Origin: Isurus oxyrinchus
Lineage: Eukaryota
NCBI GenBank assembly: GCA_026770705.1
Contig: JANJGN010000012.1
Location: forward strand, 101,432,001-101,496,000
DNA length: 64,000 nt
Direction of reading: 5' to 3'
In this document: in pieces, positions 1 to 64,000 of the stretch
Layout of the letters: the number at the start of each line of letters is the position of its first letter
Numbering within the stretch: position 1 is the stretch's first letter
Translations under genes and position numbers: made by a program
The notes under the pieces: generated by a model
What the model saw: the letters and a program-made list of their open reading frames with translations, nothing else
What the model was told of the DNA's origin: nothing
The model's database searches: none

Positions 1-561
1 CATCCGTCAATATTTAAACAACCTATTAAGGTCAGTAAGTAGTTAAAGTTATTGTCTACGCTGCCCAACCAACCTTAGGGTTGGTAGGCAGGCGAAAAGG
101 CCAAGCGGCCTTCACGTTTTTTAGGAAACCTCATCCACAAGCAGGGTGAGGTTTCCTAAAGCTTTTGTGATTAAATATAAATCTTTTCTGAAATATAAAG
201 ATATGTCCCATTTCATGTGACATAGTACAACTTCCGGTTACATGCACATGAGGGGACATGTTCAATTAAATTTTCGATTTATTTATTTATTTCAAAAGAT
301 CTTCAATCTCCCTGAGGCAGCTCCGTGCCTCAGGGAGATTGAAGCGCTCTTTGGCGCGCATGCACGAAAGAGCACTGGCCCTGACTCTCCCGCCTTCACA
401 GGTAGTGCTGAGCGCTGTCCTTCGCGCCTTACACTGGGCAGGCCTTAATTGGCCCGCCCATGTAAAATGGCAGAGCGGAGCCGATTGCAGGCGGCGGTCA
501 GCTCTGCGACTGCCCCCTCCCGCTCCGGCTGAGCCCGCCTGCCGACTGAAAAATTCAGGCC
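1..561. mobile_element. PIF/Harbinger-derived MITE (left end outside window)
   Basis: Ends in TIR-like AAAATTCAGGCC; colinear with MITEs at 690-1380 and 6914-7561; internal hairpin CCCTGAGGCAGCTCCGTGCCTCAGGG. Confidence 0.75.
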
Positions 562-689
562 CACGTTTTGGGAGCAGCCCACGATTGCTTGTTCAGTGGC
601 TCAGGAGCACCTTAAAACTTTCCAGATATCTATGAAAAAGGCAGGCAGATAAACATGCTAAGGCCAGATCATTTCAGCCAAAAGACCAT

Positions 690-1380
690 GAGGAGAATTT
701 TCTGCTCGGCACACGATTACGTGCCTGACACACTCGAGCATGAAATAGCGTGCAGTGACATTGGGCGAGCATCCTGACGTCACCACGCAGTCACGTGATA
801 TCTTGGTCGCCGGGCGCACGCAAGAGTCGGCAGCATGCCCGCTAACAATTAAGAGGTCTATTAAGGCCGTTAATCAATTAATTAACCTGTATTTTTTGCT
901 GCCCGTCCAATGTCACTGTTGACAGGTGGGAAAATCAGCCACACGACCTTTGGATTTTTGAGGAAACCTCATTTGTGGGCGGGATGGGATTTCAGTAATT
1001 ACATTTTTTAAAAAATAAATATTTATGCGCAGAATTTTTCAAACCTACATGCTAAGGGTCAGCTGTGTGGAATTTTTTTCCAGAATTTCAAAACTTTACT
1101 CATTGGTTTAAAATATTTCAGTTCCCTGAGGCAGCTCTTTCTGCCTCAGGAAGTTTTCAGTACGTGCTCGCCCGGGCATGCACAGACACCAGCATTCACC
1201 CTTTTCCCGCCTCCACTCGAACAGCGCTGAGGTTCTCAGCGCGTTTTTCACGCTGGCTGGCCATTAATTGGCCAGCGAGCATGAGGTTAAGGTTGGGGGC
1301 CAATCATGGGCGGTGGGCCATTTCCTGGCTACTCCCAGGCCCGCCCGCTGTGCCGACCCAACAAACCAAATATCCTGTCC
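690..1380. mobile_element. PIF/Harbinger-derived MITE inserted in Gypsy integrase
   Basis: Degenerate TIRs GAGGAGAATTTT / AATATCCTGTCC; 3-bp TSD CAT (687-689, 1381-1383); its left part is homologous to the left end of the Harbinger at 55949. Confidence 0.85.
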
Positions 1381-1735
1381 CATGTATTCATGCTACTGCC
1401 AACACAGGGTGAACCACTGAAAACCCAGTTTGGTGGCCCATACAGACTGGTAAAGAGAATTGGCAAGGTAGATTAGTTAATTGACACACCAGAGCATAGG
1501 AATAAGCAAAGGCTGTGTCACATCAACATTTTGAAGGAGTATCACAGCTAGGAAGAGGACAAACTAGTATAGGTCTGTCAGGCAATCAGAACAGAGGAAG
1601 CCAAAAGGGACACTGAGGATGAGTTAGAGGGAGGACTGGACAATTTCAAAATTGAGCCGCCTTGTCCAGTTAGCTAACAGTGAAATGTTAGACAATGTGC
1701 TTTCCTACTTAAATGCAAAACAGGGAAGTGACCTG

Positions 1736-1842
1736 GCAAAAACAGAGAATGCTGGAAAAACTCAGCAGGTCTAAAAGCATCTTTGGCAGAAAAACAGAGT
1801 TAACATTTTGAGTCCTTATGACTCTTCTTCAGAGCAATTCTT
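1736..1842 (-). mobile_element. Short Penelope-like pLTR 3' fragment with degenerate hammerhead
   Basis: Similar to the pLTR end at 16140-16238; flanked by GTGACCTG/GTGTCCTG putative TSD; minus strand reads CTGAAGA-A-GAGTC ATAAG GACTC-AAAA-TGTT. Confidence 0.75.
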
Positions 1843-3443
1843 GTGTCCTGACAAGGCTGCTCACAATATTTAAAGAGCTCAGTAGGGACAAACCAGGGTG
1901 CACAACCCTAACCCTGCATGATGTGGATGTAGGACAGACCCCTCCCATAAAGTAAAATCCCTATCTCCTAGGTCCTAAGAAACTGGCCCAGGTTCGGGAA
2001 GAAATTCAGTTGCTGATGCATAACCTGACTGAGCCCAGACAGAGCAGATGGAGTTCCGCAGGTGTGCTTGCGCTGAAGCCCAATGGCTCAACAAGGCTTC
2101 ATTGATTACAGAAAGGTAAATGCAGTGACCAGAGCTGACTCCTACCCAATACCGCACCTGGAAGACTGGATCAATAGAGTAGGAAACACCACTTACATAA
2201 CAAAAATACAGCTGTTTAAAGGAGATGCAAGTTCTTAGGAGACCTAGGCTTCCATCACCCCAGACAGCTTATTCCAGTGCTGAGTTATGGCATTTGGATT
2301 AAGAAATGCCCCAGGCACCTTCCAACAGCTGAGGAACCAGGTAATGGCTGGCATAATGAACTGCGTAGTGTACCTGGATGACCTGCTAGCACACAGTGAC
2401 CCCTACTAGTACACAATGACCCCTGCTAGTATACAGTGGAGGAACCACCAAACCAGTTAGAAGCCCTCTTCTGAAGATTACAGTCAGCTGATTTGGTAGT
2501 ACATCTCACAAATTGTGAGTTCACTAAAGCTCTGGTGAACTACCTAGTGCATTTTGTGGGTCAAGGGCCGGTGTTGCCTAATGCATCTCCTTTAAACAGC
2601 TGTATTTTTGTTATGTAAGTGGTGTTTCCTACTCTATTGATACAGTCTTCCAGGTGCGGAATTGGGGAGGAGTCATTGATTGATTTCCCTGTTCCCATGG
2701 CTAAATGGGAAATAATGTGACTTTTGGGTTGTGTGGGTTCTACTGCAAGTTTGTCCCAAACTTCAACACTATAGCTGCCCCTCTGACAGATTTGTTACAG
2801 GAAAAGCGAAGGTAGTGTGATCAGGGAGGTGCCAAACAGCTTTTGAGAGGCTGAAAGCCATATTAACCAACTAACTAGTGGTAGCAGCTCCAGACTTTAA
2901 CAGCATATTTAAAGTGACCATCGATGCTAGTGACCTAGGGGTAGGTACCATCTTGTTCCAAATGATGGATCAGGCATCAAAAGACCAGTTGGGTATTTCT
3001 CTAAAATGTTAAACAGGCCCCAAAAGAGGTAGTCCACTGTGGAAAAGGAAACTTTGGGATTATTACTGGCTCTCAAACACTTTGAAGTATATGTTCAAAT
3101 TTGATATTGAAAGACCTTAGTTTATACAGATCACAACACTTTGACATCTGTGGGGAAATTCAAAACCCAGAGTGCAAGGTTATTCTGATGGAGCTGATTA
3201 TAAAACCTTACCAACTAAAGATTACCCACATTGCAGGGAAAAAACAAAGTCATAGCTGGTGCTTTATCAACCATTCAACTCAGCACAAAGCCACCATGTT
3301 ATGAAAATTTAAACAGAGTAAAGCTATAACAGTGCAAGGTTGTGATGTGAATGTTTGAGCATGAATGTGTGTATGTTTTTTTAAAATTAAGCTTAATAAT
3401 GAAATGGTCCTATCATCACATTTCATTTTATATGGTATGAAGA

Positions 3444-4826
3444 TGTCATGAAGTTATGCTTTATGCCACATAATGATTTTAATCCATCAGCTGGAAACCT
3501 GAATCGAACTTTTGAAAACAGACTTCTTAAAAACAGAGAGACTAATTTGATTTAAACTTGCAACCCAGGATGGCTAACCCCAATTTGCATTACTATACAT
3601 TCCATATTCCAATTTATTGGAGTGGAGTGAGTCTGTCTGCAAAACCCATCAAAGACATTGACTTCAGGGAAGTGTGAAGGATGCACATCTCTGTCTCATT
3701 GGCAAGGCAACTATAGGAATCATCTGAGGTTCTCAGCTGTTGGAAATGGACCATTAAGACTAATCACTTTGACAATGGGGCCCTGGCTAAGTTAGCTTCC
3801 AGATATGGGCTAATCAAGTGGAATACACAGACAATGGCCTGAAAAATATGAGGGGGTTGGGGTGCAGCTTGCACACTCCTCTTTCCCCTGGAAACAATGT
3901 TGGCAATGGAGCCAAAGTATTGGGAAGGCGTCAATGGCGACTGCTGGACTGCAGATGAAAAAGATCAAAGCCCATGGATCTCTGGAGCAGGTAAGTCCAG
4001 GGTATTGGACTGGGAGGTTTTTTATAAGGTAGGGAGAGGGGTGGGGGTGGGGCGTGGAAGGGAGGGGTGGTTCAGGGAGGGAGCAGGTAGGAAAACTGGG
4101 GGTTTTTAACCTAAGGGACCCAGCCCATGATTGGCAAAGGGCAGGCCCAAGGAGCAATGTGTTTCATGGCATCGGCAGTGTATTATCAAGGTCAACTGTC
4201 TTGATAATAAGCCTAACTGACCCTTAATTATTCATTTTAATGTGGCAGGTGTGATGCAGATTTTGGCGCCCAGTGGCCACCAGTATTGTGGGGGTGAGCT
4301 TGGGGTGGACAAGAATGTGGTGGGATGGATGCCTGCCCTATTTTACATGCACTATGCCGGGGGCACGTAAAATTCAGCCCAATGTCTTTTTTTTAATTCC
4401 CCTGGCAGTTGGAGAAAGAAGGTCACATGACAAGCCAAATCTTTGTATGTTTTAAGCACATATTTTCTCAGCAGAATTGAGCTTAGGGAGAAGAATTAAG
4501 TGGGGCCCCACCTGCCTCCTTTTTTCACCAACCCACCCAATAAGCTTTGAGTCCTGTTCGCTGACTACGATCAACCAGAGACACCGTGCTGCAGAAATCT
4601 CTTAAAAGAATCCAACCCAGCACTTACAGTCTCTCGAAAAACCAACTCAGCTGTCTACATCTTTGAACTGGCAGTGTCAAGTTCATTAAATTCAGCCTAA
4701 AGCCAGCTAAACCAAATTACAGACTGTATGCGTTTTAACTTTTTTTATGGACTCCAATTTGGCCAACATATCTTTCCCCATTCTGTAATCTGTATTTGTT
4801 GTGTGTGAACTTTGAGAGAGAGTGTG

Positions 4827-4867
<41 letters not shown>

Positions 4868-5112
4868 CGAGAAAGAAAGCTGGTATGTGTTTTATTCTTT
4901 TACTAGATCAGTTTAAACATAATAAAGCTAACCTCTTTCTTTGTTAAACTCAAGAAAACCTGTCCTATTGGTTATTTTATGATCACAGCACACAAACAGT
5001 TAAGTACTCACTGAATTGACAAGTATATCCTTTTCAAACAAAAAAACCTGTTGTGGTCAAAGGGGAAGGAAAAGATGGGAACCATTTGACCCTTCCTCAC
5101 CTCATCATAACA
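3444..5112 (+). mobile_element. 3' LTR of the Gmr1-like Gypsy element (contains a MITE fragment ending ~4380 and a TG/GA microsatellite)
   Basis: TGTCATGA...TCATAACA termini downstream of pol; AATAAA at 4921. Confidence 0.75.
4812..4872. repeat. Compound (GA)n/(TG)n microsatellite
   Basis: Directly visible. Confidence 0.95.
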
Positions 5113-5531
5113 ACCCAATGACAAAATGTCAAGTATTACATCAAACTTTCTCATCCTAAGCTCAACTACTATCCTCCAATTAATGTGTGGATAGGGGCAG
5201 AAGAATGTTTAAAATTTGTTCTGTGAATTATGTTTCAAGTAAGGATTGACACTTCCCACTCTGTTAAAAAATGTAGTTGGGTAATACTTCACTTATTCTC
5301 TATTAACTATAAATCTGCTGTGAGTCATGTACTATGGGGATTAATTATTGTTAACTTTATTGCTATTCCCAGTACATTTTGGGTAGGCTAAACAACATGT
5401 TTGTTTCCAAGCTATGATTACATAGAACACTAATACATTTAATAAAAGTGAAATGATAATCTACACAACAGGATTTTTTCTAAAAAACTGCACATGACAA
5501 CACTGTTTTCATATGTATATTAACAATGTAG

Positions 5532-5779
5532 GTTGCTGCTGGGAGTAATCATACAGCTAGAGCGATTGAAGACATGATTTCTTGAGTGATAGTAATAGAC
5601 TGACCTTTAAAAGACATCAAAAGTTAACCTGCTCATATCTGCTGAGCAACTTAGTCGATTTTGAAGTCTGGAGCCTCAATTTATTGGAAAGACCAGCCTC
5701 TGCAGTTGGTTTTTAGCCAATAAAAGACTGGTCTCAGATGACATAAGTTCCACTTTCAGAAAGAGGCTTAGAAAAACAG
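5532..5779 (+). pseudogene. Exon relic of putative GREB1-family pseudogene (Walker-A-like motif)
   Basis: TAG acceptor, strong CAG|GTAAGT donor; frame reads ...SLEPQFIGKTSLCSWFL (EPQFIGKT at 5671-5694), like the recalled GREB1 PPQIGKTGAYLQFL; several stops. Confidence 0.55.
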
Positions 5780-6189
5780 GTAAGTAAAGCAATTAAATGT
5801 TTAAAAAAGAAAGGGTACTTTAAAAATTAGAGTAGGATATAGTGGAGATTGAGTAATAGTAACATTAAGTGAATGATTTGAGAGAGGAGGCTAAGTGACA
5901 TTGGGAAAAGATGAGCAGAATTAGTTTATATTCAAGATTTCATTTTTATTTGGCTTTTAATAGCTAGTTTAGTAGAACAGAGTTGATATTATCAAGGCAT
6001 ATTTGCACTTGACATCGTAATGGCATTTTAACAGATTTCAAGTTTATTTAAATCAACGTGTATGGAGATTAAAAGTGCATCTGCTAAAAATTCCTAGTTA
6101 TTCTCCAATAATTTATAAGAAAAAAAACTAAAGTGAAATAATCAGCATTGAACTCAACAGATTCATATATATATGCATAAACCCATCAG

Positions 6190-6453
6190 ACCTGCACCAA
6201 GGTCAGTCACACTTTGCTGTATCTAACAACAGGGCCACCATTCTCAGGGATTAAGATAAAAGTGAAGTCCAGGATTAAAATACTTTCACGTTTTAACCTG
6301 TCACTTTCAGAAGCAGACATGTGTTGTCATAGTTTAAATATGTCAACTTCTCAAGATCTCAGCAATGAATCCCTCATTTCAGAAGTTATCAGAAGGTCTG
6401 GATTTCTTTTTCAGAAATCTGGTGCCAAAGAATTAATAATCCATTTAGTTATG
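6190..6453 (+). pseudogene. Probable exon relic of the same pseudogene
   Basis: CAG acceptor, G|GTCAGT donor; 264 nt, phase 1-1, compatible with the previous exon; ...QQ*IPHFRSYQK...NPFSY; 5 stops. Confidence 0.35.
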
Positions 6454-6913
6454 GTCAGTAAAATCAGCAGTAGCCTCTAGCTTCCCTAAAAAGGCATACT
6501 TCAACATGCAATGTTCCCCTGGACAGGCAGCTAGGATCTAAGTGAAAACATGTGCTAAACATTTAAGTAAATTGCTCTCCATTTTAGACCTGTTTGGAGC
6601 ATTCAATCTCTACATGCACCAAAGTACCTTATACTATTTCTACCAGCCATGTGTGCCTTCCTATATATTAAATAGGCCTGTCCTAAGTAACATAACTTCT
6701 ATGAAGCAATATATTAAATTGAATAAATGCAATACAGAATGGTGACCCCATTGTTAGACAGAGCTATAAATGGGCCTCCTTTGAAATAGTTAAGTCTTAA
6801 AAATTATGATTGTTTAATTCTAATATTTCCAATGCACCATCATTTGGATTATTTTACACTGGTGTAATGGAGGAATTGTTCTGACAAATGTGGTCTTTTG
6901 TGTTTCTAAGCTA

Positions 6914-7561
6914 AGGGGAGAATTTTCTGCTCATCCAGTGGGCGCATGCTTGACCCGACCGAGCGTAAAATGAAGCATGATAGTTTGGTTGGCGGGCATG
7001 CACCTAAGTCGGCAGTGCACCCACCAACAATTAAAAGGCTTATTAAGTCCATTCAAAGGGTAATTGAATGAAATTTTTTGCTGCCCATCCAAACTTGTGG
7101 CTGGCGGGGAGGCGAAAAAGCCAAGGGACCTTTGCATTTTTTAAGAAATTGCATCCAAGGGCAAGATGAGGTTTCCAGCAGCAAATAAAAATAAAATTTA
7201 AGTTTTAAAATTTAGTTAATAGCATGCTCTTGCTCATGTGACAGAGCCACATGAGGGGACATGTTTTATAACATTCTAGAAATCTTTAGTTTTAACGTTT
7301 TAAACTGTTCATCTCCTTGACGTAGCTCAGGAAGCTTTTCCAGCACACACCTGTACACGTGTGCGAAGTTTGTGCTCGCCTCCTCTTCCCCCCACCCCAC
7401 ACACCCCACACAGGCTGCCACCTGTGTTTCAAGCTGGGTGGGCCTTAATTGGCTCACCAGCGTGAAATTGCGGTTCGGCCCCAATCACTGGTGGTGGTCA
7501 GCTTTCCGGCCGTCCCCACCCACCCCCACTGAGCCTGCCCAATGAGGGAAAAATCTTCCTC
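6914..7561. mobile_element. PIF/Harbinger-derived MITE
   Basis: TIRs GGGGAGAATTTT / AAAATCTTCCTC; TSD TAA/TAT; colinear with 690-1380. Confidence 0.85.
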
Positions 7562-7744
7562 TATGTGATTAAGTAATAAAGGTAAGGTTCCCAGAGTGTA
7601 TAAGGAATAAATGGCTACATATGAAAGTACAAAGGCTGGAGGCCAAGGTGTTTATTAATGCACAAGAGTTTATTTGGTTGAATGCCATTGGGAATCCAAT
7701 GCTTATTCCTATCACACTGCAGAGAAAGTACATATTATTAGAAA

Positions 7745-8720
7745 GGATGGGGAATTTTAAGCAGCCGGTTTCATGTGGGTGGAGTGAGGTGAGTATCAGA
7801 CCCCAATTTATTTTAATGCCCAGCTTCCACTTGCATTCTACCAGCAAGCAGCCCACCCAAAATGTGTGGAAAAAGGAAGTTGACCAGCTGCTGACAGTTG
7901 ATGATTGAGTGGCTGAGGGGCTTCATGTTGGTAGTCAGGTAAGTTGTCTTGGCCTTTAGCGGGATTTTGAGGGTACAAAGTGAGCCAGCAGGGACAGTAG
8001 AGGCCTAGGACTGAACTTTTGGGCCACGGTGTGTATGGAGGCAATGAGGCATGAAAATTTTGGGACCATCCGATGTGCCAATTTCCTGATGCCACTCCTG
8101 GTTCTGGCCATTTTGGTGAAGGTGAGCTCAGGGCCAGCAGGGCTACCTGTCCCATAATGCAGGTAGCCAATTAGGCTAATTAAGAGCCTTCTTAAATACA
8201 CTTAAAGAAGGCTGACTGGGATTTTTCAGTCAGCTCCCAGTTTCCCATCCCAACGTGGGGCAGTTTAACTGCTTAGAGGCGGGCACCAAGTGGCAGCTGG
8301 GGAACAGTGCTGCAGGCAAGACTAGAGGTCCTGCCTGCCTGCCTGGGTGCAGGTCCCAACACTGACTCCCTCTCCCCTCCCCATCTGCCACTCCACCCCC
8401 ACCACTCCCACCCCCAGCCCTCCAATTCCACTTTGGTGGCCAGGCTGCTTTTTCTCCATGTTGCAATGCTATCTCAGTTACTTAGAATTTATTGGAGGCT
8501 GCTGCCCCTCCCAAGCTGGAAGACCTCTGATTGGCCCTGCAGTTCCAATAGCCTATCCACCCACCCTTGACTGGATGGAGAGCCCGCCTCCGTGCCAATT
8601 AAAGGGCGGGGGGATGCCTCTGTGAAAATCCCAGGTCCGTGACCACTTCACCAGCATCAGGTTTAGGACCAGGAAATAATCCCGACTCCTGTTTCCTCAG
8701 CTCAAAGTGAAAACCTGACT
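7745..8720. mobile_element. GC-rich non-autonomous DNA element, probably Harbinger-related
   Basis: Starts ...GGGGAATTTT, ends GTGAAAACCTGAC; GC-rich island in AT-rich flank; boundaries approximate. Confidence 0.45.
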
Positions 8721-8959
8721 TTAAACTTTCCTTCTGGACTCTTTGGAAAAGTGAGAGAAATAAAAACAAACTGTGACATAATAGGAAGGCCACAAATTGA
8801 TTGCCTGGTGAATATTGTAGTTTTGCTTCTCTGTTTCTCTTTCTCCAAAGCTAAGGTTTTATTATAAGGCACTAGGAAATTTAAATAATCTTTTTTTAGA
8901 TAATCAGGATTAAGTAATACATTTCAATCATCTTCCCAAATTTAAGAGATGTAATCAGA

Positions 8960-11418
8960 AGGGGAATGAGTGATTATTTATTTTTTTAAGTAATAAGTTT
9001 TATTACCTCATAGATAGATGATTGGCAGGGTAGCTGAAACCTCTTGAGTGCACACCCTATGTCATGGGGTTAGTTCAGGGTGCTCCTAATGTCCTGGTTA
9101 ACCATATGTGATTGAAGTCTCAGCTTGAGCTCTGGGCTTCAGAGCTTAAGCGACAACTGACATGACTGTAGCATATCATGAGGTTGGGAGCCTCATGGTT
9201 ATCATGTTTACAGCTGTGGTCACCCCACAGCTTAAGAGTATGCAAAGAGAGAAGGAATGGGTGACCACCAGACAGTCAAGAAGCAGCAAGCAGATAGTGC
9301 AGGAGTCCGCTGAATACACCTCACTTCCCAACCAATATTCAGTTCTGACTGCTGGTAAAAGTGGTTATTCATTTGACGAGATCAGCCAGATCCAAGTCCA
9401 TGGCACCACAGCTGGCTCAGCTGTACATGTGGGCCTGAAGAAGATTGGAAGAGCATTAGTGATAGGTGATTCAATAGGTAAGAGTACAGACAGGTGTTTT
9501 TGCAGCCACAGATGTGAATCCAGGGTGGATTGCTGCCTTCCTGGTGCCAGGTTCAAGGGTGTCACTGAACAGCTGCAGAGCACTGTGAAGAGGGAGGGTG
9601 AACAGCAGTAATCGTCCACATTGGTACTAATCACTTAGGGAGAAAAAGGGATGTGGACCTGCAGTTAAAATTTAGGGAGATAGGTAGGAAATTAGCAAGC
9701 AGGACCTCCAAATTAGTAATCGCTGGATTACTCCCAATACCACATGTGAGAATAAAAAGAAGGATAAAACAGATGAATGCATGTCTGGAAAGATGGTGCA
9801 GGAGGGAGGGCTATAGATTCCTGGGACATTGGAACCAGTTCTGGAGGAGATGGGACCTGTACAGCCTGGACGGGCTGCATCTGTACAGAGTCAGGGCCAA
9901 TTTCCATGTGAGCAATTTGCTACTGATATTGGGGAGAGATTTAAACTAATTTAACAGGGGTGTGGGAACCAGGAAGTAATACTTGAGAGGAACACCAAGG
10001 TGCACAGAATTCTAGGAAAGATAGATAGCACCAGAGTAGCAAATAATAAGGCATCAGGTCAATTCAGTGTATGGGGGAAGTTAAATCTAAATTAGGGTTA
10101 TTGTGCATGTATGTGAATGTGCGGGGGTGTGGTAAATTATACTGATGTGTTGCAGGTGCATATAGCTACATGGAAATATGATTTTGTGGCAATAAGGGAA
10201 ACCTAGCGCAAAGAAAAGCAGGACTGAGTTTTAAGTATTCCTGGATACAAGATATACAGGAAAGATAGGAAAGGAGGAGGGGTAGCACCATTGATTAGAG
10301 AACATCGCAGTGCTGGAGAGAGATATCCCAGAGGGGTCAAGGACAGAAACATTTGGCTAGAGCTAAGGAACAAAAAAAGTGCAATTGTATTACTTGGTGT
10401 GGTAGTATATAGGTGACAAACTATTGGGATAGATGGAGAGGAACAAATTTGCAAGGAAATTACAGAGAGTGGCAACAATTATAAGTAGTTATAATGGGAG
10501 ACTTTAATTATCCAAATATAGACTGGGGTAGTTATAGTCTAAAGTGAAGAGAGGGGCAAGAGTTCCTAGAGTTTGTTCTGGAGAATTTTCCACAGCAATA
10601 TGTTTCCCCCCCAATGAGAAAGAGGAATTGATAGCCTTGGTTCTTAGAAAAGAGGTGGGCCAAATGGATCAAGTGTCAGTTGGGAAAAATTTAGGGCACA
10701 GTGATCATTGTATCATAAGTTTTAGATTGGCTATGGAAAAAATAAGGAACAATCCGGAGTAAGAAAAATTATCTGGGGGAAAGCCAACTTCAATGGGGTA
10801 AGAATGGTTCTGACCCAGATAAATGGTAATCAAAGGTTGTCTGGCAAGATTGTAACTGAACAATGGCCTACCTTCAAAGAAGAGATAGTTCGGGCACAAA
10901 AAAGGTATATTCTTACAAAGTGGAAAGGCAGGGAAAACAATTCCAGAGCTTCCAGGATGACAAAATACATAGGAATTAAGATGAAGAAGAAAAAGTCTGC
11001 TTATAACAGATGTTAGGTGGAGAATACAACTGAGAAACAGACTGAACATAGAAGGTTCTGAGGGAAATTGAAAAAAACAAATGAAAGAAGCAAAGAGAGA
11101 GTATGAGAAGAGACTAGCTGCTAACATAAAAGGGAATCCAAAAGTCCTATATAAGCAGAAAAATAAAAGGGTGGGAAAAGAAGGGAATGGGCCTGATTAC
11201 AAACCAAAAGGGGATTTATGCATGGTGGCAGAGTGCCTAGCTGAGGTGTTAAATGAATACTTTGCATCTGTCTTTACCAAGGAAGAAGATGCTATGCAGG
11301 CTATGGTGAAAGAGGAGGTAGTTCAGGCACTTGAAGGGTTTAAAATTGGTAAAGAGGAGGTATTGGATAGGTTGTTTGTACTTAAAGTTGATGAGGTACA
11401 AGGACCAGATGAGTGTTG
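8960..11418 (+). mobile_element. CR1 LINE, degenerate, 3'-truncated (ORF1 esterase + ORF2 endonuclease)
   Basis: ORF1 SGNH motifs IGDS, CCLPGAR, HIGTN, DGLHL; ORF2 GDFNYP, LGHSDH, LNEYFASVFT. Confidence 0.9.
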
Positions 11419-11444
11419 AGATAAATACATTTTTAGGCAGAATC

Positions 11445-12050
11445 AGATCACGGCATATGAGACAACCCCATTTTCTCAGTTCCAAAATGCATGTTTAGGC
11501 CTATCCTTGACATATAAGTCAATCCCCCATTTTTCAGCTAATAAGTACATGCTAAGGGCTATACTTGTATTCAAAGTCAGCCTCAATTTTTCAGCTCAAA
11601 AATACATGTTTAGGGTTGTGCTTGCCTTGTAAGTCATCAGATTGTTCAAAACTGCAGAATATCCAATTTAGTGGATGGAGAGGAAGATGATTTGTTGTGG
11701 AGAGATGATTATGAAACTGAAAGGGCCACTTCTGATCCAGAGTGGGATCCTCATGATGAAGCTGTAGCCAAAGTGGTTCAGGATGAATTTGATGGACCTC
11801 GCATTGGATGCCAAAGATAATGAATTTGATCATTTTTAAAGCGTTATGATTGTGGTTCAAATTATCCTTGTAGAATTATTTCACTAAATAAAATGTTACA
11901 TATTGATTTAATTTGAATTACTGCTGTATTTTTTTTCCACCTTTTAAAATAGTGACCAACTACAGTAACACCAGTTGCTCACATTTTATACTCAGCATCT
12001 AAGATGACCCCATTTTTGGAAGGAATTTTAGAAGTTTCCGTGATCCACAG
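11445..12050 (+). mobile_element. pogo/Tigger-like DNA transposon deletion derivative
   Basis: Subterminal ~60-bp tandem repeats; FKNCRISNLVDGEEDDLLW-like pogo transposase C-terminus near 11645-11700; GATCACGG/CCGTGATC inverted ends followed by TA. Confidence 0.65.
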
Positions 12051-13127
12051 TATCTTTCAAAATACTGAAACATGTACTAAATAACATATCAAAAGTCAAA
12101 TATTCTGACAATCAATCCCCTAGATGCATCTTGAAAAGTAATGGCCGGAAAATGTATGGAAAGGTGGGTGGAACTGCAAAGCACTGGGGCAAAATAGCCA
12201 AAGAATCTGGCAAAGTCAAAGATGTGGCTATCTTGTCAAATGTATGGAAGGTCTTCATTAAAATTTTTTTGGTTCCATTTCCCACTAGCCAGCTGAACAA
12301 ACTGGCTGGCAGGAAAGGCTGAACTCCAGTGGCAGGACAATGCAGCCAGGGACCCTTGAAGATAGTCTCATAAAATTGGTATGTTGGACCAACTGGAGAT
12401 CTGGAGGGAGGAAACTGAAGATTGTCTCAAGGGAATGTCGGATGGGGGTGGAGGGGGATCATTCTTGCTCCTCCTGGCCAACAAGGAGTGCTGAAAGAGG
12501 TAATTACCTCGTGGAGCTGGCAGCTCCAGCCTCTCTACTACTGCCAGAACTCTCAGTCTCTGAGAAATCCATACAATAGCATTATATTTTAAATTGGGCT
12601 CCCAATGCACTGTGGGAGCTACATTTAAATGTGTTAATTAAATGCCCTGCCTCTCCATGGTGGGACACATAGACGCCCCACAAGTGCCTTGTTGAGGTTG
12701 CACTCCCCATATTTAACTCACTAACCCACTCACCACTGCACCCTGACCCTTTCCCACCAATGACTGGCAAAGTCTGAAAATATTCACATTCACAATTTCC
12801 TTGAAGCTTTAATGCATTTTAGTATTACTTCTGCTATATCAGTGATGAAATATTGGGTATCCATGCAACTTACATTCTGATAAGTCTGTGCCACCACCAC
12901 CAACACTCCCCCAGCCCCCAATCGCCCAGTCCCCGCACACACTTTAGTATAACAACATGATTTATGCCTGTTTCGGGCTATAACTGAATGCCAATTTTTG
13001 AGGACTCTGTCAATTTTTATAGAGTAATTAGTCGACTATTTATAATTCTCTAGGTTAGTGTCTATGCTTGAGAAGGTCACTTGTAGTTTGCTCTTTGTAA
13101 ACTTTATTTGGCAAACTACTTTTACAG

Positions 13128-13257
13128 ACTGAAAGGAACAGAAGCGAATATGTATAGTGTTCAAAACTGAATTGGAATCCAATATCTAGAATGGTTTAAC
13201 CTTGGCAACCTTCCAAAGCAGCAGAATCTTTCTCTTTGCAAGGGACAAGTTTATAAT
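13128..13257 (+). pseudogene. Exon relic of putative GREB1-family pseudogene
   Basis: TTTTACAG acceptor, AAT|GTAAGT donor; LKGTEANMYSVQN*IGIQYLEWFNLGNLPKQQNLSLCKGQVYN with a single TGA. Confidence 0.55.
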
Positions 13258-13623
13258 GTAAGTCAATGTTAATAAAATTTGAATAGTAGCTAATTTGATA
13301 ATCCTTGAATTTAAACAAAAATATCTTCTTAAAAGTACCATGTCAGGCAAGATTAGGACATAGTCTCCATGTAAAATTAAATTAATGATATCATTGGTGA
13401 TTCAGCCATTATTCTGTCCTTCAATTTTCTCTTAATGAATGACTCATGATGATTGCAACCATTTAGATATTGAACGTTATATTTTCCTCAGGCTGTGTCT
13501 ACCTTTGTTGCAGTGAATATCACACTTCAATGAGCAATAGCCAAACTTTCCACACTAAAACTCTCTAATTATCTAAACATCTTTATTGGGTTGGGGGCAT
13601 TTTAAAGCAGCATTCTTGCCTAG

Positions 13624-13919
13624 AAAGGTATCTTGAAAAATCCATTCAGCCTGATAAATGTTTGGTAAAATCCACAAATAAAAAAAAAACACAGAAAGGT
13701 CATGAACATACTCTGGCACACAACATGGGAGAACTTCACTGAAGCCTTTTTTGGCACGTAATTTCTTGCAAGTTCTAGTAACTTTGTCTGAAATTCTGAA
13801 TACAGCATCAATGCCCAGTTACTTGTGGTAATGCCATGCCCATGAAAATATGAGCAAGGACTCCATCCAACTACAGATTTAACATCAACCATCAATCAAC
13901 TGTCAATCAACTATATACA
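13624..13919 (+). pseudogene. Exon relic, TAGT-like glycosyltransferase repeat 1 (N-terminal part)
   Basis: CCTAG acceptor, CA|GTAAGT donor; frameshifted pieces KGHEH, NFTEAF..NFLQVLVT, EYSINAQLLVVMP, MSKDSIQLQI resemble recalled GREB1 GRHEHGLFNLYHAM..HLHVLVV..YWPNHIMLVLP. Confidence 0.5.
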
Positions 13920-14004
13920 GTAAGTCTATTTTATTAGCTTAAAAATAAAATATAATCCATTGGCTCTGAAGCATCCTTGAGTGTCCTGAGTTTGTAGATA
14001 CCGC

Positions 14005-14387
14005 CTTACACATTGACCTCCTCCACCAATGATGCACCATGGCTGCAGTGTCTACCATCTACAGGATGCACAGCATTTACCAGCACCTCCCAAACCAGTA
14101 CTCTCCACTACCTAGACCAAGGGTAGCAGATGCATGGGAGCACCATCAACTCCAGGCTCTGTACCAAGTCACATGTCATTCCTATTTTGACATATGTCAT
14201 CAGTTCTTCATCACCACTGGATCAAAAACCTGTATCACCCTACCTAAAGCAGTGTGAGTACCATCACACATGGACTGCAGCCATTAACAAAGGTAGTCAC
14301 CATTATCTTCTCAAGGGCAAATAGGCTTGGATATTAAATGCTGGTCTTGATAATGGTGTCCACACACTGAAAATGTATTTTAAAAAT
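14005..14387 (+). mobile_element. 3' fragment of CR1-group (Zenon-like) LINE
   Basis: AAVSTIYRMH motif and 3' tail similar to 45706-46200. Confidence 0.7.
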
Positions 14388-14449
14388 AAATGGAACTGCT
14401 TCTTACTTTCTTTACCCAAATTGGAGTCAAGAGTCCAAATGCACTCTTG

Positions 14450-15991
14450 GGGCAGAATTTTCCATAAATGAGACTAAGTGCAGTGGCGGGCGGTTTTGGC
14501 AGTGCTGTTCCTGCCGACTGGATTGGCTGCAACTCACACCCAATTCTGTGCTTGGGGCCTCATTAATTATGCAGAGGTGCGTATTGGTCTGAATCACCAG
14601 GCAGGTCAGGAGTTGATTCATGTGGCCGCCGACAGCTGCTGGGTTCAAACGTATGGTCGCCATTTTTAAAGGTCAGTTCAACACACAATCTCACTCTCTG
14701 CAGCCCACCAGGGATGTCTGGCAGACAGGGGAGGAAGGCTGAGAGTCTGAAGATTAAGGTAGCACCCCACTTCACTCATCAGACCCTCTAGGCCTTGATC
14801 AAAGGAGTGTAGGAGCACAGGCAAATGCTCTATCCCAGGGATGGCTACAGCAGCACAGCAGCCTCACTTCTCCAGCCTGGGGGACCATCACAGAGAAGAC
14901 CAGTGCAGTTGGCACCCGCGCCCAAAGTGCCACCCAGTGCAGGAAGATGATGAATGATCTCATCCGCTCTGCCAGGGTAAATCATCCTTCAACGCCCTCC
15001 AATATCAAACTCTCATCATAGCATCATGCGCTCAAATGGCTACTGTCTTCAGGGATCTCATACAACCATTATCCGGGGAGACATATCAACACTCATTCTC
15101 TCACCGAGACTTTCACATCTATCATGTTGCTCACACTCCATCCTTTGGCCCTTCTGGGGAGGGCGCACCACACACAGGGTGCACCTCACCCAACCCTGCT
15201 CCATCTCTTCTCATCACCTGTCTTTCTTTCTTCTTCATACAAGCCAAGCTGGTGCACAACAGGTGCGAGAGAGCACAGACCAGAGGAGGTCTTGCAGCAA
15301 CAAGAGGCTAGAGGGTGACCCCAGAAAGGCCTCCATCATGCTCACCTTTTCCTCTCATTGCCATTCCCTCCCCTTTGCCCCACTCGTTTTCACCCTTCCC
15401 TCTCACTGCCATTCCACAGCCTTCCCTCCTCGTTGCCCCCATCGTGTTTGTCAACCTGACCCTCGCCTCACAGCCCACGTCGGTTGAAGTGCTAGCCTCT
15501 GACAGTGGAGGCTTGCATGAGTACCACAGCACAGTGGTATTCCTCGGGATAATGAAAGCAAAGAGAAGAAGCAGTCCAACACTGCAAACCCAACAGAGTG
15601 ATGTTCATTACAACAAGACCAGTGCAAAGCTATGGCAGCTATGTTCCACTCACCTCGAAGTTAGCAGTGGACCGAGGACCAACTTGTGCAGGCCACCCTT
15701 TTTCAAATGGATTTGAGGCGGACATGATTTCCCACTAGCGTGACGGAAGGTTGGAAGGCGTAGCAAGATTGAAGCAAGCAGCTATTTTAGTGAGCGTTCA
15801 TGACATGTTAATGAATGCAAATGTCATTTATGCCACAAACTGGTGGGATAACTGACCCGCCATGAAAACACCGTCGGGAGAATTGTGACTTGTTTTTATG
15901 ATGGCGGATTTTTGACTTTTTGCCTGCAGCTGGATTCTCTGCTCTCGCCCACCACGAGCCAAGCTGTGGGTGGGATAAGAGAATTCCAGCC
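14450..15991 (+). mobile_element. Internally deleted Harbinger retaining the Myb/SANT gene 5' exons, no transposase
   Basis: TIRs GGGCAGAATTTT / AGAATTCCAGCC; TSD TTG/TCG; VAPHFT..QCRKMMNDLIRSAR|GT intron|AKLVHNRCERAQTRGG. Confidence 0.85.
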
Positions 15992-16199
15992 TCGGACTGG
16001 AATCAAGCCATTGAGAACTGCAGCCTCCTAGTTCCAACTGGTATCTATAAGTAAGAAAATATTTGAAGCCTTTATCAGTTGGCAAGATCACCAATTAGTA
16101 TTGAAAACAAAGAAAACTGCGGATGCTGGAAATCTAAAACAAAAACAGAATTACCTGGAAAAACTCAGTAGGTCTGGCAGCATCGGCGGAGGAGAAAAG

Positions 16200-16238
16200 A
16201 GTTGACGTTTCGAGTCCTCATGACCCTTCGACAGAACT
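16200..16238 (-). ncRNA. Minimal type I hammerhead ribozyme in Penelope pLTR
   Basis: AGTT-CTGTCGA-A-GGGTC ATGAG GACTC-GAAA-CG-TC-AACT. Confidence 0.75.
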
Positions 16239-16639
16239 TGATTTCGAGTCCAGGAAAGAGTTGAAATATAAGCTGGTTTAAGGTGTGTGGGGGGGGGGGG
16301 GGGGGGAAGGAGAGAGAGAGAGAGACAGAGGTGCTTGTGTAGACAAACAAGCAGTGATAGAAGCAGATCATCAAAAGATGTCAGTAACAATGGTACCAAA
16401 GAACACATAGGTGTTAAAGTTAAAGTTGGTGATATTATCTAAACGAATGTGCTAATTAAGAATGGATGGTAGGGCACTCAAGGTACAGCTCTAGTGGGGG
16501 TGGGGGGAGCATAAAGGATTTTAAAATATTTAAAAATAATGGAAATAGGTGGGAAAAGAAAAATCTATAAAATTTATAGGGAAAAAAAAGGGGGAAAAAA
16601 AGGGGGAAACAGAAAGGGGGTGGGGATGGGGGAGGGAGC

Positions 16640-17358
16640 TCACGACCTAAAGTTATTGAATTCAATATTCAGACCGGAAGGCTGTAAGGTGCCTAGTCGG
16701 AAGATGAGGTGTTGTTCCTCCAGTTTGCGTTGGGCTTCACTGGAACAATGCAGTAAGCCAAGGACAGACATGTGGGCAAGAGAGCAGGGTGGAGTGTTAA
16801 AATGGCAAGCCACAGGGAGGTTTGGGTCATTCTTGCGGACAGACCGCAGGTGTTCTGCAAAGCGGTCGCCCAGTTTACGTTTGGTCTCTCCAATGTAGAG
16901 GAGACCACATTGGGAGCAATGAATGCAGTAGACTAAGTTGGGTGAAATGCAAGTGAAATGCTGCTTCACTTGAAAGGAATGTTTGGGCCCTTGGACGGTG
17001 AGGAGAGAGGAAGTGAAGGGGCAGGTGTTACATCTTTTGCGTGGGCATGGGGTGGTGCCATAGGAGGGGGTTGAGGAGTAGGGGGTGATGGAGGAGTGGA
17101 CCAGGGTGTCCCGGAGGGAGCGATCTCTACGGAATGCCGATAAGGGGGGTGAAGGGAAGATGTGTTTGGTGGTGGCATCATGCTGGAGTTGACGGAAATG
17201 GCGGAGGATGATCCTTTGAATGCGGAGGCTGGTGGGGTGATAAGTGAGGACAAGGGGGACCCTATCATGTTTCTGGGAGGGAGGAGAAGGCGTGAGGGCG
17301 GATGCGCGGGAGATGGGCCGGACACGGTTGAGGGCCCTGTCAACGACCGTGGGTGGAA
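16640..17358 (-). CDS. Penelope ORF C-terminal fragment (Cys-rich linker + GIY-YIG endonuclease), left arm
   Basis: CPRKRCNTC, NLVYCIHCSQCGLLYIGETKR...LQPSGLN; uninterrupted but 5'-truncated. Confidence 0.85.
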
Positions 17359-18235
17359 CTCCCACAGCTACCTCGACTACAGCTCCTCACACCCCGCTTC
17401 CTGTAAGGACTCCATCCCATTCTCCCAGTTCCTTCGCCTTCGTCGCATCTGTTCCGATGATGCTACCTTCAAAAACGGTTCCTCTGACATGTCCTCCTTC
17501 TTCCTTAACCGAGGTTTTCCACCCACGGTCGTTGACAGGGCCCTCAACCGTGTCCGGCCCATCTCCCGCGCATCCGCCCTCACGCCTTCTCCTCCCTCCC
17601 AGAAACATGATAGGGTCCCCCTTGTCCTCACTTATCACCCCACCAGCCTCCGCATTCAAAGGATCATCCTCCGCCATTTCCGCCAACTCCAGCATGATGC
17701 CACCACCAAACACATCTTCCCTTCACCCCCCTTATCGGCATTCCGTAGAGATCGCTCCCTCCGGGACACCCTGGTCCACTCCTCCATCACCCCCTACTCC
17801 TCAACCCCCTCCTATGGCACCACCCCATGCCCACGCAAAAGATGTAACACCTGCCCCTTCACTTCCTCTCTCCTCACCGTCCAAGGGCCCAAACATTCCT
17901 TTCAAGTGAAGCAGCATTTCACTTGCATTTCACCCAACTTAGTCTACTGCATTCGTTGCTCCCAATGTGGTCTCCTCTACATTGGAGAGACCAAACGTAA
18001 ACTGGGCGACCGCTTTGCAGAACACCTGCGGTCTGTCCGCAAGAATGACCCAAACCTCCCTGTGGCTTGCCATTTTAACACTCCACCCTGCTCTCTTGCC
18101 CACATGTCTGTCCTTGGCTTACTGCATTGTTCCAGTGAAGCCCAACGCAAACTGGAGGAACAACACCTCATCTTCCGACTAGGCACCTTACAGCCTTCCG
18201 GTCTGAATATTGAATTCAATAACTTTAGGTCGTGA
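17358..18235 (+). CDS. Penelope ORF C-terminal fragment (RT thumb, Cys-rich linker, GIY-YIG endonuclease), right arm
   Basis: SHSYLDYSSSHP..IPFSQFLRLRRICS, CPRKRCNTC, VYCIRC..LYIGET..RFAEH; uninterrupted. Confidence 0.9.
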
Positions 18236-18641
18236 GCTCCCTCCCCCATCCCCACCCCCTTTCTGTTTCCCCCCTTTTTTTCCCCCTTTTTTTTCCCTAT
18301 AAATTTTATAGATTTTTCTTTTCCCACCTATTTCCATTATTTTTAAATATTTTAAAATCCTTTATGCTCCCCCCACCCCCACTAGAGCTGTACCTTGAGT
18401 GCCCTACCATCCATTCTTAATTAGCACATTCGTTTAGATAATATCACCAACTTTAACTTTAACACCTATGTGTTCTTTGGTACCATTGTTACTGACATCT
18501 TTTGATGATCTGCTTCTATCACTGCTTGTTTGTCTACACAAGCACCTCTGTCTCTCTCTCTCTCTCCTTCCCCCCCCCCCCCCCCCCCCCCACACACCTT
18601 AAACCAGCTTATATTTCAACTCTTTCCTGGACTCGAAATCA

Positions 18642-18680
18642 AGTTCTGTCGAAGGGTCATGAGGACTCGAAACGTCAACT
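18642..18680 (+). ncRNA. Minimal type I hammerhead ribozyme in Penelope pLTR
   Basis: Stem I AGTT/AACT, core CTGTCGA...GAAA, stem II GGGTC/GACTC, palindromic ACGT stem III; predicted cut after GTC at 18676. Confidence 0.75.
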
Positions 18681-19063
18681 CTTTTCTCCTCCGCCGATGC
18701 TGCCAGACCTACTGAGTTTTTCCAGGTAATTCTGTTTTTGTCACCAATTAGTATAGCTGACTTTCAGCTAACATGAAAGAATGCAGTGAGTCTGTTGATA
18801 GAAGCACCAGTAAGAGTGCTCTCTGCCTCCAACCAAAGACACCACTAATGTCTCCCTCACTTATCTAAAGTCTTACCGAAACAAAGAAATCGCAGTACAT
18901 CTAGATAAAATACTGCAATAAGACGACTGCTGATTAGCCACCACTAAGCCCCTCGCTGCTACCTCCTACAAAGGCAGCCTCTAACCCATCCTTACTGGAG
19001 AATCCATAAGTCACCAAGCAATGTTTCTCCTTATCTTTCCTCTTGTTTACCCTGTTTGTCAAG

Positions 19064-19237
19064 CTCCTGGTGAGGGTTACAGGAGGGTTCCCATGGAGTA
19101 TAGATTAGCGGTCCAAAATTATGTACTTGGACACAAAAACAACATCGACTGTGGCCAGAAAACTGATAAATATCAAAACAGATCAGCACCGCACGTGAAA
19201 ATCAACTGTCTGCAGGTCGCTATACAATGTGCTGAAG
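19064..19237 (+). pseudogene. Exon relic, TAGT-like repeat 1 (WPF..DD..SL..VL region)
   Basis: Long polypyrimidine tract + AAG acceptor, AAG|GTATTT donor; 174 nt; GGFPWSID*...RSLYNVLK resembles recalled GREB1 WPFIVISDD...VSLKHIM. Confidence 0.5.
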
Positions 19238-20149
19238 GTATTTCTAAGAATACTGTTTTTGCTTCAAAAATATAGACCCAGATCCTCTGGTTCCAATAAT
19301 GGCAAACACTAAGACATTTGCTGTTATTGAGAGCTGCAATGGCTGTGGAAATTCCAGAGAACTGACTTGTGTTCAAACTGATACTTGCTGCTCGTTATAT
19401 AGCTCCATGGGAGCCCCCCACCCCACCCCCCGTGATGCTCTTGTGTGTGCCCAGTATTTGCCAAGCTGTTTAAGCTGATTTATTTAGGGCTGCTTATAGC
19501 ACCCCCAGCTCTGCTACCCCACTGGCCCCATCTGGCACCCCTGACTTTGCTCAGCTTCACCACCATGGCACCCCAGGCTCAGTTCCCAGTGTGGCAGAGG
19601 AGTGGGGGAGTGATGGGGAGGAGTGTGAGCAGAGTCAGGGTTGTTGGGATGCGGGTGGAGAATGGTGGTTTGAGCCGAGCTGGGGTTGCGGTGAGCAGTG
19701 CTGGGGTGGTGGGGATAGCTAGAATTAAATGGTGAATTAAGGTACCCTTGAAAATCCCTGCAACCACTTCCAAACATTTAAATACAGCATGTATTGGAAC
19801 ACTAAGCAGTACTATACCTCAAAGGGCATGACTTCCTCTCATGACCTCAAGGATTTTGGTGCATCTACACCTTGCCGCTAACTCTCCCAAATTCCTTCCT
19901 TGAGTGCCAATGCTGTGGTCAAGAGAGGAAGTCCCAGCTGTTCCAACATGAAAAGGTAACAACGTATTTTCAGACAAGGTCAGTAATATACACCTCCATT
20001 CGCCGCTGATGGGAAGTTCCAATCCTTTATCTAAAAGTATCTGATAAGAAAGGGAAGAAGATGATCCTGGCAGACACGTTAAGTTAAGCTGAATGTTAGC
20101 ACTGAGATTTTACACATGAGCTGGAGGAAATTAATCACCATGAATCACT

Positions 20150-20900
20150 GCCAGTTGGAGATTCACACTGGTAACAGCTTAATCATCTTGCCTGGATGAT
20201 CCAGTTCAGTGTTATTATTTAATAATGCCAGCCTGGGATAAGTAGGAGGTACCTGAATAACTCCACCCACAATTTGCTTGTGCAATGAACTGATTGGACA
20301 GTAAGTTGTGGTGCCAGATACATTGCAGAAGGAATTCATGTCATTGGCACATTCAACACACGTTGGCGTAGAAGCTTGTATCTATAGAGTTCCTGTCAAT
20401 CTCTTAGCCCAGGTTGTCAACACAGCTTCAATAATACATTTTACAACGTGATATCAGTTTGGCTCATTGGAGTTCTCCATGTAAAGAACTATTACTTCAG
20501 CGTGAGATTGCGGTTAGCCCTTGGTCAACAGTTGGTGCTGCATGGTTATTCCCTAAACATTGCATAGGACTATACTGGTAACTTTATCAAAGTAACCAGC
20601 TTCACTCCACATGAAATCTCTTGAAAAAAGCTCTTCAACTTTATGAGAAGTAGGATACCAGATTTCCTAATATTGAATAATAGTCCACGATTACCACCCA
20701 CGGAGTTTGCAGTGTTTGCCAAGGGATGGGGATTTAAACTCATGATATCATTACCTTGCAACCTGCAGTCCAACAGAAAATCTCAGAATGCTGTTAAGAC
20801 TGTGAAATAACTCTTCATGCAAAGCATTAATCCCATCAGAGTTTCTAGCTCTGCTAGTTTGGCAAAAACATGACTGAAAGTGTAAGTGTTCATTCTGTAA
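20150..20900 (+). mobile_element. Highly degenerate Gypsy integrase fragment
   Basis: LAHSTHVGVEAC; EFAVFAKGWGF..QSNRKSQNAVKTVK. Confidence 0.7.
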
Positions 20901-20914
20901 ATAGACTTAGAATA

Positions 20915-21260
20915 AAAGAACACAAGGAATAGAAGCAGGAGCAGGCCATTCAGCTAGTCAGTAAAATTATGGTTGATCTTCTACAGCAACTCCACCTTTC
21001 TGCATTATCCCATATTCTTGATTCCCTTAGAGTCCAAAAAAATCTATCAATTGCTGTTTAGAATGCACTCCATGACTGAGCATCTATAGCTTTCTGAAGC
21101 AGAGAATTCAAAAGATTTACAACTCTTTGAGTGTAGAAATTTTTCTTCATCTCAGTCCAAATGACTGACCCTATATTCTGAGATTGTGACACCTAGCTCT
21201 GGACACCCCAGCCAGGGAAAACATCCTCCCAGCATCTAACCTATCAAGGCCTTAAGAATT
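20915..21260 (-). mobile_element. CR1 3' end fragment
   Basis: Typical CR1 3' UTR/ORF2 end, similar to 34141-34500. Confidence 0.75.
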
Positions 21261-21398
21261 TTAAGATAGAGATGAGGGGGAGTTTCTTCCCACAGGAGGT
21301 AGATATTCACTACCCCAGAGTGTAGAAATACCCCAGAGCATAGTGGAAGCTGGGTCATTGAATATATTCAAGGCTGAGCTAGACAGATGTTTGATCTT

Positions 21399-22163
21399 AA
21401 ACAAAAACAAAAATACCTGGAAAAACTCAGCAGGTCTGGCAGCATCAGTGGAAGGGAGCACAGTTAATGTTTCGAGTCCGCATGACTTTTCAACAGAATT
21501 AAGGAAAAATAGAAAAGGGGTGAAATATAAGCTGATTTAAGGCGAGGGGCGGTGTTGGGACAAGAGAGCTGGATAGAGGGCCAGTGATAGTGGAGATAAC
21601 CAAAAAATGTCACAGACAAAAGGACAAAGAGGTGTTGAAGGTGGTGATATTATCTAAAGGAATGTGCTGATTAAGGGTAGAAGGCAGGACAAGCAAGGTA
21701 CAGATAGCTCTAGTGGGGGTGGGGTGGGGTGGGGTGAAGGAATTGAAAAAGGCTAAAAGGTAGAGATAAAACATTGAATGGAAATACATTTAAAAATAAT
21801 GGAAATATGTGGGAAAAGAAAAATCTATATAAATTATTGGAAAAAACAAAAAGGAGGGGGAAAAATCAGAAAGGGGGTGGGATGGTGGAGAGAGTTCATG
21901 ATCTAAAATTGTTGAACTCAATACTTAGTCCGAAAGGCTGCAAAGTTCCAAGTCGGAAGATGAGGTGCTGTTCCTCCAGTTTATGTTGAGCTTCACTGGA
22001 ACAATGCAGCAAGCCAAGGACGGACATGTGGGCATGAGAGCAGGGTGGGGTGTTGAAATGGCAAGCGACAGGAAGGTCTGGGTAATGCTTGCGGACAGAA
22101 CGAAGGTGTTCTGCAAAGCAGTCACCCAGTCTGCGTTTGGCCTCTCCAATGTAGAGGAAACCG
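21399..22163 (-). mobile_element. 5'-truncated Penelope-like element (GIY-YIG end + pLTR with hammerhead)
   Basis: LYIGEAKRRLGDCFAEHL; 11-bp TSD TGTTTGATCTT (21388-21398, 22164-22174); hammerhead CTGTTGA...GAAACATT at ~21462-21499. Confidence 0.9.
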
Positions 22164-22539
22164 TGTTTGATCTTCATGGGAATCAAATGCTATTTTGGGG
22201 AAGGCAAGAAATTGGAGTTAAGGCCACAATCAGATCAGCTCTGACCTTATTGAATGGCAGAGCAGGCTGAGGGGCCAAATAGCCTGCTCCTGCTCCTATT
22301 TCTTATATGTACTAACGACCTACCTGCCTCACTGAAGGGGGCTTCCTGCATGTAGCCATGAGTTTAAAGGCAGAAGTCAGTGCCTTGCAGCTGGTTTCCT
22401 GACATGCCATCGATTTGAGTTTGTTTAACCAGCCATTCGCACCCAAACCCACCCACTTGCTTCAATGAGATCACTTCTCTAGAGAATTTAGGGTATGTTT
22501 TACTCAATCTTTCTTTATGGGCCAATTCCCATATCATAG

Positions 22540-22925
22540 GGAATCAGTATAGTGAATATTTTGTTGTGCTCCCTCAAAGGCAAGTATGTCCTTCTTTAGG
22601 TAATAAGACCAAAACCTTGTATAGCAGTCCAGTTGTTATCCCATCAGAGCCCTATATAATTGCAGTACGACTTATTTACTCTTATACTCCAATCCATATT
22701 GTAATAAAAGCTAAAATACCAACTGCTTTCTTAATTGCTTACTGTACCTACATGTGATCTTTCTGTAATTCATGCACAAGGACACCCAAGTCCCTCTGAA
22801 AACTAACATTTCTCAGACTCTCACCAGTTTAAAAGTATTCTTTTTTTTTCTATTTTTCCTACCAAAGCAGATAACTTGACAGTTCTCCACATGATGTTCC
22901 ATTTTCCACGCTCTTACCCATTCAG
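22540..22925 (-). mobile_element. CR1 RT fragment
   Basis: Similar to 31400-31720. Confidence 0.7.
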
Positions 22926-23063
22926 AAATAAACTGGAAAGAAGCATTCAGTAAAGCCTTTTATCTCTGCCCTTGGTTTTTCTATTAAAGATGCATTATAG
23001 AACTAATTTTCACAATATCCCTTGTAAAACCCAAGTAGATAAACAATTTTTAACCTGAAAAAG
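22926..23063 (+). pseudogene. Possible exon relic, TAGT-like repeat 1 (ALG..PF..IFNL region)
   Basis: FISALGFSIKD...TIFNLKK resembles recalled GREB1 YALLGL...FIILNV; acceptor uncertain, 3' end interrupted by a repeat. Confidence 0.35.
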
Positions 23064-23589
23064 TGGGTGAGTTTGGGAGCGAATGGCTGGTTAAACAAAC
23101 ATAAATTGACAGCATGTCAGGAAACCAGCTGCAAGGCACTGACTTCTGCCTTTAAATTCAGAGCCATTGGCTACATGCAGGAAACCCCCTCCAGTGACGC
23201 AGGTAGATCGTAAGTGCATATAAGAAATAGGAGCAGGAGCCGGCCCCTCAACCTGCTCTACCATTCAATAAGATCATAGCTGATCTGATTGTGGCCTTAA
23301 TTCCACTTTCCTGCCTTCCCCCCAATAACCTTTGATTCCCATGTAGATCAAAAATCTGTCTAACTGAGCGTTGAATATGTTCAATGACCCAGTCTCTACT
23401 GTGCTCTGGTGTAGTGAATATCTACCTTCTGAGAGAAGAAATTCCTCCTTATCTCCACCTTAAATGGAGGACTCCTTATTTTGAAACACTTCCCCTTGTT
23501 CCAGAGTCCCCCATGAGGGGAAACATCCTCTCAGCACCTACCCTGTCAAGCCGACTCAAAATATTGTGTTTCAATAAAATTGCCACAAG

Positions 23590-26500
23590 TTCACGGACCA
23601 CAGTGTGTCTAATGTAGTGTCTTTCTTGAACTGAGTATAAGATGGCTGCCCCAGACATTCCCTCATGGCAGTGGTCACATGACTATGGCAAGCCAGGTAG
23701 GACATGTAGTAATGATTGCATGTCAAAATCCAAACATCCCCTTTTCCATAATGAACAACAGGCAACTATGCATGCAATATCATGTACAGCTGTGAGTTAC
23801 CCAAGTTACCCACTACACCACAACTGTTCTCATGCATTAACGAACTTTGTTATTCTTGTTAGTCTCTGAAAATGCATTACATACATAGTCGTTAAATCGT
23901 GCAGGTCTTTTGATGGTATGAGTGCACTTTATCATTGGCTGTTCATTTGGATGATGTTTCTTCTCCAGGGAGTGTCGTTCCCATTGCACTTGTTGTTGAA
24001 GTGGTAACTGTTGTTGTTGTTCCATTTCCATTGTTGGGGACCGGTGGACCTCTGGGAGTGATGGTTGTTCTCTACTCTGTGCAGCCCGTGTGAGCCCATC
24101 CTCCTGTTTGGCCACCTGAGGTGAAGGAACAACTTCTCTAGTTGTTCGTATATGCTTGTGGTTGCGCCAGTATATTTGATCATTCACTTCCATTATGTAC
24201 AATCGAGATGACAACAGCTCTGTGCATGTCCGAAGTTGCCACATGAGCTGACACATGTTGCCACATGCTCTATTTAAGAAAGGGACTATTAGAAGCACAC
24301 CAGTATGCTTACACACGAGCAGGATAGAGAGTTCATCCTGAGTGAGACACAGCCAGAGTGAGTGTGGGTATTAGCAATTTGGTGCACAGTGGGAATTTGG
24401 TGAAGAGGGGAAGAGGTGCTCTTTGCATTTTTTCTTTGCTATCCAACTTCTTAAATCTTCAGAGCGTGGTCTTGCCCTGTTGCAGAAGTAGAGGCTACAA
24501 GGGAGAGGAATGATTGGTAAGTAGTGGGTAAGGTAGGGTAAGTATTTACTACTTTTATTGCTTATAGTTTAAGGTATTTTTGTGGTTTATAGTTTTTATA
24601 TTCTATAGTAGTGAGGATCAGGAAAGAAGGGCCCTAGAGTAATTGATTTAAAAGGTTTAACTTAAAGAGTTAAGTCATGGCAGGAGTGCTCAAAGCCATG
24701 GTGTGCTCCTCGTGCTCCACATGGGAAGCAGGGAACATTTCCAATGCCCAGAACCAGCATGTGTGCAGGAAGTATGTCCAGCTTCAGCTCCTGGAAGCTC
24801 AGGTTTCAGATCTGGAACAGTGGCTGGGGACATTGTGGAGCATCCGTGAGTCTGAAAGCATTGTGGATAGCATGTTTAGAGAGGTCGTCACACTGCAAAT
24901 GAAGGGACTTGAGGAAGGAAGGGAATGGGTGACCACCAGGCAGTCCAAGAGAAACAGGTAGGTAGTTCAGGAGTCCCCTGGGGTCCTGCTCGCTAATCGG
25001 TATTCCATTTCAAAGGCTGATAAGGGTGCTGGTTCCTCCAGGAAGTGCAGACAGAGCCAATCTTCTGGCACCACAAGCAGTCTGACTGTACAGGAGGGGA
25101 TGAAGAGAGGAAGAGCAATAGTAATAGGGGATCCTTTAGTCAGGGGAACAGATAGGCGCTACTGCGGCCGTCAACTTGACTCCAGGATGCTGTGTCGCCT
25201 CCCTGGTGCTAGGGTCCGGAATGTCACTGCACGACTGCAGGACTCCCTGAAGGGGGAGGGTGATAAGGCAGAATTCATGGTACATGTTGGTACCAATGAC
25301 ATAGGTAGAAAGAGGAATGAAGTCTTGCATCAAAAATTCAGGGAGTTAGGCAGTAAACTAAAAAGCAGGACCTCTCGGGTTGTAATCTCTGGATTACTCC
25401 CAGGGCCACGTGCTAGCGAGCACAGAAATAGGAGAATAGCGCAGATGAATATGTGGCTTAAGAGTTGGTGCAGGAAGGAGGGTTTAAGATTCCTGGATCA
25501 CTGGGATCATTTCTGGGGGAGTTGGGACCTGTACAAGCGGGATGGCCTACATCTGAACCAGAGCAGGACTAACATCCTTGCGAACGGGTTTGCTGGTGCT
25601 GCTGGGAGGAGTTTAAACTAATTCAGCAAGTGGAGGGGACACAGAATGTTAGAAAATAGGGACACATCATAATACAGTAAAACAGTCAAGTCAGAGGGAA
25701 TACAGCTACATTAAGTTTCAAGGGAGTAAGGCAAGGCTGGATGGCCTCTACATTAATGCCAGGAATATTACAAGTAAAACGGATGAGTTAAGGGTGAGGA
25801 TTTACATGTGGAATTGTGATATAGTAGCCATCACAGAGATGTGGTTGAGGGAGGGGCAGGATTGGCTGTTCAACATTCTGGGATATAGAATCTTCAGACG
25901 AGACAGGGAAGGGGGTAAAAGAGAAGGAGGCATTGCATTATTAGTTAAGGAGTCAGTTACTGCAGTAAGGAGAGATGATATCTTGGAAGGGGCATCAAAT
26001 GAAGCTTTCTGGGTAGAGTTAGGAATAAAAAAAGAGGCAGCCACATTGTTAGGTGTTTATTATAGACCCCCAGATAGTCAGCTGGAAATTGAGGAGCAAA
26101 TATGTGCACAATTTGCGGAGGTATGTAAGAATAATAACAATAGGTTTCCCAACATTAATTGGGGTAGACACAGTGCTAAGGGCTTGGATGGAGTGGATTT
26201 CTTGAAATGTGTACAGGAGAACTTTTCAGGTCAATATGTAACGGGCCCATCAAGGGACAGTGCAGTGCTGGACCTAATTCTGGGGAATGAAGCCAGACAG
26301 ATGGCTGAGGCGATGGTGGGGGAGTATTTTAGTGAAAGCGACCACAACATGGTACAATTTAATCTTGTTATGGATAAAGAAATAGACAAGTTGCAAAAAA
26401 ATGTTTTGGATTGGGGAAGAGGGGCTTTTAGTAAAATCAGGCAGGATCTGACCAAGGTAGCCTGGGAACAGCTACTTGTGGGGAAATCTACAGAAGAGCA

Positions 26501-29500
26501 GTGGGAGGTGTTCAAAAAGGTAATGGGAAGTGTACAGGATCAACATGTTCTCTCTCAGGTGATAGGAAGGAGTAACAAGCCCAGAGAACCATGGATGACC
26601 AGATATATTCAGGATACAATGAGAAGGAAAAGAGAGGCTTTTAGCAGGTACAAGGGGAGCAAATTAGCAGAGGCATTAGTGGAGTACAGAAAGTGCAGGG
26701 TGGAGCTTAAGAAAGCAATTCAAAGAGCAAAGAGGGGATATAAGAAAAATCTGGCTGGTAAAAGTAGGGAAAATTATGTCAATGGTAAGAGAATAACCAG
26801 AGAAAGAGTAGGGCCCATTAGGGACTAAGGGGGCAAATTATGGGTGGAGCTAGAGGACATCAGTAGAGTATTAAACGAATACTTCACGTCCGTCTTCATC
26901 CAAGAGACTAAGGATAAAGGTATGGAACTCAGGGAGAGAGACTGCGAGGTTCTTGAGCAAATTGATATAGGGAGTGACAAGGTATTGGAGGTGTTGGCAG
27001 GCTTAAAAGTGGACAAATCTCCAGGTCCAGATTATTTGTGTCCCAGACTGCTGAGAGAGGCAACGGAGGAGATCGCAGGAGCTCTGACTCAAATTATTAA
27101 TTCCTCTCTGTGCGCGGGGGAGGTGCCAGAGGACTGGAGAACAGCTAATGTGGTTGCGCTATTTAAGAAGGGTTGTAGAGATTAGCCAGGGAACTACAGA
27201 CCTGTGAGTCTCACGTCAGTGGTAGGGAAACTATTGGAGAAAAATCTGAAGGAGAGTATCTATGTCCACTTGGAGAGGCAAGGTTTGATCAGGGATAGTC
27301 AGCATGGCTTTTCAGAGGGAGGTCAAGCCGAGCAAATTTGATTGAATTTTTTGGGAGGTGACCAGGTGTGTAGATGAGGGTAGTGCAGCTGATGTAGTTT
27401 ATATGGATTTCAGCAATGCCTTTGACAAGGTCCCACATGGGAGACTTATAAAGAAGGCAAATGCACAAGGGATACATGGTAATTTGAAAAGATGGATTCA
27501 AAATTGGCTTAGTTGTAGGAGACAGAGGGTGATCAGAGAAGGATGTTTTAGTGACTGGAAGCCAGTGTCCAGTGACATACCACAGGGATCTGTGCTGGGT
27601 CCTCTATTATTCATCACTTATATAAACAACATAGATGACTATGTAGGGGGTAGGATTAGTAAGTTTGCAGATGACACAAAGATTGGCCGGGTGGTTAACA
27701 GTGAGTTTGAGTGTCTTGGGCTACAAAAAAATATAGACGGGATGGTCAAATGGACAGATAAGTGGCGGATGGAATTTAACCCTGAAAAGGTGATACACTT
27801 TGGAAGGAGTAATTTGACAAGATAGTATTCAATGAGCAGCATGACACTAGGAAGTTCGAGGAACAAAGGGGCCTTGGCATGTATGTCCATAGATCTTTGA
27901 CGACGGAGGGGCATGTTAATGGGGTGGTGAAAAAGGCATATGGGACACTTGCCTTTATCAATAAGGCATAGATTACAAAAGTAGGGAGGTCATGTTGGAG
28001 TTGTATAGAACTTGGTGAGGCCACAGCTGGAGTATTGTGTGCAGTTCTAGTCACCACATTATAGAAAGGATGTGATTGCACTGGAGGGGGTGCAGAGAAG
28101 ATTCACCAGGATGTTGCCTGGGATGAAATATAATATTTAAGTTATGAAGAGAGGTTGGATAGACTTGGGTTGTTTTTTTTGGAGCAGGGAAGACTGAGGG
28201 GCGACCTGACCGAGGTGTTCAAGATTATGAGGGGCATGGACAGGATGGGTAGGGAGCAGCTGTTCCACTTAGTTGAAGGGTCAGTCACGAGGGGACACAA
28301 GTTCAAGGTGAGGGGCAGGAGGTTTAGGGGGATGTGAAGAAAACTATTTTACCTGCAGGGTGGTGACAGTTTGAAATGCGTTGTCTGGGAGGGTGGTGGA
28401 GGCGGGTTGCCTCACATCCTTTAAAAAGTACTTGGATGAGCACTTGGCACATCATAACATTCAAGGCTATGGGCCAAGTGCTGGTAAATGGGATTAGGTA
28501 GGTAGGTCAGGTTTTTCTCATGTGTCGGTGCAGACTCGATGGGCCGAAGTGCCTCTTCTGCACTGTGATTCTGTGATTCTGTGATGCTGACTCCTGTTAA
28601 GAGCATTGAAGGTTTGTACCCTGCCTGGCTCACCAACGCTCAAGTTTTGCAATGGTTTGGCAGTCCTGTCAAAATGAAATTTGGCTTTCTGCCATTTTAC
28701 CTTGATTTTTTCATTGACGTCTGTTACTACTTCTGGCTTCAGTAGCTTTTTTGCTTTTGGAGGAGTCATTTGGCTGTGATGTGATATTCGACTTTGGACT
28801 GGGCTATTTTCCATGCCTTTAGTTAGTGCATTTCTCCACTTGAGGATTGCCTTGTACACATCTGTGCTAGATTTGCTCAATTTCTTGACAATTCCTTTGC
28901 CGGTTTTTACAGTCACCTCAGCTTTTCTATTTGACTGGGGATAGAGTGGAGATAATGAATCGTGTTGAATTTCCCAATCCTTTGTGAAGTAGATGAATTC
29001 TTCACTCGTAAACTGAGGGCCATTGTCACTCATCACAATGTCTGGAATGCCGTACTGACTGAAGTGTGCTTTCAAGTATTCTACTTTCTTTCCTGTCGTC
29101 GTTGATGTCGGCTGGTCTATCCCCCAGTCACCGGAACAGTAGTCTACAGTGACAAGATAATCAGTTCCTGGCAAAGTGAAGAGGTGTACTCCCAGCTTCA
29201 TCCGTGGTCTGTCTGGGATGTTATGTATCATCAATGGCTCTCTAGCTTGTTTAGCTTGGTACTCATTACAAGCACTGCGCTGGCTGATGTGGTCTTTAAT
29301 TTTATTGCTCATGTTTGGCCAGAAGAGCACTTCTCTTGTCTTTCACAGACTTGATTAAATTCCTTCACTGGTCACATGGATGTGTTCAGCTCCTCCCATC
29401 TCCTCAGGTATGATGCCTCTATTTCCTTTGTACGAGATGCCATCTTGGGTTGTCAATTCATCTCAGTATGTCCAACATGCTCTTGTGACCACAGGTGTGC

Positions 29501-31235
29501 CCTTGATGCTCTCAGGCTATCTGTTCATCAATACATCTTGTAGTGCTTCTTGAAGAGTTGCAGCTTGCTGGGTAGTTTGCTTAATTTGAGCAAGGCGCTT
29601 GCCTGTCAGATTCAATGTCTCTGTTGCGTTGATAGCTTCCAGGCCATGTTGAGCTGCTGCTTCAGGTTCAGTCTGGAAGATTTCATATTCCGGTGTAGCA
29701 TCCTCAACTTTCTTTAACTTCAACATGTGCTCAGCAGCATGTCAGCAATGTACATCTGTTTCCTTTGTTTGTATGCCACATCTAGATGATATCTTTGTAA
29801 ATGAAGTAACATTCTTTGCAGACGCTTTGGAACAGATAGTAGCAGTTAAAGAAAAATGCTTTGAAATGGTTTGTGGTCGGACTCCACAGTTACTTGACTC
29901 TCCCAAGCAGGTATGGATGAAACTGCTCACAAGCAAAATCAAGAGCCAGGCACACTTTCTTGATCTGAGCGCAGTGTCATTCAGTTTGCGTTAATGCCCC
30001 AGATGCAAATGTGACTGGTTGCCATTGCTGCATTATGGTTGCTCCAAGACCTGACTCACTGGTGTCACATTGCAAGGTGACTTCTTCATTGATTTCATAG
30101 TACTTCAGCCCTGGCGTTGTTGTCACTAGTAGTTTGATTTTCGTGAACGCTGCTTCTTGTTCTGTGCCCTAATACCACAGCACCTTCTTGGCAGTGAACT
30201 GGCATAATGGTTCACACTCTAAAGACAAATTAGGCAAACATGCTGCTGTGTAGTTCACAAATTCAACAAATCGTTACACTGCTCTCACATCTGTTGGTTG
30301 CTGCATCACTGCTACAGCTTTCACCTTGTCAGGATCTGAGCGAAGGCGTTTTGCTGTCAGTACGTAAACTATGCATTTGACTCCAAGCAACTTCAACTCT
30401 TTTTCAGGTTCAGCTTCATCTGGCAAGCTCTCCCTAGCCATCATATTAAATTCTGATCACGGACAGCTATGGCTTCTTCCATTGTGCCTCCACATCTGTG
30501 GACTAGCAATTCATCCTCTATGGCTTTCACTCTGCGAAGCTCACTGACAATCTCATGCTGTCTGTATTGATGCTGTTCTGGAGCTGTGGAAAGGTCAAAC
30601 GGCATGCACAAGCATCCTTATCTCCTGAACGGCATCTGGAATGTATTTAGAAGCTGCTGCTTTCATCTAGCTTCACTTGCCAGTAACCATCCTTTGCATC
30701 TAGAGTAGTAAAGATCTTTATCTTAGCAAGTTGTGGCAAAATTCCTTTGATGGTTGGCATAGGGTAGTGAGATCCCTTCAGTGTTTTATTTAGATCCTTT
30801 GGGTCTAAGCACACTCACAACTTTCCAGGTTGTTTCATGCTACTATGCTGCTCATCCTGCCTGTAGGAGTTGTCACTCCTTTTTTACAGAAGCTTATTGC
30901 TTTTCCATGTGAAAATCTGGTGTTCAGCTCATTAGGCTTCTTGCTCAAGGCTTTCAACTGGGCTTTGTGAAACTGGTAAAACTGCAGGTTCTGTTCACAG
31001 TCAAACGCCCATCACCCCTGGAGTCTGTACTTCTCAACTTCTGCTTTTCTCGTCAACTTCTTGTTGTGCATACCGAGGAGAGACTCCAATCTTCTAAATT
31101 CACTGTACGATGGCACCTCCTCGGCAATCCGTTTATCTCTTTCGGAGAGGCTGGGCCACTCAGGTTCCTTTGCTGGGGACTCTTTGGCTTTTAATGTTTC
31201 CTGATCTTTCCTTTCCTTGTCAACTGGAGAACCTA
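23590..31235 (-). mobile_element. Degenerate Gypsy LTR retrotransposon (RT-RH-IN, PPT, 3' LTR remnant), split by a CR1
   Basis: Integrase FWPNM..CNEY..YGIPDIVMSDNGPQF..YPQSN (28600-29330); RNase H and RT motifs 29750-30850; PPT AAAAGGGGA next to the LTR start at ~23735. Confidence 0.85.
24270..28583 (+). mobile_element. Near full-length CR1 LINE
   Basis: ORF1 zinc finger + esterase (24677-25621); ORF2 APE and RT (PQGSVLGP, KFADD) with frameshifts; (GATTCTGT)n tail; putative TSD ATGCT. Confidence 0.95.
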
Positions 31236-31238
31236 TCC

Positions 31239-32053
31239 ATATGGAGTGGTTAAATGACTCTCCATCTCATTCTTCTAAACTCCAATCAGTATAGGCCCAA
31301 GTTGCTCAAACTTTCCTTTTAAGACAACTCCTTCAGTCCAGGAATCAATTCAGTGAACCTTCTCTCGACTACCTCCATTACAAGTATACCCCTACATAGA
31401 TAAGGATATCAATACTGTATGCAATTCTCCAGATGTGGTTTCACCAATGCGCTGTGTAATTGTAACAAGACTTCCCTACCTTTATATTTCAATCCTCTTG
31501 CAGTAAAGGTGAACATTCCATTTGTCTTCCTAATTACTTGCTGTATTGCATGCTAACTTTGAGATTCATGTACAAGAACATCCAGATCCACCTGTACCAT
31601 AACATTCTGCAGTATTCTCCACTTAAATAATACTCTGCTCTTCTATTCTTCCCACTAAAGTGGACAACCTCACACTTTCCCACATTATACTCCATCTGCC
31701 AACTTTTTGCCTACTCACTTAACCTATCTATATCCCTTGGCGGACTTTTTATATTCTCCTCCCAATTTGCTTTCCTGCCTATTTTTGTATCAACAACAAA
31801 TTTGGCAACATTACACTTGGTCCCTTCATCCATGTCATTAATATAGATTGTAAACAGCGGAGACCCCACACTGATTTCTGTGGCCCTCCACTAGTTACAG
31901 TTTGGCAACCTGAAAATGACCCATTTATCTCAACTCTGTTTCCTGTTAGTTAGCCATTCCTCTACCCATGCTAATATATTATGCCTAACGCCATGACCCC
32001 TTGTCTTTTTTGTGGTAGCTTTTCGAATGCCTTTTGGAAATCTAAATACACTA
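31239..32053 (-). mobile_element. CR1 RT fragment
   Basis: WVEEWLTNRKQ and downstream CR1 RT motifs. Confidence 0.8.
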
Positions 32054-34140
32054 TGGGCGCAACCTTGTACAATCCCCTGTGGCAAGCTTGGCAGCTGGGA
32101 GGGAATTAATTGGGTGGGGTGGTGGTGGGTGGAGGCGGCACAATTACTGCCCACTTAAGGGCCCAACCCGCCACCAGGGAACTCCCATGATGCTTTTATC
32201 TTTCACACTGAGCTCTTCATACTTTGAAGCAGAGTTAGTAGCTGGCTCCTTGAAAGACAACGCTAACTGACACCATCTAGGAGGGCAGAGGATGATGCCC
32301 AGGAGAGATACAAGTGAAGCCACCTGATCACAAGAGCTGTGTATAGCAAGAATTGGGAATGCTGTTTTGGTACCTGGGCGGATCTGTGGTCACCCTTCAG
32401 TATGCACCAGACTAGGTAGCCAGAGTATGATAATAGTGTGCTGTGCCTGCACAATATGGTGGAGCAACAAGAAACTGGAGCTCCAGCAGGAACAAACTGC
32501 TGAGTGCACTGTCTCTTCAGAGGAGGAGGAGGAGGAACAACATGAGGAGCAGGAGGACGAGTTACCTGATGTAGGAAGGGCACCAGTAGCAGCACTCAAC
32601 TGTCTGAGATGCCTGTAGGTTGGTCTAATTCTGGCACACTTCAGTTAGACTGAAATAGTGAACCCATCTGGCAGCCAAATTCTGAACCCGGTTGCTCACT
32701 ACACTGTCACCCACACCGCCACCCATCAACCCATCCCCAAACACAAAGCAGCCCTAATGACATAGACATCAACACGAAGGCTTGTGACATCTGGCACTCA
32801 AGGTTCAGATGGGCTCCTCCAATTTCTCTCCAAGCATATGCAGTGTGGCTGAAATAGCTCCTCCCACATTGAGCAGAATCTTCCACTCCCGGGAATCATG
32901 GTGGGTGGAGGCACATAATTTGACGTGAGTCAAAAACTCAGTTTCCTGTAGATGGGAAAAAAGTTTGGAAATTTGTTCTCCTGACTGTCAATGTGGCTTA
33001 AAGGCAAGTCGTAATTCCCAACAAGGAATGTTGGGAATCACATTTGCATCATTAGTATGTTATGAATGTCATTAAAAGGCCAATTTGCCGGAATCACATT
33101 CCCTCTCCAAATTTAGTTCTGCACCACTGGATAATTTGAACATTCTGTTTTGCGGCTATATTTGAGTGGTATGCACCTGGAGAACTTCACTTCATCCACG
33201 ACTTTGAGGTCAGTAAATGCTTTTGTCTTCCTTTTAAACGTTCACTGGGTTCCCCGGGTGTTGGGAGCACAAGCTGCTCCAAGGCTAGACATAGGAGGCA
33301 TGACAAAAGATAAGGAGTGAGACAGCGGTAGGACTGGGCTGGGGTGAAAGACAAGTGGGGAGGGGTGAGATGGAGGCAGGACTGGGGGAGGGAAGGATTA
33401 GAGGGCAAGGGTGAAAGACTGTCTGGCGGGGGAGCATGTCAAAGAGACTGTCTGGGAAAGGGCGGGAGACTGTCTGGGGTTGAGGGGTGGGGGGCATGTC
33501 AAAGAGGGTATCCGGGAAAGGGTGAGAGACTGTCCGGGGAATGAGACCACATTGTAAGGGACATGTTAGAGGACTTAGCCTGGAATGCATTTCTCAGTCC
33601 CGGTCTTGGGCGGCGGAAGGCCTCTCTGGGCAGTAACGGTCATACAGAGGTTTGTGTGAAGATTGTGGTCTATCATCTATTGCATTTTGTCCTGGGGGTT
33701 TGATGATACATGTTACCGGGGCACAGAGGGCACTATAACATTCAGGGTAGGCATTTGGATCCGGTACAGTGGTTGTTTAAATGTCATGTGGGCATAGTGA
33801 TGGTCTGACAGTTGGGGGGGAGTCTCCAAAACTAAGGGTGCAGCTGACCTCCAGAGGGGGAGGGATCAGATTAACGAGGGCCATGGGGACATCAACACTG
33901 AAGGAAACAGGGAGGAGAACAGGAATATCGACAAATAATAATGGGATCAAGGGTAATGGGGAGACTGGATGGTCACAGGAAGGAGTGGAATTAGGAGGCG
34001 GTGACTATGGAGGAGGATGGGAGGAACATGATGGGTGACAGGGGAGGTTGGAATGTGCTGGAAGCACTTAGAAGTCTAAGGAGAACCATCTTTGATTTTG
34101 CACAGCAATGATGCCGTTCAAACGTCAATCAGGGAAAAAG

Positions 34141-35330
34141 CATGTGAACATACAAAATAGGAGCAGGAGTAGGCCATGTGGCCCCTCAAGTCTGATCCAC
34201 TATTCAATAGGATCATGGCTGATCTGTTTGTGTTTCGATTTCCACATTCCCATCCAACCCCAATAACCTTTGATTCCCTGGCCTAAAAAGAATTTATCTA
34301 CCTCTGCCTTAAAAATATTCAATGACCCCCAACTCCATCGCCTTCTGATGTAGAGAATCCCAAAGTCACACAACCCTCCAAGAGAAATAATTTCTCCTCA
34401 TCTCTGTCCTAAAAGGGCAACTCCTAATTTTAAAACAGTGCCCCCTAGTTCTGGACTCACCCACAAGAGGAAACATCCTTTTGACATCAACCTTGTCAAT
34501 ACCATTTAGGATTTTATATATTTAAATCAAGTCACCCTTCACTCTTCTATAAACTCCAACGGAAAAAAGGCCAGTCTGTCTAATTTTTCCTCATAAGACA
34601 ACCCGCTCATTCCAAGCACCAGTCGAGTAAACCTCCTCTGAATCACTTCCAATGCATTTATATTCTTCTTTAAATATGGAGACCAAGACTGCACACAATA
34701 TTCGAGATGTGGTCTCATCAATGCCCTGTATACTAAAGCATAACATCCTTACCTTTGTGTTCAATTCTTCTTATAATAAAGGATAATATTCCATTAGCCT
34801 TCTTAATTATTTGCTGTAGCTGCATAATAACTTTTTGTGACTCGAGCACCAGAATACCCAGGTCCCTCTACACCTTGGAATTCTGTAGTCGTTCTCCATT
34901 TAAGTAATACTCTGCTTTTTTATTCTTCCTGCCAAAGTGAACAACTTCATATTTTCCCACATTAGACTCCATCTGCCAAATTTTTGCTCACTCACTTAAC
35001 CTATAAATATCTGTCTGCAACCCCCTTATGTCCTCTATACAACATACTTTCCTACCATTCTTTGTGTCATCTGCAAATTTAGCTACCATGCCTTCAACCC
35101 CCTCATCTAAGTCATTGATATAAATTGTAAAAATTTGAGGCCCCAGCACAGTCCCCTGCATGTCTCCACTCATCATATCTTGCCTGTCAGACAAAGACCC
35201 ATTTATGTGTACTCTCTGTTTTCTGCCAGCCAACCAATTTTCTATCCACAATAATATGTTACCCCTACAACATGAGTTTTGATTTTCCACAATAATCTTT
35301 GATGTGGCACCTTATTAAATGCCTTCCGGA
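34141..35330 (-). mobile_element. 5'-truncated CR1 inserted in Harbinger
   Basis: RPHLEYCVQSWSP, KFADDTK, CR1 3' UTR. Confidence 0.9.
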
Positions 35331-36069
35331 ACACAATATGGGATGGGACTCAAAGTGGACAGGAGTTAATGACTCTCTTTTTGGGCCGAGTGAAGGGGCA
35401 TGCTAGTAATTATTTGCTCAAGCTATGGAGAGCCAGGCTCTGCTGAGAGCTGTTCTCGAGGTTCCCTGACTAATGGGCCTCATTCCTGCAAGAAGCCATT
35501 ACATTTTGGAGCTGGAGTTCAGTAGGTGTGATTGGCCAACTGTTCCTGACAGAAGCATGAGAAAAGGAATGGAAGTGAAATCATTCAAGTGGCACGACTG
35601 CTGGACAGCAGCTAGATGCATGCTCCAAGCCTCACTAATCCAGATAAATGGTCACAGCTGACAAGGCATAATGCAGAAACTCTTTCCATCATGCCAAGGC
35701 TATGTTGTCCAAATAGAGCGTCTAGGCTCATGGAGGCAAGCTGACAATTGCCCGGTGGAGGGCTCTCACACACGGTTGTAATAACCCTGGTCAAGGCACA
35801 ATGTCCGCATACCCAGTCATGTGTGAAGGGGAGTACCAGCCACCTGTGGTCCTCCAGGATGTCCTTGACCTGGAGTGGGTGGGCTGGGATTGTCATGTCT
35901 AGACAACGGAAAGGCCAAGTGCTTTGCAATGATTTGCCCGATAGCTTGGAGATGGAGGGAAAGTAGTTAAGGGAAAGCTTAATTAAGTTATTAAATCCAT
36001 TCGTTGACAGATACAAGGAGGCGTGGAGAATGTAGGCTGCAAACAACCCTGCCTTGGTTATTGATCTAA

Positions 36070-37160
36070 TATGAATGAGGAGAAGGGCCTGTCATCATTT
36101 GGCAAAGGTCCAGGAGGAGCAGCGACGTGAGCAGCAAGAGAGAGCAGGGCCCAAGAAATCCAGGATGCTCCCAAAGAGGGGTACATGCAATGAAGATCAG
36201 TGGCCGGCCACAGGTATATCGCAGGTGCTGCTTTTATATGGAAATGAGTGAAAGACAAGGCTGCAGGCACCTTCGCTTGTCTAAGAATGTGGTAAGTCAC
36301 ATTTGCTACCTTCTCTGTGAAAAACTGATGCCATTGAAGGTAACTGCTGCTCTGAACCTTTTTGCCAGTGGGTCTTTCTAAGACTCCACTGGGGACCTTT
36401 GCGGCATCTCCCAATTGACAACACACAAATGTATGCTGGAGGTCACAGATGCCCTGTTCACTGGAGTTCACCAGTATGTCCAGTCACATATGGATGTTGC
36501 AAGCTGGGCTGTGAGAATGGTGGGATTCACAGTGATATCTGGTTTCCCACAAGTGTAGGTTGCCATCAATTGCATACATGTGGGCTTGAGAGCTCCCTGT
36601 CAGGAGCCTGTGAGATTCATCAATCAAAAACAATTTAATTTTCTGAATGTCTGACTAATTTGTGATCACAGAAGTCAAATCCAGCATGTTTGTGCCTGGT
36701 TGAGCCTGGGAGCTCTCACAACTCATACATCTTGACAGACTCACAAGCGCCTCAGATCTTTGAGTGATCTAGTCACTTACAGAGCTGGCTCTTTGGGGAT
36801 AAGATGTTGAAGTGAAGAACAATGCTGCACATTCCACTACCAGGTCCTTGATAGAGCAGACGATAGGCCTCTAGAAGATGCGTCTCTCATATTTGGACTG
36901 CTCAGACAGGGCTCTCCAATAATCACCACAGAGAGTGTCCTGGATTATCGTCGTCTGCTGCGCCCTGCACAACCTAGCACTGCAAACAGGAGGGAGACAT
37001 CAAGGTGCAAGAAGTCTCCTCTGACGAGGAGGATGTTGAAGGGGATGAATTTGATGATGGCCAGGATGTCGATGAGCCATATGAAGAAGCCATAACTTGG
37101 ATACGACACAGCAAATGTGCCTGTAACAATCTGATAGCTACAAGGTTCCAGGAAGAGTAA
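36070..37160 (+). pseudogene. Harbinger (HARBI1-like) DDE transposase, disrupted
   Basis: KVTAALNLFASGSF, AINCIHV, LICDH, WLFGDK, CCALHNL. Confidence 0.9.
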
Positions 37161-38779
37161 TGTGCCAACACATTCTCACAATTGTTTGTTTTTCTCACCT
37201 TTGTTGCCTGGAAGGCCCCAGCACTTTTTCTGTTAGAGAAAATTTCTCTGGAAAGTTCCATGTTTTCTTAGAGATTAGGGAAATATCAGCACTCACTGTC
37301 TGCCCTGATGTTGGGTTTATTCTTGAAATGCTTTAAACCACGGTTAAATGTATAGCCCTGGTAATACATGGTCACCATCAATGCTGAACAGCACTCATGC
37401 CTCCAATGACCTTGGGCAACTTTAAATGGAATAGTAATTTCATCCATGCCCTCAACAAGCCTGTGTGCATGGCAGCTTATAACCAGATGGATGGCTCAAT
37501 AGGGAGCAGCAGTATGACAGCACCATATGCCCCCTTACCATCACTCCTGAATGCAGATTGATGAGACATCGTCTAGTTAATGCCCCCAATGGCCATTAGC
37601 ATGTCATAAAACCAGAAAGCCTGACATCTTGATCATGTAGTTAAGTTTTGAGTTTATTTGTAGTGTCCTCAGAGAGAGTGCCTCCCCAGGACTATGGTTT
37701 ACTGAGGTGCAACAACTCAGGACCCTGAAATTGTCAGAAGACTTAAACGTCTCTGCCCTAGATAGCTTTTACATTAGGACGATACCTTGAACAGTCCTTT
37801 TGGGCACAGAAGCCAAGGTAGACTTGTTTCCTGCATGGACCCTGCAGAGGCCTTAGAGAGTTGGCTATGGATCACACTGAGAGCATCACAGTCCTCGAGA
37901 TGGTCTAGCACACCCAAGGCCATTCCTGTCTCCCTGTCCCAAGTCACTGAAAGCCCTGTCATGCAATGATTTCCTGTTCAAGTAGAATGCTATGCCTTTA
38001 CCCAAGGACTACTGACACCCTGGATAAGGAGGTGTGCAGACGCAAAAAAATCCATGCTAGCTCAGGAAACGGCTTCACCATGATGAACACACACCTCTTA
38101 AATCATACACTATAACCCCTCTTGTAGTCAAGGCTAAGGTGCCCATTGTATCCTTTCTTGCCTAGTTCAGCATCATAGCCACTGAAAATGACAATTGACC
38201 AAGGAAGAACTTTCAGCATTGAACGTGCCCAGTACATCTTCCTCCAAACAGTTATGGATTTTGATTGCTATGATTACAGTGCCAACAACAGCTTCTCACA
38301 TCTGATAATTAATTCAAACCAAACTTGGGACAGACAAATCTGATTTAAATCCGCATGAGTAATTGTGCCATCGACAAAAGGACTGACCATCAGTGTTAAC
38401 AGCAGCAGTAAATGCAATTACCTCGATGAGCATGTCTCACAAGGCCACAGCATGGTTACCTGTGACAATTGGCTGATAGGAGTATTGGCCAGGCAGCACA
38501 CTGATAAATGATAGCCATTGTCTGATGTTGTACATGTGCCTTTATAGACTACTCACTCTGGTGACAATGTGAGTGAACCGTAACAATTGAAGTTCCTGCT
38601 GGGACTCAATTGTGGAGGGCAACATTCTGGATCCTTAACTGACTGCGAAACTTTGAAGGAACTAATAGAAAAATGGAATCCATGAGATTTGGAAATGGAT
38701 GAATTCAACATATATTTACAATTGTGACGACTACACACAGTGAGTGTACACCCACGACACCAGTTTGCATCCAATACTT

Positions 38780-40150
38780 TTACATTTTTATAACACTACC
38801 ACTATAGCTAGGTGCAGTCCCAACATCTGCAGCTGAGGTAGAAGCAGCCTGCTGACTGTAATGCCTTGTTGACTGAGATGACTTTGGTAGGTGTCTTCTG
38901 GTGGCCTGAGGCTTTGAGAGCCCCAGCCTGCTAAGGGTCTCCTGCTCAAATACAGGTGCACCCTCCTCAGCCTGACCTGCTGGAGTTGATGGGGTCACTG
39001 GCAGAGGCGATGTGGAGCAGCAGGGCACCCTTGGGTGGATGCCCCAGAGGTGCCTGGCTGGTGCTTCTCCTCACTGTTGGGAACCCGAGATCCCCTCCCT
39101 GGCTCCTTGAGAAGAAGGGGCACCTGGACGCCCAGCAGTCCTCTGAGTGCTAGGGACCAAAGATGCCACTGCCTCCACCTGCTGTGGACCTCTGCCTATG
39201 AGGCAATCACTGGATTGTGAACCCGAGCCTGCTGTGGAACTAGGATCCACTGAGGCGAACACAGTGACAGTGCTTCCTCTGAGGGTATGGAGGCTTCCTT
39301 TTCAGGAGTGGTCTGGGACTGGGTCTGTGGTGTCTCACGGATGATGTCCTCCCCTTTTTCTTGCTGATACCTGGGATGGAGAAAAGAAAGAAATAGTGAT
39401 TGACTAAGCAGGCTCATACATTAAAGATCACTCAGTCAATGCCCTCACATTGTGGACAGAGACTGGTTGTATCCTCACTGGGTTGTTGGGGGAGGCCAAT
39501 CTTGCCTTCTGTGCAGGCACAGTCATGCTCCTCTCCTGTTAGCCCTGCGGCCTGTTGCTCAAAGGTACCCCAGCAACAAATTTCCAGGGTACCACTTCCT
39601 GTCTTTGCCCATTCTCTTTTGTTATGGACTATCTTGCCCTGCAGAAAGACAGATGGATTGATCGTGAGGCCATTGGGTGAATGAGCATTTCAGAAGCATG
39701 GATGCCTATTGTAGCTGCCGATCCCTCCTCAGTAAGTGATTAAGAAGCCATTTGTCTGGAATCTAATATTAGACAGAGGTCTTAAAGTGGCTAGCAGACT
39801 GATGTCCCATCTGCTGGTCATGTGTGACATCTCTGTGCATTCTAACCCTTAGACTGCCTGATGCCCTTATGAGAATGTGATTTGCAGTGAGAAGACATTA
39901 CAATTACCCTGGCAGAGTGCAACAGGTCATTCATCTTTTTCCTGCACTGCAAGGCCAGTCCTTTTTTGGGCCCAGGAGCGCTAAACACCCTGACGACTTC
40001 TTCCCAGGCCACCGTGGTCAGGTGGGAGGGCCTTCTGCTACCATCCCTCGGAAACAGAGCCTTCCACCTTCCCTGGACGACCTGGAGGACAGTGAGCCGC
40101 TGAACCGTGGGGCTGTAGGTTACATTCGTCTCTTTGATATTTGGAGATTC
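38780..40150 (-). pseudogene. Harbinger Myb/SANT-like accessory gene, spliced, disrupted
   Basis: AWEEV..QCRKKMNDLLHSAR|GT; CAG|GKIVHNKREWAKTGSG; third exon from ~39370. Confidence 0.85.
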
Positions 40151-41149
40151 AGAGCTCCTGGCCTGCAGTGAGTGAATGAGTGCCCGGTTTCCATTTAAAT
40201 ATGGCAGCAAGAACTTTGACTGACTCCATGCGACTTCCTGCCTGCCCCACCACACAAGTCGCTGAGATGCTTGCGGATGCATAAATAATGAGCTGAATAG
40301 TGGAAGATTGCGTGTGTTCAGCCGTCCGCCACCCACTCGGAATCACGCCAAATTTCTTGCCCGCCACTGGACTTAGACTTCAGGATGGAAGATTCTGTCC
40401 ATTTTCTTCTGCTGCTCGAGAATTACCCTCTTCACTAACAGCCCCAAAGTTCAGCACCTGCATGCAGCTGAGCAGAGCCTGGAGCTTCCTGCACCTTCCA
40501 ATGGGGACTAGACACTGCTGTCTTTGTATCTACCAGCTCTTCTTGCTGACATATTATATGTAAGATGCCATGTGAGAACCCAATTACCTGTTTTCCTGGT
40601 CCCACTGAGTTGTGTGTATCTCAGCTGATGGACGAAGTCTGCATGTACTCTGTTATAGTACATCCTCAGAGTGAGTGGCCTCTGAAGGGTCTTCGTCCTT
40701 CTCCTGCACCAACTCCTCTGGGATGCTTGAAGAGACTCTAGGAGATGAAAGTTGTAATTTAAAGCTGTCGAGGTAAGAGATATTAAGTCATCATTGTGCA
40801 CATGATGGTTTTTCACTGTTTGCGCAACATGAAGTCAACGTGAAATCGTGTTGCATGCCATTTGACTGTGTGATTCTTGATTCTGTCACTAGATGACTGG
40901 GAAACCCTCATCTCTCCCTCTCCAATGGCCAGGCCATGCGAAATTCAGCTTACCTTCAACGCCTCCTCCCGTGCAGTTATCAGTATGGAGATGGCTGGAG
41001 TTCTGGTTCTCTGCCTCTCCCTGGGGGCTCTGTTCTCTCTTCTCCAGCAAAGTGAAACACAAAGCAATCATATACTCAAAAAGTGTAATATAGGAGTCAT
41101 AAGACTTGTCAGCAATAAGTTATGTACCATGCACACATGGAATATTAAC

Positions 41150-42033
41150 TCTTGATGATTCCAAACCAGTATCTCTGTCACTTAAAGCTTTATCCATCCC
41201 CCTATCCTCCAAGCTAATATTTTCTGGATCTTACCTTTCGTGGATGCTTACCAACCTGTTAATATGCCCTGTGGGTCAGGAACAGACTATGATCCCTTCA
41301 AAAACTGCCTTCGTAGATATTGAAAAAAAGCTATCCTTGATTTGTCCATCCTCCTTCAACTACCGACCAATTTTAAACCTTCTTTTGCTGTCCAAGGTCT
41401 GGTCATATATTATCGCCCATCCACATACTCATTTTCTCTTGTTTCAATCCCCTCAGTCCAGTTTCAGCTCTGTTCATAGCAGAAAACACCCTGGTCAAAA
41501 TCATTAAAAATTTACCAAGATCTTACCTTTATCTATGTATTTGTGAACTCTAGAGTTGACTTTTCCATCACTCTCCCTGCTAACCTTCACAAACTTCAAA
41601 TTCCAAATTATCCAAAACTCCACCATCAAATCGTGTCCCACACTCAATTCTCCTCACCACCATCCCCCAAACTCACTGCATTGGGCTCTACTTCCTCCCA
41701 ATAGTTCAAATTTAAAAGCTCCAACTTCAAATCACTTCATGGCTTCACCCACTTTATTACTGCAGCTTTTTGCAGCCTCCCGTTCCTTTTCAGCTCTTCA
41801 ACCTCCCTGCTTCTGATACACCTAGTGTGGCAGAGCCTTCAGAGAGTCCAGCCCAAGTTTTAGGAATACATCTTTAACCTCCCTCCTCAAAACACACCTC
41901 TTCAGCATAACTCTGGGCTACCTTCCCTAACCCTTCTGCAAATGCTCAGCACCTGCTCTTTTCCTTCTGTGAAGAACTTTGAAAGCTTTCTCGACATTAA
42001 AATGAGTTATTATAACTGCAAGTTGTTCTTGTT
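41150..42033 (+). mobile_element. Old L2-like LINE fragment
   Basis: NYRPILNLLLLSK, QSSF, SLHW; 3' end ...GCAAGTTGTTCTTGTTG. Confidence 0.65.
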
Positions 42034-42484
42034 GAGCAGATAATAGCCTCAAGCAACAAGCTCCCACAGGTGCTCATGAGTGCTTTGTTTTGTACCTTGG
42101 GTAAAGGAACTGGACTTAATGGTGCACTAGATGGATTGTTTCCAATATAACTGAAAGCTCCGACTTACTCTGTTGTTTGTTTTAAACCTGCTAATTTACT
42201 GTGTGATGGGGATTTAAAACACTAAACTTCCCCAAAATTTCTTGTTTCCTGATGTGGGTTATACGTTGAACATGTATCCTGTTCAAAAAAATACTTTTTT
42301 TGAATAAATTTACTTCATAATTAAACAATGATTCAATTAAACATATTTCCTGAAGATGAAATCAAGTTCTAATTTAATATTCTATCTAGTCATACAGTTT
42401 AATTTATATTAAAAAAATCAAATTCTTTTCAGGTTTTATCTGTACAAATTCCTTTCTGATCAAGTCAAATTTGCATTTTCCATC

Positions 42485-42848
42485 TTTTTATTCATTCATG
42501 GGATGTGGACATCTTTGGCAAGGCCAGCATTTATTGCCCATCCCTAATTGCTCTTGGTCAGAGGGCATTTAAGAGTCAACCACGTTGCTGTGGATCTGGA
42601 GTCACTTTTAGGCCAGACCAGGTAAGGACAGCAGATTTCTTTCCCTAAAGGGCATTAGTGAACTGTGTGGGTTTTTATAACAATTGACAATGGTTTCATT
42701 GTCATCATTAAATTTTATATTCCAGATCTTTATTGAATTCAAATGCCACCATCTGCTGTGGCAGGATTTGAACCCAGGTCCCCAGAGAATTACCCTGAGT
42801 CTCTGGATTACTAATTCAGCAACAATACCACTATGCCATCACCTTCCC
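42485..42848 (-). mobile_element. Full-length tRNA-derived SINE with LINE-derived tail
   Basis: A box TGGCATAGTGG, B box GGTTCAAATCC; tail ...CACATCCCATGAATGAATAAAAA shared with the LINE end at 45706. Confidence 0.9.
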
Positions 42849-45705
42849 TAATCTGTGTTTATTCTGACAAAAGGTTCTTTAACACAAATATAAATATTAA
42901 GGGTCATAGGAGCAAGACATACTTCTTGCAGCAGGAACATGCCTTCAACATTTATATTCAACTGAGGAAGACTCTTGATCACTGTTTCATGTATAAGGAC
43001 AACCGTGTTTTTCAATGTCTCAGTGACAGGCTTTATTGAACTAGCCAGAAATGGCAGCCTCATGGCAGACTCACATGACTATGTAAAGCCAGATGTTTCA
43101 ATCAGACTGGTTACATTTCAAAACACAAACACTCCCCTTTTTCATATTGAACAAACAATACAAACATCCCCCTTTTCCTAGTGAACAAAAATCACATTTG
43201 CATGCATGATCCTACGTGACTGTGAGTTATCCAAGTTACCCACTATACACCCACTGTTCTCATGCATTAACAACTGTTTGTTCCACTAGTCAGTCTCTGC
43301 ACATGCATTGCACACAATCTTTAAACTGTGCAGGTCTCTCAATGGAATGTGTGCACGTTGACATTGGCTGTTCTTCTGGGTGATATTCCCTGACTGGAGG
43401 ATGTCATTCCATGGCCCTTGTTACCTGGGTGACTGTTGTTCCTGCATTGCAGTTGTGGACTCAACCAGTGAGATCCCTGCTCACTGACCGCCCAATTGCT
43501 GTGAAGGAACAGCTTCTTTGGTTGTTTAGATATGCCTGCATAGCATCTTTATATTTGGTCATTAACTTCATCATGTACAATCAAGATGACAATTTCTCGA
43601 CACATTGCCAAGTTACCACACGGGCTGACTCCTGTTGAGAGCATTGAAGGTTTGCACACTGACTGGCTTTCCAATGCTTAGCTCTGGCAATGGTTTGTCA
43701 GTCCTGCCAAAATGAAATTTAGCTTTCTCTCATTTCACCTTGATCTTTTCACTCACAGCTGTTACTACTTCTGGTTTCAGTTGCTTTTTTGCTATTGGAA
43801 GAGTGGGTGTGACATGCCATTAGACTTTGGACTGGGCTACTTTCCAAGCCTTAAGCTGATGTGTTTCTCCACTCAAGGATTACCTTGTGTACATCTGTGC
43901 TAGATTTGCTCAATTTCTTGACGAGTCCTTTGGCCATTTTCACGGCCATCTCAGTCTTTCCATTTGACTGGGGATAGTGTGGAGATGATGTGTAGTGCTG
44001 AATTTCCCAATCCTTTGTGAATCAGCTGAACTCTTCACTTGTGAACTAAGGATCATTGTCACTTATCACAATGTCAAGAATACTGTACAAACTGAAGTGC
44101 GTTTTCAGGCATCCTACTATTTCTCCTGTGGTCATTGAAGTCAGCTGATCTAACTTGCAGTAGTCAGAATAGTAATCTACTGTAATCTACAGTAACAAGA
44201 TAATCAGTTCCTGACAAAGTGAGAGAGGTATGCTCCCAGCTTCATCCATGGTCCATCTGGGATATCATGTGCCATCAGCAGCTCTCTTGCTTTTTTAGCT
44301 TGGTACTCGTTGCATGCACCGCGCTGGCCAATGTGATCTTTAATTGCATTGCTCATGTTTGACCAGTAAAGCACATCTCTTGCCTTTCTCAGAGTGATTC
44401 AATTCCTTGATTTATTGCATGGATACACTTCAGCATCTCCCCTCTCACTCCTTAGGGATAATGCCTCTATTTCCTTTGCACAAGGTGCCATCTTGGGCTG
44501 TCAATTCATCTTGGTACGCCCAACATGCTGTTGTGACCACAGGTGTATCCTTGATGCTCTAAGGCCATCCTTTCATCACTACATCTTGTAGAGTTGCATC
44601 CTGCTGGGTAGTTCGCTTGCAACTCTTCTGTCAGATTCAATGGCTCTGCTAGTTTGCTGAATTCCAGACCATGCGGAGCTGCTGCTTCACATTGAATCTG
44701 GAAGATGTAGCATTCTGTTGTAGCCTCCTCAGCTTTCATCATGGTGAGCGTTGCTCTCAACAGCATACTGTGATGTACACCTGTTTTCCTTGCTTGTATG
44801 TCATGTCCGGATGGCTTCTTTGTAAATTAAGTCACATGTTTGCAGTCACTTTGGGGCCGATTTGCAAATAATGCCTTGAAGGGGCTTATGGTTGCACTGC
44901 ACTGATACTTTACCTCTCCCAAGCAGGTACTGATGAAAGCACTCAGAAGCAAAAACAAGAGCCAGACACTCTTTCTCAATCTGAGTGTAGCTTCATCCCA
45001 TTTCCGTTAGCAGCCTGGGTGCAAATGTGATGTGTTGCCCTTGCTGCATCAAAGTTGTTCCCAGACCAGTCCCTGGGTCATAGTGCGAGGTGACTTCATC
45101 ATTGACACCATAATATTTCAGCATTGGCTTGTTGTCATTAGTTGTTTGATTTTATTGTGCACCATTTCTTGTTCTGCTCCCCAATACCACAGCACATCCT
45201 TGGCATATTACCTTGTGTAATGGTTCACAATCCGACTACAAATTAGGCAAAAATTTAGCTATGTAGTTCACGAATCCAACAAATCATTGCACTGCTTTCA
45301 TATCCGTTGATTGCTGCATTGTTCCTACAGCTGTCACCTTGTCAGGATCCAGACGAAGACCTTTTGCTGTCAGTACACAACTTATGCACTTAGCTTCAGG
45401 CATCTTCAGTTGCAATTTGTTCTTGTGCAGCTTTAGATTCACCTGGCAAGCTCTCTCCAGCAGTTGTATTAAATTCTGATCATGGTCTTCTGTAGCTTCT
45501 TGCATTGTGTCTTCACATCCATAGACCAATAGGTCATCCACTATGGCATCCACTCCAGGGAAATAACTGACTACTCATGTTGACTGTGGTGATATTCTTC
45601 TGGAGCCATAGAAATGCCAAATGGCATGTACAACCATCTGTATCTCCCGAATGGCATCCAGAAAGCTTTCATCCAGCCTCATTTGCCAGGAACCATCTTT
45701 CACAT

Positions 45706-48700
45706 TTTTTTTTTTATTCATTCATGGGATGTGGATGTCATTGGCTAGGCCAGCAATTATTGCCCATCCCTAATTGTCCTTGAGAAGCTGGTAGTGAGCT
45801 GCCTTTTTGAACTGCTGCAGTCCATGTGGTGTAGCTACACCCACAGTGCCATTAGGGAGGGAGTTCCAGGATTTTGACCTAGAAACATTGAAGAAATGGT
45901 GACATATTTCCAAGTCAGGATAGTGACTGGCTTGGAGGGGAACTTTCAGGTGTGGTGGTCCCATGTATCTGCTGCTCTTGTCCTTCTAGATGGTAGTGGT
46001 CGTGGGTTTGGGAGGTGCCGTCTAAGGAGCCTTGGTGAGTTGCTGCGATGCATCTTGTAGATGGTACACACGGTGCCACTGTGCATCGATGGTGGAGGGA
46101 GTGAATGTTTGTGGATGGGGTGCCAATCAAGCAGATTGCTTTGTCCTGGATAGTGTCAAGCTTCTTGAGTATTGTTGGAGCTACACTCATCCAGGCAAAT
46201 GGAAACATAGAAACATGAAAAAATAGAAGCAGGACCCTTCAAGCCTGCTCCGACATTCAACATGATCATAGCTGATCCTCTATCTCAGTACCATACTGCA
46301 GCTCTCTCCCCATATGCCTTGGTGCCTTTAGAGTCTAGAAAACTTTATATATCCTTCTTAAGTATACTCAGTGACTAGGCCTCCACGACCTTCTGTGGTA
46401 GAAAATTCCACAAGTTCACCACCCTCTGAGTGGAGACATTTCTCCTCACCACAGTCCTAAAGGGACTACCCCATATCCTAAGAATATGATTCCTTGTTAA
46501 GTGATTGGTGTACAAGAACACCCAGATCCCTTTGCACATCAGCATTTCCCAATCTATCACCATTTAAATAGTACTCTGCCATTCTGCTTTTCCTACCGAA
46601 GTGGATAACTTCACACTTATCCACATTATCCACATTATACTGCATTTGCCATGTATTTGCCCACTCAGCCAACTTGTCTAAATCACCTTGAAGCCTCTAA
46701 ACAACATCCTCACCACTCACGTTCCCACCTAGCTGTGTGTCGTCAGCAAATTTGGAAATATTACATTTGGTTCCCTCATCAAAATCATTAATATATGCTA
46801 TGAATAGATGGGGCCCAAGCACCGATCCCTGTAGTACCCGATTAGTCACCACCTGCCATTCCAAAAAAGACCCATTTATTCCTAATCATCTCTTTCATGT
46901 TTGCTAACCAATTTTCAAACAATAACAATATATTACCCCTAATCCCATATGCTTTAAATCTGCATGCTAACCTCCTATGTGGGACTTTATCAAAAGCTTT
47001 CTGAAAATATAAATACACCACATCTACTGGTTTTCCCTTATTTATTCTGTTAGTTACACCCCAAAAAACTGGGGTGGGTTTGTGAAACATGATTTCCCTT
47101 TCATGAATCCATTAGACTTTGTCTAATCCTTTTAATATTTTCTAACTGTCCTGTTATCACATCCTTTATAATAGACCCTAGTATTTTCCCTACTACTGAT
47201 TTTAGGCTAACTGCTCTGTAATTCCCTGTTTTTTACCCTCCCTCCTTTTTTAAATAGTGGAGTTACATTTCCCACCCTCCAATCCGCTGGGACTGTTCCA
47301 GAATCTACAGAATTTTGGACAATGATGACCAATGCATCCATTATTTCCATAGCCGCCTCCTTTAATACCCTGGGATATAGATTATCAGCCCCTGGGGATT
47401 TATCGAATTTCAGTTCCATTAATTTCTCCAGCACTGTTTTTTTCAATAAGACTAATTTCCTTAAATTACTCCCCACTAGACCTTTGGTTTCCTAGTATTT
47501 CTGGGAAGCTATTTGTGTCTTGCTCCACGAAGACACAACTAAAGTAGTTGTTTAATTGCTCTGCCATATCCTTGTTCTTTATTATAAATTCTCCTGTTTC
47601 AGACTGTAAGGGACCAACATTTGTCTTCACTAATCTTTTTCTTTTTACATACTTATAGAAGCTTTTATGTTCCTTGCAAGTTTACTCTCATATTCTATTT
47701 TTCCTCTCTTAATGTATCTCTTGTTCCTCCTTTGCTGAATTCTAAACTTTTCTCAATCCTCAGGCTTGCTACTTTTTCTAGTAACTTTATATGATTCCTC
47801 TTTCGAACTAATACTATCCTTAATTTCCTTTGTTAGCCAAAGGTTGGGCTACTTTTCCTGTTGTGTTTTTGCGCCAGAAAGGAATATATAACTGATGCAA
47901 AGCATATATTTGTTTCTTAAATATCTACCATCATGCCTTTTAATGAAGTTCCCCAATCTACCTTAGCCAACTCACACCTCATACCTTGGCAGTTTCCTTT
48001 GATTAGATTTAGTAACCTAGTTTCGGATTGGACTGCTTCACTTTCCAACTTAAAGAAGAATTCTATCATGGTTACTGTTCCTAAAGGACCCTGCACAACA
48101 AAATTATTAATTGACCCCTTCTCATTGCACAAAAACAAATCTAGGATAGCCTACTTCCAAGTTGGTTCCCCGAAGTACTGGTCTAAAAACCATCTTGTAC
48201 ACACTCCAAGACTTCATCTGCCACAGTATTATTGTAAATTTGGTTTGCCCAGTCTATATGTAGGTTAAAGTTACCCATGATTACTGTAGCACTCTTGTTA
48301 CATGCATTGCTAATTTCCTGGTTAATATTGTCCCTTACCTTACCACTATGTTTGGAAGCCTATATACAACTTCCACTAATGTTTCCCATCCACTGTTGTT
48401 TCTTAGCTCCAACCAAACTGATTCTACATTTTGATTCTCCGAACCAATATCCTCTCTCACTATTGCATTTCATCCTTAACTAACAACGCAACACGACCTC
48501 CTTTTCCTTTTTGCCTGTCCTTCCTAAATATCGAATACCCTTGGATAGTCAGTTCCCAGCCTTGGTCACCCTGCAGCCATGTCTCTGTAATTGCAATCAT
48601 ATCGTACCCGTCTACATCTATTTGCACTGTTAATTTGTCTACCCAATGCTCCATGGTACAGTGCCTTTAAACTTATCTTTTCACTCATTTTATTGTACTA

Positions 48701-51277
48701 TGGCCCTATTTGCTGCTAGCCCTCATTTCCTCTGCCTTCCACTTTTGCTTTTTAGTTTTCTGTCTTTCATTTCTATATTTGTTGCCCTCTCTTGTGTCTC
48801 CCTGCTCAGGTTCCCATCCCCCTGCCACTCTAGTTTAAACCCCACCCCCCCACCTCCACCACAGTACTAGCGAACATCCCTGCAAGGGTATTGGTTGCCG
48901 TCCTGCAGGGGTGCAATGCATCCAGCTTGTACAGCTCCCATCTCCCCCAGAATCGGTCTCAATGTGTCAGGAATCTAAATCCCTCCCTCCTACACCATCT
49001 CTCCAGCCATGCATTCATCTGGCCTATTCTCCTATTCCTGACCTCACTACCATGTGCACTGGGAGCAATCCTGAGATTACTATCTTTGAGCTCCTGCTTT
49101 TTAATTTATTTCCTAGCTCCCTATATTCTGCTTGCAGGACCTCATCCTTTTTACCTATGCCATTGGCACTGATATGGCCCACAACTTTAGACTGCTCACC
49201 CTCCCCTTCAGAATGTCCTGCAGTCGTTCAGTGACATCCTTGACCCGAGCCCAAGGGAGGCAACATACTATCTTAGTGTCACTTCTGTGGCCGTAGAAAT
49301 GACTACCCATTCCCCTTATGATAGAAACCCCTATCACTATTGCTCTCCCACTCTTCCCATCACCCCCCCTCCTGCCCCCCCTGTGCAGCTGAGCCACTTG
49401 TGGTGCCACAGACTTGGCTCTCACTGTATTTCCCCTGAGAAGCCATCTCCCCCAGCAGTATCCAAAATGGAAAATATGCTCGAGAGGAAGATGGACCAAG
49501 GGGGCTCCTGCAGTACCTGCCTAGTGCCTTTACTCTGTCAGGTGGTCATATGTCCCTTTTCTGCCTGTGCTCTCTTTACCCACAGTGTGCCCACCTCATT
49601 ATACATGCTAGCCATGAAGATCTCAGCCCTGCGGATGCTCCACAGTAACTCCAGCCACTGCTCCAATTCCAAAACACAGATTTTAAGTAGCTGCAGCTGG
49701 AGACACTTCCTGCACATGTGGTCACCATGGACACTGGTTTCCCACATCACACAGGAGGAGCATTCCATGTGATTGAGCTGTCCTATCATGACTTACCCTT
49801 AAATTACTCCCTTTATTTTTTCTTCCTCTAGTTTAGTGAATATTAAAGACAGTAGAAATACTCACCAACTCCTACTTACGAAGGCCACTGCTCTTCTTTC
49901 TGAGGAAAAGTAGAAAATGAAAGGATCCTCTCCTTCCCTCTTCACTGAACTCCCTCACTCTCCAAACTCCAACTGAAACACCCAAATGCTGCCCAAAGCA
50001 ACACTCCAGTGCAGACAAAAGCAGCACAGTAGATGCCATGCTTCTACTTGTCTAATCTAGCTTCTGGAATCCTGTTTAAGCCAGTTAACTAATTAACTAG
50101 CTGCAAGCAGAGCCTGAATGAACCCTGTTTTAAAGCTGGACAAAAACTCACCTTCTCCCAACACAAAGAGCAACTTTTAGTTAATTGCATAATTAAAGAA
50201 AGACTAGACTGCAGATAGAAATTAACCCTTAAAACTCCCTCACTCAGCAAACTCCAACTGAAGCACTCAAATGCAGCCCAAAGCAGCACCCCAGTGCAAG
50301 ATTCTTCAATAAAACTTCTGACTTGTGCCTTGTAGATGGTGGACAGGCTTTGTGGAGTCAGGACATGAGTTACTTGTTGCAGGATTCCTATCCTCTGGTC
50401 TGCTCTTGTAGTCACAGTATTTATATGGTTAGTCCAGTCAGTTTCTGGTCAATGATAACCCCCAGGGTGTTGATAGTGGGGGATTCAGCGATGGTAATGC
50501 CATTGAATGTCAAGGGGCAATGGTTAAATTGTCTCTCTGTTAGAGATGGTCATTGCCTGGCACTCGTGTGATGAAATCTTATTAGCCATTTGTCAGCCTC
50601 AGCTGGATATTGTCCAGGTCTTGCTGCATTGGACACTGACTGTTTCAGTATCTGACGAGCCATGAATGGTGCTGAACATGATGTAATCATCAGCGAACAT
50701 CCCCACTTCTGACCTTATGATGGAAAGAAGGTCATTAATGAAGCAGCTGAAGATGTTTGGGCCGAGGACACTACATTGAGGAACTCCTGCAGTCATGTCC
50801 TGGAGCTGAGATGATTGACCTTCAACAACCATAACCATCTTCTTTTGTGCTAGTTATGACTACAACTAGTGGAGAGATTTCCCCCTGATTCCCATGGACT
50901 CCAATTTGCTGGGGCTCCTTGATGCCACACTTGGTCAAATGCTGTCTTGATATCAAGGGCAGTGACTCTCATTTCACGTCTGGAGTTCAGCCCTTTTGTC
51001 CATGCTTGGACCAGGGCTGTAATGAGGTCAGGAGCTCTGTGGCCCTGATGGACCCCAAATTAAGTGTCAGTCAGCAGGTTATTGCTAAGCAAGTGTTGCT
51101 TGATAGCATTGTTGATGGTCCTTTCCATCACTTTACTGATGATCGAAAGTAGGCCGATAATTGGCCAGGGTTGGATTTGTCCTGCTTTTTGTGTATTGGA
51201 CATAACTGGGCAATATTCCAAGTTGCCAAATAGATGCTAGTGTTGTAGCTGTACGGGAATAGCTTGGCTATAAGCTT
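45706..51277 (-). mobile_element. CR1-group (Zenon-like) LINE, 5'-truncated, split by a CR1
   Basis: GVPQCSVLGP, MFADD, IYKAQVRS, LDTIQDKA..SLHHR; A-rich tail at 45706. Confidence 0.8.
46205..50300 (-). mobile_element. Near full-length degenerate CR1
   Basis: ORF1 CSSC..CRKC zinc finger + esterase (48830-49789); ORF2 AITETW, FQKAFDKVPH, KFADD; duplicated segment in 5' UTR. Confidence 0.9.
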
Positions 51278-52293
51278 GGCATGGCATCTAGTATGGTGAA
51301 TATCTTTGCCTTGGCAAGTTGCAGTAAAATTGCTTCGATGGTTGGCATGGGGTAGTGAGATCCCTTCAGTGCTTTATTTTGATCTTATGGGCCTAAGCAT
51401 AGTCACAGCTTTCTAGGCTGCTTCACTGCTACCATGCTGCTAATTCAGTTGTAGGAGTTGTCACTTTCTTGATTACTCCCCTCTTTTCCAGCTCTTCTAT
51501 CTTGTCTTTCAGGTTTGACTTGAGGGCAGCTGGAACTCTTCTCGGCAGATGCTGAATTGGTCTTACACTTCATCTACTTCTTGATGATATTCTTCTGTTA
51601 GATATCCCGACCCTGTAAACACACCTTTGTGTTCCTCTAGGATCTGTTCTGTCATCAATGGTTTTGTATGCTGTGATCACATTGTGAATCACTGTTGGCA
51701 CGTTCAAGGTTACCAGTCCAAGCTTTAGACTTGATTCAGCTGAAATGAGTGTCCATTATGTCCCATGAATGTTCTGAAATTGCAGATCTTCCTTCTTGCC
51801 ATTGAATTGCTAGACTAATTTGCCCCCTCAGTATGAATATCAATGCCATTGTATAGCCTCAATCTTACTTTTGACGGTTGCATTTTTGGGTTACCGTGTT
51901 AAGCCACTTCACACAGATCTGTGAAGGTCATTATGTTGCAAGATGCACCAGTGTCTATCTGATGCTTCTTGTTTGCCTGATCCTCTCTCTCTGCGGTCAT
52001 CATGGTATCAATCACAAACCACTTGTCATCTATGGACTTGACTGAGCCAACCTGTTGTATGGTATATAGTTCTTCATCAGACGCGTCTGCTGATATATCT
52101 CCTGTTGCCATTGCATAGGCTTGTTTTGCTTTTTTCTAAACAGACACTTGTGTGCGAAATGATTCTGCGTCTTGCAGTTTCCCTCTGGATTGGTGGACAA
52201 TCCTTCTTTCTCTATGCATGCTGCCCTCCATAGTATTCACATATTGTACTGTGTCTGTGAATGCTCCGCTCTTTCAGCTTTGATTGTCTCTCA

Positions 52294-53800
52294 TGTTATG
52301 ACATGGCAGATGGTAATTGCCAGGCTGACCAAACCTCAAAGGAAAACTTGATTTATATCACGACAATTTTGCAATTTGTATTTATTATGAAAAGTTTTGT
52401 GCACTGAAGTCAGAAGCAATGAGTCCACATCCACCTCTAGAGATTTTAAATATTAGATTAAACCATTTATTAACAAAAGAAAAGAAAACTTAAACACATA
52501 AGATTACATTTGCACAGTTACATTTAGTTTTATAACAGTCCCCATAGGTTTCTACTTAACTAGACTCCCAACTACACACCACTTTCAGGTAACAATCCAA
52601 ATAGGTTAAGAATTTATTAAATCTATTAATCTCTTAAACATCCAGGAATATTACCACAAACACCCACTGCTGCTATAAGGGAAGTATTTCACATCTTCTC
52701 TCTCCTATCACTCGACAATGGAACACTTAAGGCTTTTAACAAAACCTTGGTTACTGGAAGAGCAAACTTCTCCAGTGTGGCTAGATACTGTTTTTTATAG
52801 GTCTGTTTCACACAGTGCACCTTTCAAGATCTCACATGGCCACACACATACAGCTTTCCATCTTTCTTTAAATATATTTTCTCCCTTTTGATCCAATGTT
52901 TCAACCTTTCTGAGGAAGTTACTTTTGCCAGAATATAAAAATCTTTAACAAAAATAGAATTACCTGGAAAAACTCAGCAGGTCTGGCAGCATCGGCGGAG
53001 AATAAAAGAGTTGACATTTCGAGTCCTCATGACCCTTATGCTGTCATTAGGGCCAGCACTCTCGGGAAAAATAAACTTAATAACTTTGCCTTATTTATCT
53101 TGTCAGTTGTAAATATCTTATCGTGTCCCTTTGAAAATCAAACAACCTCTCAATTTATCTAAAAATGCAAATTTCATTCACACATGTATCTGCTGTGACT
53201 TCATCCTACCTTACCCATCTTCATTTCAAATGCCTGTTTTACACCTAAGCCCTCTGATAATTTAAACCTGCCCTTTGATAACTTAAACCTTGCAGTCTGA
53301 CCATTTCTAGTTTAATAAAATTAGTCACACACATAAAAACATACATACACACACACAGTTCCCATAATCTTGCTTTAAAGTATCTCACCGTAAAATTAGG
53401 GAATAAAATGACCTTTCCTTTACACTCGGCATAACGTATCTCCTGGTCTACTCTACCATACATATGCTCTAGCAACTTCCACATTTCGACACGTCTATTG
53501 CTTTCTTTAGCATTAGTTTCTCATCTTTCAGTAGACTTACTCACATTGGGGGGGGGGGGGGGGGGAGGGCGGGGGGGGTGGGGGGTGGGGTGGGGGGGGT
53601 GGTCTCTCATAGCTAAGGCTAATCTATCTTTAATCAGATCATATTTTAGCTGTCTGAATTCACATGATTCTGTAAGCTGCATTCTGCCATGGTGTACTGT
53701 TCAATAATCTCATTTTCACTCTGAACTCTAGTTTTGAATATATAATGTTCATATGTAACATTCATTCAGAGCTCAAAATGTGCATTCAATGTATTCACAA
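52294..53800 (-). mobile_element. Solo LTR inserted in Gypsy gag
   Basis: TGTTATGAC terminus like the other long LTRs; TSD TCTCA/TCTCG; gag sequence resumes on both sides. Confidence 0.7.
52947..53037 (-). mobile_element. Short Penelope pLTR 3' fragment, truncated inside the hammerhead
   Basis: Near-identical to 16138-16228. Confidence 0.85.
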
Positions 53801-54496
53801 TCTCGTCATCTTTTTTCTTTGTTCATCTGTTTGATTTTGAGTGGTATACACTTTGTAGCAGCTTTTCCCCAGCAGTGTTAAATGTATGACTATGCTTATC
53901 GGTTTAGGCTTGTTAATTAAGTCTGTTGTAATCTCATAGTTTTACCATTGTAAGTGGAAAAACTGCCAGCTTTGCTATCCATCACTTTTTAATTTGACTG
54001 GAGGTGAGGTTGGAAGATTTAATGCAGCTATTTTACTCAATCAGTAATTTATTTGCAGCCTTTGCCTGTGTTTCCTTTGTCCTTTTTCTGCAGCGCAGTG
54101 CTTTCCCTTGGTCTCATTTTTAGTAACCTTCTGCAGATTTGAACCTTTCTGTGTTCCTGGGTTCTCAATGTCTTCTCTACTTAATTTCCAGAGTTCATAA
54201 ATCTATTTTGCTTCACTTCCTGATGCCATGATTCATATGTAAGAACAGCAATCTTCTTCATAAATGGCAGTGCCTCATGGCAGAGTCACAAAACTTTGGA
54301 AAGCCAGATGTGTCAATCAGACATTTCAAAACCCAAACACCCCCCTTTTAATATCAAACACAAGATATAAACAATCACTTTGTTGGCATGAAGTACCTTC
54401 AGCAGAAATACAGGATTGCTAAACCACTTCAAGAGATACAACCTGGTGATACATTGCAGCTGAAACTACCTGGTCAATGTAGCTGGGGTAAGACCC

Positions 54497-54570
54497 TGAG
54501 TAGCTCAGTTGAGAGTGCTCTTGCTTCTGAGCTGGAATGCCCCTGGTTCAAGTCCTATGCCAGGACTTGT
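54497..54570 (+). mobile_element. tRNA-derived SINE head fragment
   Basis: A box TAGCTCAGTTG, B box GGTTCAAGTCC; no full cloverleaf. Confidence 0.55.
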
Positions 54571-54673
54571 AGGCAATGGAAGCAACATTCATGTGGCTCA
54601 AAGCAGGTTAATAATCAGCCTGAAAAACACTTCCAAAACTCTACATCATTGTCCAAGGAATTAAAGAATGTGG

Positions 54674-55473
54674 TGTCATGAAGGGGTATTAAAGTGTATA
54701 ATGTTATTGGAAGTTATTTTTAAATTGGACTTGTTGTAGGGTCTGTGTCTGTGTCTTGCTTAATTGGGTTAAAGCCAGCTAGTCTGGATACTTTGATGTA
54801 TAGTAGTTTGAGGTATTAATGAGATAAATGTAAGGCTAGAAGGTTAAAAGTACATTTGTATTTATTGAATGAATCATTCAAAAGAAGGGAGTAAAATCTT
54901 GAACCCAGCTAGGAGATACCAAGCAATGTGTTTATATTACTAATAAAATCAGCGCTATGAAAGGGGTTTTATTGTTAGAAGAGGTGGAGTTCAAAGACCT
55001 AGTGATACATTGAGAATTTACATTCAAAGGGAAGGCTAGGAAAAACAGAAAGGAGTTTTGTAATTGCAGGTCAGAAGCATTCAAGATCCAACCAGCCTGT
55101 TAACCTAGGACCATGTCTACAAAGGAACCTCAATTTGAATTCGTAAGGTCAAATGTGCTTTGCCTGGTGTCCGTTTAAAGTCTATGGATTATTCATGCCT
55201 TGGTGAAGATTTACCTGGGAGTGATTAGTTTGAGGATTTGGTTAAAACTTATTATGGTAGTAATTTGTAGACATGTGTATGTGTTTAATTAGTTGCCAAA
55301 TTAATAAATGCTTAATTTAGTTTTATATAAAAAATCTCTTGAGGCTTGGTTTTATTGCTGACTTCAGAGCTGCATCTCAAACATGCCAATTTAAAATATA
55401 GGTTATGACAGTTGTTCAAGTTTCCCTCTGGGATTTAAACAACTCAGCCTTTACCAACTGTTGTGTCATAACT
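54674..55473 (+). mobile_element. Solo LTR
   Basis: TGTCATGA...TCATAAC termini, internal AATAAA; TSD not evident. Confidence 0.65.
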
Positions 55474-55475
55474 GA

Positions 55476-55700
55476 CGATATGCAAAAACAAAAATGTGTA
55501 CTTGGAGTGCTGGAGCATGTGCATGTGTGGTGGGTTCTAGAAGACATATCAAGCAATGATAGCACTCTCTGAGAGAAGTGCCTTGAACAACAGCCTCTCA
55601 CCTAGCTACGAGCTGGAGATCTTCAGTGGAACTGATCAAAGCCTTCATATCATGTCAGTTCCACTGAAAAAAAAATACCTCCTACTATACATTAATCCTG
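55476..55700 (+). pseudogene. Exon relic of putative GREB1-family pseudogene
   Basis: ELEIFSGTDQSLHIMSVPLKKKYLLLYINP then G|GTGAGT donor; followed by an 85-bp intron with CTAAT branch point and TTTACAG acceptor. Confidence 0.6.
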
Positions 55701-56422
55701 GTGAGTTGCTGACAGTTTGGAAAATAGATGTCCTGACTGGAAATCCAGAAATGAGGGATAAAACTGTTCCTAATTGACTTTACAGGAAATATATTTATTA
55801 TACCCAATAGATTCAAGAGGGTTCCCCGCTTGCTTCAGATCCCGCTCCAGTGAAACTTAGAAAGCAGAATGATATCAGGATCCCTACGTGAAGTCACTTT
55901 TAGGGGTTTTAACCCCCTGCATGCTGCCTGAGAAAAAGCTCCCCCGTAGGGCAGAATTTTCCTGTTGGCGTGCGGGGTAGGCCCCGCATAAAATGACACG
56001 CAGTGACGTCGGGCGAGCATCCTGACGTCACCGCGTGCCATCGCGATATTTCATTTGGCGGGCATGCGATGATATCCGATCTGCGCCTGCCATTAATTAG
56101 TTGGCCATTTAAGGCCCTTGAATCACTAATCAATGCCAATTTTTCAGCACCCATGCAATCTTCAGGTTAGCGCATGGAAACAACAGCCAGGCAGGTAGGA
56201 CACATTTATATAAACCTCATCCATGGCAGGATAACAGGGCTCACTGGGCGTGAGTGTGCTCTCTCAAGTATTGCTTTTTCAAAATTATTGTAACTTGCCT
56301 GTGTGATCTGCAATACTTCAAAACACATAGCAGCTACTTTGTCTGGACTCTTAACCTTCAGGTCAGCAGTGAGGAATCTTTTTTGGCCTGCAGGTTTCAG
56401 GTAGCCTTCCCATAGCCTGGGA

Positions 56423-57615
56423 ATGGGAGTTGAACTCTCCACTGGAGACACCTCCTCTGAGGAGGAAGGGAGGGCTAGAAGGGGGAGAAGGCCAGAAGTG
56501 CACATTCAGCCTCCAGGGGAACCACTTTGGGAGGACAGGCACAAGGGGTGCAGAGACCAAGGTGGAAGGGGCCGCATAAGACGCCACTATCCTGCTGCCA
56601 GGGTATACAGGTGGCAAAACAGCTGCCTCAACATGTCTGAGGTGCAGTGCCAAAGGAGGCTCCATCTCTCAGGGGAGACAGTCAACTATATCAGTCAGAT
56701 GTCAGATGATTGGGCCTGAGATTTTCCCTAACTGTATGGGTAGACACCTCATGCCAGTGTCTCTGAAGGTCACAGCTGCTGCCAACTTCTATGCTTCTGA
56801 CCCCTTCCAGGGGTTGGTGGGTGATCTTTGTGGTGTCTCCCAATCAGTTGTCCACACTTGTGTCAAGCAGGTTACAGACGCTCTGTTCAGGTGTGCATTG
56901 ACCTTCATCCACTATCGCTGGGACCAGGCAAGCCAGACAAAGCAAGCCAGAGGCTTTGCAGCTATTGCTGGCTTCCCCGCATCCAGGGTGCAATGGACTG
57001 TACACATGTGGCCAACAAGGCACCAGCAGGTGAGCCCAGTGCCTTCGTCAACAGGAAGGGCTTCCACTCCATGAACGTGCAGATAGTGGTGATCACCGGA
57101 TGCTGATTCTACAAGTCTGTGCAAGGTACCCAGGCAGCTCCCATGACGCCTACATCCTCAGGCACTCCCGTGTGCCAGGGCTCTTCAGTTCTCCAGCCCG
57201 GCTGGATGGTTGGCTGCTGGGTGACAAGGGCTATCCCTTCAGAAGTTGGCTCATGACGCCTCTCCGCCATCCAAGAACAGAAGCTGAGCAGCGGTAAAAT
57301 AGAAGCCATGCGTCCACAAGGTCTGTAGTGGTGAGAACCATTGGTCTTCTCAAGATGCGTTTCTGATGCCTGGACTGCTCAGGGGGTGCACTCCAGCACC
57401 ACCCAGATCATGTGTTGGTGATAGTGGTAGCATGCTGCACTCTCCACAATCTTCCACTGGAAAGGGGGGATGCAGTGGACAATGAAGACATTGATCCAGT
57501 GGCTGCGGCTGCACGCGATGAGTCCAACAGTGAGTCCAAGGATGAGCACGCACAGGCAAATGCTGAGGGGGTAGATGCTGACTGCAGGGACGCAGGGACA
57601 CCCGGAAGTCTTTAA
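56423..57615 (+). pseudogene. Harbinger (HARBI1-like) DDE transposase, frameshifted
   Basis: [49 protein letters not shown]. Confidence 0.95.
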
Positions 57616-57959
57616 TCCAACGAACCTTCAGCTAGCACACCACAGATGGACCTCTAGGAGAAACCTGGGTTGTAGGCTCTATACTCGATACCCAAGTGCC
57701 AAATCTTCCAGGTTAGGAACAGTAACTGAGGGCCTTGTTAATAAAGCTGAATGTCCCACAAAGCACTCCTAACATTTTTGGAAACCAGACACCTGTAGAA
57801 GTTAAGAGGCACCCTCAGTCATGGTCACATGTCTGAATTTAATATCACAGGCAAAGAAACTTAATGAAACACAATGACAATGGTGTTCCAATTCAAAGCA
57901 AATCATAAAGACCTCATCTCAGGCCAACACAAAAACACCAGTGATAAACCAGTGGTGTG

Positions 57960-60220
57960 CCTAAGGTGTCTTATGTTTATGTTTCCGGGTGCTAAGTCTT
58001 GGTGCTGACCCATCGCTGAGACAGCCTGCTGACTCTGCTGTCCTGTTGGCCTCAATGACCTTGACGGTTGTCCTCTGGCCCTTGGAACCTGTGTTGGCCC
58101 CTCTTGGGAGGAAGTGGCCAGTTCCACAGCTGGCGTCTCCCGAGTCGTCGCAGCCTCACCAGATGCTATAGTCACTGGGAGAGGGCCGGTGGACCTGCTG
58201 CCCTCATCCAGAGCACCCTGGGAGGAGCCCACAGAGACGACAGGCAGCTGTTGCACTGACGTGAGGTCACTTCAGACCTCCTTGCTCACCGTGGATGGAT
58301 AGGCACCGATATGGGAGACTTAGTGCCCAGATCATCTCCCACACTGGCACTGGCCAGCTGAGATCAATGCTGATGTGAGGGCTTGCTGGTCAGAACGCAT
58401 CCCCAGGAAGCCATGACGGGCCTCATGGACTGGTTCTTGGACATGTGGCTCATTGCTTCAGCGAGCGTCTGCATAGACTCCTCCACCACGGAGACCAAGC
58501 CAAGCATAGTCTCATGTACCTCCACCAGATGCTCCCGCACACCCTGCGTTTGCCGCGTCATGGAAGACTCCAGAGGCACATCACCAGGCATCAGCTGAGC
58601 TTGTGCCTGGTCCCCTGTGGTCCCCCGATTGCTGTCTGTGCCAGCTCCTCCAGTGACTGTGAAGTGCCCTCACTGCTGTGTCTCGGGCTACTAGCTGATG
58701 TTCTAACTCGCACTGAGGTGCTAGTATCTGCGCTGGTGCCTACCTGGCAGAGATGGTGTGACGCTGGCGAAACCTCAGGGCCCTCAGGTGTGAGAGGGGG
58801 CCTTTGCTGCTCCTCCTCCTGGTTCTGCTCCGCTGATGCTGAAAGGAAGAACAAGGACTTTGGATTAGTTAACGTGGAGACAATGACAAAGTGCATCCCT
58901 GTCCCCAAGATCATTATGCGCTCATCCTTCCACAAGCAATGGTCAAGCCATGTTGCAAAATTAAATCACTTGACATTCAGAACTGCTATGGCTGTTGGGA
59001 GGACAATGCTGACCTCACTGCTGGGCATACATTCCTGGCTGTGGCACACCAGCCTCACCGACACCAGTGGACCTGGGTGCATGGCGCCTCTCCAGATCCA
59101 GGGCCTCCAGCTCAAACCGGCTAAGAATGGCGATCTGCGTCTGACCGCTGCCAGTCCTCACACGCTCTGCCGTGTATGAGCATTCTTCTCCTGAAAATGA
59201 GAGACGAGCGTTGATTTGTGCAAATTGCACATGGACTCTCTTCGCACATGGCCCACCCCAACCAGACTGGGACATATCAGGGCTCCAGTGCCTCCTCAAC
59301 CCACTGCTGCTAAACACTAACACAAAGGTGCTGGGCCAGTTCCCCACCCACCACCACCCAAACCCCCACTCCTCCACCCAACCCCCCCCATCCCACACCA
59401 CTCCCATCTTGGCCACATGCTGCCTTCCATAGCAAGAAGGCGCAAGCACGTGGAGTGCAGAGCACAGAAGATGGTTCGTTGCCACACCACCTTGAAGCTC
59501 CCCTCCCAGCATGTCATCACCCTGACTCGGAAATGTCCTGCAGTTCAAGCACAGCATCTATGTGCAGCACCTCCAGGTTGCCTCAAACCAGTCATGTGGG
59601 ACTCAGTGTAACACATGCTGCAGGGGGAAAACACATCACCTCATCACTCTCTCAGGCTGACCTCAGCATGGGCAATATCTGCTGGCCCACCCAGCAAAGG
59701 GCACATGCTGTCAATGATTCAATGCAGTCACTACACTCAGACTTGGGGGCGCGGGAAGGCAGCAGGGGGGAAAGTTGACCTACAGGGTTAAGTGACAACA
59801 TTGTCCCCGTCCTTCCAGACTGCAACAAATCATTGAAGCGCTTGCAACACTGGATCCAGGTGCGCCACACCATGTCGCAGGAGCTCACCACCTCCACCAC
59901 CTCCTCCCTTGCATGTTTCATCATGTGGGGGTGACTCCTCCTCCCATCCTAGGGTACCAGCACTTCCCGCTGTGCAACCAACTCTCCAAGGAGGGCAGCA
60001 AGGCAGTCATCTGAGAAACGAGAGGCACACTGCCCCCCCTCCCCCGCCCTACCCTCCTGCCTGGCCTGCCCCAATGGTCCACCCTGCAGCCTGGCCTGCC
60101 CAGATGGCCTATCCTCCGGCATGGCCTACCCCAATGGCCTACCCTCCAGCCTGGCCTGCCCAATGGCCTACTGTCTGGCCTGGTCTGCCCCAATGGCCTA
60201 CCCTCTTGCGTAATCTCCAT
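57960..60220 (-). pseudogene. Harbinger Myb/SANT-like accessory gene, 3 exons, disrupted
   Basis: RTWIQCCKRFNDLLQSGR; TTTTCAG|EK..AERVRTGSG; low-complexity C-terminal exon. Confidence 0.85.
60052..60205. repeat. ~30-bp minisatellite, 5 copies, in Myb gene N-terminus
   Basis: CCCTCCAGCCTGGCCTGCCCCAATGGCCTA-like unit. Confidence 0.9.
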
Positions 60221-60738
60221 TTCCCCTCTGCAGATCCCTTCGCCCAGCCATTGCGAGCAGCCTTTCTAAGGCTGCCAGGCCTTCCTTTATACAGGCTACC
60301 AGGTGAAGCTGAGCGTGACTGCCACTGCCCACCCGCTCCCGCTATGCACAGGTGTCGTGAAGTATGCTGGGCAGGCCCTAATTGGCGAGCAGTGATAGGG
60401 TCCGCGCCTGTCCGTGCCCGGTCCTGCTCTGTCCTCCCGCCATCCAGAAAATTCTGCCCATAGTGCTTGAGTACTCACCATGGAATTCATCATGTGACTC
60501 ATCAGGTGAGTCCTTTGTTTCTCCCCTCTCTTTCTCTCTCTGCTGTGTGGGATCCAATAAGAGGCAAGAAAATTGCAACTCCTGAAACTTCTGTAAATTA
60601 ATCTGTTATTCTAAAGATGTAAATAAAACATTGATACTCTTTAGAACAACTTGTGGCTAAGCCTACAAAGAAATATCAAGTGATCCATTTAAATCATTAA
60701 TATTTAATGACTTCATCTCCCTATCTCTCTTCATTTAG

Positions 60739-60852
60739 GACGTTTCTGTTTGGACACTGAGGGGTATATGTATTAATGTCATGCTAACCAGTGTTTTTGC
60801 TTGGAGACTTTAGTGGTTTATGCATAAATATCATGATTACCAAGTGACTGAG
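60739..60852 (+). pseudogene. Exon relic of putative GREB1-family pseudogene
   Basis: TCTCTTCATTTAG acceptor, GAG|GTGAGA donor; phase-compatible GRFCLDTEG/ICINVMLTSVFAWRL*WFMHKYHDYQVTE with one frameshift. Confidence 0.6.
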
Positions 60853-61522
60853 GTGAGAACAGTGCATTTTTTGTTAACATTGAGCTGTAAATTCTGAGCT
60901 CCGGGGTAGTGTATCTGGGGGGTACCCTAAAGGTGTGGAACCCCCACCAGTACACCCACCCTGCCCCCACCCCCCCCCCAACCCACACCATCCACCACCC
61001 CACCTCCCCAACCCATCACCAAGTTCCCAGGTAAGGACTGCAGTGTTGCACTGGGAACCTTCCAAAATGGGATATAAATAATAAACGTCTAGCTTCTGGG
61101 TAATGATTGTACTGACCTCCCCAGACCCCCAGTGGGACTAGCCCCTCCTAATACCTGCCCAACCACTGGGGAGTCTGCAATGGCTACAGCTCCTCAAAGA
61201 GTAACTTAGGTTGAGCCTATTAAATTTATAATTATACTTCCAAGAAGTGCAAGTATAAGGAACCAAGTACTCTCCCAAAAACCTCTGACTTTGGTATGGA
61301 GGCAAGCGTACTTAATCCATAGCACTGAACACATTTTTTTCATCATATGTCCAGAAAACACCAGTCAAAAAGATTAGATAGTATCCCTGACCTTGACAAC
61401 TGGAGGTCAGTGTGTTGTGATGCATCTGTAAACATCTAGAAGCTATAATTACAAATTAGCATAAGGGAGACATCACTGAGATCAGTAAGATGCTCAACAA
61501 TAAGCAAATCATATCTTTTTAG

Positions 61523-62110
61523 GTGCTATGTGATAAATTCTAAGTTCCCTGACAGAATCCCTTCCAATCTACCCATATCTTCCATTCTCTTACTTAAATC
61601 CTGAGAACAAGATTTAAACTATGCATTACTAGAGCAGAATTGGAGGGAAACATCGATAAATGATCTTCATGCCCATTCTCTGCAGAAGGTTAATTGAAGG
61701 AAAGCCAGTTTAAGTTATCTCCATCACATGTCTTCACCCATGCAAGACCTATACATTCTCCCCAACATGACAAGTACCATTTGAACTGCGGCCAGAAAGG
61801 CAAACATTCCCTTGCCCTTCTCTAACAGTCTTAGTGACTATAAGCCAGTCTTAACACCCCATTTAACATGACACCATATCTTCTGGGTCAACTGTTGATG
61901 GAGAAAAGGACTCATGAACTTGCCTAGTTCTCAGATTTGACACAAAAAGTGCATCCTTCAGGTTAGGTGCAAACCACAACAACGGCGGATATCTGAGAAG
62001 CAGAGTAACTAATGAATGGACTGCACCTAGAATTATGAAAGTATCAACATGTATGGGCAAAGGGGGAGTCAAACTGCAGGTCAAAAAACTGTCACAATGA
62101 ACAAATCCCT
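61523..62110 (+). pseudogene. Exon relic, second TAGT-like repeat
   Basis: TCTTTTTAG acceptor; YKPVLTP..*HH, VDGEK..CLVL, MGKGGVKLQVKKLS; echoes exon 13624-13919 and recalled GREB1 KSPTFTPTTGRHEH..GVGAAHFLIKELS. Confidence 0.5.
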
Positions 62111-62144
62111 GACTTCGCCTCTGAATTAACTGATCTCAGTCATT

Positions 62145-64000
62145 TGGTTTTACAGCATGCAAAGAGGCCCTTCAGCCCATCGTGTCCATGCCAGTAATCA
62201 AGCCCCTATCTACTCTAATCACATTTTCCAGCACTTTTAAAATGCCTTTGGATTTTCCTTTATTTTATATGCCAATGTTTTCTCATGCCTCTTCCTCGCT
62301 CTCCTAATTTCTTTTTTATGTACTCCCCCAACACCCCCCTGCCCAACCCCGCACTTTCTATACTCCTCCACAGAGCTCCTGCTGTTTTGAGCCCTTGGTA
62401 TCTGCCATAAGCTTCCCTCTTTCTCTTTATCCAATCCTGTACATTCCTCGAGATCCAGGGTTCTCTTCACTAGTTGGTTCCATCCTTCATCTTTGTGGAA
62501 ACATGTTGGCCCTGCACTCTCACTATTTCCTTTTTGAATGACTTCCACTGCTCTGATGTAGATTTTCTGACAAGCAGCTGCTCCCAGTCCACTTTGGCCA
62601 GATCCTGTCTTATCCGATTAAAATCAGCCTTCCCCAATTCAGAACCTTTATTTCTGGTCCATCTTTATCTTTTTCCATAACTACCTTAAATATTACTGAG
62701 TTATGGTCACTATTACTGAAACGCTCCCACCCCCCCACCGACCACACTGATGCTTCTACCAATTCCCCAGCTTCGTTCTCTAAAATTAGGTCCAGCACCA
62801 TCCCTCTCTTGTAGGACTTCCTACATGCTGGCTTAAAAATCTCTCCTGGATACATTTTAAGAATTCTGCCCCCTCCAAGCCTTTCATACTTTGCCTACCC
62901 CATTTAATATTGGGGAAGTTGAAATCCCTTACTATTATTACTCTATTATTTTTACACTTCTCTGAAATTTGCCTGCATACCTGCCTTTCTATCTCTTCCT
63001 CACTGTTTGGGGGCCTATAGTACACTCCCAGCAATGTGATTGCCCCCTTTTTGTTTTTAAGTTCTACCCATATGGCTTCATTTGAGGAACCATCCAAGAT
63101 ATCATCCCTCCTTATTGCAGTAATTGACTCCTTCATCAATATTGTGATACCACTCCTCTTTTACACCCCCCTCACCCCCGGTCTTGCCTGAAGATTCTAT
63201 ACCCTTGAATATTGAGCTGCCAATCCTGCTCTTCCCTGAACCATGACTCCATGATAGCAATGATTTCATATCCTGTTTTGTTAATCAACACCCTTAACTT
63301 GGCTACCTTACTCGCATGACTACTTGCATTAAAATAAATGCCATCCAGCTTTGCCATGCTTCCTTATGCCTTAACTTGACTTTATGCTCTGCCTTCCAGA
63401 CTGACTTGTTTTTTCTTCTATACTTGTCTGTGCATCACCCCTACTATACCTCCACTCTGTATCCCATTCCACTGCCAAATTAGTTTAACCCCCATCAACA
63501 GCACTAGCAACTCCCCCTGCAAGGATATTGGTTCCTTTCTGGTTCACGTGCAACCCGCCAGACTTGTACAGGTCCCACCTTCCCAAGAAATGGACCCAGT
63601 GATCCAGGAATCTAAAGACCTCCCTCCTACACCAGCTCTTCAGCCACGCACACATTTGCTCTATCCGCCTGTTCCTCCACTCACTAGCACGTGGCACCAG
63701 GAGTAATCCAGAGATTACAACTTTTGAGGTCTGCTTTTTAATCTGCTACCTAGCTAAATTCCCTAAATTCCTGTTGCAGGACCTCATCCCTCTTTCTAAC
63801 TATGTTGTTGGTACCAATGTGAACCACAATCTCTGACTGTCTGCCCTCCCCCTTCAGAATGCCCTGCAACCATCCAATGACACCCTTGGCCCTAGCCCCA
63901 GGGAGGCAACACACCATTGTGGTGTCATGTCTGCGGCCGCAGAAACTCCTGTCTGTACCCCTCACTATTGAGTTGCCTACCACTATTACTTTTCCTCTCT
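62145..64000 (-). mobile_element. CR1 LINE with internal RT deletion, continues beyond window
   Basis: ORF1 esterase (CCLPGAR, HIGTN, GLHVN), ORF2 GVYYRPP, SDHN; 3' UTR fused at ~62236. Confidence 0.9.

Follow-up and report, generated by a model that had tools for sequence, protein, structure and literature searches.

Two 5′-truncated copies of a Penelope-like element lie head to head at positions 16088-18754 of the window, the 64,000-nucleotide stretch of Isurus oxyrinchus DNA analysed here, and together form a palindrome enclosed by a single target site duplication (TSD). The palindrome is genuine and young, and belongs to a kind already known. We consider it fairly probable that it arose in one retrotransposition event, in which target-primed reverse transcription from both target strands produced two cDNAs.

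Gapped alignment of the two arms gave 1220 aligned columns with two substitutions (17192/17683 and 16920/17955) and two homopolymer length differences (1 nt at 18269 and 4 nt at 18570-18573). The flanking 14-bp TSD, TCACCAATTAGTAT, is exact and occurs exactly twice within the 64 kb window when both strands are scanned; its chance probability is about 1e-5, with 20 nt of slack allowed at both ends. This one duplication surrounds both copies, no other is found internally, and the 5′ ends of both copies abut at a single base. Whichever strand is read, a TSD copy is followed at its 3′ end, with nothing between, by antisense (cDNA) sequence, and neither half carries a poly(A) tail. The left 3′ end is longer than the right one by 37 nt, or by 38 nt if the shared base 18741 is counted as TSD.

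The arms are not nested: the 37-nt tail is private to the left copy and the 158-nt spacer is private to the right copy. In family contigs from public sequencing runs, the spacer appears as the native continuation of the element, and the joint from 17358 to 17516 on opposite strands was carried by 43, 28, 23 and 18 contigs in the four runs analysed. Loose ends of family contigs show native element sequence on either side of base 17358, which leaves a microhomology of 1 nt at the junction. Both private substitutions sit in the left arm, the right arm carrying the family-majority letter of these contigs at both positions. An earlier note, made from the sequence, had described a head-to-head double insertion in a single perfect 14-bp TSD, with arms of about 1.22 kb that differ by about two substitutions and by homopolymer lengths, an unpaired spacer of 158 nt, a junction near 17358 with about 1 nt of microhomology and 3′ ends 38 nt apart. 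The arm alignment, the TSD search and the family contigs bear out this description throughout.

Table 1. Coordinates of the features of the palindromic insertion in the window
Feature	Position	Strand	Description
Left TSD copy	16088..16101	+	14 bp, AT-rich, contains ATT; three single-copy contigs stop matching at 16101
Tail	16102..16138	-	37 nt, in the left copy only (long 3′ end)
Left arm	16139..17358	-	5′-truncated copy with 3′ UTR and pLTR end; 238 codons cover the linker and the GIY-YIG region
Minimal hammerhead-like motif, left arm	16200..16239	-	U at core position 6; recognised by eye from the features given in PMC4209133
Head-to-head junction	17358..17359	.	1-nt microhomology
Unpaired spacer	17359..17516	+	158 nt, native element sequence, in the right copy only
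Open C-terminal part of the ORF	17360..18235	+	291 codons; RT C-terminal region, CX2-5CxxC linker, GIY-YIG with internal CxxC
Right arm	17517..18741	+	5′-truncated copy ending at the short 3′ site
Minimal hammerhead-like motif, right arm	18641..18680	+	Predicted cut after 18676
Right TSD copy	18741..18754	+	14 bp; first base common to arm and TSD

The identity of the element as Penelope-like, also claimed in the earlier note, was supported by homologues, by a linker finger and by the GIY-YIG domain. The spacer and the right arm together hold an open frame of 291 codons, from which the reverse transcriptase (RT) catalytic core is absent. The GIY-YIG match in Pfam (E = 1.9e-4, 22.1 bits) falls slightly below the cut-off of 22.6 bits. 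A search of long proteins found 98 homologues among 2150 candidates, the best of which (E = 5e-109) is named from a shark, and the 12 homologues listed, 889-955 aa long, align with the 291-aa piece over their C-terminal third. The RT catalytic motif is present in 76 of the 98 homologues and DKG in 61. A single ORF with the RT followed by a C-terminal GIY-YIG endonuclease is characteristic of EN+ Penelope-like elements, and the homologues agree with this plan, the RT core being truncated in the present copy; the tail of 37-38 nt on one side and the adjacent inverted 5′-truncated copy within one TSD are further features of this group. A CX2-5CxxC motif lies in the linker upstream of GIY-YIG at residues 157-165, and a CxxC lies inside the GIY-YIG motif at residues 197-203, with a His further downstream at 238. 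Both the finger and the internal CxxC occur in 77 of the 98 homologues. The CxxC in GIY-YIG is a feature of EN+ Penelope-like elements, and the linker finger is one of the Neptune/Nematis clades (PMC8557442). The linker finger, whose absence characterizes Penelope/Poseidon, is present here, which places the element with the Neptune/Nematis clades, and the ORF is the RT-end and GIY-YIG part of a Neptune/Nematis-type element, a designation that covers both clades jointly. Translations of the pLTR or tail had no homology to the N-termini of the 98 homologues (best E = 6.1) and so gave no sign of an ORF start in the pLTR, and a 29-nt family motif had no matching stretch in metagenome contigs. Having lost the RT core by truncation, the insertion is unable to move autonomously.

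Three further pieces of the same element group are present in the window, at 21394-22162 (73% identical), 52939-53037 (93%) and 1737-1833 (76%). Inverted structure is thus seen in one of four insertions, too few for a rate. Four of the five element ends stop at or within a few nucleotides of the short 3′ site, and the left arm alone is tailed. Among the three other copies, a TSD of at least 7 bp was found once (11 bp). It flanks an older single 5′-truncated copy on the minus strand (21388-22174), which sits in a short repeat; its last target bases resemble the start of the tail over 4 nt, which hints that primer and template paired at the short site. The pieces at 52939-53037 and 1737-1833, for which no TSD of at least 7 bp was found, are very short end copies whose 5′ ends lie within the hammerhead motif or just ahead of it.

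In each of the four public runs, the family is very abundant. Some of its contigs contain head-to-tail joints that lead back to 16101-16145, and many leave at 16136 into long unlike sequence (89 in run X14), observations that fit tandem copies and a short end shared throughout the family. At 16688, 17425 and 17440, the share of the window's letter in summed depth, a rough measure that we did not take as copy number, is much larger in organism A than in organism B, which hints that a subfamily has spread in organism A. The arms agree at 18 of the 20 arm positions listed with another letter in family contigs, which indicates that both derive from one source lineage.

A search of public runs with the left flank matched 20 DNA runs, four of them with at least half of the words; no RNA run was among the matches listed, a result that is uninformative on expression. 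Contigs of the four runs were aligned to 15300-17516, which comprises the left flank, the left arm, the junction and the spacer. In run X1 (organism A), a contig of 2445 nt with a depth of 15.3 matches 15856-16101 with 0 differences and then continues for 2199 nt that do not fit the element. In runs X5 and X14 (organism B), contigs of 2375 and 2374 nt show 6 differences in 187 nt of flank and extend for a further 2188 and 2187 nt. All three contigs have single-copy depth and match the flank up to 16101, the last base of the TSD. If continued along the right flank, their ends would fall at 20953, 20942 and 20941, and contig ends are expected near these positions, because a repeat found again in the window at 20924-20950 would break a contig. 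Judged by this stop position and by the lengths, the contigs leaving at 16101 appear to represent the empty site in organisms A and B. In X2, no contig was found over 16037-16043 (in about half of the run), and none of the contigs listed bridges 16101/16102 or 17358/17359. The window sequence is the sole source for the insertion allele, and contig position and length are the source for the empty allele.

The arms diverge by 0.16% (95% range 0.02-0.59%); in the flank, the window and organism B differ by about 3% (23 differences in 762 nt that partly overlap). This comparison supports, in relative terms, the description of the insertion as very young in the earlier note, as do the apparent empty-site contigs. 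The insertion is recent and probably polymorphic, and most likely unfixed and functionless. It could serve as a presence/absence marker within the species.

The proposed event can be laid out in steps. The GIY-YIG domain would nick both strands of the AT-rich site 14 nt apart, as suggested by the TSD, leaving two 3′ overhangs. The top-strand end would prime cDNA at an outer start site on the RNA, giving the tailed left copy, while the bottom-strand end would prime at an inner site 37-38 nt upstream, giving the right copy. The cDNAs would stop after about 1.26 and 1.38 kb and be joined through 1 nt of homology, and their second strands would be filled by repair. The templates may have been two RNAs, or two repeats of one tandem RNA, of the same young subfamily. 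A single locus cannot show the order of events.

Biochemical work on a related element offers a basis for several of these steps. The purified Poseidon protein PAc nicks and extends both target strands in vitro, and its reverse transcription begins at two internal RNA positions separated by the tail of 30-40 nt (PMC11167929). According to the same report, identical start sites are used on both strands, AT-rich DNA with ATT is preferred and the protein is predicted to be a dimer; no finished inverted insertion figures among the products in the part of the report on which we draw. The earlier note had suggested that both nicked target strands primed cDNA at the RNA's 3′ end. Priming from both strands is indeed the likeliest route, but the position given for it needs correction, priming being internal to the RNA in PAc, the one element tested (PMC11167929).

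How Penelope-like elements make inverted copies has been named an open question (PMC8557442), and the arm geometry separates the models of insertion, since each arm has sequence that the other lacks. For this same reason neither arm is a fold-back copy of the other. Simple fold-back of a target-primed cDNA is excluded, because it gives nested arms and would copy flanking DNA instead of the tail. In the main rival account, self-priming, the cDNA or an antisense template would fold back, the endonuclease would clip one tail and the palindrome would integrate whole. We regard this route as unlikely, although several observations speak for it. Self-priming was proposed from palindromes at the inverted junctions of rotifer elements (PMC3846280), and the tail has been ascribed to endonuclease resolution of an intermediate (PMC8557442). 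A hairpin intermediate clipped at one end would yield the same end product, with the tail predicted on the shorter arm, as is seen here, and the arms do share one source lineage. A 5-bp stem with a 7-nt loop also spans the junction. However, a stem of this kind was matched by 8% of 18,599 simulated junctions, and it was rejected as a signal of self-priming; the 1-nt microhomology was likewise matched by 26% of the simulated junctions. Moreover, the 158-nt spacer does not make a tight turn, and later work linked the tail to a pair of RT start sites (PMC11167929).

Twin priming as in L1, in which the second target end would anneal inside the same RNA molecule, also gives an inversion in one TSD (PMC9148063), and a partial-tandem transcript would offer, in its upstream repeat, a second start site on the same RNA. 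On a single-unit RNA, however, it yields two different parts of the element, whereas here the same 1220 nt occur twice with terminal starts, and on a tandem RNA it becomes a sub-case of the two-cDNA explanation that is indistinguishable from it here; as a separate account we consider it very improbable. It is less likely again that the palindrome goes back to two independent insertions, or that inverted duplication or gene conversion created or homogenised it afterwards at the DNA level. The repeats of Penelope-like elements can be targeted by the elements themselves (PMC11167929), the family is abundant in every run, and gene conversion between the arms would mask their age, but a single TSD outside, none inside and 5′ ends meeting at one base speak against this origin, and a sample whose flank is identical apparently still carries the empty site, which leaves two events little time. 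Least credible of all is an assembly artefact, through a fold-back chimeric read or a misjoin at a high-copy repeat. The best-matching sample, which may not be the source of the window, has a contig that apparently crosses the site empty, and the contigs listed include none that bridges the insertion; contigs drop variants, however, hence this is no proof of absence. A fold-back chimera would also mirror the flank, whereas two different flanks are found here. Nor would it produce the direct 14-bp duplication, which ends where the empty-site contigs leave, the family-typical tail on one side only, or the private substitutions of one arm.

For the preferred reading, two cDNAs primed from both target strands, a more general form can be proposed. 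We lean, by a small measure, towards the view that non-nested palindromic insertions of this type are the footprint of a two-ended integration, in which a Penelope protein dimer would prime reverse transcription from the two nicks simultaneously, each with its own RNA and its own start site. If true, the inverted copy and the one-sided tail would be explained by a single mechanism. A literature search of titles and the opening parts of abstracts did not find this two-ended reading; its in vitro parts are published. The locus is a clean data point for two-ended priming versus a clipped hairpin, and a single locus is of little weight. A fish family that is still active, with very many young copies and a U at position 6 of the hammerhead core, would be suited to a count-based test of two-ended integration.

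The earlier note had also placed a ribozyme at the 3′ foot of a hairpin transcript, which now seems unlikely. The hammerhead-like motif of the minimal type is recognisable by eye in both arms, the predicted cut in the right arm lying 64 nt upstream of the short end and 102 nt upstream of the long one, but it is not the minimum-energy fold, another fold being predicted, and an Rfam search of the window gave 0 matches at the gathering score, this motif included. Folding of the 3′ ends revealed no significant structure (z = 0.32 and 1.06), and a stem reaching into the tail (z = -1.49) was equalled by 16 of 200 shuffles. Position 6 of the hammerhead core is U in both arms (18646-18652 and 16228-16234) and in the 73%-identical copy (around 21491-21497), and the copy at 1.7 kb has the usual A. 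Being common to both arms and to an older copy, the U6 core looks, on this sequence comparison, like a subfamily trait rather than decay; our literature search found no paper with the term A6U. Single minimal motifs of this hammerhead type did not cleave and were inactive as monomers (PMC4209133), and an A6C change is reported to lower Mg2+ activity sharply (PMC7151607). The motif at 18641-18680 pairs with 16200-16239, inside the duplex of the arms, so that a hairpin transcript would bring it into pairing with its antisense counterpart. This location, together with U6, makes a working ribozyme at the foot of the hairpin unlikely. The central 876 nt, if transcribed, are predicted to fold into a duplex of -857 kcal/mol, and a read-through RNA would thus be very stable as a duplex. 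As the earlier note had proposed, such a hairpin would be a candidate substrate for endo-siRNA production or ADAR; loci of that type are recognised by transcription of both arms together with small RNAs or A-to-I edits. Cruciform extrusion is less favourable with long spacers, and the more likely hazard is a hairpin formed on single-stranded DNA.

Several other repeats were observed in the window. An inverted pair of composite repeats (21260-22458 and 23061-23464), 74-86% identical and about 600 nt apart, has its left member split by the Penelope copy at 21.4-22.2 kb. A 94-nt inverted repeat (2136-2229 and 2582-2675; 97% identical, 352-nt spacer), whose arms occur nowhere else in the window, lies in an apparent decayed retroelement polymerase gene and is possibly a local inverted duplication. 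At 24962-27825 and 28518-29342, a decayed element carries a GDSL-like ORF and an exonuclease/endonuclease/phosphatase-family ORF, a combination that we take to be typical of a CR1-type LINE; an integrase-core fragment is also present and recurs about 15 kb further on.

The geometry of the insertion is no surprise. A head-to-head arrangement in a single TSD with a 30-40-nt offset between the ends is a pattern described for EN+ Penelope-like elements (Craig et al. 2021, PMC8557442; Arkhipova et al. 2013, PMC3846280), and the geometry is not new for this group; the locus is a clean and very recent example of it. As these reports describe, an inverted 5′-truncated copy often adjoins the 5′ end, head to head and within one TSD, a tail of 30-40 bp is often present at one end only, and the pLTR contains a hammerhead motif. 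The rotifer units are reported to lie within TSDs of 8-10 bp, shorter than the 14 bp found here, with a 31-bp tail and with head-to-head as the most frequent arrangement (PMC3846280). In the rotifer example described, an inverted pLTR of 181 bp accompanies a full ORF, whereas here both halves are truncated and nearly equal, with 1.22 kb paired; the present insertion also differs from the rotifer elements in having no significant junction palindrome and no direct (tandem) pLTR. Small RNAs have been reported on rotifer Penelope-like elements (PMC3846280).

The PAc element, a Poseidon of the green anole (Frangieh et al. 2024, PMC11167929), resembles the present one, as far as it is described there, in its two 3′ end sites with the tail between them, an AT-rich target with ATT, ends shortly downstream of the hammerhead motif and the use of both strands. 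It differs in belonging to the Penelope/Poseidon clade, which lacks the CX2-5CxxC linker finger found here, and in its start sites, described as AC-rich, while those of the present element are U-rich on the sense strand. The minimal hammerheads of metazoan Penelope-like elements (Cervera and De la Pena 2014, PMC4209133) share with the motif in the window a short helix I, an extra base before helix II, a G-C first pair of helix II and a palindromic four bases replacing helix III; core position 6, given as A in these hammerheads, is U in either arm of the insertion and in the copy at 21.4 kb that is 73% identical. In L1 twin priming, as described in PMC9148063, both target ends likewise prime cDNA and the inversion lies in one TSD, but the second primer pairs midway along the RNA, so that another segment is inverted, and a poly(A) is present. 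The difference from L1 twin priming stressed in the earlier note thus stands: both halves of the present insertion are the same 1220-nt 3′ segment, and neither carries poly(A).
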